Below are positions 1-64,000 of a stretch of 64,000 bases of DNA, piece by piece. How positions within the stretch are numbered: the first letter of the stretch is position 1; every line of letters begins with the position of its first letter. The notes under the pieces are model-generated. The model did no database searches and was not told the origin of the DNA. It worked only from the letters and a program-made list of their open reading frames with translations. This DNA comes from an uncultured bacterium (GTDB lineage Bacteria; Chloroflexota; Anaerolineae; B4-G1), in NCBI GenBank assembly GCA_965612745.1, contig CBFDTD010000001.1:6937-70936 (forward strand). Reading direction: 5' to 3'. Made by a program: the position numbers and the translations under genes.

Positions 1-996
1 ACCAATCTGGAAATCGGTATCAACTGCTGGATTGGGGCGAAAGTGGAAGACGAGGGGGCGATCACCGTTCCAGCGCGCACCTTCATTGACCTGGTCAACG
101 CGCTGCCGCCGGAGCGGGTGGATATGGAACTGATCGTGCGCACGCAGACGCTCAATCTGCGCGCCGGCCGGAGTGAAGCGAACATCAAGGGGATTGATGC
201 ACAGGAGTTCCCCATCGTGCCGGTGCCTGAGGGAGAGGGAGGTATTCCTGTCGAACCAGATGTGCTGCGCACGGCAATTTCCCAGGTCACCTTCGCCGCT
301 GCCACCGATGAGAGCCGCCCTATTCTCACCGGGGTGCTGGCCAAGTTCGAGGACGCGCAACTCACGCTGGCCGCCGCCGATGGGTTCCGCCTCTCGGTGC
401 GCACCGTCTCGCTGCCTCAGTCCGTCTCCGATCCTTTCAACATCATTATCCCTGCCCGGGCGCTGGTCGAACTGGGACGCATCAGTGGCGAGCAGAAGGA
501 GCCCATTGTCATCATCATCACCCCCACCCGCAACCAGGTGCTCTTCCAACTCACCGACGTGGTGCTGGTGTCGCAATTGATTGACGGCAATTTTCCCGAT
601 TATCGGCAGATCATCCCCCGTGATTACACGACCCACACGGTGGTGGATACGGCTGCATTCCTGAAAGCGTGCAAAACGGCGCTCATCTTCGCCCGCGACG
701 CGGCCCACATCACGCGCCTGCACATCAAGCCGGGCACGGAGTTGGCCCCTGGCTCTATGCTCGTCTCCGCCACCTCAGCCGAGACCGGCGACGACGTGAG
801 CGAACTGGATGCCAGTATTGAGGGGGATGAGATTGAGATCGCCTTCAACGTCAAATATCTGATTGATGTGCTCTCGGTGGTCGGTACCCCTCAAGTCGCA
901 CTGGATACGACCACGCCCTCCAGCCCAGGCGTCATCAGGCCCGTGGGTGACCTGAATTTCACCCACGTGATTATGCCGATGCATTTGGGACGGTAG
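1..996 (+). CDS. dnaN: DNA polymerase III beta sliding clamp, 5'-truncated by the window edge (the reading frame is open from base 1)
   Basis: The translation of 43..996 has the beta-clamp domain II/III pattern and the frame continues to position 1 without a stop. It is followed by a hairpin plus T-tract. Confidence 0.85.
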   Translation, partial: TNLEIGINCWIGAKVEDEGAITVPARTFIDLVNALPPERVDMELIVRTQTLNLRAGRSEANIKGIDAQEFPIVPVPEGEGGIPVEPDVLRTAISQVTFAAATDESRPILTGVLAKFEDAQLTLAAADGFRLSVRTVSLPQSVSDPFNIIIPARALVELGRISGEQKEPIVIIITPTRNQVLFQLTDVVLVSQLIDGNFPDYRQIIPRDYTTHTVVDTAAFLKACKTALIFARDAAHITRLHIKPGTELAPGSMLVSATSAETGDDVSELDASIEGDEIEIAFNVKYLIDVLSVVGTPQVALDTTTPSSPGVIRPVGDLNFTHVIMPMHLGR

Positions 997-1014
997 TCTC
1001 CCTGTCAAGATGTC

Positions 1015-1054
1015 AAACGCCCTCAGAGGTACAGTCCTGAGGGCGTTTTATTTG
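1015..1054. terminator. Intrinsic terminator hairpin (aaacgccctcag...ctgagggcgtttta + tttatttga) between convergent dnaN and the GYD gene
   Basis: A 10-bp GC-rich inverted repeat followed by a T-run, read directly in the sequence. Confidence 0.5.
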
Positions 1055-1118
1055 ATGCCAGGCGCACTTGATGTGAAGTGGAGGGCCGATGAAAGCAGCC
1101 GTGATCGAAACCCCCGCA

Positions 1119-1415
1119 CTACACCTCTTCCAGGATGGCACGAAACTCGTCGAGCGGGATCGCGGTCAGCGTCTGAGTAGTGCCTGCGCCAAAGGTCTGT
1201 GCCAACAGCGCCACCTTGGTCGCGGTCCTCGCGTCGGGGGCCTCGAAGATGTGCAGGAAGTCGTACTCGCCCAGGAGCGCGTAACTGGCGATGCGCTTGG
1301 CCTCGGGACATTGCTCCGCCAGTTTCTGCTCAAACTCCCGATCCATCTCGCCCAGATTCTTGACCTCGCCTGGACTGCGCAGCGAGACCTTTGAGAGTAG
1401 AACAAACGTCGTCAT
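1119..1415 (-). CDS. GYD-domain protein (small, about 98 aa)
   Basis: The size and sequence pattern, including the ...EYDFLHIFEAPD...TATKVAL motif, are typical of the GYD family. Confidence 0.55.
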   Translation of the reverse strand: MTTFVLLSKVSLRSPGEVKNLGEMDREFEQKLAEQCPEAKRIASYALLGEYDFLHIFEAPDARTATKVALLAQTFGAGTTQTLTAIPLDEFRAILEEV

Positions 1416-1460
1416 CTGTCCTTTGTCCTCCTATCCGTCATTGTCTTGTGATCCGTCGTT

Positions 1461-3212
1461 CTACCGCCCGAACTCGCGGGCCAGTTGCTCCACGCTCAGG
1501 TGGATCATCGTCGGTCGCCCGTGGGGGCAGGTGCGTGGACTGGCGCATTGCTCCAGCGCCCGCACCAATTTTTCCATTTCCTCCTGCGCCAGTATCTGCC
1601 CGGCCTTGACCGCGGCCCGCTTGCAGACCTGGCGTGCCACCGCCTCTTCGACCGTGTCCGCCAGCGGCACATTGCCCGCTGAGAGTGCCGCCGCCACGTC
1701 CTCCAACACGCGAGCAGGGTCCGTCTCCGCCACGATCGCCGGGAGCGCACGCACCAGCATCGTCATCCCGCCAAAGGGCTCCACCCGAAAGCCCAGGCTA
1801 CCCAGCACATCCAGGTGCTCCTCCAGCAGGCTCGCCGCCTCGGGCGTCAGTTCCACCGGCACGGGCTCCAGCAGCGCCTGCGACGCGACCTCCGCCTGCT
1901 CTCGCTCCGCCAGCAGCCGCTCGAACAGCACCCGCTCGTGGGCAGCGTGCTGGTCAATCAGATACATCCCCTCCGGCCCTTCAGCCACGATGTAGGTTGC
2001 GCCCAACTGCCCCACCACCCGCAACGGTGGCAGTTTTCCCGCCGGTGGAGTAAAAACGCGCCCAGGTGCCTCCACATCCGGCCTCTCCCCCCTCAAGCGC
2101 AACTGTTCGCCGGCCGGTCGCGGTTTCAATCCGGTCAGCCGCTCGCGGCGCTCTCTCCATTGGGCAGATGGAGCGGGCCAGGCGGCGAGCGGACGGGCAG
2201 CGATGGGCACGGGGGAGCGCTCGAGCAACGTACGTCGCACCGCCTTCTGCACCGCTCGGAACACCGCATCGCTGTCGCGGAAGCGCACCTCGGCTTTGGC
2301 CGGATGCACGTTCACGTCCACCTCCTCTGGCGGCAGACGCACCATTACCACCGCCAGGGGATAGCGCCCGCTGGGGAGGAGCGTGTGGTAGGCTTGGATG
2401 ACCGCGTAGGTCAGGCGAACGTCCTGCACCCAGCGCCCGTTGACGAAGAGCGTGATGTAGCCCCGGTTGGCCCGATGCAGCGAGGGCGGACTGACGAAGC
2501 CCGTGACCCGGATGCCGGACACCGGTTGCTGGTCGTCGGGGACGATTTCCAGGACGGCGGCACCGACCTCCAGGCCGTAGACCGCGATGAGGACATCGCG
2601 CAAGCGGTCGTTGCCGGGCGACTGGAAGACGACCCGTCCATCGTGGGCCAGCGTGAAGCGCAATGCCGGGTAAGCCAGCGCATAGCGGGTGAGCCACCCG
2701 TCAATATGCCTCCGTTCGGTCCGCTCGGAGCGCAGAAACTTGCGGCGGGCGGGGACGTTGAAGAACAGATCCTCTACCGTCACCGCCGTCCCCGGCGGCC
2801 GCCCGCTTTCCTGGCGGGTGATCACCCGGCCCCCTTCCAGCCGCAGGAGCGTTCCCACCGGCTCATCTACTGCCCGCGTCACGAAGGTCACGCGGCTGAC
2901 GGCGGCGATGGATGCCAGCGCCTCGCCCCGAAAGCCCAGCGTGGTGATGCGGGCCAGGTCGTCCGCCGTGGTCAGTTTACTGGTCGAGTGGCGGTGAAAG
3001 GCCAACTCCACCTCGGCGGCCGGCACGCCGCAGCCATCGTCGGTCACGCGGATGGACCGCTTGCCGCCAGCGCGGGTCTCCACTCGCACGTCGTGTGCGC
3101 CGGCATCTATCGCGTTCTCGACCAGTTCCTTGACCACGGATGAGGGGCGCTCCACGACCTCGCCGGCGGCAATCTGTGAGGCGACCTCCTCCGGCAGCAC
3201 TCGAATGGACAT
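1461..3212 (-). CDS. mutL: DNA mismatch repair protein MutL
   Basis: The N-terminal GHKL ATPase motifs are present (MSIRVLPEEVASQIAAGEVVERPSSVVKELVENAIDAGA). The start was chosen at the MSIRVL Met rather than at the ORF-track start. Confidence 0.9.
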   Translation of the reverse strand: MSIRVLPEEVASQIAAGEVVERPSSVVKELVENAIDAGAHDVRVETRAGGKRSIRVTDDGCGVPAAEVELAFHRHSTSKLTTADDLARITTLGFRGEALASIAAVSRVTFVTRAVDEPVGTLLRLEGGRVITRQESGRPPGTAVTVEDLFFNVPARRKFLRSERTERRHIDGWLTRYALAYPALRFTLAHDGRVVFQSPGNDRLRDVLIAVYGLEVGAAVLEIVPDDQQPVSGIRVTGFVSPPSLHRANRGYITLFVNGRWVQDVRLTYAVIQAYHTLLPSGRYPLAVVMVRLPPEEVDVNVHPAKAEVRFRDSDAVFRAVQKAVRRTLLERSPVPIAARPLAAWPAPSAQWRERRERLTGLKPRPAGEQLRLRGERPDVEAPGRVFTPPAGKLPPLRVVGQLGATYIVAEGPEGMYLIDQHAAHERVLFERLLAEREQAEVASQALLEPVPVELTPEAASLLEEHLDVLGSLGFRVEPFGGMTMLVRALPAIVAETDPARVLEDVAAALSAGNVPLADTVEEAVARQVCKRAAVKAGQILAQEEMEKLVRALEQCASPRTCPHGRPTMIHLSVEQLAREFGR

Positions 3213-3323
3213 CAAATGACCTCCCACATTCATTTTATCACACAACTGCCTTCATTAAAAGCCTCCCGTCTTGGTGCGCAAACGGGGTGCGTTCGATCCG
3301 ATCTCCGAATCCGTTGACAGTTC

Positions 3324-3409
3324 CAGGGAACGTTTAGGAGTCCAAACTGCGTCGAAAAAGCACGGGCTCGCCCGCCGGAGGCTCCACTCGACGCTCTAAA
3401 CATTCCCTG
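3324..3409 (-). mobile_element. Internally deleted copy (about 86 bp) of the MITE-like element family, retaining both terminal inverted repeats
   Basis: The reverse complement reads cagggaatgtttagagcgtcg...agtggagcctccggcgggcgagcccgtg...ctttttcgacgcagtttggactcctaaacgttccctg. This matches the ends and 3' half of the elements at 6249 and 11277. Confidence 0.5.
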
Positions 3410-3439
3410 AATTTGACAATTCGCCTTCCCTGCGGTAAC

Positions 3440-3640
3440 ATAATAACGGTCGTGCTAGACGGGGAGCTGGCGGTGCCCTGTACCCGCAATCCGCCATAGC
3501 GGGGTCGAATTCCCTCCCGAGGGTCGGGCCACTCGATACTGTCGGCGTCAAGCGGTGTTGAAGACCGGGTCCTGCGCGGCAGGAGCCTCCGAACCCCGCC
3601 AGGTCCGGGAGGAAGCAACGGTAAGGAGCCCCTCCTGGGC
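3440..3640 (+). promoter_or_regulatory. Candidate c-di-AMP (ydaO/kimA-type) riboswitch in the long 5' leader of the YabE-like gene
   Basis: Three blocks occur in the expected order. ACGGGGAGC...ACCCG is at about 3459-3490. GGGGUCGAAUUCC is at about 3503-3515 and resembles GGGGUGAAUCC. CCGAACCCCGCCAGGUCCGGGAGGAAGC is at about 3589-3616 and resembles CCGAACCCGNCAGCUAACCUCGUAAGC. A downstream hairpin, ggaggcggcgg-caatc-ccgccgcctcc, sequesters an AGGAGG. The consensus is recalled from memory and was not computed. Confidence 0.35.
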
Positions 3641-3768
3641 GCCGCAGGGGTGCCTAGTCGGAGCCGGTTGATTCCGGTAAGCCGGGTGGTGCGGTTCGAC
3701 GGGGGGTGCACGACCATTCGTCAAAGGAGGCGGCGGCAATCCCGCCGCCTCCCTTGCACCGATAGCGT

Positions 3769-5187
3769 ATGGAGACAACCGCAACCATCCCGCTCAGACG
3801 TGTGCATTTGCCACGAGGACTCAAGGCGTTCGTGGCGCTGACGTTCATCGTCGCTACATTGGCGGCTACCTATCAGACGACGCTGACGCCAGTCACACTG
3901 GTGGTGGATGGTCAAGTGCAGCGGCTGCATACCCACCAGGATACCGTCGCTGCGCTGCTAATGGATGCCGACCTCACTATTCGCCCTGAGGACCTCGTCA
4001 CCCCCGCACCGGACACGCCGCTTAAGCCGGGCTTAATTGTGGAGGTATGGCGGGCCCGCCCCGTGCGTATCAGCGCCGATGGACACATCATCGCGCTCCG
4101 CACCCACGCCACATCGGTCAAGGCAGTGCTGGAGGAGGCGAAAATATCGCTGGGGCCGCACGACAGGGTAGAGGTCGAGGGAGAACTGCGCCCGACCAAT
4201 CCCAGCCTGGCCGACCCTCAACCTGCCCGCGTCACAGTCCACCGCGCCGTTCCCTTCACATTGCACGAGGACGGCCAGGCGACTACGCTCTACACCACCG
4301 CCCCCACCGTCGGAGAGGCGTTACGTCAGGCTGGGCTGACCCTCTACCTGGCCGATTATGTCCAGCCAGGTCTTGGTGAGCGCATATCGGCGGGGATGCA
4401 TATTTACGTTGAGCGCTCTATACCGGTGACGGTGCAGGTGGACGGACGGACAGTCCGCACCCGCACGCATCGGCAGCGCGTGGGTGAGGTACTGGCCGAT
4501 CTGGGCATCGTTCTCACCGGTCAGGACTATACTACACCTACACTCGACGCTCCCCTGGGAAAAGACACCGCCATCCGTGTTGTGCGCGTTAGCGAGCGCT
4601 TCCTGATCGAGCAAGAGCCCATCCCTTTCGAGACAGTGTGGCAGGCTGACCCAGACCTGGAGATTGACCATCAGCGGTTGTTGCAGGAAGGGATGCGGGG
4701 CATACTAGAACGCCGCATCCGCGTACGCTACGAGGATGGTCACGAGGTCGCACGGGCGGTTGAGGACGAGTACGTCGCTGTCCCGCCCATGAACAAGATC
4801 ATCGGCTATGGGACCAAGATCGTCATCCGTACTCTTGACACCCCATCCGGCCCGGTCGAGTACTGGCGCGTGATCCGCATGTTGGCGACCTCTTACTCGG
4901 CCGCGACGGCCGGCACGCCGAGGACCAGTCCCTATTATGGACGCACAGCCACGGGGATGAACATGGGATACGGCATCGTCGCCGTGGATCCACGGGTGAT
5001 CAATCTGCACAGCAGAGTCTACGTGCCCGGCTATGGTATCGGCATCGCTGGTGATACCGGCGGTGCGATCAGAGGGCGGCGCATTGACTTGGGGTACGAC
5101 GACGATAGCCTGGTGCTCTGGTACCGCTGGGTGGACGTCTATCTGCTGACCCCCGTGCCCGATAGGATTGATTACATCCTCGACTAG
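3769..5187 (+). CDS. YabE-like cell-wall protein with an N-terminal TM anchor, DUF348 repeats, a G5 domain and a C-terminal 3D (MltA-like) domain
   Basis: The G5-like segment (ETVWQADPDLE...IIGYGTK) and the C-terminal 3D-domain motifs (GIAGDTGGAIRGRRIDLGYDDD...VDVYLL) are present. Confidence 0.7.
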   Translation: METTATIPLRRVHLPRGLKAFVALTFIVATLAATYQTTLTPVTLVVDGQVQRLHTHQDTVAALLMDADLTIRPEDLVTPAPDTPLKPGLIVEVWRARPVRISADGHIIALRTHATSVKAVLEEAKISLGPHDRVEVEGELRPTNPSLADPQPARVTVHRAVPFTLHEDGQATTLYTTAPTVGEALRQAGLTLYLADYVQPGLGERISAGMHIYVERSIPVTVQVDGRTVRTRTHRQRVGEVLADLGIVLTGQDYTTPTLDAPLGKDTAIRVVRVSERFLIEQEPIPFETVWQADPDLEIDHQRLLQEGMRGILERRIRVRYEDGHEVARAVEDEYVAVPPMNKIIGYGTKIVIRTLDTPSGPVEYWRVIRMLATSYSAATAGTPRTSPYYGRTATGMNMGYGIVAVDPRVINLHSRVYVPGYGIGIAGDTGGAIRGRRIDLGYDDDSLVLWYRWVDVYLLTPVPDRIDYILD

Positions 5188-5196
5188 AGCCGGCCG

Positions 5197-6090
5197 ATGG
5201 ACGTGCGCCGATTGCTGGAGCAATGGGACCTCCGGCCAAGCAAGGGGCTGGGCCAGAATTTTCTCGTGGACCAGGCCGCACTAGAGAGAATCGTCGCCGC
5301 TGCTGAACTGACCCCCGATGACATCGTTTTGGAGGTCGGTGCGGGACTGGGGACGCTGACCAGACGGCTGGCTCAGAATGCCGGACACGTGGTGGCCGTC
5401 GAACTGGACCAACGGCTGATCCCTGTGTTACGGAGCGTCCTGGCCGACTTCGACAACGTCACGCTAGTCCAGGGCGACATCCTGTCGCTTGACCCCGTCG
5501 CCCTGATCGGCGCCGCCAACCTCCAATCTCCAACCCCAAACCTCCAATCTCCAACCCCAAACCTCCAATACAAAGTCGTCGCCAACCTTCCCTACTACAT
5601 CACCTCGGCCGTGCTGCGCCACTTGCTGGAGGCCAACCTCAAACCCCAGCGGATGGTGGTCACGGTGCAGCGGGAGGTGGCAGAGCGCATCGTCGCGCAG
5701 CCGGGACAGATGAGCCTGCTGGCAGTGAGCGTGCAATTCTACGGGCGGCCGCAACTGCTCTTTCGCATCAAGCCGGGCAGTTTCTATCCCCCGCCGGAGG
5801 TGGAATCAGCGGTGGTGCGGGTGGATCTCCATGCTGCACCGTCTGTGCCCGTGGGGGATACAGATACCTTCTTCCGCGTAGTGCGGGCCGGCTTCGCCCA
5901 GCGCCGCAAGCAACTCCGCAATGCCCTGGCCGCCGGCTTGGGGCTGTCACCCGAAGAGGCGGCGGCCAGATTGAGGGAAGTAGGCGTGGATCCCCGGCGG
6001 CGCGCACAGACGCTCAGCCTTGAGGAGTGGGCCAGGATCGTCCGTGCCTTAGGCACTGCTGCCCCCAGGGCTTTCCCAAAGTCCAGATAG
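5197..6090 (+). CDS. rsmA: 16S rRNA (adenine1518/1519-N6)-dimethyltransferase RsmA/KsgA, carrying an in-frame 21-bp tandem-repeat insertion
   Basis: The N-terminal GQNFLVD motif, the SAM-binding EVGAGLGTLT motif and the NLPYYI motif are all present. Confidence 0.9.
   Translation: MDVRRLLEQWDLRPSKGLGQNFLVDQAALERIVAAAELTPDDIVLEVGAGLGTLTRRLAQNAGHVVAVELDQRLIPVLRSVLADFDNVTLVQGDILSLDPVALIGAANLQSPTPNLQSPTPNLQYKVVANLPYYITSAVLRHLLEANLKPQRMVVTVQREVAERIVAQPGQMSLLAVSVQFYGRPQLLFRIKPGSFYPPPEVESAVVRVDLHAAPSVPVGDTDTFFRVVRAGFAQRRKQLRNALAAGLGLSPEEAAARLREVGVDPRRRAQTLSLEEWARIVRALGTAAPRAFPKSR
5516..5568 (+). repeat. 21-bp tandem repeat (aacctccaatctccaacccca), about 2.5 copies, in frame inside rsmA, encoding NLQSPTPNLQSPTPNLQ
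   Basis: The repeat is directly visible in the sequence. Confidence 0.85.
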
Positions 6091-6127
6091 GTTGGGTCTG
6101 GCTAAAATTCGTGGGGAGAAAAGGTCG

Positions 6128-6186
6128 GACGCCCCGCTTCAGCGGGGATTTTCCGGCTGCAGCCGGACGTCCAACCGATTTTAGCC
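6128..6186. repeat. REP-like double-hairpin element (ccccgcttcagcgggg + ccggctgcagccgg), family copy 1
   Basis: The same about 55-bp unit recurs at 31742-31848 (two copies) and at 56802-56850. Confidence 0.5.
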
Positions 6187-6248
6187 ACACCCAAATAGAT
6201 CAGCCAACCATTTGCCTTCACGTCGTGGGCGTGGTAGAATGAGTAATA

Positions 6249-6493
6249 CAGGGAACGTTCAGAGCGCCGTCTGGGTGCTGGCCATTCCCAAAAAGTCGCT
6301 GCCGGTTTCCCGCGCATCCGCCCGGCGGTGAACCACCGGGCTCAGCCGGCAAAGCCCTGCGGGCTGATCTCAGCCCCGAAGGGGCTTCGCTTTTGAGCCG
6401 GAGGCTTGAGCGTAGTGGAGCCTCCGGCGGGCGAGCCCGTGCTATGGCGGAAGCGACTTTTTCGACGCAGTTTGGACTCCTAAACGTTCCCTG
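6249..6493 (+). mobile_element. MITE-like element, about 245 bp, with terminal inverted repeats (cagggaacgtt...aacgttccctg) and long internal self-complementarity
   Basis: It is near-identical to 11277-11521. The TIRs are read directly. No transposase is encoded. Confidence 0.55.
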
Positions 6494-6526
6494 TTCACTC
6501 GCAATCTCAAAGGAGGTACGCTTCAA

Positions 6527-7573
6527 ATGAAGACCGAAAGTTTTCGTGGTCGCGACTTCATCACTTTGCTCGACTGGAGCAAGGAGGAAGTCGAGACCAT
6601 CCTGGACGTCGCCCTCGACCTGAAGAGACGGTACGCTATGGGCGAACTCCACGATCATATCCTGCGGGCCAAGACCCTGTTCATGATCTTCTACAACCAA
6701 TCCCTGCGCACCCGCAACTCCTTCGAAGCCGGGATGACCCAATTGGGCGGCCATGCCCATTACCTGGACCCCAGCAAGATCTACACCCCCGCCCTGCCCG
6801 GCAAAGAGGTGGCCTACTCCACCGAGCGCGTCTCCGACGTAGCGCGGGTGCTCTCCCGCATGGGCAATGCCATCGCCATCAGGTGTTATGGCGATCCGGT
6901 GGATTGGGTCTACGGCGGGGCCAACGAGATGATCCGCAACTTCGCCTACTGGGCCGACATCCCCGTGTTGAATATGGAAGACGATAAGTACCATCCCTTT
7001 CAGGCCCTGGCCGACGTCCTGACGGTCAAAGAGAAGTTCGGCACCTTCAAGGGCGTGAAATTCGTCATGTCCTGGGCCTACTCCCCCAGTGTCCACAAAC
7101 CCCGTGCGGTGCCCCAGAGCGCCATTATCGCCGCCACGATGATGGGCTGCGATACCGTGCTGGCCCATCCCCCGGAGATGGCGCTAGACCCCGAGGTCAT
7201 TGCCGCCTGCGAGAAATACGCCCAGATGAACGGCTCCTCCTTCGAGGTCGTCCACGATTTTGAGGAGGCGGCAAAGGGAGCCCACATTCTCTACCCCAAA
7301 GCCTGGGCGCCAGTTCAAATCTTCAAGCCCCCTGTGGGTGAGGACGACCCGCAACTGGCGCAGGAAATCTTCGATCGCTACAAGGACTGGAAGGCCACAC
7401 CCGAGTACATAGCCCTGGCCGATCCCAACGCCATTTATATGCACTGCCTGCCTGCCGATCGGAGTTGGGAGGTCGAGGACGAGGTCATTGATGGCCCACA
7501 GTCGGTGGTCTTCGACGAGGCCGAGAACCGACTGCACGTGCAGAAGGCAGTGATGAGTTTGGTGATGCGGTAG
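6527..7573 (+). CDS. YgeW-type (unknown/oxamate-type) carbamoyltransferase, paralog 1
   Basis: It belongs to the OTC/ATC superfamily. The carbamoyl-phosphate motif is SLRTRNSFE. The second-substrate loop motif is YMHCLPADRS. SWAYSPS...AHPPE blocks are present, and the overall pattern matches E. coli YgeW as recalled from memory. The RBS is aaaggagg. Confidence 0.75.
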   Translation: MKTESFRGRDFITLLDWSKEEVETILDVALDLKRRYAMGELHDHILRAKTLFMIFYNQSLRTRNSFEAGMTQLGGHAHYLDPSKIYTPALPGKEVAYSTERVSDVARVLSRMGNAIAIRCYGDPVDWVYGGANEMIRNFAYWADIPVLNMEDDKYHPFQALADVLTVKEKFGTFKGVKFVMSWAYSPSVHKPRAVPQSAIIAATMMGCDTVLAHPPEMALDPEVIAACEKYAQMNGSSFEVVHDFEEAAKGAHILYPKAWAPVQIFKPPVGEDDPQLAQEIFDRYKDWKATPEYIALADPNAIYMHCLPADRSWEVEDEVIDGPQSVVFDEAENRLHVQKAVMSLVMR

Positions 7574-7700
7574 CGAGTCAGCGAGTCGGCGAGTCAGCGA
7601 ATCAACGAATCAGCGCACTTGCAGACCTGCAAACTTGCAGACCTGCAAACTTGCAGCCTTGCAGACCTGCAAACTTGCAGCCTTGCAGACCTGCGGGAGG
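7574..7700. repeat. Two adjacent tandem 8-mer arrays in the spacer between the carbamoyltransferase paralogs. The first is (CGARTCRG)x5. The second is (CTTGCAGMC/CTGCAAA) in about 10 copies.
   Basis: The arrays are directly visible. ttgcagacctgcaa is itself near-palindromic. Confidence 0.85.
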
Positions 7701-7706
7701 AGTATA

Positions 7707-8744
7707 ATGGACCTGTATGGACGTGACTTTATCTGCACCCAGGACTGGACGTTCGATGAACTAATGGCGGTGCTCGATCTGGCGGCCAAGATGAAACGGG
7801 ATCGCTTCTCCGACCGCTGGACGAGCATCCTGAAGCACAAGACTTTCCTGATGTTCTTCTTCAACCCCTCGGTGCGCACACGCCTCTCCTTTGAGGCAGC
7901 AGCGACCGAACTGGGCGGCCACGCGCAGTTTATGACCCCCTCGGCGGGTCGCTTCAAGACGGAGAAGAAGGCCGGGGAGACCATCGAGGACGCCGCCCAG
8001 GTGATGGCCCGTTACGTGGCCGGCATAGGCATCCGCATCCTTGAGGACAAGATCCCCTACTACGGCGCGGGCGACGAGATGCTGCTGGAATACGCCCGGT
8101 GGGCCGACGTCCCCATCATCAACATGGCCGACGACCGCTTCCATCCCTGCCAGGCGCTGGCCGATGTGATGGGCTGGGCCGAGTGGTACGGCGAAGGCCC
8201 CGGTCGCCCGAATTACGAGGCCCTGCGTGGCAAGAAGTTCCTGCTCACCTGGGGCTCCGGCGCACTCGCCCGCTCCTGGTGCAGTGTGCAGGCCGCGCTG
8301 CTCATCGCCTCCCGCTTTGGCATGCACGTCACGATGGCCTACCCGGAGGGGTACGACCTCGACCCAGAGGTCATCGAATGGACCAGGCAGAACTGCTCCG
8401 CCAATGGAGCCTCCTTCGACATCGTCCACGACCCCGACAGCGGCTACGAAGGCGCGCACATCGTCTACTCCCGCAACTGGGTCAGCCCGGAGGCATACCA
8501 GGACGGCGTGTTCCAGAGGCAGGCCGAGATCGAGAAAGCGATGGCCCATCGGGGCTGGACGACCACCGCCGAGCGGATGGCCCGCACCGAGAACGCCATC
8601 TTCACCCACCCGATGCCGGTGGACCGGGGCAACGAGGTGACCGACGAGGTGGCTTCCGGCCCCCGCTCGGCCATCTACGACATCGCCGAGAACCGCCTGC
8701 ACGTGCAAAAGGCGCTGATGGCGCTGACGATGGGAGGGTATTGA
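7707..8744 (+). CDS. YgeW-family carbamoyltransferase, divergent paralog 2
   Basis: The motifs are SVRTRLSFE and HPMPVDRG (in place of HCLP), and the C-terminal ENRLHVQKALMAL is shared with paralog 1. The start was set at MDLYGRDFI after the gggaggag RBS, because the ORF-track start lies inside the repeat array. Confidence 0.7.
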   Translation: MDLYGRDFICTQDWTFDELMAVLDLAAKMKRDRFSDRWTSILKHKTFLMFFFNPSVRTRLSFEAAATELGGHAQFMTPSAGRFKTEKKAGETIEDAAQVMARYVAGIGIRILEDKIPYYGAGDEMLLEYARWADVPIINMADDRFHPCQALADVMGWAEWYGEGPGRPNYEALRGKKFLLTWGSGALARSWCSVQAALLIASRFGMHVTMAYPEGYDLDPEVIEWTRQNCSANGASFDIVHDPDSGYEGAHIVYSRNWVSPEAYQDGVFQRQAEIEKAMAHRGWTTTAERMARTENAIFTHPMPVDRGNEVTDEVASGPRSAIYDIAENRLHVQKALMALTMGGY

Positions 8745-8745
8745 T

Positions 8746-9699
8746 ATGAGGAAACGCATTGCGGTAGTCGCCATCGGCGGCAACTCGCTCATCAAGGATA
8801 AGAAACACATCACCGTGCCCGATCAATACCAGGCAGCGAAGGAGACCTGCTATCACATCGCCGACATGATCGAGCAAGGGTGGGATGTGGCCATTGGCCA
8901 CGGCAACGGCCCCCAGGTGGGCTTCATCTTGCGCCGGTCGGAGATCGCGGCCAAGGTCGCGGGGATGCACAAGGTGCCGCTCGACTCCTGCGGAGCCGAC
9001 ACTCAAGGAGCCATCGGCTACCACCTTCAGCAGAACCTATACAACGAGTTCAAGCGCCGGAGGATGAAGAAAGCCGCCACAACAGTGGTCACCCAGGTGC
9101 TGGTGGATAAGAACGACCCGGCTTTCCAGAACCCCACCAAGCCCATCGGCGGGTTTATGGATGAAGATGAGGCCAAAGAGCGCGCTGAGAAAGAGGGATG
9201 GACGGTGGTAGAGGACGCCGGGCGCGGCTGGCGACGGGTGGTACCCTCCCCTCTCCCTCAGGAGATCATCGAACTGGACGCGGTGCGGGAACTGCTGGAC
9301 GCAGGCATCATCACCATCACCGTCGGCGGTGGGGGCATCCCCGTCATCCGCAACGAGGAGGGCGACCTGCAAGGGATAGCGGCGGTCATTGACAAAGATT
9401 ACGCCTCATCGCTGTTGGCCCGCTCCATCGGTGCCGACCTTTTCCTCATCTCCACCGCCGTGGAGAAGGTCTACCTCAACTTCAACAAGCCCGACCAGAG
9501 GCCCATTGATGTGATGACGGTCGCTGAAGCGCAGAGGTACATGGAGGAAGGGCACTTCGCCAAGGGGAGCATGCTCCCCAAGATCCAGGCCATCGTGTGG
9601 TTCCTGGAGGCCGGGGGCAAAGAGGCGATCATCACCAGCCCCGAGAACATCGCCCGCGCGCTGCGAGGGGAGACCGGAACGCGCATCCTGCCGGATTGA
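8746..9699 (+). CDS. arcC: Carbamate kinase
   Basis: The N-terminus RIAVVAIGGNSL and the overall carbamate-kinase pattern are present. The gene is immediately downstream of the transcarbamylases. Confidence 0.85.
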   Translation: MRKRIAVVAIGGNSLIKDKKHITVPDQYQAAKETCYHIADMIEQGWDVAIGHGNGPQVGFILRRSEIAAKVAGMHKVPLDSCGADTQGAIGYHLQQNLYNEFKRRRMKKAATTVVTQVLVDKNDPAFQNPTKPIGGFMDEDEAKERAEKEGWTVVEDAGRGWRRVVPSPLPQEIIELDAVRELLDAGIITITVGGGGIPVIRNEEGDLQGIAAVIDKDYASSLLARSIGADLFLISTAVEKVYLNFNKPDQRPIDVMTVAEAQRYMEEGHFAKGSMLPKIQAIVWFLEAGGKEAIITSPENIARALRGETGTRILPD

Positions 9700-9726
9700 G
9701 TGGCACACCATTCTAAAGGAATTGAA

Positions 9727-10293
9727 ATGAGCAAGCAAACCGTATCCGTATCTCGTTTCACACGACTCATCCACCCTATGCCGGCCTTTCTGGTCACCTG
9801 TGCTGGAGAGGATGGCCGGCCCAACGCAATCGCCATCGCTTGGCTGACACCTGTCAGTGTTAATCCACCCCTGCTGGCCTTCGCCATCCGACCGCAGCGT
9901 TATTCCTACGAACTGCTGCAAGAGAACCCAGCCTTTGTGGTCAATGTGATGGCCTACGAGCGGGCCGTCGAGGTGCTCTTCTGCGGGCGCTGCTCGGGGC
10001 GGGATGTGAACAAGTTCGCCACAGCCAACCTCACGCCGGTGCCCGCTCAGGCAGTGAACGCCCCCGCCATCGCTGAGGCGCTGGCCCACGTGGAGTGCGA
10101 GGTGGAGGCGGAATATCCGGCCGGCGACCACGTCATCGTGGTGGGACGGGTGATGGCAGCCTCGGCCGAGGAGGGAATGCTGGTGGAGGGCCTGCGCGAT
10201 CTTATGGCCGCCCCGCCTCTTTTCCACCTCGGTGGCAGCTGCTTCACCACCAGCAGCGGCGAGATCTCAGAGCCGGACGTAGGACTGGATTGA
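9727..10293 (+). CDS. Flavin reductase-like (FMN-binding split-barrel) protein
   Basis: The flavin reductase-like domain pattern is present (HPMPAFLVTCAGEDGRPNAIAIAWLTPVS...). The start was set at MSKQ after the aaagga RBS. Confidence 0.65.
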   Translation: MSKQTVSVSRFTRLIHPMPAFLVTCAGEDGRPNAIAIAWLTPVSVNPPLLAFAIRPQRYSYELLQENPAFVVNVMAYERAVEVLFCGRCSGRDVNKFATANLTPVPAQAVNAPAIAEALAHVECEVEAEYPAGDHVIVVGRVMAASAEEGMLVEGLRDLMAAPPLFHLGGSCFTTSSGEISEPDVGLD

Positions 10294-10374
10294 AAGGTGG
10301 GTATGTCGGGAACCCGGTGCTGGGCATGAAGATCGCCTGCGACGTCATCCGGGAGTGTGCGTGGCATAGGTCCC

Positions 10375-10403
10375 TTGTCAATAGAACATTTAAGTGCTAT
10401 AAT
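10375..10403 (+). promoter_or_regulatory. Sigma70-type promoter for ssrA: TTGTCA, a 17-nt spacer, then TATAAT
   Basis: The -35 and -10 hexamers and spacing are read directly. The mature tmRNA 5' end lies about 19 nt downstream. Confidence 0.5.
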
Positions 10404-10421
10404 AACATCGCCGTGAGAAAT

Positions 10422-10845
10422 GGGGATGACAGGCTTCGACGGGGAAGGCTGATCACGGACGGCAAGCCGGGGCGCTCTGCCCCCGTTAACAACGGAGCAC
10501 ACACTCCAAAGTGCCAACAACACTTGGATCCCTGTCCCGCAGGCCGCGATGGCTGCCGTTCCACTGGCGGCCTAATCCGGCCCGAGGGATAAACTGACCG
10601 CACAGACGGTCACGTCCGCCCTGGTCTCGCGCCGGCAGGCCGGGGGCCGGGCGTAAGAGAGCCGGCGTGCGGCGCTCTGACGCCGATAGGAGCGCTCAAG
10701 CGGGAGTTTCGGCTCCCATCGGCTAGGCCCGGGTGTAGCGCGGTCGGCGGCGACTCCCCGGGCGAGAGGTAAAAGGCCGACTATGCTTGTAGAAGTCCCT
10801 GGTCGAATTCCTCGGACGCGGGTTCGATTCCCGCCATCTCCACCA
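10422..10845 (+). ncRNA. ssrA: tmRNA (SsrA)
   Basis: The 5' end is GGGGAUGACAGGCUUCGACGGGG. The 3' end is a tRNA-like GGACGCGGGUUCGAUUCCCGCCAUCUCCACCA with an encoded CCA. An internal tag reading frame ends ...AAMAAVPLAA followed by TAA. Confidence 0.85.
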
Positions 10846-10848
10846 CAG

Positions 10849-10886
10849 ATGACGAGGCTGGTATCATCAGATACCGGCCTCGTTGC
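10849..10886 (+). terminator. Hairpin (acgaggctggtat-catcag-ataccggcctcgt) immediately after ssrA
   Basis: A 13-bp stem is read directly, but there is no clear T-tract. Confidence 0.35.
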
Positions 10887-11276
10887 GCGTCGGGCTAGTG
10901 GGCTGTGGTGCAAGTTCCGCACGAAATGGGATGCTTTGCCGCCCCGCCGGTGGATGAATCCAGCGGCTAATGCAGGTGAAAGCGCGGTGAACCGCGCTCC
11001 CGGCCGGGTTTCAGCCCGGTTTACCGGGCTTTGATGCTACTCGGCCGGGCGATTCATCGCCCGGCGTGGGCGGCCAATCTCTTGCAATATTTGTTGGCGC
11101 GCATAGGCTCCGGGATGAATGTGCGACAAGATGGCCTCTTGTCCTACTTGACCCACCGTTTACGCGCGCTAACCAATGTTTTGACTGCACACCACTGGCA
11201 GGGAAATGGCGAGATGTTGCACGGGCGGCCGACTTGTGCTACACTGTTTCCGTCTCAGGGGCGCAGCGGAGGATTC

Positions 11277-11521
11277 CAGGGAATATTTAGAGTGTCGTCT
11301 GGGCACTGGTCATCTCCAAAAAGTCGTTGCCGGTTTCTCGCACGTCCGCCCGGTGGTGAACCACCGGGCTCAGCCAGCAAAGCCCTACGGGCTGATCTCA
11401 GCCCCGAAGGGGCTTCGCTTTTGAGCCGGAGGCTTGAGCGTAGTGGAGCCTCCGGCGGGCGAGCCCGTGCTATGGCGGAAGCGACTTTTTCGACGCAGTT
11501 TGGACTCCTAAACGTTCCCTG
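11277..11521 (+). mobile_element. MITE-like element, second full copy (TIR ggattccagggaa...ttccctggattcc)
   Basis: It is about 95% identical to 6249-6493 by eye, with perfect 13-bp TIRs at 11271-11283 and 11515-11527. Confidence 0.55.
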
Positions 11522-11557
11522 GATTCCTGATGGCAATAGAAAAGAGGAGGGTGGACT

Positions 11558-12067
11558 ATGGAGTTCTCGGAGTTGATCGAAGCGCGGTACAGTGCACGGG
11601 CGTACAAGCCCGATCCGGTGGAGGACGAAAAACTGCAACAAGTGCTCGAAGCGGCACGCCTAGCACCGACCGCGGCCAACCGGCAACCCTTCCAGATCAT
11701 CGTGATCCACACGGTGGGGCGGGAGGCGGAGTTGAAGCGCATCTACAACAAGGACTGGTTCGTGCAAGCGCCGTTGGTCATCTGTGCCTGCGGGATTCCT
11801 GCCCGGGGCTGGAGGCGCCGGGACGGTAAAAGTTACTGTGATGTGGACGTCGCCATCGCTATGGATCACCTGATCCTGGCCGCCGCCAACCTGGGGCTGG
11901 GCACGTGCTGGATTGCCGCCTTTGATCCCGTTGCGGCGCGTGAGGTTCTGGGTCTGCCCGACGACGTGGAGCCTATCGCCTTCACGCCATTGGGGTACCC
12001 TGCTGACCGGCCCGGGCCGAAGAAGCGCAAAGCATTATCCGAACTGGTGCGGTATGAACGCTGGTGA
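11558..12067 (+). CDS. Nitroreductase-family protein
   Basis: The nitroreductase fold pattern (ARYSARAYKPDPV...LEAARLAPTAANRQPF) is present, and there is a strong RBS (aagaggagggtgg). Confidence 0.8.
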   Translation: MEFSELIEARYSARAYKPDPVEDEKLQQVLEAARLAPTAANRQPFQIIVIHTVGREAELKRIYNKDWFVQAPLVICACGIPARGWRRRDGKSYCDVDVAIAMDHLILAAANLGLGTCWIAAFDPVAAREVLGLPDDVEPIAFTPLGYPADRPGPKKRKALSELVRYERW

Positions 12068-12085
12068 GAGCGGAAGGACAGGCGT

Positions 12086-13327
12086 ATGAACATCGGCTTC
12101 ATCTCCACTCGGCTGGCGGGCAACGATGGTGTCTCTTTGGAGGCAGCCAAGTGGGCGACTGTGCTGCGTCGCATGGGGCATGAGGTCTTCTACTGCGCTG
12201 GCGAGTTGGAAGACGGTGGACCACCGGGCCTGTTGGTGCCCGAGATGCACTTCAATTCCCCGGAGAGCATGTGGATCAGAACACGGGCCTATGGAACCAC
12301 AACACCCCATCCCGAACTTTTCCCCCGCATTGAACGTCTCCAGGCGACGCTCGAAGCCGGCCTCAAAACCTTCATCACCGATTACGCTATTGATCTGATC
12401 ATTCCGCAGAACGTCCTCTCTATCCCTTTGCAGATTCCCCTGGGCCTGGCCCTCACCCAGGTCATCGCCGAGACGGGCATCCCCACCGTGGCCCACCACC
12501 ACGACTTTTACTGGGAACGGGATTGCTACGAGCCGAACTGCATCCCACACCTTCTGGATCGCGCCTTTCCGCCCGATCTGCCATCCATCCGCCACGTGGT
12601 CATCAACAGCCTGGCCCAACGGGCACTAAAGGCCCGACGGGGCATCGAAGCGATAATCGTGCCCAACGTCTTTGACTTCGCTACGCCACCGCCCGGCATT
12701 GATGAGTTTAACGCCGACTTGCGGGCGGCTATTGGCTTGGCACCCGGGGACATCTTCATTCTGCAGCCCACACGGGTGATCCGCCGCAAAGGGATAGAAT
12801 TGGCTGTGGAGTTTGTGCAGCGGCTGGGCGATCCCCGCTGCAAGTTGGTGCTCACCCACGGGGATGACCTGGACCTCGATTACCTGCGTCAGATTCAGGA
12901 ACAGGCCCAGCGGGCTAACGTTGACCTGCGTTTCGTGGGCCATCGCATCAGTACCAGTCGGCAGATAAAGGATGGCAAAAAAGTCTACGCTCTGTGGGAT
13001 GCCTACATCCACGCCGACTTTGTGACCTATCCCAGCCTTTACGAAGGCTTTGGCAACGCCCTGCTCGAAGCGATGTACTTCAAAAAGCCGATGCTGGTCA
13101 ATCGCTACCCCGTTTACGTCGCTGACATCGGGCCTTTGGGGTTCGACTTCATCGAAATTGACGGTCGGGTGACCGAGGAGGCAGTGACGCAAGCGCAGCG
13201 AGTGTTGACCGACCCCGACTTACGCCAGCGGATGGTGGAGCAGAACTTCCAGTTGGGTAAACGGTATTTCTCTCTGGAGGTATTGGCCGGATTTATTACC
13301 CGACATCTCCTGAAACCCGGCAACTAA
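12086..13327 (+). CDS. Glycosyltransferase, GT4-like
   Basis: An E-x7-E motif (YEGFGNALLEAM) lies near the C-terminus and the overall GT-B pattern is present. The substrate is unknown. Confidence 0.6.
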   Translation: MNIGFISTRLAGNDGVSLEAAKWATVLRRMGHEVFYCAGELEDGGPPGLLVPEMHFNSPESMWIRTRAYGTTTPHPELFPRIERLQATLEAGLKTFITDYAIDLIIPQNVLSIPLQIPLGLALTQVIAETGIPTVAHHHDFYWERDCYEPNCIPHLLDRAFPPDLPSIRHVVINSLAQRALKARRGIEAIIVPNVFDFATPPPGIDEFNADLRAAIGLAPGDIFILQPTRVIRRKGIELAVEFVQRLGDPRCKLVLTHGDDLDLDYLRQIQEQAQRANVDLRFVGHRISTSRQIKDGKKVYALWDAYIHADFVTYPSLYEGFGNALLEAMYFKKPMLVNRYPVYVADIGPLGFDFIEIDGRVTEEAVTQAQRVLTDPDLRQRMVEQNFQLGKRYFSLEVLAGFITRHLLKPGN

Positions 13328-13417
13328 AGTCACGGGCTACCATCGTCAGGCCGGCCTACGCGGGCCAGAAGCCGCCCCAGGGCGGCTTCGCGGAGGTAGC
13401 ACGCGGTTTTAACCGCT

Positions 13418-14260
13418 GTGCGTGCTCAGGTATCGGGTAATGAGACGATAGACCTTTCACGGGTGAAAACCTATCCCCTAGCACATATGCCATACTCGGA
13501 AATCACCGCAGGTTCTATTTTCTACACCGTAGGTCGAGGGCCGACAGAGGAGCAGAGGAGCGAAGGAAGGCCCGTGCTGATATTGGTACATGGGGCCGGA
13601 GGAAATCACCTACAATGGCCGGCCGAACTGCGCCGACTGCCCGAAGCCACGGTCTACGCGCTTGACCTGCCCGGCCACGGGCGTTCGGGGGGGCAGGGAC
13701 GTGACACCATCGCGGGCTACGCGGAGGCCATCGTCGGGTTCCTCGACGCGCTAGGAATTGAGCGAGCGGTGGTCGTAGGTCACTCAATGGGCGGTGCCAT
13801 CGCTCTGACGCTGGCACTGGACTTCGCTGACCGGATGGCGGGGCTGGTGCTGATAGCGACCGGAGCGCGGCTGCGTGTGGCTCCTGTCATCCTGGAGGGG
13901 ATGCGCAGCGATTTCGAGGGAAGCGTGGAACTCATCACCCGCTTCGCCTGGTCGTCAGAGGCGTCGCCGGCGCTGATCGAACTGGGGCGGCGAGCGCTCC
14001 TGGAGACAGGTCCCGACGTGCTCTTGGGCGACCTCAACGTCTGTGACCGCTTCGACGTGATGGAACGATTGGGAGGGATCGAGATTCCCGCGCTGGTTAT
14101 CGTGGGCACGGCGGACCAACTCACCCCCCCCAAGTATGCTCGTTTCCTGGCCGAACATATCCCCAACGCACAACTGGTATTGATCGAGGGCGCGGGGCAC
14201 ATGGTAATGCTGGAGCGACCGGCGGAGATAGCGGGGGCGGTGCGAGAGTTCTTGGAGTAG
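13418..14260 (+). CDS. Alpha/beta hydrolase
   Basis: An HGAGGN oxyanion region and a GHSMGG nucleophile elbow are present. The start may instead be at the later Met (13487). Confidence 0.75.
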   Translation: MRAQVSGNETIDLSRVKTYPLAHMPYSEITAGSIFYTVGRGPTEEQRSEGRPVLILVHGAGGNHLQWPAELRRLPEATVYALDLPGHGRSGGQGRDTIAGYAEAIVGFLDALGIERAVVVGHSMGGAIALTLALDFADRMAGLVLIATGARLRVAPVILEGMRSDFEGSVELITRFAWSSEASPALIELGRRALLETGPDVLLGDLNVCDRFDVMERLGGIEIPALVIVGTADQLTPPKYARFLAEHIPNAQLVLIEGAGHMVMLERPAEIAGAVREFLE

Positions 14261-14284
14261 GACAAGTTGACGACTTGTCCTACG

Positions 14285-15580
14285 CTAGCGGCCCTCCATC
14301 TCCGCCATTCTCGCGAACAGGTTGAGAAATTCCTCGTTACTTTGGGTGCGCTTGAGGACGCGGAGCAACTCCTGCATCGCCTGGGCGATGTTGTAACCTG
14401 AGGAGAGGGAATCCAGGAAGCGTTGGCGCATCAGCCATATTTTCTGCAGTGTGTCCCCATCGAGCAGCAATTCCTCCCGCCGTGTGCCGGAGCGCTCGAT
14501 GTCGAAAGCGGGGAAGATACGCCGTTCCTGCAATTTGCGGCTCAGGTGGAGTTCCATGTTGCCGGTGCCTTTGAACTCCTCGTAAATCATATCGTCCATT
14601 CGGCTGCCGGTATCAATCAGGCAGGTGGCGATGATGGTGAGGCTCCCGCCTTCCTCAATGTTGCGCGCTGCACCGAAGAAGTGCTTGGGTGGGTAAAGCG
14701 CGGCCGGGTCTAGCCCACCGGAGAGGGTGCGGCCACTGGGTTGCACCACCAGGTTGTAAGCCCGCGAGAGGCGGGTGATGCTATCGAGGAGGATGACGAC
14801 GTCCCGTTTCCCCTCCACCAGCCGTTTGGCCCGGGCCAGCGCTATCTCTGCCACCTTGGCGTGGCTCTTCACCGGCTCGTCAAAGGTCGAACTGATGACC
14901 TCGGCATCAACCGAGCGGTCCATATCGGTGACTTCCTCGGGCCGCTCGCCGATGAGCACAACCATCAAGTGCACCTCAGGATGATTGGCCGTGATGCCAT
15001 TGGCGATGTGCTTGAGCACGGTGGTCTTACCGGCTTTGGGTGGTGACACGATGAGCCCGCGCTGTCCCTTCCCGATAGGAGCGATCATGCTCAATAGTCG
15101 CGTTGTCAGATTACCGGGAGAGGTTTCCAATATGAAGCGCTCGTTGGGGAAGATCGGTGTTAGCGATTCAAACTGTGGTCGCAGTTTCGCCGCCTCCGGG
15201 TCTATCCCATTCACTGCCTCCACGCGCAGCAGGCTATAGTATCTCTCGTTTTCCTTCGGTGGCCGCACCTGCCCGACTACCATATCGCCGGTGCGCAATC
15301 CAAAGCGACGTATCTGAGATTGCGAGACGTATATATCATCGCGTCCTGGCTTGTAATGATCGCAGCGCAGGTAGCCCTTGCTCTCATCCACAATGTCCAG
15401 CACGCCGCCGCCGAACATCAGGCCCTCTCGCTCCGCTTTGGCTCGCAGCAGCCGCAGGATGAGATCCTCCTTCTTCAACCGACTGTAGCCGGAAATCTCC
15501 CACTCTTTAGCCAGTTCGCGCAGTTCGGCCAGTCTCTTGGTTTCCAGGCTGGCCATATCTATATCGTTCATATCGTTCAC
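14285..15580 (-). CDS. rho: Transcription termination factor Rho
   Basis: The Rho N-terminal and cold-shock-like domains are present, and the P-loop is [15 protein letters not shown]. The start was chosen at a GTG with a gggaga RBS; the ORF-track ATG at 15595 is an alternative. Confidence 0.9.
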
Positions 15581-15601
15581 GGTACTTTCTCCCATCTCCT
15601 A

Positions 15602-16615
15602 TCACTGTCCATCGTATTCCGAGATAAACTCCTCGGCCTTCTTAACCAGTTCCAGATTGCCGATGAAAAGAGGGATACGCTGGTGCAGACTTTTGGGCTG
15701 TATATCTAAAATATTGCGCTGTCCGTCCGAAGCGTAGCCCCCGGCCTGTTCAACTATAAAAGCCAATGGGATGGCTTCGTAGACCAGACGCAGTTTACCC
15801 TCTGGCTTTGTGGCTTCGGCCGGGTAATAGTAAATCCCTCCCTCCAGCAAGTTGCGGTGAAAATCAGCCACCAACGAGCCACTATAACGACCCGAGAGCG
15901 GCTTGCGCGGATCCTCTCGATCCATTCCTTGCAACCACCAGGTGAATCGCCTCACTCCTTCACTCCAGTACTGCTCGTACCCCTGGTTGACACTGTAATA
16001 CTTTGACCTCTCCGGCATACGAATGTCGGGATGGGAGAGAAGGAATTCACCTACACCAGGATCGAGCGTGAAACCATGCACCCCCTGACCGGTCGAATAG
16101 ACCATCATTGTGCTCGACCCGTAGATGATGTAGCCGGCGGCGACGAGATCGCGTCCCATCTGGAGACAATCCTCTAATGTGCCTGGCCCCTGCTTGCTTT
16201 TGCGCCGGTAGACGCCGAAGATGGTGCCGATACTCACGTTGACGTCCACGTTCGACGAACCATCCAGCGGATCGAAAACCAACACGTATTTGCCGATGCC
16301 ATATTCCTCCGGGACAGGTATGATGTCTTCCTCCTCCTCCGAGGCCATCACCGCCAGCCGCCCGGTGTAACTGTTCATACGGATCATCGTCTCATTGGCG
16401 AAGAGATCCAGTTTCATCTGTTGCTCGCCCTGGACGTTTATCCTGCCTGCCAGACCCAGAATCTCGACCAGCCCAGCACGGGTGGTCTCATAGGCGATGA
16501 TCTTGGCCGCCAAGGCGATGTCGTACAGCAGGTTGGAGAAAACGCCGGTCGCCTGCGGATACCTGCGCTCCTGTTCGACAATGTGCCGTTCGATGGTAAT
16601 GATCTGGTCGTGCAT
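15602..16615 (-). CDS. fbp: Fructose-1,6-bisphosphatase class 1
   Basis: The FBPase class I pattern is present, including DPLDGSSN. The start was set at MHDQIIT after the gaggga RBS. Confidence 0.85.
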
Positions 16616-16635
16616 TTGATCCCTCACTACGTACA

Positions 16636-17043
16636 TCAATCCAGGTACCACACCCAGCGGGTACCGCGCATCTCCCGGATAATATCGGTGGTCGAAAGGA
16701 TGCCCAGTGGCTTGCCGGTCTCGCCCACCACCAGCAAACGATGGATATGACTCTCCAGTAATTTGCTGGCCGCTTCTTCCACGGTGGCGTCTTCGGAGAT
16801 GCTGATAACATCGGGTGTCATCACTTCGCGGGCCTGGATGGCCGTCAGGTCCTCACCGTAATGGGCGATGGCATCGGTGTGAGATACCACGCCCACGGGC
16901 GGTTCTCCCTCGCGCTCGGCTACCATGATGGCGTGGATTTCAGTATCAGCCATCACCCGTACCACCTCCTGAAGGGGAGTGTCCGGCTTGCAGAATATGA
17001 CACCCTTGTGGTAGATGTCGCGCACCCGTCGCTCCTTGTCCAT
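16636..17043 (-). CDS. CBS-domain pair protein
   Basis: Two CBS motifs are present. The start was set at MDKERR after the ggaaggagg RBS; the longer ORF-track N-terminus is low-complexity. Confidence 0.7.
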
Positions 17044-17152
17044 CAGTGTCCTCCTTCCGGTGGCCGTACCGTCGTGAACGGACGGTGCTGGGGGCTTTCT
17101 CCCTCTCCGTGGGGGAGGGGCGGTGCGTTGGCACTGCCCTTCAGATCGATGC

Positions 17153-17965
17153 TCAAGATGCAAACCACAGCACGTAATAGTAGCCGATCACGGCCGCCCA
17201 CAGGATGCTATCCATCCGATCCAGTGCTCCTCCGTGGCCGGGAATGATGCTGCCCGTATCCTTCACGCCGACCTGCCGCTTGATCATTGAGATGGCTAGA
17301 TCCCCTAGCGGGGCGAAGGTGGCAACTAGTAGTCCTAGGATTAGACCGTGCATACTGTTGATGGCGCTCTCCGTGCCTGCCCCGATGCGCCACAGCGAAG
17401 CCAGCAGCGCCGTTATCAGTCCGCCGCTGACCACGCCTGCCACGTATCCCTCCCACGTCTTACCTGGGCTCAGCGTGGGGGCTAATTTGTGCCGTCCCCA
17501 TGCCCGTCCGACAAAGTAGGCACCGGTGTCGGCGAACATAATGGCGGGTACAACGGTCAACGTCCACCATAGGCCATCGGGGCGCAGGCTCCGCAGTCCG
17601 ACCAGGCAGGCTCCGCACAACCCCAGGTACAGACCACTTGTCACGGTTAGCGCCCAATCGGCCACCGGGGAACCCTGGCAGTGGAACAGTTGCCAGGCGA
17701 GGGAGCCCAGCAGAATCAGTGCCAAGCCAGGCCGCAGCAACCCTAGCGTCGGGAATTGAGCATCCGCCAGAAAGAGCCATACCAGCCCGATGCCGAAGAC
17801 GAGGAGAGGTCGAAAGCCGTCACGGGCCATCAGGTAGCAGAACTCGATCTCGGCCAGCGTCAGTAGCGTAGCGACCAGCGCTAGGAACGGCAATGCACCC
17901 AGGTAGATGAGGTAAACGACAATCGGAATTAGAACGGCGGCGGTGAGTAGACGTGTTCGCAGCAC
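17153..17965 (-). CDS. cdsA: Phosphatidate cytidylyltransferase
   Basis: The CdsA signature (GKTWEG...IPGHGG(A/I)LDRxDS) is present, and the protein is multi-TM. Confidence 0.85.
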   Translation of the reverse strand: MLRTRLLTAAVLIPIVVYLIYLGALPFLALVATLLTLAEIEFCYLMARDGFRPLLVFGIGLVWLFLADAQFPTLGLLRPGLALILLGSLAWQLFHCQGSPVADWALTVTSGLYLGLCGACLVGLRSLRPDGLWWTLTVVPAIMFADTGAYFVGRAWGRHKLAPTLSPGKTWEGYVAGVVSGGLITALLASLWRIGAGTESAINSMHGLILGLLVATFAPLGDLAISMIKRQVGVKDTGSIIPGHGGALDRMDSILWAAVIGYYYVLWFAS

Positions 17966-18017
17966 GGATTAAGAAGCGTTCGAGAGTGGCATTTTGACAT
18001 TCCGCGTAGGGGCGCGG

Positions 18018-18764
18018 TTAGCGCGTCCTTTGCCCAGGCACCAAGCCAAAACGGCGCTCACGCCGGCTGTAATCCACCAAGGCTTTGTAGAGTTCATCTT
18101 TGTCGAAATCGGGCCATAAGGTGGGAGTCACATAGAACTCGGCATAAGCTCCCTGCCAGATGAGGAAGTTGCTGATCCGCATCTCCCCACTGGTGCGGAT
18201 GATCAGGTCAGGATCGGGCAGACCTGCTGTGTAGAGGTAACGACTGACAAGTGCCTCATCTACCCGTCCGGCAGGCACGCCATCGGCGATAATGCGGCGT
18301 ATTGCATCCACTAATTCGGCCCGTCCCCCGTAATCGAAGGCAACGTTGAGGATCAGCCGCTGATTGTCCTTGGTCAGTTCGATGGCATCACGAATCTTCT
18401 GTCGCAACCAAAGGGGAATACGCTCCAGCCGGCCAATATGACGCAGTTGGACGCCTTCCTTGTGCAATTCCGGTAACTCTCGGTCAATCACCCGCCCTAG
18501 GATGGACAGCAAGCCCTGAACTTCATCCTCCGGACGGCCCCAGTTTTCGGTTGAGAAGGCATAGATAGTCAGGATTTGGATGCCAAACTCGACCGCTGCC
18601 CGGAGCACACGGTGCAGGTTTTCTGTCCCGGCACGATGCCCGGCCATCCGGGGTAAACCTCGTGCCCGAGCCCAGCGGCCGTTTCCGTCCATGATGATGC
18701 CGACATGCCGGGGCACCCGTTCAAGGGGTGGATATCGCTGCTCGCTTTGTGGTTGGGAGGGCAT
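18018..18764 (-). CDS. uppS: Di-trans,poly-cis-undecaprenyl-diphosphate synthase
   Basis: The [13 protein letters not shown] motif is present. Confidence 0.9.
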
Positions 18765-18803
18765 TATCGTAGATCGTCCGAGGCGGTCTTGTGGGAGATT
18801 GCG

Positions 18804-19361
18804 TTAGCCTTCCAGGATCTCACGTTGCTTACGCTCGCTAATTTCGTCCATTTGCTCGGAGTAGCGATCAATGAGATCCTGAAGGTCGTCTTTCCCACGG
18901 TAGAAGTCGTCTTCGGAAATGAGTTTTTCCTTCTCAAATTCGCGCAAGTCGTCCAGCGCCTCGCGGCGAATGTTGCGCAGTGCCACTTTTCCTTCCTCAA
19001 CGCGATGGCGCACTAACTTTGCCAGTTCCCGCCGCCGCTCTTCGGTGAGGCGTGGAATGGGGAGGCGAATGATCCTGCCATCATTACTAGGGGTGAGGCC
19101 CAGTTCGGATTTGAGGATAGCCCGCTCGATGTCGCCCAGTGACCCTGGGTCGTAGGGCCGGATGGTGAGCAACTGGGGTTCCGGTGCCGAGATGACGGCT
19201 AACTGTTTGAGGGGCGTAAGTGTGCCATAGTATTCCACCATCACCCGTTCCACCAACGCCGGGGATGCGCGCCCGGTGCGGATGGTGCGCAGATCGGCCT
19301 CTAGCACCTCAATGGATTTGCGCATGCGCTCTTCTGTCTCACGTAGCAGTTCCTTAATCAT
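18804..19361 (-). CDS. frr: Ribosome recycling factor
   Basis: The Frr pattern is present, and the gene sits in the conserved tsf-pyrH-frr context. Confidence 0.9.
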   Translation of the reverse strand: MIKELLRETEERMRKSIEVLEADLRTIRTGRASPALVERVMVEYYGTLTPLKQLAVISAPEPQLLTIRPYDPGSLGDIERAILKSELGLTPSNDGRIIRLPIPRLTEERRRELAKLVRHRVEEGKVALRNIRREALDDLREFEKEKLISEDDFYRGKDDLQDLIDRYSEQMDEISERKQREILEG

Positions 19362-19363
19362 CG

Positions 19364-20080
19364 CTATCGAGAAATCAATGTCCCAATGCTCTCCCCTAAC
19401 ACGGCCCGTTCCAGGCTATGGGGCTGCCATAGATTGAGCACAATGATAGGCAGGTCGTTTTCCATACACAGTGAGATTGCCGTGGCGTCCATCACGCCCA
19501 CCTGCATTTCGAGTGCTTGCATATAGGTCAGATTATCAAAGCGCTCAGCGTCGGGATTCTCGTGTGGATCCTCGGCGTAGATGCCATCCACCTTCGTGGC
19601 TTTGATCAGCAGATCGGCGTCAATCTCCATCGCCCTGAGCGCAGCAGCCGTGTCGGTGGTGAAGTACGGGTTCCCTGTACCACCGCCGATGACGACGACT
19701 CGCCCTTTTTCCAAATGGCGGATCGCCCGTCGGCGGATGTAGGGCTCGGCGATGGCCCGCATCTCAATAGCGGTCTGCACGCGGGTGACGATTCCCAGGC
19801 GTTCTAAGGCGTCGGCCAGAGCGAGAGCGTTCATCACTGTCGCCAGCATGCCCATATGATCTGCTGTGGCACGGTCTATCCCATGTGCAAGCCCATTCCG
19901 GCCGCGCCAGATATTACCTGCTCCCAAAACGATGGCTACCTCCACCTCCAGGTTGCGCACGGCCAGCACTTTAGCAGCGACTTCCTCCGCCATATGAGGG
20001 CTGATGCCAAAGCCACCTGGACCAGCCAGCGCCTCACCGCCTAGTTTGAGCAAGATCCGCTTGTATTTCGCGATGGCCAT
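19364..20080 (-). CDS. pyrH: UMP kinase
   Basis: The N-terminus [12 protein letters not shown] is present. Confidence 0.9.
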
Positions 20081-20128
20081 CCCGTCCTGATCCGTTACTG
20101 TCTTAAAATCTGTGTTATTAGGATTGGG

Positions 20129-20731
20129 TCACTCCAGGCCCTCTCCTACCTCGTAGCGCACGAAGCGACGGAGGACGATGTTTTCGCCAAGTTTAGCGAT
20201 GGCTTCGGTGATCAGATCCTGTATCGTCTTATCCTCGTCCTTGACGAAAGGCTGCTCCATCAGACAGACCTGCTGGTAGAACTTCTCCAGCCGTCCCTCG
20301 ACGATGCGATCCACAATGTGTTCAGGCTTGCCTTTCTCCAGGGCTTGGGCTCGGTAGATGGCTCGCTCGCGCTCGATCACCTCCGTGGGCACCTCCTCAC
20401 GGGTGTGGTAGTGCGGGGCAGCGAAGGCGATATGGAGCGCTAAATCGTGAGCCAGGGTCTTGAAATCATCCGTGCGAGCGACGAAGTCGGTCTCGCAATT
20501 CAGTTCCAACAACACAGCCACCCGACTGCCGGGGTGGACGTATGCTTCCACGACCCCATCGGAGGCCTGGCGGCCTGTCCGCTTGGCTGCGGCAGCCAAG
20601 CCCTTTTCACGCAAATAGGCAACTGCACTCTCGAAGTCGCCAGCAGAGGATTCCAACGCTTTACGGCAGTCCAGTACTCCGGCGCCGGTCGCCTGCCGTA
20701 GTTCCTTGACCATTGCAGCGGTGATTTCCAA
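20129..20731 (-). CDS. tsf: Elongation factor Ts
   Basis: The N-terminus [24 protein letters not shown] is present. Confidence 0.9.
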
Positions 20732-20749
20732 GTTTCGCTCTCCTAGTAT

Positions 20750-21682
20750 TTATGTTTCTTCTTCATATTCCACGACTATCGCACTATCTGCCACGGGTTC
20801 CTCTGACACCTCGGCCCCGCCCGGTTGTTCAACCACTTCGCCTGTTTCCCCCGCCTGCACCGCCTCCACAACTGGCTCCTCTTCTTCCTCTTCCTCGAAT
20901 GACAATTCCTTCAAGCGGGCCAAAGTAGCGGCGCTGAGGTATCTTTCATCCTCGATCTCGAATTCCTCACCTGCAAGGACTTCTGGCTCGTAGGCTTTCC
21001 GTTGTGCAATTCCCTCCAGCACAGCGTCGGCCATTTTCGAGGTAATCAACTTGATGGCGCGGATGGCGTCGTCGTTGGCCGGGATCACATAGTCAATTGG
21101 GTCGGGATCACAGTTGGTGTCCACAATAGCGATGATAGGAATACCCAATTTGTTGGCTTCCTTCACTGCGGTGGCCTCCCGTCGCACGTCTACGACGAAG
21201 AGCAAATCGGGGAGGTCGCGCATTTCTTTGATGCCCCCCAGCCGTTTGTTGAGTTTCTCAATCTGACGTTGCAGCCCCAAGGCTTCTTTTTTCGTTAAAC
21301 GCTCGAAGTCACCCCTGTCGCGGCGAGCCTCGAGGTTGAGCAAATAGTCTATCCGCTGCCGGATGGTGCGCCAGTTGGTCAATGTACCGCCCAGCCAGCG
21401 CTGGTTGACGTAGGGCATCTCACAGCGCTGTGCCTCTTGAGCGATAGTATCCTGAGCCTGCCGCTTCGTGCCTACGAAAAGCACCGTGCCTCCGGCCGCA
21501 ACAGTGTCTCGGATCAGTTCATAGGCTTCATCAATCGCGGTGATCGTCTGCTGCAGGTCTATGATGTGCACCCCGTTGCGCTCGGTAAAAATGTAGGGCT
21601 TCATCCTCGGATTCCAGCGCCGGGTGCGGTGACCGAAGTGCACTCCGGTTTCCAGGAGTGCTTTCATGGAAACGACAGCCAT
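20750..21682 (-). CDS. rpsB: 30S ribosomal protein S2 with an acidic C-terminal extension
   Basis: The S2 core is present, and the C-terminus is Glu-rich (EEEEEEEP...EYEEET). Confidence 0.9.
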
Positions 21683-21848
21683 AGAGGAACCTCCTTAAAT
21701 TATCGTTGTTATCCTCCGCCTCCATCATTCCGTTGAGAGACCGGACGGGCTGCTCATCCGGCACGCTCTCACCGGTCAGGAGGCGTGTGTATTGGGTTAC
21801 CCCTGATGTGATTGTACCACAAAGTGGGATTTGAGCAACTCCGCCGGC

Positions 21849-22508
21849 CTATTCCTCTTCCGGTGCCTGCAAGCAGTAACCCAGTCGGCGGATCGTGCGC
21901 AGGTAGACTGGCGACCTGGAGTCTTCCTCGATTGCCTTGCGCACCCAATGGATGTGGACATCGAGAGTGCGCGTATCACCCACATAGTCGGTCTCCCATA
22001 CCTGCTTCATCAAGAAGGCCCGGGTCAAAATCTCGCCCGGATGGCGCATAAAGGTTTCGAGGAGGCGAGCCTGCTTAGGGGTGAGATGGGTTTCGCGCTC
22101 ACCGCGGATAACACACCGCTGATTGGTTTTGAAGACCACATCGCCTACCCGTAGCACTTCGAGCAGTCCATCTATCCGGTCAAGCAGTTTCTCGGCGGAA
22201 AAGGGATAATGCAGATAGGCATGCGCCCCCACGCTACGGTCAATCTTCTCTCCTTCTGGCAGCAGCATCAATACAGGGATTTCGTGAGCGGCCTTCTGCA
22301 AAGCCTGGCAGAAGCGGTGGCTGTTAAAGCGGAGTGAGGGGGAATCCAACACTATCAACGCTGGATGTGCTTCATGTACTTTGGCCCATGCTTCTTTTCG
22401 TGTGCGGGCCACAACAATATGGTACCCCTGGTCGTTAAGAACCGGGACCAGATGCCCTGCCATGGGCTTTCTCCCCCCCACAATCAGGATAGTGTAGACT
22501 GGCACCAC
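21849..22508 (-). CDS. OmpR-family DNA-binding response regulator
   Basis: It has a receiver domain plus a winged-helix Trans_reg_C domain (...YVGDTRTLDVHIHWVRKAIE...). Confidence 0.8.
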   Translation of the reverse strand: MVPVYTILIVGGRKPMAGHLVPVLNDQGYHIVVARTRKEAWAKVHEAHPALIVLDSPSLRFNSHRFCQALQKAAHEIPVLMLLPEGEKIDRSVGAHAYLHYPFSAEKLLDRIDGLLEVLRVGDVVFKTNQRCVIRGERETHLTPKQARLLETFMRHPGEILTRAFLMKQVWETDYVGDTRTLDVHIHWVRKAIEEDSRSPVYLRTIRRLGYCLQAPEEE

Positions 22509-22641
22509 CTGCTATATTCTCCTTGCTGCCTGTACTGGGCCACGGAGCGGGTTGTATTATACTTCATCCCATTGCTGAGGGCAAGTCAAGCAGACAGCCA
22601 CCCAACGGTTGACAGCAGGACACCAGAGTACCACAAGGTAA

Positions 22642-22728
22642 GGGGGTCGTAGTGGCGACTTCAGTCGCTCTGACCTCGCTTTGAACGACTGAAGTCGTTA
22701 CTACGAGCAAAATCGCCAGTGTGTAGGG
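22642..22728. repeat. About 87-bp direct repeat, copy 1, containing a 21-bp imperfect inverted repeat (tcgtagtggcgacttcagtcg...cgactgaagtcgttactacga)
   Basis: It is near-identical to 23075-23163. The pair flanks a roughly 350-bp non-coding segment. Confidence 0.7.
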
Positions 22729-23074
22729 CAACGGATGGACAGCGGATAAACGGATGAGATGACCGACTTTATCATCGTTGGCTCGGTGCGGCGATTTTGC
22801 CGCCGGACACCTTTGGGCAAGGGGTATCACCGTGGGATATGCTTCGCTCCTTAGCCCGGGCCACTACTCCCTCGGTGTTCACTCTCTCACCATCTGGATA
22901 CGCCCTCGGCAAGAGTGCCCGCCGGGGAATGCGGTGCTTCCGGAGGTTGCAATGCCGGAAGGCTATCCGCTTATCCGTTTCTCATCCGCTGCCCCGGTAA
23001 ACAGATACTGCTGCGAGGCCACGAAAGGGCGGCCGGCGCGGCCTACTTCTGCGCACTGATGAACCGCAAGATAT

Positions 23075-23163
23075 GGGGGTCGTAGTGGCGACTTCAGTCG
23101 CTCTGACCTCGCTCTGAACGACTGAAGTCGTTACTACGAGCAAAATCGCCGGTGTGTAGGGGG
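23075..23163. repeat. About 87-bp direct repeat, copy 2, with the same internal hairpin
   Basis: The sequence identity is read directly. Confidence 0.7.
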
Positions 23164-23212
23164 ATGATCAGTCGCCGGCGCTACAGAGTGCTGCGTTGTT
23201 GACCGCTAATGG

Positions 23213-23752
23213 CTAGCCGCTGGCCAATGTTGCACCTTTGCGTAATGCCTCCTTGTTCAACCCTAGCAGTTTGCGGTGGCGCTCCGGCAGGTGATCGTCC
23301 AGTGCCTGCTCCACTGCCTCCAGTGGCACGACGCCGGTGGCCTGCACCAGCGCACCCAAACAGATCACGTTCGCCAGCCGGGTGTTCCCAACCTCCTCGG
23401 CCATGTCGGTGGCGGGGACGTAGAAAACGCGGATGTCGTCTCGCTCGCTCTTCTGCGGAACGAGCGAACTGTTCACCACCAGCACACCGCCCGCTTTTAC
23501 TGCCGGCTCGAAGGCCTCCATCGAGGGAAGGTTGAGCACGATGGCCGCGCTGGGCCGCCGCACCAGCGGCGAGCCGATTTCCTCGTCGGAGACAACGACG
23601 GTGCAACGGGCCTTGCCGCCGCGCATCTCTGGACCGTAGGAGGGAATCCATGTCACGTGATAACCGCTGTCCATCGCAGCGTAGGCGAGCAATTGCCCGG
23701 CGAAGAGCGCCCCTTGCCCCCCAAAGCCAGAAATGATGATCTCTTCCTGCAT
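23213..23752 (-). CDS. 2-oxoacid:ferredoxin oxidoreductase, gamma subunit
   Basis: The N-terminus [14 protein letters not shown] is typical of POR/VOR/KOR gamma subunits. Confidence 0.85.
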
Positions 23753-23863
23753 CCTGTGCCTCCTGCTTCCTGCCTCCTGCTTCCTGCCTCCTGCCTCCTG
23801 CCTCTTGCCTCCTGCCTCCTGCTTCCTGCTTCCTGCTTCCTGCCTCCTGCCTCCTGCTGCCTC
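23753..23863. repeat. Heptamer tandem array (CCTGCYT)x about 15, filling the whole beta-gamma spacer. On the mRNA (minus) strand it reads as repeated AGGAGGC/AGGAAGC, which is Shine-Dalgarno-like.
   Basis: The array is directly visible, and its boundaries coincide with the beta stop codon and the gamma start codon. Confidence 0.85.
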
Positions 23864-24685
<822 letters not shown>

Positions 24686-24723
24686 GGTTCCAGGTTACAG
24701 GTTGAACCTGGAACTTGAAACCC

Positions 24724-25788
24724 TCAATGGCATTCCTCGTCCAACTTCTCTAATTCGGGCAAAATCTCGTCGGGCAGGGGGATGACGCCGCCTAACCGGC
24801 CATAGAAGTGCACCGGGCATCTCCCCTCGACGGCCAGCCGCACGTCCTCAAGCATCTGCCCGGCGTTCATCTCTACGACCAGCATGCCGCGCACCTGCTC
24901 GGCTAGTTCCCCAAGGCGGGTGCTGGGGAAGGGCCAGAGAGTGATGGGGCGCAAGAGCCCGACCTTCAGCCCTTTCTCTCGTCCCTCCCGCACCACCGTC
25001 TGGCAGACCCGCCCCACGGTGCCGAAGGCGACCAGTAGCAGGTCGGCGTCCTCGGTGTCGTACTCCTTCCAGCGCACCTCGTTGGCGGCAATCTCCTTCA
25101 GTTTGGCCTGCAAACGCAGGTTGACCCGCTCCATGTTCTCCGCACCCAGGTAGAGGGAGGTGATGATGTTGTGCTCACGTCCCTTAGCGCCGGTCAGCGC
25201 CCAGGAGGGCCGTTCCTCAGGCGGACGGACGGGTCGCATCGGCGGCAGTTCTGCCGGTTCCATCATCTGGCCGATGGAGCCATCGGCGACGAACATAACG
25301 ATGGTGCGGTACTTCTCCGCCAGGTCGAAGGCCAACACCATTAGGTCGATCGCCTCCTGAACGTTGGCCGGGGCCAGGACGATCATATGGAAGTCGCCGT
25401 GACCGGCGGACTTGACTGCCTGGAAGTAGTCGCTCTGCGCGGGCTGGACGTTGCCCAGGCCCGGCCCACCGCGCATGATGTTCGTCACCACCGCCGGTAC
25501 CTCGGAGCAGGCGATGTAGGAGAACCCCTCCTGCATCAGGCTGACGCCGGGGCTGGATGAAGAAGTCATCACCCGCGCGCCGGCGCAGGCTGCGCCGTAG
25601 ACCATATTGATAGAGGCCACCTCGCTTTCGGCCTGCAGGAAGACGCGCCCCAATTCCGGGAGGCGCTTGGAGAAATGCTCCAACACCTCCGTCTGAGGTG
25701 TGATGGGGTAGCCAAAGAAGGCTTCGACCCCGGCCCGTATGGCGGCCTCGGCGATGGCTGCGTTCCCTTCGAGAAGTTCTTTTGCCAT
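24724..25788 (-). CDS. 2-oxoacid:ferredoxin oxidoreductase, alpha subunit
   Basis: The N-terminus [26 protein letters not shown] is present. Confidence 0.85.
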
Positions 25789-25798
25789 TTTTTACCTC

Positions 25799-26047
25799 CT
25801 ACGCGACGGCGGCCGCCCGTCTGGGCTGCCGCTTGCGCCGATATACGGTGAAAACCACATCGGGGCAGATGATAGCGCACACCGTGCATCCGGTACACGC
25901 TTCCGGGTCCGTCACTTCGACGGGCCGATACCCTTTGGCATTGAACCGGTCCTCTGCCAGTTGGAGGATGTGCACGGGGCAGACGGTCACGCATAGACCG
26001 CATCCCTTGCAGCGATCCTCGTCAATGATGACCATTCCTTTTGCCAT
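25799..26047 (-). CDS. 2-oxoacid:ferredoxin oxidoreductase, delta subunit (2x[4Fe-4S] ferredoxin)
   Basis: Two CxxCxxCxxxCP motifs are present. Confidence 0.8.
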   Translation of the reverse strand: MAKGMVIIDEDRCKGCGLCVTVCPVHILQLAEDRFNAKGYRPVEVTDPEACTGCTVCAIICPDVVFTVYRRKRQPRRAAAVA

Positions 26048-26120
26048 ATTGTCCTCCGTATTTCATGTTGCTGAAGTGGCTGAAAGTCAACCAGGATTAT
26101 ACAACCGCCAACGTTGCCCG

Positions 26121-26651
26121 TCAATCTCCATTGCCAAAGGGCTGTCTCAGCCGTGCCTCGATCTGTGCCAACGCCGCGTCCAGTTGCTCCAGATAGCCGA
26201 CCAGCGGTGTCTCGGCGATGGCGATCTCTAGCGGCACATCTACATCCAGCGGCACTGTGGTGGCAATGCTCACCGTCTGGCTGACCGGCACGGTGAACTC
26301 CAGATCCACCGGAATGACGGTGCGGATGGGCACCTCTAGGTTGTAGGTAGTCACGCCCAGGTCAATGGGCACGATGACGGTGGTGTTGATTGGGATAGTT
26401 GTATTGATGGGTACGGTGACTTCTTCATTGAAGGGGATGCTGGTCGCGATGGGAATCTCCTGGTTCACTTCGAGGGTGTAGGAAAAGGTATCGTCGCCGA
26501 TGTCGGTGACGAGAGCGCGGGCGTCGGCCACCGTATCCAGGGCAATCTGCCGCGCCCGCATCAGGCTGAGGATGATGGTGGCATTGAGCGTCAGCGAAAG
26601 TAGCGTCAATATAGCCAGCACAATCAGGATCACGAGGTAGGCTTTCCTCAT
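26121..26651 (-). CDS. Hypothetical membrane-anchored protein with internally repetitive VPI/TTIP(I/V) segments
   Basis: It has an N-terminal TM helix followed by short repeats (PINTTIPINTTVIVPIDLGVTTYNLEVPIRTVIPVDLEFTVPV). It lies 15 bp downstream of the MTase-like gene. Confidence 0.45.
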   Translation of the reverse strand: MRKAYLVILIVLAILTLLSLTLNATIILSLMRARQIALDTVADARALVTDIGDDTFSYTLEVNQEIPIATSIPFNEEVTVPINTTIPINTTVIVPIDLGVTTYNLEVPIRTVIPVDLEFTVPVSQTVSIATTVPLDVDVPLEIAIAETPLVGYLEQLDAALAQIEARLRQPFGNGD

Positions 26652-26666
26652 CGGTGAACTCCTTGC

Positions 26667-28976
26667 TCAGAACAGTGGGATCTGGGCCACTTCTTGCTCG
26701 ACGATGGGGTCGAGGCCCAGCACGGTCTTGAGAGCGTGGCGGTCCAGTTCCTCCTTGGCGACCAGGCGGCGCAGATGACGAAACTTGATGAACTGCCATC
26801 CGCCCGCTTCGACGGCACTGGTCAGGCGCGGGTCGCGCTGCAATTTGAGGCCGACCAACTGTGCCCGCCCGCCGGGCAGGACAAGGCAACGCTGCGCCCC
26901 CTCATCAGCGGTGCGTTCGACGAGCAGGTGAGGCCCCAGGAGCGCCGTGGCCGAGACGGCGAAGACGTAAGCCTCCCGTCCTTCCTCCAGCCAGCGCACG
27001 TCCCAGCCATTGCCGCGCCGTCTCACCCTGAACCCCAGCCGTTTCCCTAACTTCACCAGATCACCACGCAGCGCCTTGAGTTCGGCGGCGCGCCGCTGAG
27101 GGTCGTCTTCGGGACGCAGTCGCCGTATCCTGTCTTCCTGCACACTGTACGAGTCTATGCAGACTTGAACCAGCGCCAGGTCGGGTGTGAGTGAGCCGGG
27201 GAAGCAGGCGTAGATAGCGTTGACCAATTCCTCCTCGTCCCACGTTGTACGCCGCCTCAGTAGTTCAAGCACCGTTGTTTCGACCCGGTCGGCCAGAGGT
27301 TCTTGCGCACCACAGGGGTCGGCCAGCCACCACAGCGGCTCATCGCCTGGCGCGGCCGTTTCCACTTGCACCAGCGGTGCCTTCTCGATGGCCTGCCGCG
27401 TGGTGTGAGCAGTGAAGCCAAGCGGGGGTGGGCCGTCATCGGGAAGGGCTGCGATGACGGTCAGCGCTCCCTCCCTGGTCAGCCCCGCATACACGCCGGC
27501 GTGCAGCATAGCCCAACCTGTCGGCTCCCCACGCTCCCGGAGGGTACTTACTGCTGCCTCCCCTGTCACGGTCGCTAGTTTGTGCTCCAGTACCTTCATA
27601 TCGGTCGTCGCATCTTGCCTCTTGCGTCTTGCCTCTTGCGGCTCCCAGCGCCAGACCAGCCGGTAGCCAACCTCGGGGCTGTAGCCCCAGCCCTCCAGGG
27701 TGTAGCCCGCGCCGCCGGCTGCCAGGCAGACCGATTCCAGCAGCGCGTCGTCGGGGTCGGAGAAGAGCGTGACCAGGTAGCCGTCGGAGGCGAGCAGCGG
27801 GCCGGCGGCCTCCAGCGCTCTCCGCAGCACGCGCCAATGCCACTCCCAATCGAACCTGCGGCGGCGCAGGAAGGGACGCATGGCTCGGGCGGCCGGCAAC
27901 TCCCATAGCCATCCCGCCCACAGCGCCGAGAGCGCCCAGAAGACCCCATCGGGCCGGGGCGGATCGGCGAAGATGAGAGAGACGCTGCCGGGCGGGACGA
28001 TCTCTCCTGCGTCGCGGGTCGCACGGCTGACCAGCGCGTACCCCTGGGCCTCGCCTCTCACCAGCGCCGTGACATCTGAAGCCTGCGGTATAGGAGACGG
28101 CGTCTCTGCGGTCAGCAAGCGCGAGAACCCCTCTTCAAAGCACAGCCAGACGTTGCGCTCGACATAGCGGGAGGGGACGCGCAGTGTGCGGGGGCGCGGT
28201 CGCTCCTCTCCGTAGGGGTCGAGGCTGGAGCCGGCATCGAAGCAATCGAGCAGTGTGCCGGTTAGTGCGACCTTGGCCTCCTCGTCGGCCTCCAGCCCTT
28301 CCAGCCGCAGCGCCAGATCCATCAATGCGGAGAGGTTGCGCGGCGTGTAGAGCGCGACCAGTTCGGCGGCCCGCTCCCGCGCCGGGTGGCCCGGGGGAGC
28401 CACGCGGTCGAGCGCGTAGTAGTAGGCCAGACCTCGCGGCAGGATGCGGCGGGCGGATGCGACATCCTCGTCGTCCGGCACCCCCTCCCGTACCTCCTCG
28501 CACCTGGGGCAGTGCACTGCTTTCCTGAACGGACGGCCCTCGTCGCGCTCCCAGGCGAACCACACAGCGGTGCCCGCCGCGCCGCAGGCCGGGCAGGTCG
28601 AGCGGTAGAGGGAGGTCAGGTAGCGGTGCAGAGGCACGTCCCCCTTGGGGCTATCGGCCAGGCGGGTGAAGGCGGCGTTGAGCGCGTCGGGTTCGCAGCG
28701 GCTCAGTCCCAGGCGAGCGATGACGAGGAGCAGGGGGTTGACGCTCAGGCCCAGTGCGCGGCGGTCAGCGGCGACCGTCTCCCGCACGAGCGTCGGCCCC
28801 TGGCAGAACAGGTCTACCACCAAGTCGCCGGGCCGAGTGAGGCTCTGCACGTATGCCCCCACCGCCCCGACCGGCTGAGTGGGGCGGTAGCGGGCCAACG
28901 GTCCGCCAGGTGCGCCTGGCCTTCCGGGGATGAACCAGGCTCGCTCGGTCGGGTGTGACTCGCGCAGGTCGTTCAC
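26667..28976 (-). CDS. Large (about 770 aa) methyltransferase-like protein with degenerate SAM and catalytic motifs and an inserted zinc ribbon. Its function is unknown.
   Basis: A motif-I-like VVDLFCQGPTL resembles the DxFxGxG loop but has the glycines replaced. DPPRP stands in for the (D/N)PP(Y/F) motif. There is a CPACG...CPRC zinc ribbon. The C-terminal roughly 300 aa show no recognised pattern. The start was chosen at an in-frame GTG (28976) preceded by a tatact -10-like box. The ORF-track N-terminal 50 aa look non-coding. Confidence 0.45.
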   Translation of the reverse strand: MNDLRESHPTERAWFIPGRPGAPGGPLARYRPTQPVGAVGAYVQSLTRPGDLVVDLFCQGPTLVRETVAADRRALGLSVNPLLLVIARLGLSRCEPDALNAAFTRLADSPKGDVPLHRYLTSLYRSTCPACGAAGTAVWFAWERDEGRPFRKAVHCPRCEEVREGVPDDEDVASARRILPRGLAYYYALDRVAPPGHPARERAAELVALYTPRNLSALMDLALRLEGLEADEEAKVALTGTLLDCFDAGSSLDPYGEERPRPRTLRVPSRYVERNVWLCFEEGFSRLLTAETPSPIPQASDVTALVRGEAQGYALVSRATRDAGEIVPPGSVSLIFADPPRPDGVFWALSALWAGWLWELPAARAMRPFLRRRRFDWEWHWRVLRRALEAAGPLLASDGYLVTLFSDPDDALLESVCLAAGGAGYTLEGWGYSPEVGYRLVWRWEPQEARRKRQDATTDMKVLEHKLATVTGEAAVSTLRERGEPTGWAMLHAGVYAGLTREGALTVIAALPDDGPPPLGFTAHTTRQAIEKAPLVQVETAAPGDEPLWWLADPCGAQEPLADRVETTVLELLRRRTTWDEEELVNAIYACFPGSLTPDLALVQVCIDSYSVQEDRIRRLRPEDDPQRRAAELKALRGDLVKLGKRLGFRVRRRGNGWDVRWLEEGREAYVFAVSATALLGPHLLVERTADEGAQRCLVLPGGRAQLVGLKLQRDPRLTSAVEAGGWQFIKFRHLRRLVAKEELDRHALKTVLGLDPIVEQEVAQIPLF

Positions 28977-29089
28977 GGTGTTCGTAGTATACCACCACAA
29001 GGGGGAGACGAAAAGTGATGAGTTGCTGGAGATTCCGCTTATGCTATAATGCACCACGTCTTGGCAAACCCACGCGGAGGTGAGGCAAT

Positions 29090-30280
29090 ATGCGTCACAG
29101 AGAGCACAGAAGGCGGCTACGCACATTGACGTGGATCACGGCCGGGTTAGCAGCGGTGGCACTCATCTCGGGCGCGCTGGGCGGCTGTGGCGGCGGGATG
29201 GCGGCTGTGACCCCCACACCGACCCGCACCCCTGCGCCCCCTGCGCCAACGGTCACTCCGCTCCCAACCTCCACGCCCACACCTGCCTCCACCCCTACTC
29301 CCACCCTTACTCCCACCCCCACGCCGTGGCCCGAAAACGTCAACCCGCTCACCGGCGAGGTGGTGGATGACCCTAGCCTGCTGGATCGGGTGCCGGTGGC
29401 GATCAAGATCTCTAATTACCCACCCCAGTACGTGTGGCCTCAGGCCGGCATCAACAGCGCCGACCTGATCTTCGAGCACTACAACGAAGGCTGGTTCGCC
29501 ACCCGCTGGACGGCGGTCTACCTGGGGAAGGACCCGGAGCGTGTGGGGCCGGTGCGCAGTGGTCGCCTGATTGACCTGGAGATTCCGGCGATCTACAAGG
29601 CGGTCCTGGCCTGCTCCGGCTTCAGCAATGGCGTGCTGGAGTTGGTCAGGAACTCGGACCTTTACCCCGACCGGGTCGCCTCGCCCAGCGTAGGCGTCGG
29701 TGAGCCGGTTTTCTACCGCGACTTCAGCCGTGACGTGCCTCTGGAACACACGATGTATACCAGCCCGGCGCTGGTGCGCACCTGGGCGGCTGAGCACGGC
29801 GTCGGCGGACGGCAGCATCTGGAGGGAATGGTCTTCTCCGAGGAAGCGACGGTCGAAGGGGAGCCCGCCACCTACGTCTATATCCCCTGGCATCTGCTTG
29901 ACGCCGAGTGGCGCTACGACGAGGCCGGCGGGCGCTACCTGCGCTGGTCCGATGGAGTCCCGCACACCGATGCGCTCGACGGGCGGCAACTCAGCGCGGC
30001 CAACGTGGTGGTGCTCTACGTGCCGCAGTGGGACACGGACATCATCGAAGAGCCGCACAGTGGCGCACTCTCCATCCAGTTTGCGCTCTGGTACTCCAAC
30101 CGCGCCATCATCTTTCGCGATGGAGTGCGCATTGATGCTTTCTGGCAGCGCTGGGAACGGGAGGACATGCTGACACTGACGGACGAGAAGGGCAACCCGA
30201 TCCCGCTGAAGGTCGGCAACACCTTCTTCGAAGTCGTTCCGGCCGGGGAACGGGAAATCGAGATTGTCGTTAAACCGTAG
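29090..30280 (+). CDS. Lipoprotein with a Pro/Thr-rich linker and a DUF3048-like (YerB-type) domain
   Basis: A lipobox (LGGCGG) and a PT linker are present. The mature domain's resemblance to the DUF3048 family is from memory and is low-certainty. Confidence 0.5.
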   Translation: MRHREHRRRLRTLTWITAGLAAVALISGALGGCGGGMAAVTPTPTRTPAPPAPTVTPLPTSTPTPASTPTPTLTPTPTPWPENVNPLTGEVVDDPSLLDRVPVAIKISNYPPQYVWPQAGINSADLIFEHYNEGWFATRWTAVYLGKDPERVGPVRSGRLIDLEIPAIYKAVLACSGFSNGVLELVRNSDLYPDRVASPSVGVGEPVFYRDFSRDVPLEHTMYTSPALVRTWAAEHGVGGRQHLEGMVFSEEATVEGEPATYVYIPWHLLDAEWRYDEAGGRYLRWSDGVPHTDALDGRQLSAANVVVLYVPQWDTDIIEEPHSGALSIQFALWYSNRAIIFRDGVRIDAFWQRWEREDMLTLTDEKGNPIPLKVGNTFFEVVPAGEREIEIVVKP

Positions 30281-30306
30281 AACAAATTGCCGATTTGTTC
30301 CATCTA

Positions 30307-30870
30307 TTACTCCTCAAACTTCTCCACCTGGTAGGTGTACACTTTGAGGTCGGAATGGCGGTAGGCATCGGCGGGCAGGAGGGCTTTGAGACACAGGTGT
30401 TGCAGGAACTGGTGTGGGTCCGGTAGTTTCTCCCACACCTGGGGGAGGAAGGTGGCCCGGTTCCATCCACGCTCGATGACCACGCCGTCCACGCCTGGGC
30501 GCAACTTGGCGATGAGGTCGTCAGGGCCATCGTAAGATAGCGGCTGAGGGAGGCTCAAGACGGAAATCTCGATGTGCAGGTCATCTAGCTCCTCTGGACG
30601 CAGGGGGGGGAAGCGGGGGTCGCGGAAGGCCGCGCCCACAGCGTTTTCGCGCACGTCCAGTACCAACGGGCGGCGCGGCTCCAAAGAGCCGATGCAGCCC
30701 CGCAACGCGCCGTGCTTGGTCAGCGTGACGAAACTGGCTCCGTCACGCCGCAGGTCCTCCGAGACTGCCTCCAGGTCCACCGGCGGCAGTTCCCGGTGAT
30801 AAGCCGTGCGTGTGATCGTCTCCCGCGCCAGTTGGAGCAGATAGCGACGATCCTCTGGTGAAAGGGGCAT
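30307..30870 (-). CDS. AmmeMemoRadiSam system protein A (AMMECR1 domain)
   Basis: The AMMECR1 pattern (LRGCIGSLEPRRPL) is present, and the gene sits in the conserved three-gene context. Confidence 0.8.
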   Translation of the reverse strand: MPLSPEDRRYLLQLARETITRTAYHRELPPVDLEAVSEDLRRDGASFVTLTKHGALRGCIGSLEPRRPLVLDVRENAVGAAFRDPRFPPLRPEELDDLHIEISVLSLPQPLSYDGPDDLIAKLRPGVDGVVIERGWNRATFLPQVWEKLPDPHQFLQHLCLKALLPADAYRHSDLKVYTYQVEKFEE

Positions 30871-30900
30871 CGTAGTTCCCTCCTTATGTCGTTGGCGTTC

Positions 30901-31704
30901 TTAATCCGTGTACGCGACCGAGGCGTAGCCTACGACCTGCCATTTGTCGCCCGCCGTGTCGCCAGAATTGCGGTAGTCCAGTAAGTGGGGGCTCCAGCCC
31001 TTGCGGCGGGCAATCCCCATCAGCGTCACTATAGGGGCACGGCCACAGGCTTCGCCTCTCAACACCCCCATCTCGTCGCCGGCCAGCAACGCCTCCAGCA
31101 GGGCGTGATCCAATTGTCGGGCCTTAGCATAAGGGTAGAAGTGGCTCAGATCGCTGGAGACGACGATCAGATCGTCCTCACCGATATGATCGGCCAGTTC
31201 CCCGGCCACCTCCCGTGGGTCCACGTCGCCGAACAGCATAGGCACCAGCCGGAAATCCGGCAGCGTCATCTGGAGGAATGGCACCTCGACCTCAAGGCAG
31301 TGCTCAGGCGCGTGGGCCTCCGGGGCGTGGGTGTAGAACGGCGAACGTGCCACCATCTCCGCGACCCGGTCAACGGCAATGGGAGCGTCGCCTAGCGGGG
31401 TGCGAAAAGCGGAGTAGTCCCCCAGTGCCACGCCGCGGAAGTAGGCACGGTGGGCCGGCCCCAGTAGAAACACAGTCCACTTCTTCTGGGGCAGCGCGGC
31501 CAGCGCTTTGAAGGCATATCCGGCAGTAGGGCCGGAGTAAATGTAGCCGGCATGGGGTGCGATGATGGCGCGGACGGGTTCCAGGTCCTCAGGCACAGTG
31601 GCCATGTCGAGGTACTCCTGGATCATCTTGCGCAGCGTATCGGCGTCGCCAGGGTAAAACTGGCCGGCAACAGCCGGCCGACGGATGGGTAATTCACCTC
31701 TCAT
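30901..31704 (-). CDS. AmmeMemoRadiSam system protein B (Memo-like)
   Basis: The Memo family pattern (PAVAGQFYPG...IIAPHAGYIYSGPTAGYAF) is present. The start was set at MRGEL after the ggagg RBS. Confidence 0.8.
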   Translation of the reverse strand: MRGELPIRRPAVAGQFYPGDADTLRKMIQEYLDMATVPEDLEPVRAIIAPHAGYIYSGPTAGYAFKALAALPQKKWTVFLLGPAHRAYFRGVALGDYSAFRTPLGDAPIAVDRVAEMVARSPFYTHAPEAHAPEHCLEVEVPFLQMTLPDFRLVPMLFGDVDPREVAGELADHIGEDDLIVVSSDLSHFYPYAKARQLDHALLEALLAGDEMGVLRGEACGRAPIVTLMGIARRKGWSPHLLDYRNSGDTAGDKWQVVGYASVAYTD

Positions 31705-31739
31705 AACCCACCTCCTCAATCTTGACGTCCCCTTCCGGA

Positions 31740-31850
31740 GGCCCCGCTTCAGCGGGGATTTTCCGGCTGAAGCCGGACGTTCCACTCCGGCGGGCTCGCT
31801 TCAGCGGTGATTTTCCGGCTGAAGCCGGACGTCCCACTGATTTTAGCATA
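31740..31850. repeat. Two tandem REP-like double-hairpin units (ccccgcttcagcgggg / ccggctgaagccgg)
   Basis: These are family copies of 6128-6186 and 56802-56850. Confidence 0.5.
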
Positions 31851-32091
31851 AATATCGTGACTACTCAGCCACCCCGCCGAACTCAGAATCGGACGCAGAT
31901 TCGCGCAGATTTTCGCAGATAAGATCAAAAAATCAGCGTTTATCAGCGTTCATCTGCGTCCTAAAGAATACGTTTCAACGCTCTGCCTGGGGATGGCTGG
32001 GCAGTTACTAAATATCTTTAAATCGCAGTTCGATTTTCAGTAGTGCCGGTCCAGGGTGGTATCGCTGCAATGCAGGCATACCTCTGATTTT

Positions 32092-33114
32092 CTACGCCCA
32101 TACTCCCGCGATCGAATATCCGCATTTAGGGCACATCCCGCGTTCGGTCCATAACTCCCTCACACTGTACCAGCGGCGCTGGATCAGTTTTTGCCCGCAC
32201 TGGGGACAATACGTGCTCTCCCGATCCGCATCCATCACGTTGCCCACGTAGACGTAGTGCAATCCGGCCTGTTTGCCGATCTCGTAGGCGCGGGCCAGCG
32301 TGCGCTGAGAAGTCGGCGGTCGGTCGAGCATCTGATAAGCGGGGCGAAAGGCAGTGATGTGCCAGGGCATCTCCGGGTCCACCTCTGCCAGCCACTCCGC
32401 CGTCGCTCGCAGTTCCTCTTCGGAGTCATTGAGCCCGGGGATCAGCAGCGTGGTGACCTCGATCCAAATATTGGTCTCGCGGGCGATATGGGCGATGTTG
32501 CGCTTGACCGGTTCCAACCGCGCCTGGCACTGCTCGCGGTAGAACCCCTCGGTGAACGCTTTCAGGTCCACGTTGATGCCGTCCAAATAAGGCTCAATCA
32601 TATCGAGCGCCGCCTGTGACATATAGCCGTTGGAGACGTAGACGTTTTTGATCCCGTGCTCGTGGGCCAGTTTTGCGGTGTCGTAGGTGTATTCAAAGGA
32701 GACAGTGGGCTCGTTATAAGTGTAGGCGATCATCGGGATATGGTCTCTGAGACAGGTATTGACAAGCGCCTCAGGCGGTGCATGTTGTCCCAGATAGTCG
32801 CGCTGATCGTCAAAGTCGCGTATCTGTGACATCTGCCAGTTCTGACAGAAGGGACAGCGAAAGTTACAGCCATAGGTACCGATGGAAAGGATATCGCCAC
32901 GGGGCATGAAGTGGAAAAGAGGCTTCTTTTCAATGGGGTCTACGTGGACCGCGATAGCCTCTCCGTAGACAACCAGGTAGAGTGTGCCATCAATGTTCCG
33001 GCGCACACCGCACTTGCCTGCCTCGCCTGGCTTGACAGCGCAGAAGTGCTCGCAGACCTGGCACTGCACAACGTCGCCCGAAAGCGGTTTGAGGAGATAG
33101 GCTTCCTTACGCAT
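32092..33114 (-). CDS. AmmeMemoRadiSam system radical SAM enzyme
   Basis: The CxxxCxxC pattern (CNFRCPFCQNW) is present, and there is an N-terminal Cys-rich region (CQVCEHFC...C). Confidence 0.85.
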   Translation of the reverse strand: MRKEAYLLKPLSGDVVQCQVCEHFCAVKPGEAGKCGVRRNIDGTLYLVVYGEAIAVHVDPIEKKPLFHFMPRGDILSIGTYGCNFRCPFCQNWQMSQIRDFDDQRDYLGQHAPPEALVNTCLRDHIPMIAYTYNEPTVSFEYTYDTAKLAHEHGIKNVYVSNGYMSQAALDMIEPYLDGINVDLKAFTEGFYREQCQARLEPVKRNIAHIARETNIWIEVTTLLIPGLNDSEEELRATAEWLAEVDPEMPWHITAFRPAYQMLDRPPTSQRTLARAYEIGKQAGLHYVYVGNVMDADRESTYCPQCGQKLIQRRWYSVRELWTERGMCPKCGYSIAGVWA

Positions 33115-33131
33115 TAGATACCCCTGTAATG

Positions 33132-34115
33132 TTATGGTTTATGTGCCAGCGCCACCGCCGCTGCCCCTAACACCCCCACGTCTTTACCCAATTTGGCCTG
33201 CACGACCTGCACCGTTTGCGCCTGTGCACGAAAGGCACGTCGGTCAATGGCGCGTCGCACCGGCCCGAAGAGCAGTTCCCCGATGTTCGTCAACCCGCCA
33301 CCGATGACGATGAGTTCCGGGTTGAACAGGTTGACCAGGTTGGCCATCCCTATCCCCAGATAGTTCATCGCCTCGGCCAGGATTTCCCGTGCTTCCGCGT
33401 CTCCCTGGTGGGCAGCCTCGGCCACCAGTTTGGCCGTGATGCGTTCCGGGTCACCTGCTGCCAGATCGGCCATCAGCGTCGGTACGCCGCGAGCCACGCG
33501 CTCGCGTGCCTGGCGTGCGATGGCTGTGCCAGAGGCCAGCGCCTCCAGGCAGCCTCGATTCCCGCAGCCGCAAAGCGGGCCGTAGGGCACGATAGTCATA
33601 TGACCAATCTCGCCCGCCATTCCGCTGGCCCCGTGGTACAGTTTCCCATCGAGAATCAATCCGCCGCCGATGCCGGTGCTAACTGTGACGTAGATCATAT
33701 GTTGTCTCCCCCGCCCAGCACCGAAGCGATGCTCGCCCAACGCCGCTGCGTTGGCGTCGTTCTCTAGAAATGTCGTGATCCCTAGGGCATCCTCAATTAT
33801 TCGCTTAAGGGGCACGCGATCCCAGCCGGGCAGGTTAGGTGGGGCCACCAGTACACCTGCTTCGATGTCCAGGGGGCCTGGCGCACCGATGCCCACCGCT
33901 GCCACCTGTGCTTGAGTCACTTCTGCCTGTGCTATCACCCGGCGAGCACTGTCCAGCATACGTTCGATGACTGCCTCCTGACCCTCCGCCGCCTGGGTCT
34001 CCCGGTAGTCACGGGCCATGATCCTTCCGACACTGTCTATCAGGGCAGTGCTGATTTTAGTGCCGCCCAGGTCAATGCCGATGACCGGTTGTTTGGAAAG
34101 CATAACATTCTCCAA
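33132..34115 (-). CDS. ROK-family sugar kinase (glucokinase-like)
   Basis: The N-terminal IGIDLGGTK motif and a ROK zinc motif (CGCGNRGCLE) are present. Confidence 0.8.
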   Translation of the reverse strand: MENVMLSKQPVIGIDLGGTKISTALIDSVGRIMARDYRETQAAEGQEAVIERMLDSARRVIAQAEVTQAQVAAVGIGAPGPLDIEAGVLVAPPNLPGWDRVPLKRIIEDALGITTFLENDANAAALGEHRFGAGRGRQHMIYVTVSTGIGGGLILDGKLYHGASGMAGEIGHMTIVPYGPLCGCGNRGCLEALASGTAIARQARERVARGVPTLMADLAAGDPERITAKLVAEAAHQGDAEAREILAEAMNYLGIGMANLVNLFNPELIVIGGGLTNIGELLFGPVRRAIDRRAFRAQAQTVQVVQAKLGKDVGVLGAAAVALAHKP

Positions 34116-34148
34116 TCTTATCTTCGGCCCGGCGTAGATTGATACATT

Positions 34149-34703
34149 TTAAAAGCCCAGCCAGCGCAGCGGAGCGTAGAGAATGTCCGGATAGTTCGCA
34201 TCCATATACCAGACGAGTGCGAGCAGCGCCCCGCATAATATCAACGCTGCCAGACACCCGCACCCAACCCACAGCCATGTTTTACTTTTCTCCTCCTCCT
34301 CGGCTGGCGGTGCAGGCTCGAAGGTTGGAGGGGGCGGGGTGTAACTCGGTGGCGGCGGCACAGCAGTAGGTTGCCCGACGATGGTCTCGGTCGCATCTAT
34401 ATCTGCTCCATAATAGGTCAACGTCACGGCGTCACCCAGGCCGATCACGTCACCGTTGGCCAGCGTGTGTGGGCCGGTCAAGCGCATCCCGTTGACAAAG
34501 GTACCGTTTGTGCTCCCCAGGTCCTCAATCACCATCAGCCCCCCCTGGCGGGTGATACGTGCATGCTGTCGCGAAACCTGCGGATTGCCGATCACAATAT
34601 CGTTGCCCGGGTCCCGCCCCAGACTGATGGAGTCTTTGTTCAGAGGAAACGTTCGCCCTGGTTCAGGGCCTTGACTCATCACCAGCCGAAAACTATCCGT
34701 CAT
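34149..34703 (-). CDS. FHA-domain protein with a Pro-rich linker and a C-terminal TM helix
   Basis: The FHA pattern (SLGRDPGNDIVIG...VSRQHARI...TNGTFVNG) is present. The start was set at MTDSF after the gaggagg RBS. Confidence 0.7.
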   Translation of the reverse strand: MTDSFRLVMSQGPEPGRTFPLNKDSISLGRDPGNDIVIGNPQVSRQHARITRQGGLMVIEDLGSTNGTFVNGMRLTGPHTLANGDVIGLGDAVTLTYYGADIDATETIVGQPTAVPPPPSYTPPPPTFEPAPPAEEEEKSKTWLWVGCGCLAALILCGALLALVWYMDANYPDILYAPLRWLGF

Positions 34704-34952
34704 CGCCTTCCTCCTCATTGGGTTGGTAGTCGGTGTGAAACGTAACGGGAGTCCCGACTTCAGCCGGGAAATCCTCGATAAATCAGGGTTTCCGTCGTGT
34801 TTTGCACCGCAAACCAGGTTACGTTTTATTCCTTACGCCGTGCTTTCAGTATATGACGATTGCACCCGCTTGTCAACCCCACCACCTGTGGTACACTTGT
34901 CACCACCGGCATTTGCTCATTGTTTCACTATATCATTGTAATGGGGTGTTCT

Positions 34953-36011
34953 ATGCCTATCGTAGATGCCCACGAGGATATTGCCTGGAATGCGCTCGTC
35001 TTAGGCCGTGACGTGCGTCGCAGCGCACTTGAGACCCGCCGTCTGGAGCAGGATACCGATGTCCCTCAACGCAACGGCCTCTGCATGGTGGGCCTGCCTG
35101 AGTGGCTGACCGGTGGCGTGGCGATCGTCTGTGGCTCTATCTTCGTCTCGCCAGCCCGCCGGGGCTTCCCGGAGTCCCACACCTACGCCACCCTCGAAGA
35201 GGCTCACGTGCTGGCCCAGGCGCAACTCGATTTCTACCACCGCCTGGCCGACGAGTGTGACCAGATTGCGCTGATTGGCGCCTGTGCCGACCTTGATGCT
35301 GTGCTGACCGGTTGGGAGGGCGAGACCCCTCAGGTGGGTCTTATCCCGCTGATGGAGGGTGCAGATCCCATTCGCGAGCCCGCCGAGGCCGAGCAGTGGT
35401 TCGAGCGTGGCGTGCGGCTGGTGGGCCTCTCGTGGAAGACTGGTTCCCGCTACGCTGGCGGTGATGCCGTCCCCGGCCCTCTCACCGACGCTGGCCGCGA
35501 ACTTCTTGAGATGATGGCTGACCTGGGCCTGATTCTGGACGTGAGCCATCTGGCCGAGGAAGCATTTTTTGAGGTGGTGGATCGCTTTGAAGGCCGCATC
35601 GTCGCCACCCACGCCAATCCCCGCGCCCGTGTGCCCGGTCCCCGCCAACTCTCCGATGAGATGATCCGCCGCCTGGTCGAGCGGGATGGCGTCATCGGCA
35701 TCGTGCCCTTCAACCGTTTCCTGCGGCCCGACTGGGCGAAGGGCGACCCCAAGGAGGCCGTCACCGTTGCCGACGTGGCTGCGGCCGTAGACCACGTCTG
35801 TCAAGTGGTGGGGGACGCGGCCCACGTGGGATTGGGTTCCGATTTCGACGGCGGCTTTGGGGCCGAGAGTGTCCCGGCTGAGATAGACACCGTCGCCGAT
35901 CTGGCCCGTATTGGCCCGGCGCTGGCCGAGATGGGGTACGATGAGGGAGACATTGCCGCCATCCTGGGAGACAACTGGCTGCGTGTCCTGCGGGACGCGC
36001 TGCCGGAGTGA
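34953..36011 (+). CDS. Membrane (renal-type) dipeptidase, peptidase family M19
   Basis: The M19 pattern is present (N-terminal PIVDAHED; ...VSHLAEEAFFEV...THANPRA...). The start was set at MPIVD. Confidence 0.8.
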   Translation: MPIVDAHEDIAWNALVLGRDVRRSALETRRLEQDTDVPQRNGLCMVGLPEWLTGGVAIVCGSIFVSPARRGFPESHTYATLEEAHVLAQAQLDFYHRLADECDQIALIGACADLDAVLTGWEGETPQVGLIPLMEGADPIREPAEAEQWFERGVRLVGLSWKTGSRYAGGDAVPGPLTDAGRELLEMMADLGLILDVSHLAEEAFFEVVDRFEGRIVATHANPRARVPGPRQLSDEMIRRLVERDGVIGIVPFNRFLRPDWAKGDPKEAVTVADVAAAVDHVCQVVGDAAHVGLGSDFDGGFGAESVPAEIDTVADLARIGPALAEMGYDEGDIAAILGDNWLRVLRDALPE

Positions 36012-36232
36012 GAATACGGGTTTCAGGACATCAACGGATGGCGGTGCATTTCGAGTGGGCGTTCCTCCTGGACGGATGCCATTGGCGCTTTCAGGTGGAG
36101 AGGTGAGCGTTTAATTTGCCTTCTTATCCTGTCTGTGCTAAAATATTTTCGATCCCGGAGTCTGGCGATCCTTGAAAACGCACAAATTTGGATAGGATGC
36201 AGATTCTTGTGGGCTTCGCACGCAGATTCTCT

Positions 36233-36316
36233 TAATCCGTTACCGTCCTGTGATCCGCTGTTCTAATGCTCCGCAGGCGTAATCCGTTACCGTCCTGTAA
36301 TCCGCTGTTCTGATGC
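36233..36316 (+). repeat. 37-bp direct duplication (taatccgttaccgtcctgtRatccgctgttctRatgc) x2 with a 10-bp spacer. The second copy contains the trmD start codon. The first copy's ATG opens a 15-codon uORF (36266..36313) whose TGA overlaps the trmD ATG (TGATG).
   Basis: The duplication and the reading frame were read codon by codon. Confidence 0.7.
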
Positions 36317-37041
36317 ATTTTGACGTCCTCACCCTCTTCCCCGCGATGTTTCGCGGCCCTTTGGAAGAGAGCATCCTCAAACGGGCCCAGGAAAGCGGCC
36401 GCGTTTCCATTGCGCTGCACAACATCCGCGACTACGCGCCCGACAAGCACCACGTCACCGATGATGCCCCCTATGGCGGCGGAGGCGGGATGGTGATGAA
36501 GCCGGAGCCCATCTTCGCCGCCGTCGAGGCGATCCTGGCAGGGGAGACGGAGGTGCCCATCATTCTCCTGACCCCTCAGGGGCGGCTCTTTACGCAGGCC
36601 GTCGCTACGGAACTCTCCCGCCACCGGCGTATCGTCCTCATCTGTGGGCGATACGAGGGAGTGGACGAGCGGGTGCGGCAACACCTGGCGACCGATGAGA
36701 TATCCATCGGTGATTACGTACTCACCGGCGGCGAGTTGGCCGCGATGGTCATCATTGATGCCGTGACCCGACTGCTGCCGGGTGTATTGGGGGACCCTGG
36801 CGCTACTTTTGATGATTCCCATGCTCGCGGGTTACTGGAAGGACCACAGTACACCCGTCCGGCCGTCTTCCGCGGCTGGGAGGTGCCGGAGATACTCCGT
36901 TCTGGAAACCACGCTGCCATCGCCCGCTGGCGTCGTGAGCAGGCTCTCCGTCGCACCTTCGAGCGGCGACCCGATCTGCTGGAGCGGGCCGAGTTGACCC
37001 CCCAGGATCGGGAGTTCCTGGCGCGGTTGGCGGAGCGATAA
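36313..37041 (+). CDS. trmD: tRNA (guanine37-N1)-methyltransferase
   Basis: The N-terminus [13 protein letters not shown] and the TrmD SPOUT pattern are present. Confidence 0.9.
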
Positions 37042-37100
37042 TTTGAACCTTTTGTGGCCAATGTGAGTATATAAATTGGGTTAATCCATCTGGAGGACGG

Positions 37101-37688
37101 ATGGCCATACGGCACGCAGATGGCTGGCTTATCGCCCGTCTGCAGGAGGGCGATATCGAAGCCCTGGGCGAGCTTTACGAAAGGTACAAAATCCAGGTCT
37201 ATCGCACGGCCCTGGCGATAACTCACGATGAGCAGATGGCGGAGGATATTCTGCAAGAGACCTTCCTCCGCATCTATGCTTATGCCGACCGCATTGATGA
37301 GACCCTGCCATTGGGGCCCTGGCTCTATCGCGTTACCGTCAATCTGGCTTACAGTTGGATCGGGCGGGCCAGGCTGTGGCTGAATTCTATCGAGGGCCTT
37401 CTGGAGCATTTGCTCGTTCCGACATATGAGCAGCCCGAGTGTTGGGTGGAGGAAGCGGAGCGCCAACACATCTTACAACGTGCTATCGAGGCCCTGCCGC
37501 TGAATCAGCGGGTGGTTGTGGTCCTGTATTACTTGGAGGGATTGAGTCTGAAAGAGATCGCCTACGTGATAGATGTTCCAGAAGGGACGGTCAAGTCGCG
37601 TCTTCACTATGCCCGTGAGAGCCTGAGAAAAGCCGTTTTGGAGCGGGAGCGCAGGTTGGTGCCCGAGGTGGCGTATGACTTCACGTAG
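37101..37688 (+). CDS. ECF-family RNA polymerase sigma factor
   Basis: Sigma region 2 (ETFLRIYAY) and region 4 (LEGLSLKEIAYVIDVPEGTVKSRL) are present. Confidence 0.85.
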   Translation: MAIRHADGWLIARLQEGDIEALGELYERYKIQVYRTALAITHDEQMAEDILQETFLRIYAYADRIDETLPLGPWLYRVTVNLAYSWIGRARLWLNSIEGLLEHLLVPTYEQPECWVEEAERQHILQRAIEALPLNQRVVVVLYYLEGLSLKEIAYVIDVPEGTVKSRLHYARESLRKAVLERERRLVPEVAYDFT

Positions 37689-38019
37689 GAGTGGATTGGA
37701 TAGACGTTCTGCGGACGAACTGGACAGTTTGATCCATTGGGCACTGCGGGAAAGGGTAGCCGGGGCTTACCCTTCGCCGCGTGTGTGGGAACGCATCCGT
37801 GCGCTTGTAGAGCGACCAACGATGTGGAGACTGATGGCACTCAGATTCTCCAGAGGCTATTTGGCAGTGATGGCGCAACTATCCAGAGTGGACGCGTTTC
37901 TCTCTGCGCAGGTTGCTTCATGGACATGGCCTGAGAGCGGGTGGGTGGAATGGAGAGGGGATTCTTCCTCCGTGCGCTTTCTTGATCAGTACGCCTTTCT
38001 ACTGCAGTTGGCGTTTTAG
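37675..38019 (+). CDS. Hypothetical protein, a possible anti-sigma factor partner (it overlaps the sigma factor stop codon)
   Basis: The call rests on position only. No recognisable motif was found. Confidence 0.3.
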   Translation: MTSRRSGLDRRSADELDSLIHWALRERVAGAYPSPRVWERIRALVERPTMWRLMALRFSRGYLAVMAQLSRVDAFLSAQVASWTWPESGWVEWRGDSSSVRFLDQYAFLLQLAF

Positions 38020-38070
38020 ATGTCCTGCGCGGGCAGGGTCTGATGACGTAGAGATGTGGTGTTTTTTAGG

Positions 38071-38098
38071 TTGCACTTTTACAATAATTGGGTATAAT
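38071..38098 (+). promoter_or_regulatory. Candidate sigma70 promoter (TTGCAC, 16 nt, TATAAT) upstream of the ABC transporter operon
   Basis: The hexamers are read directly. Confidence 0.35.
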
Positions 38099-38146
38099 GT
38101 GGCGCAGGTTCTGCATTAAGTTATTGTACTTTCCCAAAGGGGTGTT

Positions 38147-39166
38147 ATGTCTGACCAGCAACGAAACCGATCTTCTAACATCTTGCTTGATATAAGAGGC
38201 CTTACTACCCGTTTCTACACTGAGGACGGGGTAGTACATGCCGTCAATGGGATCTCCTACACCATGCAGGAGGGGGATACGCTAGGAGTCGTCGGCGAGA
38301 GCGGTTGCGGCAAGAGCGTCCACGCCCTCTCAATTATGCGCCTCATCCCCAGTCCCCCGGGCAGAATCGAAGAGGGGGAGGTCTGGTTCGACGGGCGTGA
38401 CCTGTTAAAGGTGAGCGAAGCGGATATGCACCGCGTGCGTGGGGCAGAGATCGCCATGGTCTTTCAGGACCCAATGACCTCTCTCAACCCGGTGTACACC
38501 GTCGGCTTCCAGATTATGGAGGCGCTCAAACTTCACCAGGGGATGGACGAGGCACAGGCGCGGGAACGAGCCGGGGAACTGCTGGCGATGGTCGGCATTC
38601 CGGAGGCCCGTGAACGGCTGAATGACTATCCCCACCAATTCTCCGGCGGCATGCGGCAGCGGGCGATGATTGCTATGGCCCTCTCCTGCAACCCTAAACT
38701 CCTTATCGCCGACGAGCCAACCACTGCCCTGGACGTCACCATCCAGGCCCAGATCGTGGACTTGGTGAAGCGGCTTCAGGAGAAACTGGGGATGGCGGTG
38801 ATGTGGATCACTCACGACCTGGGAATCGTGGCCGGACTGGCAAAGAAGGTCAACGTTATGTACGCTGGCTACATCGTCGAGCGCGGCAACGTGAAGGACA
38901 TCTACGGGCGACCGCGCCACCCCTACACGATGGGGTTGCTGGGGTCGCTGCCCCGGCTGGACGAAGCACCGGGCACCAAACTGATCTCCATCCCGGGTCT
39001 GCCACCCGATCTGATTGACCTGCCACCGGGCTGCCCCTTCGCTGCCCGATGTACTTACGCGGTAGACCAGTGTTTAGAAGAAATGCCGCCGCTAGAGGAG
39101 ACGGATGGGGAGGATCACACTGTGGCCTGCTGGCGGTGGGAAGACGTCGCAGGGGAGAGAGCATAA
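38147..39166 (+). CDS. Peptide/nickel ABC transporter ATP-binding protein (OppD/DppD-like)
   Basis: Walker A (GESGCGKS), the signature motif (FSGGMRQR) and a C-terminal oligopeptide-type extension are present. Confidence 0.85.
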
Positions 39167-40158
39167 TGACCGCTGAGAGTGAACCCTTGGTTCAGGTCCA
39201 TCACCTTAAGAAGTATTTCCCCATTACCCGGGGGATCATCATCCAGCATCACATCGGCGATATCAAAGCAGTGGATGATGTCAGTTTCGATATTTACAAA
39301 GGAGAGACGTTGGGGTTGGTCGGGGAGACCGGCTGTGGCAAAACCACCGTGGGCCGGACGATGCTCCGGCTGTACGAACCGACGGACGGACAGGTCATCT
39401 TCGACGGGGTAGACCTGGCTGCGCTGCGGAGGGACGAGATGCGACGCATGCGGCGAAGGATGCAGATGATCTTCCAGGACCCTTACGCTTCCCTCAACCC
39501 TCGTATGACGGTCGGTAATATTATTGCCGAGCCGCTGGAGGTGCACGGGGTTGCCCACGGGAAGGAGAAGCGGGAGCGGGTACAGGAACTCCTGCGGCTG
39601 GTGGGGCTCAATCCCTATTTCGTCAACCGTTACCCGCACGAGTTCTCCGGCGGGCAGCGGCAGCGCATCGGCATCGCTCGTGCCTTGGCCCTCAACCCTG
39701 ACCTCATCATCTGCGACGAGCCCATCTCCTCACTGGACGTATCCATCCAGGCCCAGGTGGTCAACCTGCTGGAGGACCTGCAGGACCGATTGGGTCTGAC
39801 CTATCTGTTCATCGCCCATGACCTGAGTATGGTGCGTCACATTAGCGACCGCATGGCGGTGATGTATTTGGGCAAGATCGTGGAGTTGGCCGACCGGAAT
39901 GAGATCTACTTGAACCCACTCCATCCCTACACCCAGGCGCTGATGTCGGCGGTGCCGGTACCAGACCCGGTGGTTGAGGAGAAGCGTCAGCGCATTATCC
40001 TCAAGGGGGAGATACCAAGCCCGGCTAACCCGCCTGAGGGTTGCAATTTTAACACCCGCTGCCCGGTGGCTATAGACACCTGCTTTGAGGTGGAGCCGGA
40101 GTTCATTGAGGTGCAAGAGGGGCACTTCTGTGCCTGTCACCTGGTTAAAGGCCAGTAG
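39166..40158 (+). CDS. Peptide/nickel ABC transporter ATP-binding protein (OppF/DppF-like)
   Basis: Walker A (GETGCGKT) and the signature motif (FSGGQRQR) are present. The start overlaps the previous stop (TAATG). Confidence 0.85.
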
Positions 40159-40470
40159 ACTGGTGAATTGGTAAGAGTAGCAGCACCTCGATCTATCAAT
40201 TTACAGGAGTTACGCACTTGCGGCCAGAGGTCAACCACAGAGACACGGAGGACACGGAGAAACACCGAGAAAGGCGAGAAACTCCGCGGAACTCTGTGCT
40301 CTCTGTGCCTCCGTGGTGAGAATCTATGAAACTGCGTAGGTCCTGTCAATTTACTGATTGCAATGTACCGACGAAAGGAGGTGATGCATCGGGGAGAGAG
40401 AAGTGCATAGTCTATGTAAACAATGTGTGACAAAGTCTATCCCAATCTCTAACTCTTAAGGAGGAGAAAA

Positions 40471-42195
40471 ATGCTTGCTAAGAAATGGCACGTTCTTGCC
40501 GCCGCTGTAGTGGTGGGCAGCCTGTTGCTTTCGGCCTGCGCGCCGAAGGAGGTCGTTAAGACCGTGGTGGTCACATCACCGCCCGAAGTGGTGACTGAGG
40601 TTGAGGAGGTTGAGGTGACTGTCCCGCCCGAGGTCATCGAGATCACCCCGACACCGGGGCTGGGCGCTGGCTGCACCTACAATGCCTACCGCATGGGCTG
40701 GGTGATGGACTATTCTGACGCCAACAACATCGTCAACGAGGTCTTCCACCCAGATTCGCCGTTCCAGTACACCTTCTGGGACGATGATACCTTCCGTGAC
40801 CTGGTGGACCAGGCGCTGGTGGAGACCGACCCTGATGCCCGCGCGGCGCTGTGGCGACAGGCGGAGAACATCCTGGTGACCGACTACGCCGCGGTCATCC
40901 CCATCTTCCACTACGACCGCACCGCCCTGGTCAATCCCGATATCGAGTACGAGTTCCCGCCCTTTGGTCAGGCCCATTACATGAAGTGGCGGCTGCCTGA
41001 GGGGAGGGACACCCTGCGGGTCCGTCTTGGCACGGAGCCGCCCACGCTGGACATCAATCTGGCCACCGACACCACCTCCCACGCGGTGCTCAACCAACTG
41101 ATGGAGGCTCCCTACCGCTATAAGGGGGACGGCACCATCGAGCCGGCGGGCGCCGAGTCCTACGAGGTGTCGGAGGATGGGACGGTCTACACCGTGCACC
41201 TGCGCCAGGACGCCACCTGGTCCGACGGCGAGCCGGTGGTGGCCCAGCACTACGTGGACGGGGTCCTGCGGCTCCTGAACCCGGAGACGGCGGCGGAGTA
41301 CGCCTACGTGATGTACTATATCTCCGGCGCTGAGGCCTACAACACTGGCGAGACCGACGATCCCTCCACCGTGGGCATCCGCGCCGTGGACGACTACACC
41401 CTAGAGATTACGCTCGATAAGCCCCAGGCCTTCTTCGACAGCATCCTGGCCTTCTTCACCTTCTATCCGGTTCGCCTGGATGTCATCGAGGAGTACGGCG
41501 ATCTGTGGACCGAGCCAGGGAACTTCGTGGGGAATGGCCCCTACGTGCTGACCGAGTGGGCTCATGAGGACCACTTGGTCATCGAGAAGAACCCCAATTA
41601 CCACGACGCCGATCAGGTGACCATCGAGCGGGTGGAGTACCCCATCATCGTCGAGGATGCCACGGCGCTGGCCGCCTATGAGCGGGGTGAACTGGACGTC
41701 AGCGGCTACCCCTCAGAAGAACTGCCGCGCATCCTGGAGGAGATGCCGGAGCACTTCGTCCGCCTGCCCTACCCCGGCACCTACTACATCGGCCTGAACA
41801 CCCTCCGGGCGCCCACGGACAACCTGAACTTCCGCAAGGCCCTGGCCTCCTCCATTGACAAGCGGGCCATCCTGGACTCGGTGCTCAACATGCCCTGGCG
41901 TCTCGATGCCTGTGGCGTGATCCCGCCGGAGATCCCCGGTTACCAGGGCTGCGGTGAGGTCGGCTACCAGTTCGACCTGGATGCTGCGCAGCAGTACCTG
42001 CAGGCAGCGCTGGACGAGATGGGCATTGAGGATCCAGGTGACATCCGCCTCAATCTGTGGTTCAACCGCGGCAACGAGGACGTCATCGAGTCAGTTGCCG
42101 AGCAATGGGAGACCAACCTCGGTATCAGGGTCTACGTGGTCAACATGGAGTGGGGTGCTTACCTGCAGACCCTCGACGAGTGCAACAACCCGTAG
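40471..42195 (+). CDS. Family-5 (peptide/nickel) substrate-binding lipoprotein that appears circularly permuted relative to canonical DppA/OppA
   Basis: A lipobox (LLSACAP) is present. Residues about 60-185 look like the C-terminal end of SBP_bac_5 (compare DppA ...GWTGDNGDPDNFF...IIAHSTVFEPVRKEVKGY). Residues about 190-574 start like the canonical N-terminus (TLRVRLGTEPPTLD...). They end at MEWGAYLQTLDE, the point where the canonical C-terminal segment would begin. Confidence 0.75.
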   Translation: MLAKKWHVLAAAVVVGSLLLSACAPKEVVKTVVVTSPPEVVTEVEEVEVTVPPEVIEITPTPGLGAGCTYNAYRMGWVMDYSDANNIVNEVFHPDSPFQYTFWDDDTFRDLVDQALVETDPDARAALWRQAENILVTDYAAVIPIFHYDRTALVNPDIEYEFPPFGQAHYMKWRLPEGRDTLRVRLGTEPPTLDINLATDTTSHAVLNQLMEAPYRYKGDGTIEPAGAESYEVSEDGTVYTVHLRQDATWSDGEPVVAQHYVDGVLRLLNPETAAEYAYVMYYISGAEAYNTGETDDPSTVGIRAVDDYTLEITLDKPQAFFDSILAFFTFYPVRLDVIEEYGDLWTEPGNFVGNGPYVLTEWAHEDHLVIEKNPNYHDADQVTIERVEYPIIVEDATALAAYERGELDVSGYPSEELPRILEEMPEHFVRLPYPGTYYIGLNTLRAPTDNLNFRKALASSIDKRAILDSVLNMPWRLDACGVIPPEIPGYQGCGEVGYQFDLDAAQQYLQAALDEMGIEDPGDIRLNLWFNRGNEDVIESVAEQWETNLGIRVYVVNMEWGAYLQTLDECNNP

Positions 42196-42386
42196 CCTCC
42201 GGGCTACCCAGAGGTTTCCCTGGGGTTCCCGCGAGGGAACCCCAGGGTCCTTATCTCCAAAGGTTGGGGCCATCCACGAACATGATCACGAGTCCACGAA
42301 TTCACGAGTGATATATATGGTTCGCAGATTCGTGACCAGGTTTGTGGGAGTTGATCCCGGGGGGAGAGATTTCTAAGGAGGAGATC

Positions 42387-43520
42387 ATGCAGAGATTTAT
42401 TTTACGGCGAATCCTGTGGAACATCCCGGTGTTGATCCTGATCAGCGTCGTTACCTTCGGAATGATGCAACTTGTGCCGGGAGGGCCCTTCACGGCGGGC
42501 GGGGGAGGCCGACCAATCCCGCCGGAGATCCGGGCTAATATGGAGGCCAAATACGGGCTCGATAAGCCAATCTGGCAACAGTACCTGAACTATATGGGGC
42601 GGCTGATCTTCCACTTCGACTTCGGTCCCTCCCTGCGGAACCCTGGCCGCACGGTCAACGCGATGCTCTTCGGTGGCAACTTCCTGGTGGACGTGCTGCG
42701 GGAGCAACTGAAGGCCACCTTCGGCACGGAGGCCAGTTCGATGACCTTTGCCGAGTCTCCCAGTATCTTCGATTCCTCCGCCCTGGTGGTGAAGACTAAT
42801 GGGGAAGTGGTGGGCTACATCGCCATCACCGGGTCCGACCGGCTCGAGGCCATCAGACGCTTCCTGTCTTTGGCGCCCATTATGGTCTCAGCCCAGGTGG
42901 GGCTGGTCTCCATCGGCCTGGCCCTTTTCGTCGGCATTCCCCTGGGCATCGTCTCTGCTCTGAAGCAGAACTCGTGGGTGGACTATAGCGCTATGTTTGT
43001 CTCCATGCTGGGGGTCTCTATCCCTAACTTCCTTCTTGGTATCGGATTAATTCTGGTCTTTGCCCTTTGGTTGGGATGGCTGCCTACCTATGGCTGGGGG
43101 GAGGACTGGAAGCAGGTGATTATGCCGGCCATCACCTTGGGCACGGGTGGTATGGCCATTATCGCCCGGCTGACCCGGGCCAGCATGCTAGAGGTGATCC
43201 GCGCCGACTACATCCGTACTGCCCGGGCTAAGGGGCTGGCGGAGCGGATCGTGATCGTCCGTCACGCACTGAAGAATTCTCTCATCCCAGTGGTCACTGT
43301 CATGGGGCCGATGATGGCCGGTTGGCTCACCGGCTCCTTCCTGGTAGAGTGGGTTTTCTCCATCGGTGGCATCGGCAAGTTCTTCGTCAGCGCGGTCACC
43401 AACCGGGACTATACCCTGATTATGGGTACGATTCTGATCTATTCGGTGGCCCTGGTTGTGTTCAACCTGCTGGTGGATATCGCTTATGGGTTCATTGACC
43501 CGCGCATTCGGTTTGAGTAG
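42387..43520 (+). CDS. ABC transporter permease (DppB/OppB-like) with a roughly 90-aa insertion after TM1
   Basis: The N-terminus ILRRILWNIPVLILISVVTF and the EAA-like loop are present. The start was set after the aaggagg RBS. Confidence 0.8.
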   Translation: MQRFILRRILWNIPVLILISVVTFGMMQLVPGGPFTAGGGGRPIPPEIRANMEAKYGLDKPIWQQYLNYMGRLIFHFDFGPSLRNPGRTVNAMLFGGNFLVDVLREQLKATFGTEASSMTFAESPSIFDSSALVVKTNGEVVGYIAITGSDRLEAIRRFLSLAPIMVSAQVGLVSIGLALFVGIPLGIVSALKQNSWVDYSAMFVSMLGVSIPNFLLGIGLILVFALWLGWLPTYGWGEDWKQVIMPAITLGTGGMAIIARLTRASMLEVIRADYIRTARAKGLAERIVIVRHALKNSLIPVVTVMGPMMAGWLTGSFLVEWVFSIGGIGKFFVSAVTNRDYTLIMGTILIYSVALVVFNLLVDIAYGFIDPRIRFE

Positions 43521-43586
43521 TGACTTGAGAGAACCCGGTTTGCTGAAAGAAAACGGGTTTCTAAACTTCTGTGAGAGGTGTGAACT

Positions 43587-44585
43587 ATGGCTGAGAGTGC
43601 TTCTGAGCGACGCAGGCGGGAAGAGGAGGCCCAGTTCGCCGAGCGAGGTGTAAGCCTGTGGCAGGACGCCTGGCGGCGATTGCTGCGCAACCGTATGGCG
43701 GTGGCAGGGCTGCTCTTTATTGGTTTCCTGGTCTTTTGCTTTATCACCGCCGACTTTCTTCCACCGTACAGTTACCGGGAGGCCGACTACGAGAACACGC
43801 GCATCGGCCCGCGCTGGCCCGACCATATTTTCGGCACCGATAAACTGGGGCGAGACGTGTTTAGTCGAGTGTGGTGGGGCACACGTGTTTCTCTCACTGT
43901 TGCAGTCGTTGGTTCGCTGACGGCGCTGGTCATCGGTGTCACTTACGGGGCCATCTCCGGCTACCTGGGTGGCCGGATAGATAACCTCATGATGCGCTTT
44001 GTGGACGTGATGTATGGCTTCCCCACCCTCCTTTTCATCATCCTGATTATGGTGGTCCTGCCGTCGGAGACCGCTATCCAGGGTATGATCAATATCTTCA
44101 TCGCTATCGGTGTCGTGGGGTGGATGGGGATGGCCCGCCTTGTCCGGGGGCAGTTCCTCTCCCTGCGAGAGAAGGAGTTCGTCCTGGCGGCGCGAATGGT
44201 CGGTGCCGGCCCGGCCCGTATCATCTCCCGTCACCTGTTGCCCAACAGCCTGGGTCCGGCCATCGTCTCGCTGACGCTGGGTATCCCGAGCCTGATCCTG
44301 ACCGAGGCGGTGTTGAGTTTCATTGGTCTGGGCGTACCACCGCCGTACCCCAGTTGGGGCCAGATGGTGTCCGAAGGGTGGCGCGGGCTGCGGGCCACGC
44401 CCCACCTGACCGTCTTCCCCGGCCTGGCGATTAGTCTGACTATGCTGGCTTTCAACTTCCTGGGGGACGGTCTGCGGGACGCGCTGGACCCGACAATGCG
44501 GGGCACCGCTTTGGTCCGCGCAGCACGACGGAAGAAGCGGCGAGCGAGGAGGGCAGCGCGTAGAGCGGCAGCCAAGGCCGCTTAG
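43587..44585 (+). CDS. ABC transporter permease (DppC/OppC-like)
   Basis: The DppC pattern is present. The C-terminal tail is basic (RRKKRRARRAARRAA). Confidence 0.8.
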   Translation: MAESASERRRREEEAQFAERGVSLWQDAWRRLLRNRMAVAGLLFIGFLVFCFITADFLPPYSYREADYENTRIGPRWPDHIFGTDKLGRDVFSRVWWGTRVSLTVAVVGSLTALVIGVTYGAISGYLGGRIDNLMMRFVDVMYGFPTLLFIILIMVVLPSETAIQGMINIFIAIGVVGWMGMARLVRGQFLSLREKEFVLAARMVGAGPARIISRHLLPNSLGPAIVSLTLGIPSLILTEAVLSFIGLGVPPPYPSWGQMVSEGWRGLRATPHLTVFPGLAISLTMLAFNFLGDGLRDALDPTMRGTALVRAARRKKRRARRAARRAAAKAA

Positions 44586-44702
44586 AGTGCTTGGCTGCTG
44601 CGAGCAAGCAGCGGAGTGCGGAAAGGCGGGGGGTACGGGTCGAGAGATTAGGCGTGCCCCCCGTTTTCCTATGTCAAATGCCCCACATGGGGGGGAGGCG
44701 GA

Positions 44703-46400
44703 ATGAAGCGGTGGGGATACTGGATCATCGTCGGAGTGGTGTCACTGGCCTTGGCTGCCCTGATCGGATGGGCCACCACTTACACTCCGCTGTTGACGCC
44801 CTCTGCGTCGGAGGAGTGGAGCCGGGGGCGGCTCCTCGGCGTGACGCCGGTGAGTATTCCGGTGGATGTCCAGGCGGCCCCCGATGGTGGGGTGTTCCTA
44901 ACCTGGGTGGACCTCGACGACCGGCTACACGTGGTGCGATTGGGGACAAGCGGGCAGGTCATCGCAGACTGGACGCCTGGCGTGGGAGCGGACATCCCAC
45001 GGGAACCGCGTCTCCTTGTGGGACCGGGAGACGAGATTCATCTTATCTGGCGGGAGACGGGTGGGGGACGCTCACTCTTGACCTATGCCCGGCTGAGCAG
45101 CGGGGCCTCTGTGCAGGTTGGCCCGCTCTCCCTTTCGCTGCCGGGGGATGAGGCCCAATCCCCATGTCTGGCTTTCGACCGTCAGGGCGAGGTTGAGGTC
45201 TTCTGGGTCGGCCAGGCGGGTATCTACCAGGTTGCCCTCAGCGCCGAGGGGGAGGTGCAGGGCGACCCTGTCCTGCTGGTCGAAGGTGGTGAGGACGTCA
45301 GTATCCAGGTGGACCGAGAGGGCATCTTCCATCTCACCTGGCTACAGGGGATGGGGCCAAACGAGAGGGTAATCTATTATGCTTTACTTGATCCAGAGCA
45401 GGGGGACTTGAGCCAGCCGGAGGAGATGAGTAGGGTCTTTCTACGTACCGGTCAGCGTGTGGAAAGTCTCGCCGTGGGCATTGATAGCAGTACGGGCTAC
45501 ATCTTGTGGGTTATCCAGGACTTGAGGGACATCAGTTCCAGAGCCCAGTATGCTTTCTTTCCTCTTGAGATACCGCGGCAGAAGAAGGTCAGGACCCTGC
45601 AGCTGGACGAGGGGAGCGATCCGCTGAGCCTTTGGGCTATGCGCGGCCAGTACGAGACGTTGCTGGTCGCCCTGACTGAGACCACTATGACGCCAGATGG
45701 CCCACAACTTCAAATCGGCGTCATCGGCTTGCGCGGCGAGCAGACGTCAGAGAATGCCGTTTGGGCAGCGGTTGAAAATCGGGGATCAACGACCGTCGTT
45801 GACCAGAGCAGTTGGCCGGAGGATCAGTACATCGTCACTGCTTCGGATCGCCCCTCCCTCAAGCCAAGTTTGGCAGTGGATACACAGAGCCATCTCCATC
45901 TGGTCTGGCTGGAGACCGGGGGCTTCGGAGTGTACCGTGTGGCCTACGCCAGCACCGCTCCAGGGGTGAAGGAGAATTATAATGCCTTGACCTTGTGGGA
46001 TGTAGTCAATGGTGCTTTGAGCGTCGCTATGCAACTTTTCCTGGCAGTGGGGCTGGCACCGGTCCTGGCTGTTGGTTGGTCTCTACTTCCTCTGATGTGG
46101 TTGATCGGCTATCATCTGGTCACCGGGTATGAGACCCTGACGGTACCGGGAGCACGAGTGGCCCTGGGCGTATCTGTGTTGCTGGAAGTGGTGTGCACGT
46201 ATTTGCTCTCTCCTTATCGAAGCGGCGTGCCTGGAATGATTCGGTGGATTGTGCCGCTTGCTGTTGCTGCTGTTGCTCTACTGTTAACCATGCTGTATCT
46301 GCGGAAGCGGGATGAGCAGTCCTTATTTGGGGCTTTCTTTGTCTTCGCTCTCATCTACGGTTTTTTTCAAGTGGCGTTTGTGGCACTCCTGCATTTGTAG
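44703..46400 (+). CDS. Hypothetical membrane protein with an N-terminal TM helix, a roughly 400-aa extracytoplasmic repeat (beta-propeller-like) region and a C-terminal four-TM bundle
   Basis: There are recurring strand motifs (HLIWRETGG, VEVFWVGQAG, FHLTWLQGMG, GYILWVIQD, LHLVWLETGG), and the ends are hydrophobic. No family was recognised. Confidence 0.45.
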   Translation: MKRWGYWIIVGVVSLALAALIGWATTYTPLLTPSASEEWSRGRLLGVTPVSIPVDVQAAPDGGVFLTWVDLDDRLHVVRLGTSGQVIADWTPGVGADIPREPRLLVGPGDEIHLIWRETGGGRSLLTYARLSSGASVQVGPLSLSLPGDEAQSPCLAFDRQGEVEVFWVGQAGIYQVALSAEGEVQGDPVLLVEGGEDVSIQVDREGIFHLTWLQGMGPNERVIYYALLDPEQGDLSQPEEMSRVFLRTGQRVESLAVGIDSSTGYILWVIQDLRDISSRAQYAFFPLEIPRQKKVRTLQLDEGSDPLSLWAMRGQYETLLVALTETTMTPDGPQLQIGVIGLRGEQTSENAVWAAVENRGSTTVVDQSSWPEDQYIVTASDRPSLKPSLAVDTQSHLHLVWLETGGFGVYRVAYASTAPGVKENYNALTLWDVVNGALSVAMQLFLAVGLAPVLAVGWSLLPLMWLIGYHLVTGYETLTVPGARVALGVSVLLEVVCTYLLSPYRSGVPGMIRWIVPLAVAAVALLLTMLYLRKRDEQSLFGAFFVFALIYGFFQVAFVALLHL

Positions 46401-46749
46401 GATGAATATAGGGCACCATTGGACTCGCTGCGGGGCATCCCTGTTGGTACTGACAGTTCTCCTGGTCGCCTGCGCCTCGCTGCCCCACGGGGCTAAGGAG
46501 GCTGTCTTGCGCACCTTTGACTCCGAGGAGCAGCCGCGTATTCACTCTGCTCGCAGAGTAGATCCCCTGCTGGAGGATCTGAAGATGGGAGTGTCAACTC
46601 ATTCTGAACCATCCCCTTAGTTTTGCATACCCCATCGTGCGCGACGACCAGCACCTCCTCCGAGGGACTGGTCGTTTGCTGTTGTCCAACCTACCAATCT
46701 TGCACTCCGGCCCGTATGATGTTATACTCTTCTCCGTGAGGAGGGATAA

Positions 46750-48693
46750 ATGCTGTACCAACGGCGATGGGTCTTTGTCGCTTTCGCCGCAGCGCTCCTG
46801 CTGTTTGCTGCCTGCGCTCCCCAAATCATAACCGTCACCGTGACGGCGCCACCGGAGACAGTCGTCGTCACGGCTACACCTTCACCTACACCTCTACCCA
46901 CCCCCTTGCCCCCGCCGGGGCCTAAGGTGCTCACCGTCTGCTTGGTTGGCGAGCCCGATACACTGTACCTCTACGGTGGCTCTCGTATGGCGGCTACGCG
47001 GCACGTGATGGAGGCGCTCTACGATGGCCCCATTGACCACCTCAACTATGCTTACCGGCCGGTGATCCTGCAGAAAGTGCCCAGCATCGCCGATGGTGAT
47101 GCGGTCACGCGCACCGTGCGTGTGCGGGAGGGCGACCGCGTGGTTGACGCCGAGGGTGCAGTCGTGGAACTGACAGAGGGGGTGCGTATCCGTCCGCCCG
47201 GCTGCCACGCCGATGAGTGCACGGTCGAGTTCGAGGGCGAACCGCTGTGGATGGAGAGAATTGAGGTCACGTTTGCCCTGCGGGAGGATGTCACCTGGGC
47301 CGATGGCGAGCCGCTCACGGCGGCCGATTCGGTCTTCGCTTTCCAGGTGGCCTCCGATCCCGCCACGCCCGGCAGCCGCTACCTGGTGGAACGCACGGCC
47401 CGGTATCGTTCCCTGGGCAAGTGGCGCGTAAAGTGGGTCGGGCTGCCTGGATTCATTCCCTCCACCTACTTTTTGAACTTCTTCACCCCCCTGCCGCGCC
47501 ATCAATTAGAGGGCCGTTCTCCCGCCGAGTTGTTGCAGGCCGATGAGACCCGGCGCTATCCCCTAGGTTGGGGACCGTTCGTCGTCGAGGAGTGGATACG
47601 GGGAGATCACATCACGCTCTCCCGCAATCCCCATTATTTCCGCGCCGCCGAGGGGCTGCCCTATCTGGACCAGGTGGTGTTCAAGTTCACCTCCGGCGCG
47701 CCGGAGATGATCGCCCGTCTCCTCTCAGGCGAGTGCGACATCGGCGCTCAGGATGCCGACTTCGAGCCGTTCATGCCGCTGCTGGTGCAGGCTGAGCAGC
47801 AGGGCCTGCTGAAGATGATTTCCGCGACCGGCAACGGGTGGGAGCACATTGACTTTGGCATTGACCCCGTTCCTGACTACCGGCGGGCGGATTTCTTCGG
47901 GGACGTGCGGGTGCGACAGGCTATCGTCCAATGCATTGACCGCCAGGCTATCGTGGACGAGGTCGCTTATGGCCGCAGCGTCGTGCCAGATAGTTACCTG
48001 CCGCCGGAGCATCCCCTCTACGCGGGCAACGATCTGGTGCATTGGGACTACGATCCGATGGCCGGACGGGCACTGCTGGAGGAGGTGGGGTGGCTGGATG
48101 AGGACGAGGATGGCGTGCGCGAGGCGCACCGCGTTCAAGGGATCCGTATCGGCACACCGTTCGAGATCACGCTCTTAACGTCTTCGGAGAGTACGGTCTC
48201 GCAACAGGTGGCGCGCATTGTCAAAGCCAACCTAGCAGATTGCGGCATCCGCGTCAATTTGGAGGCCCGGCCTTCGTGGGAATTCTTCGCCGACGGGCCG
48301 GAAGGGCCTCTCTTTGGTCGCCGATTTGATCTGGCCGAGATGGCGTGGCGGTTTGAGGACATCCCTCCATGTGAGCACTACATGTCTTCTGAGATACCGG
48401 ACAAGGGGCACTGGCACGGGAGCAATCCCACCGGCTACAGTAATCCCGACTATGATGCAGTGTGCCGGGCAGCACTCCAGGCACTGCCTGGCACCCGGGA
48501 GTACGAGAAATATCATAAGCAAGCACAGGTCATTCTCTCGGAAGAACTTCCCACCATCCCGCTCTTCATATGGCCGCGGATCGCTCTAGCCCGACCGGGG
48601 GTGCTTAACTTCGCGCTGGATCCCACCGCACAGAGCGAGTTGTGGAACATCGAGGTGCTGGACTTGCAAGACGTGCCACCGGCTAACCGCTGA
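46750..48693 (+). CDS. Family-5 substrate-binding lipoprotein in the canonical domain order
   Basis: A lipobox (LFAACAP) and a PT linker are present, and both the N- and C-terminal SBP_bac_5 patterns are found. Confidence 0.8.
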   Translation: MLYQRRWVFVAFAAALLLFAACAPQIITVTVTAPPETVVVTATPSPTPLPTPLPPPGPKVLTVCLVGEPDTLYLYGGSRMAATRHVMEALYDGPIDHLNYAYRPVILQKVPSIADGDAVTRTVRVREGDRVVDAEGAVVELTEGVRIRPPGCHADECTVEFEGEPLWMERIEVTFALREDVTWADGEPLTAADSVFAFQVASDPATPGSRYLVERTARYRSLGKWRVKWVGLPGFIPSTYFLNFFTPLPRHQLEGRSPAELLQADETRRYPLGWGPFVVEEWIRGDHITLSRNPHYFRAAEGLPYLDQVVFKFTSGAPEMIARLLSGECDIGAQDADFEPFMPLLVQAEQQGLLKMISATGNGWEHIDFGIDPVPDYRRADFFGDVRVRQAIVQCIDRQAIVDEVAYGRSVVPDSYLPPEHPLYAGNDLVHWDYDPMAGRALLEEVGWLDEDEDGVREAHRVQGIRIGTPFEITLLTSSESTVSQQVARIVKANLADCGIRVNLEARPSWEFFADGPEGPLFGRRFDLAEMAWRFEDIPPCEHYMSSEIPDKGHWHGSNPTGYSNPDYDAVCRAALQALPGTREYEKYHKQAQVILSEELPTIPLFIWPRIALARPGVLNFALDPTAQSELWNIEVLDLQDVPPANR

Positions 48694-48714
48694 CTGCTAA
48701 CTGCTAATCGTGAG

Positions 48715-50370
48715 ATGAGCGAGGTACAACAATCATCTCCTCCCCGCATCCTGATCGTCGAAGACGATGTCGAGATGTTGGAATTGCTGCAAAACATACT
48801 GGCGCTGGTGCGTTGCCAGGTGCACATTGCGCATTCTGGCGAAGAGGCGCTCACCTTTTTGCAGCGGGAAGCGGCGGCGGGACGCGAGGTTGATCTGATC
48901 CTGCTGGATATTATGATGCCGGAAATGGACGGCTACGAGATGATTGCCAGAGTCAAGGCCGACCCTGCGCTCCGCAACACCTCGATCATTATGACCACGG
49001 CCCTTAATTCGGTCAGCGATAAAACGCTGGGCCTGGGGTTAGGGGCCGACGATTATATCACGAAACCTTTCGACCCCAGGGAATTGCTGGCGCGGATTGA
49101 CGCCGTGATGCGCATTCGTCGCAGCGAGCAGGCGCTGCGCCGGCGCAATCGAGAACTGGCGGCTCTCATCGAGATTAACCGTATGGTCACCTCCAGCCTG
49201 GATCTCGATGAGGTCCTGGAAGCGACGATGCGTGGTATCCGTGAAATCTTGCAGGTCGAGGCCGGCTCATTGGTACTGTTGGATGAGGAAACAGGCAGGT
49301 TGGTCTTCCGTAAAACGTTGAGCCCTGAGCAGGGTTGGGTTACTGGACGGACTATTCGACCGGGAGAGGGCATCGTGGGCTACGTGGTGCAATCTGGCGA
49401 GCCCAAACTCGTCAACAACGTCGAGCGTGACCCCCATTTCCTAGCCGAGGTTGACGAGGAGACAGGCTTTACTTCCCGTGCTATCCTCTGTGTGCCGTTG
49501 ACGATCCGCAATCGGGTGATCGGGGCCATCGAGGTAATCAACAAACTGGATGGAGCGTTCACCGAGCAGGACCTGGAGTTGCTGCAGGCGATGGCAGCCT
49601 CGGTCGCGGTGGCAGTGGACAACGCCAACCTGTACAGTGAGTTGGCCGACTTCGCGAAGGAATTGGAGCGTTCCCAGGCGCAACTTGTGCAGGCGGAGAA
49701 GATGGCTGCCATCGGTCGGCTGGCCGCTTCCATTGCCCACGAGATCAATAACCCCCTTCAAGCGATCCATAATAGTCTGCATTTGAGCCTGCGTGAGGGT
49801 CTCGAAGACGATAAACGCTTGCAGTATCTGAGTATGGCCCAGGCCGAGGTGCAACGGTTAATCGAAATCGTGCAGCGTATGCTGGATTTCTATCGGCCCT
49901 CGCGCGGCGGTGCGGTGCCCACCGACATCAACAGTATCGTAGAAAACGTGCTGACCCTGGCCCACAAGCGGCTGCAATATGGCGGTGTACGTGTGCTTAC
50001 TCATTTGGCCCCTGACTTGCCCCCTGTCCCTGTAGTCCCCGACCAGATCACCCAGGTGTTCTTGAACATCGTCATCAACGCCATTGAGGCCATGCCCTCG
50101 GGGGGTGACCTGCGGTTGGAGACGCTGCTTTCTGGGGATGGAGAGTGGGTGTTGACAAGTTTCCAGGACACCGGGCAAGGCATGTCGCCGGAACAAATCA
50201 CTAATCTGTTTGAGCCTTTCTATACAACCAAGCCTACCGGCACCGGACTGGGATTGGCCATCAGTTACGGGATTATCGAACGTCATGGCGGTGCGATAGA
50301 AGTATCGAGCCGACCAGGTCAAGGTGCTACCTTTGTCGTGAAGTTGCCTGTGCGCCCGGCGCTGACGTGA
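48715..50370 (+). CDS. Hybrid sensor histidine kinase: receiver, GAF, HisKA, HATPase_c. It has no TM segments.
   Basis: A receiver domain (ILIVEDD...D), a GAF region, an H-box (AHEINNPLQAI) and N/G boxes are present. Confidence 0.85.
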   Translation: MSEVQQSSPPRILIVEDDVEMLELLQNILALVRCQVHIAHSGEEALTFLQREAAAGREVDLILLDIMMPEMDGYEMIARVKADPALRNTSIIMTTALNSVSDKTLGLGLGADDYITKPFDPRELLARIDAVMRIRRSEQALRRRNRELAALIEINRMVTSSLDLDEVLEATMRGIREILQVEAGSLVLLDEETGRLVFRKTLSPEQGWVTGRTIRPGEGIVGYVVQSGEPKLVNNVERDPHFLAEVDEETGFTSRAILCVPLTIRNRVIGAIEVINKLDGAFTEQDLELLQAMAASVAVAVDNANLYSELADFAKELERSQAQLVQAEKMAAIGRLAASIAHEINNPLQAIHNSLHLSLREGLEDDKRLQYLSMAQAEVQRLIEIVQRMLDFYRPSRGGAVPTDINSIVENVLTLAHKRLQYGGVRVLTHLAPDLPPVPVVPDQITQVFLNIVINAIEAMPSGGDLRLETLLSGDGEWVLTSFQDTGQGMSPEQITNLFEPFYTTKPTGTGLGLAISYGIIERHGGAIEVSSRPGQGATFVVKLPVRPALT

Positions 50371-50380
50371 GGAGCAAGGT

Positions 50381-51199
50381 ATGGTGGAGCGGAATCAAGT
50401 AGCGCGCATTATGGTGGTGGATGATGAGCCCGTGGCACGCATCTCTCTGGCGGAAGTATTGAGGTTGGAGGGTTACCAGGTCGCCACAGCCGCCAGCGGC
50501 GAGGAGGCGTTGAGCCTGTTAAACAAAAGCGGTCCCTTTGATCTGATGGTGCTTGATCTGAAGATGCCGGGGATGGACGGGCTTGAAGTGACCGAGGTGG
50601 TACGGAAGCAATCTCCTGGCACAGTGATCATCCTGCTGACCGCTTTTGGGACGCTGGAGACGGCGATTCAGGCCATCAGGCATGGTGCGCACGACTACTT
50701 GCTGAAACCCTGTCCTATCCCTGACATTCTAGAGAGTGTGCGCAAAGGTTTGGCGAAGCGGCAGCAAGAGCAGCAGCGTCAGCATTTGGTCAGCCAGTTG
50801 AGACGGACGCTCTCCGAGTTGGTCGCAGTGGAAGGTGCGGAGATGGTTGAAAAAGCGGTATCTCCTCAGCCTGGCCGCTTCCTCCAGGTTCGCGATGTCG
50901 TGGTGGACCGTCAAAAACACGTTGTCATGCTGCGGGGACAACCGTTGGATCTGACCCCAACCGAGTTCAAAATACTGGTTTGCCTGATGGAGACACCGGA
51001 TCAGGTTTGGAGCCCGCAGGAATTGATACGGCGCGCCCAGGGATACGAAACCGACGCTTGGGGTGCGCGTGCAATCATCAGGGTTCACATTCGCCGCTTG
51101 CGCAAGAAAATGGAGACAGACCCCTCTAACCCCGAGTATATCCTCAATGTGCGTGGCGTGGGTTATATGTTTGCCAGCAGTGGCCCTAGCCAGGACTGA
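50381..51199 (+). CDS. OmpR-family response regulator
   Basis: A receiver domain plus a winged-helix domain (LTPTEFKILVCL...VRGVGYMF) are present. Confidence 0.8.
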   Translation: MVERNQVARIMVVDDEPVARISLAEVLRLEGYQVATAASGEEALSLLNKSGPFDLMVLDLKMPGMDGLEVTEVVRKQSPGTVIILLTAFGTLETAIQAIRHGAHDYLLKPCPIPDILESVRKGLAKRQQEQQRQHLVSQLRRTLSELVAVEGAEMVEKAVSPQPGRFLQVRDVVVDRQKHVVMLRGQPLDLTPTEFKILVCLMETPDQVWSPQELIRRAQGYETDAWGARAIIRVHIRRLRKKMETDPSNPEYILNVRGVGYMFASSGPSQD

Positions 51200-51287
51200 T
51201 ATTTTCCTCTTGTAACCAAATCGTAACCCCTTCGCAACCCCCAGGCGCGGCCTTCTGTGGTATGCTAGGTCAACCTTACGATGATGA

Positions 51288-51896
51288 GTGGAGGTGGGTC
51301 CCGTGGTGATGGCCTGGTTCGACAAGATTAAGATGAGTGTCGGGTGGGATAGGACCGATCAAGCAAGGCTTGCCGAACTGCGTCGCTGGCTGGACTCTGA
51401 CATCACCGAGGTGATCGAGACTCTCGGCAGGCAGTTGGCACAATTCAAAGGTACGCAGCCACTGATGGCCAATGCGCGCTTCGTCCAGCGTTTGCACGGT
51501 GTGCTCTGTGAGTGGCTAGAGGGCTTGCTCGATGGAACATTCGATGGGGAATATGTCAAGGAACGTTGGGCATTTGGACAGAAATTGATGGAGATTGATC
51601 TGACGTTTGAGGACGTTATCCTGTTGGAGGAATTGGCACGAGGGCAGTTGTTTGAATTGGCCCAGACGCGGCTGAGTGAACGACCTCAGGCACTCTCAGC
51701 CACGATGCGTACACTGGATAAGGCATTGAATCTTGACTTGACGTTGATCTACAATGGCTATCTCCAGGTTCGTGACGCCGAAATGGAGCGCATGCTGCTG
51801 GACAGATTCCTTGCGATTACTGGATTCAGCCGTACACTGTATGAAAACTTGGCGGAGGCATGGGAGTGGAGTGAAGGCGGGCCGGTAAGTGCTTGA
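51288..51896 (+). CDS. Sensor-globin (protoglobin)-like domain protein that apparently lacks the proximal histidine
   Basis: The pattern ...RLHGVLCEWLEGLLDGTFDGEYVKERWAFGQKLMEIDL... matches the globin-coupled-sensor helix E-F region, but Leu occupies the position where the heme-ligating His is expected. The call is memory-based. Confidence 0.35.
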   Translation: MEVGPVVMAWFDKIKMSVGWDRTDQARLAELRRWLDSDITEVIETLGRQLAQFKGTQPLMANARFVQRLHGVLCEWLEGLLDGTFDGEYVKERWAFGQKLMEIDLTFEDVILLEELARGQLFELAQTRLSERPQALSATMRTLDKALNLDLTLIYNGYLQVRDAEMERMLLDRFLAITGFSRTLYENLAEAWEWSEGGPVSA

Positions 51897-51930
51897 CGCG
51901 AGGGGGCTTTGTGGTAAAATGAGTGCGTCA

Positions 51931-52005
51931 GCCCCCATCGTCTAGTCTGGTCTAGGACACGGGCCTTTCAAGCCCGCGACAGGGGTTCGAATCCCCTTGG
52001 GGGCA
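51931..52005 (+). tRNA. tRNA-Glu (anticodon UUC)
   Basis: A cloverleaf was read by eye. The acceptor stem is gccccca/ugggggc, the T-arm is agggg-uucgaau-ccccu and the anticodon loop is cuUUCaa. CCA is not encoded. Confidence 0.85.
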
Positions 52006-52063
52006 CAGAGCAATGGTCAAACCCTGGCGATGAGCCGGGGTCTGTTGTTATATCGGGGGGCAA

Positions 52064-52558
52064 ATGGGACCACCAGACGAGAACGCCCTTGAGGTGATCG
52101 TCGGCCTATTGCTCAAGCAGCGCGGGTTGACGTTGGCAGTGGCCGAATCGTGCACCGGCGGATTGATTGGCCATCGCATCACCAATGTCCCCGGCAGTTC
52201 AGCCTACTACCAGGGTTCTATCACGGCTTATTCCTACGATGTCAAAGAATTGCTCCTTCACGTGCGGCATGATACGTTGTATCACTATGGCGCGGTGAGC
52301 GAGCAGACGGCGCGGGAGATGGCACGAGGTGTGGGGCGAGCCTTTCGCGCCGACATAGGGCTGGCCGTGACCGGCATCGCTGGGCCAGGAGGTGGCATGC
52401 CGGAGAAGCCTGTGGGGCTGGTCTACATCGCGCTGGCTGCACCGGACGGCGAGTGGGTAGAACGGCACGTGTGGAGTGGCAACCGCTGGGAGAATAAAGC
52501 GCGCTCGGCCGAGGCAGCACTCGACCTGTTACGGCGCTATCTGGAGGGGCAGTTGTGA
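52064..52558 (+). CDS. pncC: CinA-family nicotinamide-nucleotide amidohydrolase (PncC-like, C-terminal domain only)
   Basis: The CinA C-terminal pattern is present (TLAVAESCTGGLIGHRITNVPGSS...GLVYIAL). Confidence 0.8.
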   Translation: MGPPDENALEVIVGLLLKQRGLTLAVAESCTGGLIGHRITNVPGSSAYYQGSITAYSYDVKELLLHVRHDTLYHYGAVSEQTAREMARGVGRAFRADIGLAVTGIAGPGGGMPEKPVGLVYIALAAPDGEWVERHVWSGNRWENKARSAEAALDLLRRYLEGQL

Positions 52559-52806
52559 TGGCCATGAGCGAAGCGACGGCTGTTGAGGCCCACTTCAGCA
52601 TAGCAGGTGAGATCACACCCCGCCGCTTCACCTGGCAAACAGGCACGCTGCTGGTGGAGGGGGTGGGCCGCCGTTGGAAGGAGGGAGACGAGCGTTGCTT
52701 TGCCGTCCTGGCAGCAGGCGGGCGGGCCTTTGAGTTGCGGTTGGACGAGAAAACACTTCGCTGGCGGATCTCCCGTGCCCCGGTGCTCAGGCCGGCCGCA
52801 GCGTAG
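52555..52806 (+). CDS. Hypothetical small protein (its start overlaps the pncC stop, TGATG)
   Basis: The call rests only on coding-like composition and the overlap. Confidence 0.3.
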   Translation: MMAMSEATAVEAHFSIAGEITPRRFTWQTGTLLVEGVGRRWKEGDERCFAVLAAGGRAFELRLDEKTLRWRISRAPVLRPAAA

Positions 52807-52930
52807 CAACCCTGTCCCTTCCATAGAGTTCCCTATCCTCCCGAGTGGTAACATTTTCGGGTAGCAGGTCAACCCCTGTTAGCACGCCTCGCATTACCTG
52901 ACGAGGCCGGATAAACCAAATGGAAGTGCA

Positions 52931-54325
52931 ATGAAACGTATACTGAGCATTGTGAGCAGCCTGTTGGGTCTGTTGGCACTGGGAGTGTTAGTAGCCATCC
53001 TAGTTCTTACCTTCAGAGGATTAGAGGGAGAGGTAGAACCGACTTTCCAATCATCGCTGGTGGCTATTGGGACCGAGACATCACCCTCTTCTTCTCTGCC
53101 TGAAACATTAACGCCTTCTAGCCCACCGGTCACACCCACAGCGTTGGCGACGTCGGTTTCTCTTTGTACCTTTGCGGGTCATCCTGCGACCATCGAACCG
53201 GGCCCATCGCTGGATGCTTTCATCTTCTCCGAGCCGGAGGTGGTATTGACCCACACCTCGGCTATTGGCATTGCCGGCTGGCTGCCGGATGGAGAGCGAC
53301 TGCTTATCACCCGCGACATACCCGGTACTAACCGCCAGAGTATCGAAACCTTCAACACCCGCACCGGTGAAATTCAAGTCTATGCGCAACGTGAAGGGGC
53401 TAACGGGAAACCGGTCTGGTTGCCGACTTTAAGGGCTGTTGCATATGTTACCCTTATAGAACGCTATCATGAGTTGTGGATAAGCCATGGAGTTTCTCAA
53501 CTAACAGAGCGTCTTGTGCCAAATGTATGGGGACCATCCCTAGCAGTTGAACCGGATGGAAAGCACTTGTGGTACTTTTCCCGCACAAATCCCGACTGTC
53601 CTCAGCGATTGAACGTGGAAACTAGGGAAGCGCAGCTGGTGTCATTAGATCTTGCTTCACTGCGATATCCCAAGTATCCAAAGCCAATACAGTCCATGCT
53701 CAGACCGTCACCCTTTCAAATTGCTCAACATCCCGATGGTTCTCAATTAGTGTTTTATACTCAGCCATGGACCTTCTTATTTGACAAGAGAACCAATCAA
53801 GCCTGTGAGATAGATTTGGGGCAGTCTGAGCCGGAGAATATGCCGATTTGGGCAATAGAAACACAATGGAGTCCCAATGGACGTTACCTGGCCCTTATTA
53901 CTACGGGCAGTTTCCCAGGCCAAGCTAGTGGTGTAGGAGCAGCGCTCCTTCATACTAACCTTATGGTGTTAGATACGAAAACAGGCGATCTGCGCACACT
54001 GCAAATAGCTCCTGACATTAACAATGGGCAACATTACGTAACAGACATGTCCTGGGCACCTGATAGTCGCCACTTGGCCGTCTTAGGAGTAGTTCGCATA
54101 ACAGAGACCGGCTCCGAAAAAGAAGGGGCATTCGTCGTAGATGTGTCCAGCGGTGAATTCCAACGAGTCCTATCTGGACATGAGCTTGGTGGTGGATTAT
54201 GGGGCTGGCAGATTGCTTGGAGTCTTTCTGGTTCACAATTGGCCGTGAACTGTCCTACTCCTGAGGAAGGAAGGCTCTGTATCATCTCTGTTGAACCTAA
54301 AGACACTAGGGAAGAACAACCATGA
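52931..54325 (+). CDS. Secreted or membrane-anchored beta-propeller (TolB/PD40-like) repeat protein
   Basis: An N-terminal TM helix is followed by repeated W(S/A)P(N/D)G(R)xLA motifs (WSPNGRYLAL, WAPDSRHLAV). Confidence 0.5.
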   Translation: MKRILSIVSSLLGLLALGVLVAILVLTFRGLEGEVEPTFQSSLVAIGTETSPSSSLPETLTPSSPPVTPTALATSVSLCTFAGHPATIEPGPSLDAFIFSEPEVVLTHTSAIGIAGWLPDGERLLITRDIPGTNRQSIETFNTRTGEIQVYAQREGANGKPVWLPTLRAVAYVTLIERYHELWISHGVSQLTERLVPNVWGPSLAVEPDGKHLWYFSRTNPDCPQRLNVETREAQLVSLDLASLRYPKYPKPIQSMLRPSPFQIAQHPDGSQLVFYTQPWTFLFDKRTNQACEIDLGQSEPENMPIWAIETQWSPNGRYLALITTGSFPGQASGVGAALLHTNLMVLDTKTGDLRTLQIAPDINNGQHYVTDMSWAPDSRHLAVLGVVRITETGSEKEGAFVVDVSSGEFQRVLSGHELGGGLWGWQIAWSLSGSQLAVNCPTPEEGRLCIISVEPKDTREEQP

Positions 54326-55686
54326 ACCTGAGAAGACACTTTGGCTTCTTGATCTTGCTTTTTCTGTTCAACACATCTAGGGCTATCGTTCCACAAGCCA
54401 TCGTAGCTCGATCCTCCTTAACTTACTCGCCACCTTCTCAAATAAGTGTTTGGATGTACTGGCTCACGCCAGACGGTGCGCGTAGAATACCCTATACCCT
54501 TTGTGCATCTGGACATACAACCTGGGGGTGCACTGCCTTTTGCGATGAGTCAGGTTATCCATGTGATTGGAGTCAAACTATCGCTTATCCTTATACGACT
54601 AACCCTGCTACCGTTTCCATAGAAACCGATTACCTCTTGGACGTGCTGCCCCAAGAGATGGGAACATATTACCATCCCACCGCTTTGCAAGCCCAGGCCA
54701 TCGCTGCTCGCACTTATGCCTACTGGCATATCAACCAGGGCAGCGCCATCAATAACTCCACCGAGTTCCAGGTCTTCATCCCCTACAAGTTCGAAAGCCT
54801 GTACCCAGCCACCTTCCCTGATAACACAGGTAACCCTTGTGCCAGCAGCAATCTCAACACCGACCAACGTATCGTCTGCAACGCCGTTGCCTCACAATAC
54901 TACATCTCCTACGGCACATCCCCCAACGACGACCTTCCGGCCTTCACCGAGTTTTTCGCCGACGCCTGGGGGCAAACGGCGTCGGGCAGCCAGCCCTACC
55001 TTCTGGGCGTGGAAGACCCCATCAGCACCGGTTGCGATGCCGATGATGATGGGCACGGGCGTGGGATGAGCCAGGATGGGGCCGGTCGCTGGGCGCGGGG
55101 CAATCGGTGTTCTCACACAGGAGCCGGTGATGACCGGTGGAGTGTGCGCTGGGGACACGCCGAACAGATTCTGACCCATTACTACACCGGTATCCACATC
55201 CGTGACCGCGACGGCAATCGCCTCACACCGGAGTACCGCTGGGTGCCTCTTGAAGTGAACTGGCACACGCCGGACAACCGGGTGCCGATTATGTACCACG
55301 ACCGCAGTTACGAGGTCACCTTCCGCGTTCAGAATTCCGGGACGATCACCTGGCCGGGTACTGGGCAGGTCTACTTGTGGTATCACGGCTGGGAGCAAAC
55401 CAAGCGTGGGGGAGAGGTAAGGTCGCTTGCAGCGCTGGAGCCGGGTGGGGTCAGGGAGGAGACTGTGATCTTGTATCCACCGGTTGCTCCGCATCCTGGG
55501 ACGCCTTATCGCTTGCGGTTTGAGATGTTTCTGGAGGTTGATGATGAGGGGATAGGATTCAGTGAGATAGAGCGGGGGCGTCCGTGGTACACCTATGATG
55601 TGGTGGTGTGTGTGGATGGGCCTTGTGCGACGTATCTTCCGCTGGTAACTGCCCAGCCGCTCATACCGGATCGCCGGATTCGGTAG
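54322..55686 (+). CDS. SpoIID/LytB-domain protein with an extra C-terminal beta-rich domain
   Basis: The SpoIID pattern is present (LQAQAIAARTYAYWH..., ...QPYLLGVEDP..., GHGRGMSQDGAGRWARG). The start overlaps the preceding stop (ATGA). Confidence 0.65.
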   Translation: MNLRRHFGFLILLFLFNTSRAIVPQAIVARSSLTYSPPSQISVWMYWLTPDGARRIPYTLCASGHTTWGCTAFCDESGYPCDWSQTIAYPYTTNPATVSIETDYLLDVLPQEMGTYYHPTALQAQAIAARTYAYWHINQGSAINNSTEFQVFIPYKFESLYPATFPDNTGNPCASSNLNTDQRIVCNAVASQYYISYGTSPNDDLPAFTEFFADAWGQTASGSQPYLLGVEDPISTGCDADDDGHGRGMSQDGAGRWARGNRCSHTGAGDDRWSVRWGHAEQILTHYYTGIHIRDRDGNRLTPEYRWVPLEVNWHTPDNRVPIMYHDRSYEVTFRVQNSGTITWPGTGQVYLWYHGWEQTKRGGEVRSLAALEPGGVREETVILYPPVAPHPGTPYRLRFEMFLEVDDEGIGFSEIERGRPWYTYDVVVCVDGPCATYLPLVTAQPLIPDRRIR

Positions 55687-55764
55687 CCGGGGTGCTCAAG
55701 GATGTCATTTCGCGACTGAGAACCATCAAAGACCGGTATCTGCGTCGCTGTGGGGGGTTAGGCC

Positions 55765-56772
55765 GTGGTGGCTGCTACGTTGCGTGGGAGGCATACCCAG
55801 AATGGGTTGCGTCCTTTTGATCCCTACCGTGATCTCGGACCTGTCGCTGAATTGACTGCCGTTGCTTTTGGTGACAAACTGGACCCCGCTGGCCAGATGG
55901 CGCTGGCGGAGATGCGCCGCATTGCTCGCAGAGGCCCGCTGTTGTGGTGGCTCTGCGGGCCCGTGCGAAGTGGTGCGGATGTCGCACCGGGCTTTGTGTG
56001 GGTCGAGGAGGGGCGTGTGGTGGGCAACGTCTCACTGCGGCGCGCGCTGGAGTGGGGCGGTTTCTTTGTTGGCAATGTGGCCGTCCATCCCGATTGGCGG
56101 GGACGTGGCATTGCCACCGCCTTGATGGAGGCGGCACTGAAGGAAATCTCCGCACGAGGCGGATGCTGGGTGGGGCTGGAGGTGCGGGCTGATAACCAGG
56201 TGGCGCGTCGGCTTTACGAGTGCCTGGGTTTTCGTGAGGTCGGCAGAACACTGCACATGCTGCGTCCGGCGGGTCTGCCGTGGGCCGGAAGTCCACCGCC
56301 GCATCCCTTGCTGCGTCGGGGGCGTAGCAGTGATGGCGCGGCGTTAATCGAGCTGGTGCGTACTATCGTCCCCAAACCCCAGCGCCCGCTGCTGGAACTG
56401 CGAAGGAGAGACTATCGGCCGGGCTGGGAGCGCGCCCTCGATCTCTGGCTCGAAGGGCGGCGTGAGGTCTGGTGGGTGGTCGAGGAAGACGGCGCAATTT
56501 GCGGAGCGGTGCGGGTGTTGCGCGAGCGTGGACGTCGTCCGGATCGGCTGGAGGTACTGGTGGCGCCTGAGTGTGGTGGTCGTTTTGAGACCATACTGGT
56601 GCGGCAGGGGATAGTTAGCCTGCGTGGCGCTCCCAAGAAGACGGTCGAGACCGTGTTGCCTAGTCCCACAGAGCCGCTGGTCATGGCGTTGGAGGCGGCT
56701 GGTTTCCAAAAACTGCGCGTGCTGGTACAAATGCGGCTGGACCTGGCACATCGCATTCCGGTGAGGGGTTAG
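55765..56772 (+). CDS. GNAT-family N-acetyltransferase (two-domain)
   Basis: The acetyl-CoA motif is present (VAVHPDWRGRGIATALMEAALKEI...LYECLGF). The start position is uncertain. Confidence 0.7.
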   Translation: MVAATLRGRHTQNGLRPFDPYRDLGPVAELTAVAFGDKLDPAGQMALAEMRRIARRGPLLWWLCGPVRSGADVAPGFVWVEEGRVVGNVSLRRALEWGGFFVGNVAVHPDWRGRGIATALMEAALKEISARGGCWVGLEVRADNQVARRLYECLGFREVGRTLHMLRPAGLPWAGSPPPHPLLRRGRSSDGAALIELVRTIVPKPQRPLLELRRRDYRPGWERALDLWLEGRREVWWVVEEDGAICGAVRVLRERGRRPDRLEVLVAPECGGRFETILVRQGIVSLRGAPKKTVETVLPSPTEPLVMALEAAGFQKLRVLVQMRLDLAHRIPVRG

Positions 56773-56801
56773 GTTAGTTTGCGGTGCGAAACTCGACGGA
56801 G

Positions 56802-56850
56802 GCCCCGATTTAGCGGGGTTTTCCCGGCTGAAGCCGGGCCTCCAACCGAG
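56802..56850. repeat. REP-like double-hairpin element (ccccgatttagcgggg / cccggctgaagccggg)
   Basis: It is a family member of the elements at 6128 and 31740. Confidence 0.45.
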
Positions 56851-56867
56851 AACTAGGTCAAGATACT

Positions 56868-56895
56868 TTTGACAAATTGGTTTTCCGTGTTATAA
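56868..56895 (+). promoter_or_regulatory. Strong sigma70-type promoter for rpoB: TTGACA, 16 nt, then an extended -10 TGTTATAAT
   Basis: The hexamers are read directly, and the element lies about 80 nt upstream of the rpoB ATG in an AT-rich leader. Confidence 0.5.
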
Positions 56896-56976
56896 TTTTT
56901 ATTCACCGATTTTGCATCGTGACATAAATACATCTTGCATGATCCGAGGGACCAGTGAGGAGAGGGAAATATAGTT

Positions 56977-59900
56977 ATGGCCTGTTTGGAAAGTAAGTCA
57001 TATGCTCGCATCACCAGTGCAGAGGAACTGCCACGGTTGATCGAGGTCCAACTCGAGTCCTTCCATTGGTTACAGACGGAGGGCCTGGCTCAACTTTTCG
57101 ACGAAATCTCCCCTATCGAGAGTTTCAACGGCAACCTCAAACTGTATTTCCCTGGTTCTAAGGCCCGGGAGGCTCAGTTTGATCTCAGTTATCGCTTCGG
57201 CGAGCCCAAGTATTCGGAGGAAGAGTGCCTCGAGCGGGATATTACATATGCGGCTCCGCTGTACGTTCAGGTGGTGCTCGATAACCGCGAGACGGGTGAG
57301 ATCGTCGAATCGGAGATCTTTCTCGGCGACTTTCCATTGATGACCGAGAATGGTACTTTCATCATCAACGGTACTGAGCGGGTTGTCGTCAGCCAGTTGA
57401 TCCGTTCGCCTGGCGTCTACTTCGACGTTGAGGAAGATCGGGTTACCGGCCGGCGGCTCAGTACGGCCAAACTCATTCCTGATCGCGGGGCCTGGATGGA
57501 GTTCGAGACACGCAAGTCTGACTACCTCACGATCAAGTTCAACCGTAAGCGTACTTTGCCTGTCACCATTCTGCTGCGGGCCCTGGCAGCGGTGGATGAC
57601 CGGACGGGGGACAATATCCTGGGCGATGGGAGCGATGAGGAGTTGCTGGCCCTTTTCCAGGACGCCGATAGCAATCCTCAGCACCAGTACATTGCCACGA
57701 CCATCCGTCAGGAGCCGCACTGGGAGCCCAGAGATGGGCGTACGCTGGCAGAAGAGGCACTATTGGAGTTCTACCGCCGCATGCGTCCTGGCGACCCGCC
57801 TACGCTGGAGAATGCACGTGAGTATCTGGAGCAGCAACTCTTCGATCCCCGGCGCTACGACTTGCAGCGAGTGGGCCGCTATAAACTGAACCAACGGCTT
57901 GGTCTCGATATGAGCCTCGATCATCGTACTGTTACCAAACGGGACCTGGTGGCCCTGGTGGAGCGCTTGATCCGCATCAACAATGGCATCGAAGATGCCG
58001 ATGATATTGACCATCTAGGCAACCGTCGTGTCAAGACAGTGGGGGAACTGGTCCAGAACAAATTGCGTATCGGTCTGCGTCGCATGGAACGAGTGGTGGT
58101 AGAGCGCATGTCCATCCGCGAATCCGAGTCGCTGACGCCGGTGAGCTTGATTAACATTCGTCCGGTCGTCGCAGCCCTGCGCGAGTTCTTTGGCTCCAGC
58201 CAACTCTCGCAGTTTATGGAGCAGACCAACCCATTGGCTGAATTGACCCACAAGCGCACCCTTTCGGCGCTAGGGCCGGGTGGGTTGCGACGCGAGCGAG
58301 CCCGTTTCGACGTGCGCGATGTACACTACAGTCACTATGGGCGTATCTGTCCCATTGAGACCCCTGAGGGGCCTAATATCGGGTTGATCGGTCGTCTGGC
58401 AACACACGCTCGCGTCAATTCTCTCGGCTTCATTGAGACACCTTATCGAAAAGTTATTCGCGCCGTAGAGCCCACCGTCGAGGCGCTTACCGGTCAGACG
58501 TTGAGGGAAGACATAGTGGACCCTGAGAGTGGTGAGGTGGTGGCCGAGGCGGGAACAGAGGTGACGCCTGAGTTGGCCGAGCGGATCGCTGCATTGGGCC
58601 TCGTGGATGAAGTGCCTATCGTGCCGGTGGTGAGTAGTGAAATCGTGTATCTCACGGCCGATAAGGAAGATCAATACACGATCGCCCAGTCCAATGCTGA
58701 GTTGGATGAGAAAGGGCATTTCGTGCAACCGCGCATCTCGGCCCGCCGTGCCGATAAGTTCCTGTTCGCCGCGCCGGAGAGGATTGACTATATTGATGTC
58801 GCTCCTTGTCAAATCGTGGGTGTTTCAGCATCGTTGATCCCCTTCCTGGAGCACGACGACGCCAACCGTGCGCTGATGGGCTCCAATATGCAGCGCCAGG
58901 CGGTGCCGCTTATTCAGCCTGAAGCGCCCATAGTAGCCACCGGGATGGAGCGTCGGGCGGCCCTTGATTCAGGGCAGTTTGTGTTTGCAGAAGATAATGG
59001 GGAGGTGGTTAGCGTCACGGGCGATAGGATCGTGGTTCGCTACGCCGATGGGTTGCGCGTTTATCCTCTTCGTAAGTACCAACGTTCAAACCAGAGCACC
59101 TGTATTGACCAGCGGCCTGTGGTCTACAAGGGGCAGCGGGTGCGTAAGGGGCAGGTGCTTGCGGATAGTTCTTCGACCGAGGGGGGTGAACTGGCGCTGG
59201 GGCATAACGTGGTGTGTGCTTTTCTCTCCTGGGAGGGTGGGAACTTCGAAGACGCCATCCTCATTAGTGAGCGGCTGGTACGTGAGGATAAGTTTACTTC
59301 CATCCATATCGAGAAGCACGAAGTTGAGGCTCGCGACACCAAACTCGGCCTGGAGGAGATTACCCGTGACATCCCTAACGTGGGCGATGAGGCGTTAAAG
59401 GATCTCGATGAGAGTGGTATCATTCGCGTTGGAGCGGAAGTGGGGCCTCTGGATATTCTGGTGGGTAAGATTACGCCCAAAGGTGAGAAGGAACTGAGCC
59501 CCGAGGAGAAACTACTGCGGGCCATCTTCGGCGAGAAAGCCCGTGAGGTGAAGGATTCCAGCCTGCGCCTGCCTCATGGAGAACGCGGCAAGGTCGTGGA
59601 CGTTAAAGTATTCGATCGTGAGGAGCATCGGGATCTCAAGGCTGGTGTGGAAAAGATGGTGCGTGTTAGCGTGGCCCAGTTGCGCAAGATCACCGAAGGT
59701 GACAAGATGGCAGGCCGTCACGGTAACAAGGGGGTCATCTCCCAGGTCGTGCCCATCGAGGATATGCCTTTCCTACCTGATGGTACTCCGGTTGATTTGA
59801 TATTGAACCCGTTGGGTGTTCCTGGGCGGATGAACATCGGTCAGATTCTCGAGACGCATCTGGGGTGGGCTGCTTCTCGGCTAGGTTTTCGGGCCGTCAC

Positions 59901-60879
59901 GCCGGTTTTTGACGGTGCGAACGAATCCCAGGTTGAAGCCGAACTGGCACGGGCCTGGCTCATTGATCGTGCCTGGGATGAGATCACCGAGCGTGCGTGG
60001 GCCTGGCTGAAAGCGCAGGATTATCCCCTGGAAACATTGAGGGATGATGATGAGGCGCGGCGGCTGTATATCGTAGCCTGGTTGGCAGAGCGTGGTTATG
60101 ACGTGGACCGCTTGATCATGGAGCACATCTACGCCCGGCGGGCAGTACTACGCGAATGGTTGCGGGAGAGAGGCTACGATCCGGACGAGTTGCTCTCCTT
60201 TGGGGATGACACACGCACGTTGGCCGAAGGTGTTGTGGCGGATCAGCGGGCGAGAATAACCTGCCTGCGTGTCTGGTTAGAGGACCGTGGTCGGGAAGTG
60301 GCCGATCTGGATGACGACGCGGTGGAGGCATTGGCCAGGCAGGTGAGTATGGAAACCTCCGATCCGCTGCCGATTCTGGGCAAGATGATCCTCCGCGATG
60401 GCAAGACAGGCGAGCCCTTCGATCGGCCGGTGACGGTGGGAGTGATTTATATGATGAAACTGGCTCACCTGGTTGAGGACAAAGTGCATGCGCGCTCTAC
60501 GGGACCTTATAGTCTGGTGACGCAACAGCCGTTGGGTGGCAAGGCTCAATTCGGTGGTCAGCGTTTTGGTGAGATGGAGGTGTGGGCGCTGGAGGCTTAT
60601 GGTGCTGCTCACGCGCTTCAGGAGATGCTTACCATTAAGTCGGACGATGTGCAGGGGCGTGTCAAGACTTACGAGGCCATCGTTAAAGGGGAGCCTGTCC
60701 AGGAACCGGGGGTTCCGGCTTCGTTCAAGGTGCTGGTGAAGGAACTGCAAAGTCTGGGGCTGGCGGTCGAAGCGGTCACTCAGGATGGCGAGGTGTTACA
60801 CTTCGGCAGGGATGAGGAGAAGACCAAGGTGCCCAAGTTGGGCATGGGGCTCTTAGGTTTGGGGCAGCAGAAACGGTAG
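56977..60879 (+). CDS. rpoB: DNA-directed RNA polymerase beta subunit carrying a lineage-specific roughly 150-aa insertion
   Basis: Universal rpoB blocks ([36 protein letters not shown]) are present. The insertion lies between TPVFDGA and [13 protein letters not shown]. Confidence 0.95.
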
Positions 60880-61094
60880 TCCGTGCAATCCGGGTTGGCA
60901 TTGGTGGAGCGGCTTCAGGTTTCTGATACGTGGTTTGACTTCTGGCAGTTTTGTGGTAATATATACTCACCAGATGGGCAGCAGCTAGAGCCCCTGCTGC
61001 CCGGTTGACAAGCAAAAGGGTTTGTTTAGGGATTTATGAAGGAGGCCATCGGTATGGGTGGATGGCCTTCTTCACTGAGTTTGAGGGGGTAAAG

Positions 61095-61514
61095 GTGCCT
61101 ACTATTAATCAGTTAGTTCGCAAGGGAAGAAAACCTAAGCCGCGCAAGTCCAAGGCGCCAGCGTTGCAGTATACTTTTAACTCTTTCAAGCGGCAGCGCA
61201 TCCGGCGTCCTGAAGGAGCACCACAGAAACGAGGTGTGTGCACGCAGGTACGCACGATGACGCCTAAGAAACCTAACTCTGCGCTACGGAAAATTGCTCG
61301 TGTGCGGCTGACCAACGGCATCGAGGTGACTGCCTACATTCCGGGTGAAGGGCATACATTGCAGGAGCACTCGGTGGTGTTGGTGCGGGGCGGGCGCGTC
61401 AAGGACCTGCCTGGCGTGCGCTACCATATCGTTAGAGGTGCTCTGGATGCAACGGGAGTAGATGGTCGTGCACAGCAGCGTTCCAAGTACGGCACCAAGC
61501 GACCCAAAAAATAG
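61095..61514 (+). CDS. rpsL: 30S ribosomal protein S12, with a roughly 13-aa N-proximal insertion and a GTG start
   Basis: The S12 pattern [11 protein letters not shown]...KRGVCT...[11 protein letters not shown] is present, and there is a gaggggg RBS. The insertion is [17 protein letters not shown]. Confidence 0.9.
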
Positions 61515-61531
61515 GAATCGAGGTAGGTGAT

Positions 61532-62002
61532 ATGCCCCGACGGTATCGTCCGCCAAAGCGACAGATTGAGCCCGACATTCGTTACAATAGCGTGATGGTG
61601 GCTCAGTTCATCAATAAGATTATGAAGAAGGGGAAGAAGAGCCTGGCAACGCGGATCATGTATGACGCACTGGATATTGTTCAGGAGCGGACGAAGCGGC
61701 CTCCGCTGGAGGTGATGGAAGAGGCGGTGAGGAACGTCTCACCGGTGCTGGAGGTCAAACCGCGTCGCGTGGGAGGCTCTACATACCAGATTCCGGTCGA
61801 GGTACCGCCACATCGCCAGGTCAGTCTGGCTATGCGTTGGCTGCTGGCTGCTGCGCGCAATCGCCCCGGTAAGTCAATGGCCGAAAGATTAGCCGGTGAG
61901 TTGATAGACGCGGCGCGTGGGACCGGAGCGGCTGTTAAGAAGAAAGAGAATACCCACAAGATGGCCGAGGCCAACCGTGCCTTTGCTCATTACCGGTGGT
62001 AA
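61532..62002 (+). CDS. rpsG: 30S ribosomal protein S7
   Basis: The S7 pattern MPRR...PDIRYNS...VMVAQFIN is present. Confidence 0.9.
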   Translation: MPRRYRPPKRQIEPDIRYNSVMVAQFINKIMKKGKKSLATRIMYDALDIVQERTKRPPLEVMEEAVRNVSPVLEVKPRRVGGSTYQIPVEVPPHRQVSLAMRWLLAAARNRPGKSMAERLAGELIDAARGTGAAVKKKENTHKMAEANRAFAHYRW

Positions 62003-62004
62003 TA

Positions 62005-62058
62005 TGCGTAATGCGTAAAACGTAATGCATAATTACGTTTTGCGTTTTACGTTTTACG
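62005..62058 (+). promoter_or_regulatory. AT-rich palindromic heptamer array (tgcgtaa tgcgtaa aacgtaa tgcataa ttacgtt ttgcgtt ttacgtt ttacgtg) forming a hairpin plus U-rich tail between rpsG and fusA
   Basis: An inverted repeat aaaacgtaat/attacgtttt with loop gcata is read directly, and the segment is a GC-poor island. Confidence 0.4.
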
Positions 62059-62061
62059 TGC

Positions 62062-64000
62062 GATGGACGGTGCCCGCTCTCTGGATCGCATACGGAACAT
62101 TGGCATTATCGCCCATATTGACGCGGGCAAGACGACGACGACTGAGCGCATTCTGTTCTACACCGGTCGTACCCATCGCATGGGTAGCGTGGACGAGGGG
62201 ACGACGGTCACAGATTGGATGGCGCAGGAGCGGGAGCGGGGCATCACGATCACGGCAGCAGCCGTGACCTGCTTCTGGCGGGGTTACCAGATTAACATTG
62301 TAGATACACCTGGGCACATTGATTTCACCGCTGAGGTGCAGCGCAGTCTGCGCGTTCTTGACGGTGGTATCGTCGTCTTTGATGCGGTGGCGGGAGTGGA
62401 GCCGCAATCGGAGACGGTGTGGCGGCAGGCACAGGGATTTGGTGTGCCGCTGATCGCCTTCATTAACAAGATGGATAAACTGGGCGCCGATTTCGCTCAT
62501 GCGATCGAAACGATCCGCGAACGGTTGGCCGTCAATCCGGTCGCCATTCAATGGCCCATTGGCTGCGAAGCCGACTTCCGGGGGGTGGTGGACCTGCTGG
62601 AGATGCGGGCCATCGTCTGGACGGACGAGTTAGGAGCGGCGCCTGAGGTCGTGGGGATACCGCCTGAATTGGAAGATGTGGTGCGTGAGGCGCAGGAGCA
62701 GGCCCTGGAGCAGATCGTCGAGACCGACGATGAGTTAATGATGCTCTACCTGGAGGGACAGGAGATTTCGGCTGCTCGACTGCGTCAAGCGCTGCGGCGG
62801 GCGACTTTGTCTGGGCAGTTGAATCCGGTCCTGTGTGGCTCGGCGTTGCGCAACAAGGGAATCCAGCCTCTGCTCGATGCGGTGGTGGATTACCTGCCCT
62901 CACCGCTGGATATTCCGCCGGTGGAGGGGCTCAACCCTTATACAAAAAAGATAGAGACTCGTCCTGCTGACCCCAATGTACCCTTGGCGGCATTGGTCTT
63001 TAAAATCGCGAACGACCCTTATGTGGGCCGCTTGGCTTATTTCCGGGTCTATTCCGGGAAGGTGAAGGTCGGTTCCAGGGTCTTCAACGCTACCAAGCGA
63101 CGCAAGGAGCGCATCGGCAAGTTGCTCCGTATGTTCGCCGATCGCCGGGAGGAGATCCAGGAGTTGAGCGCGGGGGATATCGGTGCGACGCTGGGGCTGA
63201 AAGACACTTTCACCGGCGAGACGCTGTGTGCGCCCCAGGGGCCGATCATCCTCGAGTCGATTTCCTTCCCGGAACCGGTCATCTCGGTGGCGATTGAGCC
63301 GAGGACGATGGCCGATCAGGATCGGCTGGCCGAAGGGTTGCGGCGTTTGGCCGAGGAAGATCCCACCTTTGTGGTGCGGGTTGACGAGAACACCGGGCAG
63401 ACGCTCATCTCCGGGATGGGGGAACTGCATCTGGAGATTCTGACCGACCGGCTGGTGCGTGAGTTCGGCGTGAGCGGGCGGGTGAGCCGTCCACGAGTCA
63501 GTTACCGTGAGACGATCACACAGCGGGCAGAAGGTGAGGGGTTGTTCGAGCGGCAGGCTGGGGGCCGGGCTCACTTCGGCCACGTGTGGCTGGAGGTGGA
63601 GCCTTTACCTACCGGTGGGGGATTCGCCTTTGAGGATGCCACACGAGGCCGGGCCTTGCCACCGGAGTTCGTCGAGGCAGTCGAACGAGGCTGCCGCGAG
63701 GCGATGGAGAGCGGCGTATTGGCCGGCTACCAGATGGTGGACGTGAAGGTCAGGCTGCTCGATGCGGAATGGGATGAGGAGGCGTCCTCGGAACTGGCTT
63801 TCAAAGTGGCAGGCTCTATGGCCTTCAATCAGGCAGTGGAGGAGGCCGGCCCAGTCCTGTTGGAGCCGGTGATGGATCTGGAGGTGGTTGTGCCGGAGGC
63901 ATACACCGGCGACGTAGTGGGGGATTTGAACGCTCGAGGAGCCGAGATCAGGGAGATGAATTCCCGAGCGGGAGGGTTGCAGGCGATACGTGCCTTCGTC
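62062..64000 (+). CDS. fusA: Elongation factor G, 3'-truncated by the window edge. It is absent from the ORF track because no stop codon falls inside the window.
   Basis: The translation from ATG 62062 reads MDGARSLDRIRNIGIIAHIDAGKTTTTERILFYTG...DTPGHIDFT..., the canonical EF-G G-domain. Confidence 0.9.

Follow-up and report, generated by a model that had tools for sequence, protein, structure and literature searches.

The window (the whole 64,000-nucleotide stretch analysed) carries on its minus strand a gene for a 769-aa protein (26667–28976) which, judged from its sequence, is a descendant of the zinc-ribbon N6-adenine DNA methyltransferases of BREX type 3 (PglXI/BrxXI, COG1743-like). This large protein is probably a non-enzymatic DNA-binding factor working at replication forks, since its catalytic motifs are lost, its nuclease-like domain looks inactive and a clamp-binding-type peptide stands at its end. 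That it is an exapted ('domesticated') pseudo-methyltransferase/pseudo-nuclease tethered to DnaN, the beta sliding clamp, is given an even chance of being right. The first-pass annotation had left two options, a pseudo-methyltransferase scaffold and an enzyme of novel chemistry; the former is now the better supported.

Ancestry of the Large Protein

Between core strands 2 and 3 lies an alpha+beta insert of about 230 aa (28041–28733, minus strand; aa 82–312), delimited from the structural model, alignment and PADLOC. It holds YTPRNL and ERNVW motifs, and its location is that of the target-recognition domain in BrxXI-type methylases. Within it, conservation and the beta-hairpins of the model define a four-cysteine zinc ribbon (28482–28607, minus strand; aa 124–165). 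C128, C131, C156 and C159 are 99–100% conserved in 141 family representatives, in agreement with the CxxC...CxxC zinc ribbon proposed earlier.

PADLOC assigns MTase_II and PglXI matches to the large protein, the latter over aa 164–357. A plasmid DNA methylase, which itself scores PF01555 at 2.3e-23, matches the large protein by BLASTP at 5e-22. A haloarchaeal methylase from Halorarius is found by BLASTP at 1e-20 and by hhalign at 98.9% (E 3e-17, 381 columns); its own PADLOC PglXI score is 1.1e-85, and its gene adjoins BrxA and PglZ genes. This BREX methylase and the large protein are collinear and have in common the 230-aa insert, the four-cysteine ribbon, YTPRNL and E.NVW. In the described BrxXI architecture, strands 2 and 3 are separated by an insert of 250 aa that includes a four-cysteine zinc finger, and the C-terminus is DNA-binding (PMC12839542).

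The Rossmann DAM-type core with a four-cysteine insert of 230–250 aa is thus common to the large protein, to PglXI/BrxXI and to the 'BR' N6-adenine methyltransferases (DUF499-system, DUF1156/COG1743). The likeness extends to the YTPRNL and E.NVW motifs, to collinear homology over about 400 residues, to overall length (803 versus 769 aa) and perhaps to a C-terminal region of about 300 aa made of helix-turn-helix-type DNA-binding modules. The differences are that the whole large-protein family is degenerate in motifs I, II and IV, and that the C-terminus is unalignable, with a restriction-endonuclease-like fold instead of the third helix-turn-helix. Moreover, a clamp-binding-type peptide ends the protein, and the gene stands in a housekeeping context, in Anaerolineae only, where none of its neighbours encodes a BrxC/DUF499 ATPase, a helicase or PglZ. 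Alignment with the BREX methylase was not found beyond aa 430–505, nor was sequence similarity between the C-terminal domains and the BrxXI helix-turn-helix triad.

The beta-class N4/N6 DNA methyltransferases (PF01555; TTHA0409/2zie, CcrM) are a second point of comparison. Their motif X/I and strand-3/motif IV regions align with the large protein, and sub-threshold PF01555 matches occur among its relatives (2 of 10 distant relatives reach 24 bits, the cut-off being 26.7). However, the large protein itself is below the Pfam threshold, its catalytic motifs are lost, and relative to 2zie its halves are circularly permuted, motif I being N-terminal in the large protein and C-terminal in 2zie. The match to 2zie in a profile search of PDB sequences was marginal (E 0.49) and served as an alignment, not as proof.

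Degeneration of the Rossmann Core

A class I (Rossmann) methyltransferase core is present in the large protein. After a segment disordered in the AlphaFold2 model (aa 1–27, pLDDT below 50), a peptide recognized by family conservation, F-I-P-G ... P-L-A-R-Y-x-P, leads into a motif X-like helix (28827–28937, minus strand; aa 14–50); this segment aligns with the motif X region of both the 2zie methylase and the BREX methylase. Strands 1–2 with degenerate motifs I and II follow (28734–28826, minus strand), as placed by secondary structure, alignments and family counts. The motif I position reads VVDLFCQGP (aa 53–61; VVDLFCQGPTL spans aa 53–63) and the motif II position GLSVNP (aa 76–81), in which Ser replaces the acidic ribose-binding residue. 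These segments align with VLEPFMGSGVT/GLDINP and VLDSMCGSGST/LNDVSP of methylases.

Strands 3–7 occupy 27642–28040 (minus strand; aa 313–445) according to the AlphaFold2 model, alignments and the family profile. This region includes a Trp-rich helix, FWALSALWAGWLW, the basic segment RRRRFDWEWH and, at the motif IV position, the loop DPPRPD (nt 27948–27965, minus strand; aa 338–343, DPPRP being aa 338–342), where FADPPRPD aligns with FTDPPYGE and FIDPPYGD. Hence the motif-I-like and motif-IV-like segments pointed out in the first-pass annotation do have counterparts in true PF01555 DNA methylases, aligning with their motifs X/I and IV. The core strands are predicted at aa 52–55 and 73–77 and, after the insert, at aa 313–316 and 332–337. 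The structure prediction suggested earlier as a check thus returned a Rossmann core, modelled with pLDDT above 90.

The replacement of the SAM-loop glycines and of the aromatic residue, noted before in the window copy, turns out to be characteristic of the whole family. The G.G of motif I is kept in 4 of the 141 representatives, the motif II acid in 11, and the canonical motif IV (D/N/S)PP(Y/F/W) in none (0/141). Motif IV mostly opens with Ala or Val, Arg stands in place of the aromatic, and only P-R-P-(N/D) is conserved in the family profile. Pfam and NCBIfam scans gave no methyltransferase model at threshold for the large protein. Neither of the Pfam families named as candidates beforehand was scored: PF01555 (N6_N4_Mtase) did not match the query at E<=1, and DUF1156 (PF06634) was not matched in any Pfam scan. 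A PHROGs scan of the large protein and of the small protein encoded downstream returned nothing significant. In a Foldseek search of the full model against PDB no multi-domain analogue was found, only methyltransferase cores at E>0.02.

The large protein could still be an enzyme, with a Rossmann pocket rebuilt on DPFGxSP, NNP and PRP(N/D), binding SAM in an unusual manner or another nucleotide-like cofactor, and performing a non-canonical DNA (or RNA) modification that is possibly replication-coupled via the clamp motif. This explanation is rather unlikely, about one chance in several, yet it is the best placed of the alternatives. The replacement motifs at the old active site show strong conservation: among clusters no more than 50% identical, P81 is kept at 98%, N80 at 87% and P340 at 91%, and R341 in 96/141. 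Such conservation suggests that a ligand pocket or catalysis could be retained in altered form. The confidently modelled core, whose best structural neighbours are the amino-methyltransferases Trm14, TrmN and Trm11, is also consistent with an enzyme. Nevertheless, the family as a whole lacks the glycines of the SAM loop, the acid that holds the ribose and, in motif IV, both the D/N and the aromatic residue, and the Ala/Val start of motif IV, the change of aromatic to Arg and the lack of a threshold match to any Pfam or NCBIfam methyltransferase model argue against it as well.

The C-Terminal Half and the Clamp-Binding-Type Tail

The C-terminal region was previously described as having no recognizable pattern. 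The region is real, but its 320 residues are now assigned by fold to two winged helices and a restriction-endonuclease-like domain. A long helix with two winged-helix domains (27117–27641, minus strand; aa 446–620) precedes a PD-(D/E)xK-fold domain (26742–27116, minus strand; aa 621–745) in which the alpha-beta-beta-beta-alpha-beta core is present and the catalytic triad is not conserved. D659 occurs in 42/141 representatives, and the strand-3 positions 668–670, at the place of D...(D/E)xK, are P/A/V, variable and Y/F/H. Other residues of this domain (D/E632, R704, K711 and K731) are highly conserved and could form a non-canonical active site. A tblastn search of plasmids with the C-terminal 324 aa found no match. 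Thus, the earlier statement that no nuclease partner exists holds for the neighbouring genes; it does not hold for the large protein itself, which contains a nuclease-like module with unconserved catalytic residues. From Type IIS endonucleases of the FokI and N.BspD6I type the large protein differs in that D...(D/E)xK is unconserved and in that a methyltransferase-like body precedes the nuclease-like module in the fusion.

The last part of the protein is a tail predicted to be disordered (26670–26741, minus strand; aa 746–769, pLDDT below 50), the last five residues of which, QIPLF (nt 26670–26684, minus strand; aa 765–769), form a clamp-binding-type pentapeptide. A terminal Q[LIMV]x[LMIF][FLIWM] was counted in 109/141 representatives, and QxxLxL (QxxLPL) or near-terminal variants in 11 more; the background is 1/1479 unrelated ORFs. 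The predominant consensus, Q-[LIM]-x-L-[FL], matches the beta-clamp-binding consensus of bacteria, QL(S/D)LF, which is found at C-termini (PMC9690074). At position 3 the tail peptide often has Pro or Arg where that consensus has Ser or Asp. The clamp-type motif is short.

Terminal QL(S/D)LF or QLxLxL peptides are borne by the clamp-binding proteins Pol II, Pol IV, UmuC, Hda and MutS/MutL. The large protein resembles these beta-clamp clients in the conserved Q-[LIM]-x-L-[FL] or QxxLPL that ends its disordered tail; no clamp client is known to have a methyltransferase-like or nuclease-like body of this kind. As a functional analogy only, eukaryotic DNMT1 is likewise a methyltransferase-fold protein with a short Q-containing peptide, by which it is recruited to the PCNA clamp; however, DNMT1 is catalytically active and of an unrelated lineage, whereas the large protein appears inactive.

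Proposed Function

The large protein keeps the fold and layout of the BREX-type methylases: motifs X-I-II, the zinc-ribbon recognition insert and motifs III–VIII. The SAM-loop glycines, the acid that binds ribose and the catalytic loop (D/N/S)PP(Y/F/W) have been lost in the Anaerolineae family as a whole, and the protein would no longer methylate or cut DNA. Contacts with DNA could be made by the winged helices and the recognition insert, and possibly by a pocket for bases remodelled around the P-R-P-N/D loop. The tail peptide is inferred from its sequence to dock in the hydrophobic cleft of DnaN, and because of this docking the protein would act on newly replicated or clamp-marked DNA. The complete history, in which a defence methyltransferase was captured by an Anaerolineae ancestor and became a catalytically dead protein that rides the clamp and reads newly replicated DNA, coupled in one subclade to a dedicated membrane protein, is a tentative proposal, with perhaps one chance in four.

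If true, the replisome would have in the large protein an accessory factor not known before, which might serve, for example, to discriminate strands or DNA states, to organise the nucleoid or to control replication; the 'tool-belt' of the bacterial sliding clamp would gain a new type of client. Throughout a bacterial class, an enzyme of phage defence would have been domesticated, becoming a housekeeping DNA factor without catalysis, and in one subclade the dedicated membrane protein might anchor replicating DNA at the envelope. More than 2000 sequence clusters belong to the family; they are 'hypothetical' almost everywhere and lack a Pfam or NCBIfam model, and Chloroflexota annotation would gain from such a model and from an informed name.

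The Downstream Membrane-Protein Gene

The 176-aa membrane-anchored protein reported 15 bp downstream corresponds to an ORF at 26121–26651 (minus strand) with 250 homologues. A single hydrophobic (transmembrane) helix is indicated by hydropathy at aa 4–30. The micro-repeats described before are recovered as ten [IV]P[IVFL] motifs, spaced by 6–13 residues in a beta-rich region (aa 65–142) that is followed by a C-terminal helix. Tandem Repeats Finder detected no DNA-level tandem repeats in the gene, so the repeats exist at the protein level only. No family match was found in Pfam and NCBIfam scans. Relationship to LEA_2/WHy or SPOCS/arrestin-like proteins was rejected as unsupported (E 0.008–0.9 in few members); among 36 members none matched LEA_2, and the sole profile match was PDB 1xo8 at E 0.93.

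The spacer between the large and the small gene (26652–26666, minus strand; 15 nt) follows directly the TGA of the large gene and holds the Shine-Dalgarno sequence AAGGAG (26659–26664), 7 nt upstream of the small-gene ATG. No promoter-like or terminator-like site is predicted between the two genes. In 37 related loci the large gene is directly followed by the small gene, and look-ups centred on the small gene likewise show the two adjacent. This arrangement is confined to a subclade with at least 48% identity; in all clades whose identity is about 42% or lower the large gene is not followed by the small one, nor is it in some more similar clades (L005/L014, L022, L024 and L045), and in these clades without the small gene the tail motif persists. 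The suggested two-gene pairing is therefore genuine in the lineage of the window and does not extend to distant family members. In the subclade of the window, the large gene would be co-transcribed with that of a single-pass membrane protein, a possible partner, in a link that is not family-wide.

Alternatively, the two proteins could work together in a complex at the membrane that serves mainly a purpose other than replication (e.g., envelope or nucleoid-membrane organisation), the Q..LF peptide binding a partner other than DnaN. The close spacing, the strong Shine-Dalgarno sequence, the lack of a predicted terminator and the conserved adjacency are in line with this, as is the presence of PBP1-type and DUF2085 membrane proteins among the neighbours in other clades. 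It is nonetheless improbable, and somewhat more so than a rebuilt enzyme: the tail motif persists where the small gene is missing, the small protein has no family match, and the domains of the large protein are all of DNA-enzyme ancestry.

Distribution and Genomic Context

The large-protein family was seen only in Anaerolineae, in what appears to be one copy per MAG, with homologues in Thermoflexus and Pelolinea MAGs. The window contains core-chromosome genes (rpsB, rho, rpoB, SRP RNA and tmRNA), and neighbours in the window or in related loci include DUF3048, AMMECR1/Memo/radical-SAM, ferredoxin/2-oxoacid oxidoreductase, pyruvate kinase and PBP1 genes. The synteny of the large gene is stable, clade-specific and without defence genes. 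No gene is linked to it across all clades, and no DNA-replication or repair gene is consistently adjacent in the related loci. Neighbourhoods were clustered by all-vs-all BLAST of stop-to-stop ORFs, a procedure confounded by G+C-rich shadow ORFs; these clusters were used only for clade-specific neighbours, which were then checked with Pfam. LexA is encoded divergently beside the large gene in a single lineage (L081/L082). A LexA/SOS link was dropped: GAAC-N4-GTTC sites are no more common in the window than by chance, and none lies upstream of the large gene.

That the large protein is a normal, active N6-adenine DNA methyltransferase, either an orphan or the methylase left over from an R-M or BREX system, is very unlikely. 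One partial family member is automatically annotated as 'site-specific DNA-methyltransferase', and the sub-threshold PF01555 matches of relatives and the homology with BREX methylases point the same way. However, the invariable loss of canonical motif IV disfavours this identity, and R-M, BREX or DISARM partner genes were found neither in the window nor in related loci, as the first-pass annotation had stated for the former. The vertical, class-wide, single-copy distribution in housekeeping contexts argues against it too, and in the plasmid and phage family collections the large protein meets only distant methylases. The catalytic motifs are not kept in the family, and a methyltransferase match with all catalytic residues aligned, which would contradict the degenerate reading proposed earlier, was not obtained.

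Gene Model and Coding Status

Local G+C content is 0.63–0.68 and many shadow ORFs overlap the large frame, yet its origin as a non-coding artefact of G+C-rich DNA, a possibility raised beforehand, is refuted and can be given practically no weight, since hundreds of full-length homologues at 26–99% identity share invariant residues and a conserved length, and the fold is predicted with confidence. On these sequence comparisons the large and the small gene are both real.

The minus-strand ORF 26667–29126 has 819 codons counted from its first ATG, and alternative in-frame starts extend as far as 29126. The longer ATG start would produce an overlap with the divergent DUF3048 gene at 29090–30280. 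The best model, supported by the ORF list, translation and homologue alignment, is 26667–28976 (GTG start at 28976, TGA stop at 26667–26669), and is preferred because homologue conservation starts at AWFIPG and several homologues begin with MND.. in the column of the GTG. The protein of about 770 aa described previously is thereby borne out by its homologues. Close homologues number 339, and relatives at E<=1e-3 form 2061 clusters (50% identity), nearly all of about 750 aa.

Methyltransferase Ancestry of the Large Protein

Pfam and NCBIfam gave no significant model for the large protein, and its methyltransferase kinship was recovered instead through PADLOC, BLASTP and hhalign. In PADLOC, aa 27-167 are matched by methyltransferase models (best 2.2e-11) and aa 164-357 by that for PglXI (4e-5). 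The family profile aligns weakly with the Thermus beta-class methylase 2zie, motif X/I of the latter falling on aa 27-75 and its SPP(Y) on the DPP region, with the chain order reversed. Annotated DNA methyltransferases retrieved by tblastn against plasmids are collinear with 94-96% of aa 27-360. A Thiospirochaeta methylase (PF01555, 2.3e-23) matches aa 27-429 (BLASTP E 5e-22), and a Halorarius methylase (PADLOC PglXI, 1.1e-85), encoded directly upstream of BrxA and PglZ genes, is matched by BLASTP (E 1e-20) and hhalign (98.9% probability, E 3e-17, 381 columns).

VVDLFCQGPTL, DPPRP and the CxxC...CxxC pairs, named in the first-pass annotation, are all present in the translation. Motif I reads VLEPFMGSGVT / VLDSMCGSGST in the plasmid/BREX methylases and VVDLFCQGPTL in the large protein, motif II GLDINP / LNDVSP and GLSVNP, and motif IV FTDPPYGE / FIDPPYGD and FADPPRPD, respectively. 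Two family motifs are shared with the BREX methylase (LYTPRNLTAL as LYTPRNLSAL; E(I)NVW as ERNVW), and the Zn-ribbon cysteines align as well. In BREX type-3 BrxXI/PglXI and the 'BR' methylases of DUF499 systems, core strands 2 and 3 are separated by an insert of ~250 residues tipped with a four-Cys Zn finger, and a DNA-binding C-terminus of ~280-300 aa follows (PMC12839542). Over its N-terminal 445 residues the large protein has exactly the published architecture, and a BrxXI-type ancestry and topology are shown for it.

Loss of Catalytic Motifs

The degeneracy of the catalytic motifs, reported earlier for this protein, extends through the family. Among 141 aligned representatives, one per 50%-identity cluster, motif IV (D/N/S)PP(Y/F/W/H) occurs in none, G.G of motif I in 4 and the acidic residue closing strand 2 in 11. 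The consensus has DPFG-x-SP, (A/N)NNP and x-(L/P)-P-R-P-(N/D) in their place; the window's subclade keeps D-P-P, the aromatic residue being replaced by Arg-Pro. Judged from this alignment, the methylation signatures are lost family-wide. The choice offered before, a pseudo-methyltransferase scaffold or novel chemistry, is narrowed: a pseudo-enzyme is more likely. A rebuilt pocket is kept in consideration because the replacement motifs are highly conserved (P81 98%, P340 91%); an enzyme of this kind is unlikely.

C-Terminal Region and Clamp-Type Tail

No full-length structural analogue of the large protein was found in the PDB. The C-terminal region (320 residues), in which the first-pass annotation recognised no pattern, does resolve into known folds when modelled. 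The separate model of aa 446-769 (pLDDT 89.7) contains, in order, a long helix, two helix-helix-helix-hairpin units and an alpha-beta-beta-beta-alpha-beta unit, i.e., predicted winged helices and a nuclease-like fold whose triad is not conserved. At the D...(D/E)xK positions, D659 is found in 42 of 141 representatives, and strand 3 has P/A/V, a variable residue and Y/F/H. Conserved residues lie elsewhere in this region (D/E632, W662, R704, K711, W727, K731). The fold has the appearance of a nuclease that has been inactivated or is at least non-canonical.

The final 15 residues are predicted to be disordered in both the full-length and the aa 446-769 models, despite which Q765 (97%) and L768 (82%) are conserved. 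The exact terminal pattern Q-[LIMV]-x-[LMIF]-[FLIWM] (QIPLF, QLSLF, QLPLF, QMRLF, QLRLL) is present in 109/141 representatives, and 11 of the other 32 have hexapeptide-type or near-terminal variants (QIPLPL, QLTLPL, QMSLPL, QLHLPL). Among 1479 unrelated ORFs (>=150 aa) of these loci, a single one has the pentapeptide pattern at its end. QLxLxL is a known clamp-binding form (Hda, Pol IV), and the swapping of penta- and hexapeptide forms at one position would be expected of a genuine clamp-binding motif. The other form, C-terminal QL(S/D)LF, is that of bacterial beta-clamp clients (PMC9690074). The alignment shows a conserved terminal peptide of clamp type.

In a related MAG (L005 16167-16601, minus strand), the MutS C-terminal linker contains QPVLF, also of clamp-binding type, at the place where comparison with other bacteria would put such a motif.

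Proposed Function

The large protein would bind DNA via the recognition insert and the winged helices, and its tail would dock on DnaN; from these two properties would follow a non-catalytic role on newly replicated DNA marked by the clamp. This joint reading of sequence and models is given an even chance. The parent methylase family was known beforehand; the literature searched contained no class-wide derivative of it with degenerate catalytic motifs, a nuclease-like C-terminus and a clamp-type tail, and there is no database model for one.

Small Gene and Operon

At the N-terminus of the small protein (26121-26651, minus strand, from ORF listing and translation) is a hydrophobic helix (aa 4-30). 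The protein further contains a conserved GDDTFSYT segment, ten [IV]P[IVFL] motifs spread over aa 66-141 and a C-terminal helix. It has 250 homologues, the nearest of which (99%), in a Thermoflexia MAG, gives the window its taxonomic placement, and no significant match in profile libraries or the PDB profile search.

The two-gene operon proposed in the first-pass annotation is real in the window's lineage and does not extend to the family. Wherever an HMM detects the small gene in related loci (37/37), it immediately follows the large gene in the same orientation, and look-ups begun from the small protein give the same placement. No locus at <= ~42% identity carries it 3' of the large gene, nor do several closer loci; the neighbours there are unrelated or convergent (e.g., PBP1, DUF2085, FHA protein, giant surface protein) or pyruvate kinase lies upstream. 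The small gene is therefore a late, clade-specific addition outside the core function of the large-protein family. A chiefly membrane-complex role, with a tail partner other than DnaN, would draw on this adjacency, which the distant clades do not share; it is somewhat less probable again than a rebuilt enzyme.

In a ~40%-identity clade (L047-L056), two genes follow the large gene at a distance of ~100-450 nt (minus strand): a conserved convergent gene of ~100 aa (MTWDIKPGHEKKYF...) and one for a surface protein of >1250 aa (complete copies 1559-1654 aa). Pfam gave no significant match for either.

Distribution and Genomic Setting

Close homologues of the large protein number 339 (61-99% identity), all 'hypothetical' and all from Anaerolineae/Thermoflexia metagenomes. 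When 1.84 billion cluster representatives were searched with a profile, 2061 clusters passed E<=1e-3 and 557 passed E<=1e-30; almost all are ~750 aa long and match end to end, and named members are likewise Anaerolineae. Across GTDB species genomes, a single scan yielded 74 loci, down to 26% identity and one copy per genome, all in Anaerolineae-type MAGs except two probable mis-binned contigs. The distribution is vertical, single-copy and housekeeping, without defence partners, in agreement with the first-pass remark that helicase, nuclease and restriction partners are lacking. A conventional methylase that is still active, or what is left of an R-M system, either of which the ancestry might suggest, is very improbable against this distribution and the motif loss. 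On homology both genes are real, and a non-coding reading-frame artefact can practically be dismissed.

The window is core chromosome, with rpsB, response regulator, 2-oxoacid:ferredoxin oxidoreductase, ROK kinase, rho and rpoB genes, large-type bacterial SRP RNA (3450-3713, plus), tmRNA (10422-10845, plus, 424 nt matched) and one tRNA (51931-52005, plus). Genes for AMMECR1 (30307-30870), a Memo-like protein (30901-31785) and a radical SAM protein (32092-33114), all on the minus strand, form the adjacent, known 'AmmeMemoRadiSam' trio (30307-33114), which also flanks the locus in related MAGs. Two SBP_bac_5 solute-binding protein genes flank a 565-aa ORF (44703-46400, plus) for which Pfam gave nothing at 1e-5.

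Gene Models and Junctions

The longest form of the large-gene ORF (ORF listing and translation) is 26667..29126 on the minus strand; its upstream ATG at 29126 would give an overlap with the divergent DUF3048 gene (29090-30280, plus), a neighbour kept in 24 related loci. In the alignment of 27 homologues, conservation starts at AWFIPG and several MND.. starts fall at the column of GTG 28976, so the 769-aa model (26667-28976), as first proposed, is the best. The DUF3048/large-gene spacer is 113 bp, and both promoters must fit inside it. The GTG start lacks a Shine-Dalgarno sequence, and an extended -10-like element, TGGTATACT (within 28977-28995, minus), lies 9-17 nt upstream; the mRNA may be leaderless or very short-leader.

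The two genes are separated by 15 nt after the large-gene TGA (26669-26667); this spacer contains AAGGAG, 7 nt before the small-gene ATG, and neither a terminator-like nor a promoter-like site was found in it. The sole promoter-like site, a near-consensus sigma-70-type TTGACG-17-TATAAT (26124-26096, minus, 11/12 matches), overlaps the small-gene stop and precedes the ferredoxin (25799-26047) and 2-oxoacid:ferredoxin oxidoreductase genes.

No LexA-box-like site was found upstream of the large gene in the window; in one lineage (L081/L082 891-1541, minus) LexA is its divergent upstream neighbour, followed by FtsK. Some close relatives (L001 6762-7780 and L003 6701-7811, minus) have two small genes between DUF3048 and the large gene (~125 and 147-158 aa, without Pfam matches) that are absent from the window. 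The homologue at L044 5959-9067 is 3.1 kb instead of 2.3 kb and split in two overlapping ORFs, which could reflect insertion or duplication within the gene, or faulty assembly there. In the long-read MAGs L075, L078 and L079 the homologue is in 3-5 ORF pieces, probably through assembly frameshift errors and not as pseudogenes.

Follow-up and report, generated by a model that had tools for sequence, protein, structure and literature searches.

The gene at positions 40471 to 42195 of the window (the whole 64,000-nucleotide stretch of DNA that was analyzed; all features described here lie on the forward strand) encodes 574 amino acids plus a stop codon. A sequence-only reading had claimed that the product is a family-5 solute-binding protein (SBP) whose chain has been circularly permuted. 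The locus thus raises the question of whether an OppA-type (family 5, cluster C) lipoprotein indeed occurs here with its ends exchanged, and, if so, how it arose and what it does. The claim is supported by sequence comparisons (phmmer, profiles and mapping of homologs), by conservation, and by a confident predicted fold.

The chain order was assessed by phmmer comparisons with PDB sequences. Residues 177–568 of the query match residues 17–414 of Bacillus subtilis OppA (8are_A) with 246 bits, while residues 70–160 match residues 419–508 of the same protein with 32.6 bits (independent E 3e-7). The swap is repeated with Yersinia pestis OppA (2z23), where query residues 185–568 align to 18–404 and 69–158 to 408–495, and DppE (8ay0) also aligns in swapped stretches. 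The NCBIfam OppA model NF011684 matches in two stretches as well, the best pairing residues 184–569 with positions 43–431 of 543; the model's C-terminal part falls on residues ~70–160. The score of 249 bits compared to a cutoff of 947 does not qualify the protein as an OppA equivalog or a full-length collinear match and is so far under the cutoff that substrate specificity is not transferable with confidence. Two swapped matches had also been expected from PF00496 (SBP_bac_5), but a single collinear stretch was obtained (residues 223–567 to model positions 2–333 of 368; 234 bits against a cutoff of 32.4). This match places the protein in family 5 and is uninformative about order, because the model spans only the "middle" of family-5 SBPs; the swap becomes visible only with full-length models or sequences.

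The break can also be read at the C-terminal end of the query, ...MEWGAYLQTLDEC571NNP, where canonical proteins go on into ...YxAxRxGWxxDY. That continuation is found after the query linker, at residues 68–81. The two parts of the chain, here termed modules A and B, are complementary, with none missing or duplicated and with the old termini joined, as the general definition of a circular permutant has it. On these alignments the gene is a natural circular permutant of an OppA-type family-5 SBP. The normal order ascribed earlier to the paralog at 46750–48693 was borne out, as that protein is collinear to the C-terminal ends of full-length models (Opp4A, residues 246–606 to 182–526 of 556; DppA, residues 270–629 to 206–527 of 535).

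A set of 5.8 billion protein clusters (formed at 90% identity) was searched for homologs with a word index; the best 120 were listed, with 59–100% identity and most with 100% query coverage. For P0001, the listed protein identical to the query, a look-up yielded no encoding contig. The gene is preceded by a strong Shine–Dalgarno sequence, AAGGAGGAG (40459–40467), 4 nt before the ATG. The signal peptide (40471–40539) consists of a hydrophobic helix (residues 4–20 in the AlphaFold2 model) and a lipobox, L20-S21-A22-C23, that conforms to the pattern [LVI][ASTVI][GAS]C; Cys23 is kept in 109 of the 120 listed homologs. It is followed by a tether rich in V, E, T and P (aa 24–67; 40540–40671), which is predicted to be disordered (pLDDT <50) and has the lowest conservation of the protein, with 58–75% identity in close orthologs. 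The fold begins with Cys68 (40672–40674), the first residue of module A (aa 68–176; 40672–40998). By phmmer and mapping, this module corresponds to the canonical C-terminal module, OppA 408–517, and comprises the last part of domain III and the last segment of domain I; the earlier estimate of about 60–185 for this segment was right to within a few residues. Module B (aa 182–571; 41014–42183) corresponds to the canonical N-terminal and middle part, OppA ~14–404, according to Pfam, NCBIfam, phmmer and fold matches. It runs in the order domain I, domain II, domain I and most of domain III, includes W561 (equivalent to OppA W397), and ends with Cys571 (42181–42183), three residues before the C-terminus. 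An N-N-P tail and the stop codon complete the gene (42184–42195).

Between the modules lies a new connector, EGRDT (aa ~177–181; 40999–41013), which bridges PPFGQAHYMKWRLP, where the chain used to end, and TLRVRLGTEPPTLD, where it used to begin, and is predicted with pLDDT >90. The old termini were recognized from canonical relatives (P0126, P0129 and P0144 among them). These end in ...PPFGxPHxxxW plus 0–5 residues (P0144 ends ...YWRLPAS), and their mature bodies start ...G(T/P)LR(V/Y)xLGT(E/D)PP(T/S)LD. As the query junction reads PPFGQAHYMKWRLP-EGRD-TLRVRLGTEPPTLD, the old ends are linked by merely ~4–6 residues.

The new termini are marked by cysteines. Among the best 120 clusters, Cys68 is present in 116 of 116 homologs in which the column is occupied and Cys571 in 119 of 120, and the C-termini of the members lie 2–3 residues past Cys571 (up to 8 in the distant P0131 and P0135). 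For canonical relatives, 1.84 billion representatives were searched exhaustively with HMMER and the modules of the matches were then mapped. The closest proteins of canonical order, with 54–63% identity (P0121, P0123, P0126 and P0129, plus P0136, P0139 and P0144), carry both cysteines in an unbroken ...YLDxLDxC-(5 to 9 residues; 39 in P0144)-C-TYNAYRMGW..., whereas both cysteines are missing from the more distant canonical OppAs P0152 and P0157, in which the connection is shorter. In 8are_A the two aligned blocks are separated by just ~4 residues (414 and 419), so that the two cysteines must form the base of an inserted loop and adjoin in space. The cut therefore appears to be inside a pre-existing loop of domain III, which in an extracytoplasmic protein was very probably closed by a disulfide, and the N-N-P tail looks like a remnant of the first half of this ancestral Cys–Cys loop, comparable to DNP, NNT and HDNP in the canonical relatives. 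In the permutant, a disulfide between Cys68 and Cys571 is most likely. The position of the cut within a pre-existing Cys–Cys loop is the main structural point that the sequence-only reading did not contain. We also considered the cysteine pair as a novelty that compensated for the cut; the presence of both cysteines in the canonical relatives led us to reject this idea.

AlphaFold2, supplied with a family alignment of 60 sequences, produced a confident, OppA-like model (mean pLDDT 86.7, pTM 0.83) in which residues 1–66, the signal peptide and tether, are disordered and module A has pLDDT 88–97. Structure aligners that follow sequence order cover at most 376–414 of the ~508 folded residues, which is expected for a permutant and is not positive proof of one. 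All sequence and fold matches are cluster C binders of peptides or nickel. In Salmonella enterica OppA, domain I comprises residues 1–44, 189–269 and 487–517, domain II spans residues 45–188, and residues 270–486 make up domain III (PMC6305025). Together with the 2z23 alignment, these boundaries place the cut between 404 and 408, in domain III, and both new termini are accordingly assigned to that domain by alignment. This mapping suggests that the chain crosses between the lobes twice, as in canonical OppA, at ~149/150 and ~435/436, where the model has long strands (residues 142–154 and 429–442). With as many hinge crossings as before, the altered lobe dynamics proposed earlier would hardly amount to much.

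The ligand pocket seems to be retained. In OppA, Asp419 anchors the amine at the N-terminus of the peptide, and Arg413, Trp416 and Gly415 touch the ligand (PMC5736914, PMC6305025). In the phmmer alignment with 2z23, R74, W77, D80 and W561 of the query correspond to R413, W416, D419 and W397, so the peptide-anchoring residues of cluster C SBPs are in place. Their conservation among the 120 listed homologs (D80 in 120, R74 in 114, W77 in 115 and W561 in 117) indicates that the pocket has been kept. The tether enters the fold only 6–12 residues ahead of R74, W77 and D80.

The genomic context is that of a peptide importer. The same operon contains oppD-like and oppF-like ATPase genes (38147–39166 and 39163–40158, both with ABC_tran and oligo_HPY domains) upstream of the permuted gene, and an oppB-like permease gene (42387–43520, likely starting with MQRF... 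as in orthologs; the listed ORF start is 42342) and an oppC-like permease gene (43587–44585; OppC_N and BPD_transp_1) downstream. The SBP is thus encoded together with two permeases and two oligo_HPY ATPases, as expected for the receptor of an Opp-type importer. The order oppD-oppF-SBP-oppB-oppC is repeated in 10 of 12 permuted loci from GTDB species-representative genomes (L002–L006 and L008–L012), and the permuted gene is the sole SBP within a complete oppDF-SBP-oppBC operon in these ten as well as in the window. Of the other two loci, one has its upstream side cut off (L001) and one lacks opp neighbours (L007). The OppB-like permease has an insertion of ~57–67 aa in its first extracytoplasmic loop. 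A link between this insertion and the permutation was considered, but the deeper permuted group (L009, L010) lacks it, so a permuted SBP does not require it.

Given this context and the conserved residues, the protein most likely acts like an OppA-type peptide receptor, with a conventional function. We consider it likely that the gene supplies the OppBCDF ABC importer encoded beside it with a functional, membrane-tethered oligopeptide receptor, one whose chain is circularly permuted, whose Cys loop has been opened and which arose once, in Chloroflexota; peptide transport would be its presumptive role. An alternative that we regard as improbable is that the permuted domain is mainly a signalling or sensor module, selected because the new N-terminus beside the binding site couples ligand binding to a membrane-anchored partner. 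P0063, P0109 and P0112 indeed combine Ser/Thr protein kinase domains with the permuted domain on their C-terminal side (precomputed PF00069/PF07714 plus PF00496), the L007 gene has no opp genes nearby, and the short distance from the new N-terminus to the ligand-contact residues would suit such coupling. However, just 3 of the 120 clusters listed have such a kinase fusion, and a sole SBP in a full operon, as found in the window and ten of the twelve loci, is what normally marks a transport receptor.

As a transport receptor, the protein would be exported and lipidated at Cys23, and the disordered tether of ~45 residues would then lead into domain III at Cys68, directly before the strand with R74, W77 and D80, which would hold the N-terminal amine and backbone of the peptide. 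The chain would finish domain III, cross the hinge to the last element of domain I, and pass from there through the connector of ~5 residues into the former N-terminal strand. It would continue through domains I, II and I, cross the hinge a second time and end at Cys571 in domain III. Cys571 should adjoin Cys68 in space, given that the canonical ancestors had this pair at the foot of a short loop. The disulfide between them would most likely keep the broken loop shut, and with the loop held closed the wall of the binding pocket would stay intact.

The origin of the permutation was investigated with a neighbor-joining tree of 133 proteins whose sequences had been re-ordered to B+A. One clade, with a moderate bootstrap support of 70/100, unites all permutants that share the cut of the query (type 1), even the distant P0131 and P0135. 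This clade is nested in another, supported by 100/100, in which every member, canonical or permuted, has both junction cysteines. The permutation thus probably arose once, in a Chloroflexota (Anaerolineae/Thermoflexia) lineage of Cys-loop OppA-like proteins, and the nesting indicates that the Cys-closed loop was inserted first and opened by the permutation later.

The sequence-only reading had proposed a tandem duplication followed by loss of both outer ends. This route is plausible and the most likely one, as tandem B-A-B-A fusions exist (P0132, P0137, P0148, P0149, P0167, P0174 and P0223) and adjacent SBP genes are common in opp loci; other permutants with joined old ends point the same way. 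However, these fusions have only 27–34% identity, and the Cys-loop clade yielded no close tandem fusion that could have served as an intermediate. For the signal peptide to be retained, a deletion that kept the reading frame would have had to connect the tether with the loop.

It is also conceivable, at a still lower probability than the sensor role, that the N-terminal module came from a different gene, by domain shuffling between distinct SBP lineages rather than permutation of a single gene. Such shuffling has been raised for the permuted part of MglB-2, where similarity is only 13% (PMC4990184), and opp loci often have several adjacent SBP genes that could recombine (L036, L050, L063, L068 and L074). 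However, modules A and B share their nearest canonical relatives (P0123, with 146 bits for A and 487 for B; P0121, 143 and 517; P0129, 126 and 411), which argues against foreign recruitment of module A, and each module carries its own half of the lineage-specific Cys–Cys loop. Permutation of one gene could not be told from a fusion of recent paralogs of the same lineage, which is in effect the same model.

The suggested survey of orthologs was informative: with the modules mapped separately (A as query residues 65–175, B as 177–574), the order A then B is found in all of the best 120 clusters. It is also found in the 12 species-representative genomes (L001–L012), whose hosts are metagenome-assembled Anaerolineae, Anaerolineales or Thermoflexia, all Chloroflexota. 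Pairwise dN/dS against orthologs, taken from unsaturated comparisons only, is 0.14–0.29 for module A, module B and the whole mature protein, and 0.14–0.28 for module A alone; both modules are under purifying selection. The terminal residues are conserved to the residue across homologs. A repeat scan found no repeats or duplication scars in the window, and a scan for promoters and terminators gave nothing above shuffled expectation. There is virtually no chance that the permuted order is an artefact of assembly or gene calling or a pseudogene (a chimeric contig or a decaying rearranged gene), even with a majority of members from metagenome-assembled genomes and some cluster members being fragments, since this is excluded by the identical order in 120 independent listed clusters and 12 genomes from independent studies, the low dN/dS in both modules and over the junction, and the lack of scars, and is opposed also by the intact reading frame with its Shine–Dalgarno sequence and lipobox and by the exact conservation of the termini. 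The permutants are a conserved, previously unremarked family in Chloroflexota.

Other cut sites occur among the best 150 representatives. P0122 and P0244 are full-length lipoproteins permuted elsewhere, starting near query residue 300; P0240 and P0267 are full-length permuted lipoproteins that start near canonical residue ~365; and in P0239, likewise a full-length permuted lipoprotein, the cut is within module A. In each of them the former C-terminus runs on into the former N-terminus, and several are found on many contigs (a P0267 cluster member on 16, up to 260 kb). Their connectors differ in length and sequence, which indicates that they arose separately, and permutation seems to be recurrent in family-5 SBPs. 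These cases lead us to speculate, on balance doubtfully, that family-5 SBPs are a hot-spot of recurrent permutation. There would be at least four cut sites in tethered lipoproteins, with B-A-B-A fusions as plausible intermediates. Selection would act on the entry point of the lipid tether or transmembrane helix, as positioned to the binding cleft and to the face that docks on the translocator, and the type-1 cut site would have been pre-adapted by its disulfide-closed loop. If this were true, a tether 6–12 residues from the ligand-anchoring Asp could mechanically couple binding to the tether, Ser/Thr kinases would have taken over the permuted domain as their extracellular sensor, and the ~60-residue extracytoplasmic insertion of the core-clade OppB might be a co-adapted docking element.

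Compared with the known family-5 proteins OppA, MppA and DppE (PF00496, cluster C; PDB 8ARE, 2Z23, 3TCF, 4TOZ), which have the order B-A, the permutant has A-B, starting at canonical position ~408 and ending at ~404+3. Its termini are both in domain III, as opposed to domain I in the canonical proteins, which would attach the lipid tether beside the binding cleft. The Cys-loop canonical relatives (P0123, P0126, P0129, P0144) resemble the permutant in having the same cysteine pair at the same loop, 54–63% identity, and the motifs ...PPFGxPHxxxW (C-terminal) and ...LRVxLGTEPPTLD (N-terminal), but have a continuous C-x5-39-C loop and ordinary termini, and their examples in species-representative genomes (L013–L015, L061) are not beside opp permease or ATPase genes. 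The Cys-loop canonical domain is also embedded in giant proteins of 2–4 kaa from Chloroflexota metagenomes, such as P0121.

The nearest described precedent is Tp0684 (MglB-2) of Treponema pallidum, a natural permuted, tethered glucose-binding lipoprotein for which the class "Type Ic / Cluster Bc" was proposed; it stays a functional binder, and its authors speculated on a link between permutation and tethering (PMC4990184). Both proteins are natural circular permutants of ABC-transporter ligand-binding proteins and tethered lipoproteins. However, MglB-2 is a Type I, cluster B sugar binder whose N-terminal three strands moved to the C-terminus with a fourth hinge crossover, whereas the permutant is a predicted cluster C peptide binder whose C-terminal module moved to the N-terminus, probably with two crossings, as mapped on the OppA domain boundaries. 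The permuted part of MglB-2 has ~13% identity and no disulfide-closed cut site was described for it (PMC4990184), while both modules of the permutant are clearly homologous to canonical relatives. The permutant has its sequence and fold matches in cluster C and falls outside "Cluster Bc", and MglB-2 is an analogue of it, not a relative. Periplasmic binding proteins permuted by engineering for biosensors also tolerate new termini when the old ones are linked, as here (PMC6335823). They were made in the laboratory, mostly from the classes that bind maltose, ribose or glucose, in contrast to a natural, conserved lineage with the cut in a probably disulfide-bridged loop. In the literature we found no description of a natural permuted OppA or other cluster C SBP, only MglB-2 (cluster B) and the engineered permutants.

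What is new here is that canonical relatives already have both cysteines flanking the cut. A large three-domain binding protein has here been permuted in nature, in a family that is conserved, well bracketed by phylogeny and accompanied by canonical sisters at ~55–63% identity. This makes it a clean system for relating chain connectivity to how SBPs fold, how stable they are and how they open and close. The family further suggests that a break in the backbone can be tolerated where a loop is (probably) closed by a disulfide and the site is thereby pre-adapted, which could be useful for permuted or split SBP biosensors. The membrane tether is relocated from domain I to the rim of the cleft, a shift of relevance to the docking of tethered receptors on ABC translocators. 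The family also exposes a blind spot of annotation, where ordinary SBP names are assigned and the Pfam "middle" model is blind to the rearrangement. In the databases its members are named "oligopeptide transport system substrate-binding protein", "ABC transporter substrate-binding protein" or "hypothetical protein".

The permuted family-5 solute-binding protein (SBP) contains a second pair of cysteines, Cys481 (window 41911–41913) and Cys494 (41950–41952), in the loop RLDAC-GVIPPEIPGYQG-C. The two residues co-vary within the permuted family: both are present in 105 members, and the 15 members without Cys481 (replaced by Tyr in 14 and His in one) are likewise missing the residue that aligns with Cys494. 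This co-variation suggests a second disulfide.

The adjacent oppB gene (window 42387–43520) encodes an insertion of approximately 57–67 residues at about residues 110–177 of the 392-aa ORF, in the extracytoplasmic loop leading from the first transmembrane helix to the core. The same insertion occurs at the permuted loci L002, L004, and L011. The canonical OppBs of L018, L028, and L074 lack it, as do those of L009 and L010, in the deeper permuted group. The insertion might represent a docking or co-adaptation element; the permuted SBP does not require it.

Downstream of oppC, the plus strand carries a 565-aa ORF (window 44703–46400) with no match in Pfam, whose product has a transmembrane segment at its N-terminus and transmembrane helices at its C-terminus, with a long extracytoplasmic region in between. 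Counterparts with 40–60% identity occupy the same position after oppC in L002, L004, L005, and L012. On the same strand lies a second family-5 SBP lipoprotein of 647 aa (46750–48693), which has the normal order and whose top NCBIfam match is Opp4A, at 143 bits and below the cutoff. In L009, L010, and L011, homologs of this SBP lie close to the permuted operon.

Two loci, L007 and L013, are contigs of one Anaerolineales MAG, CAYUIS01. L007 carries a permuted gene (63% identity) without opp neighbours and L013 a canonical-order relative with the Cys-loop (53% identity), and the two architectures therefore coexist in a single genome.

Several homologs (P0132, P0137, P0148, P0149, P0167, P0174, P0223, P0128, and P0130) are single chains in which a complete family-5 SBP unit is present two to four times, with four copies in P0128 and P0130. 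The units, with 27–34% identity to the query, are arranged in tandem as B-A-B-A..., where A is the canonical C-terminal module and B the preceding part. Such tandem polypeptides are the type of intermediate that a fusion-then-truncation route to permutation requires.

Outside the window, five full-length family-5 SBP lipoproteins (P0122, P0244, P0240, P0267, and P0239) are also circularly permuted, with three cut sites besides that of the query: one lies around query residue 300, another around canonical residue 365, and the third within the C-terminal module. The connector from the old C-terminus to the old N-terminus is individual to each, P0244 and P0239 having a similar one (EKW...ILxxxTGGSGDxPTxDP) yet different cut sites. 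Several of the five recur on many contigs.

In P0063, P0109, and P0112 (868–899 aa), N-terminal Ser/Thr protein kinase domains, taken from precomputed Pfam assignments (PF00069/PF07714), precede a C-terminal SBP domain permuted as in the query, which is presumably extracellular. Giant proteins of 1.9–3.9 kaa (P0121, P0133, P0134, P0136, P0138–P0142, P0145–P0147, P0150, P0151, P0153, P0160, and P0164) each embed one canonical-order Cys-loop SBP5 domain that is 40–63% identical to that of the query; in P0121, the regions flanking this domain resemble beta-helix and FN3-type repeats.
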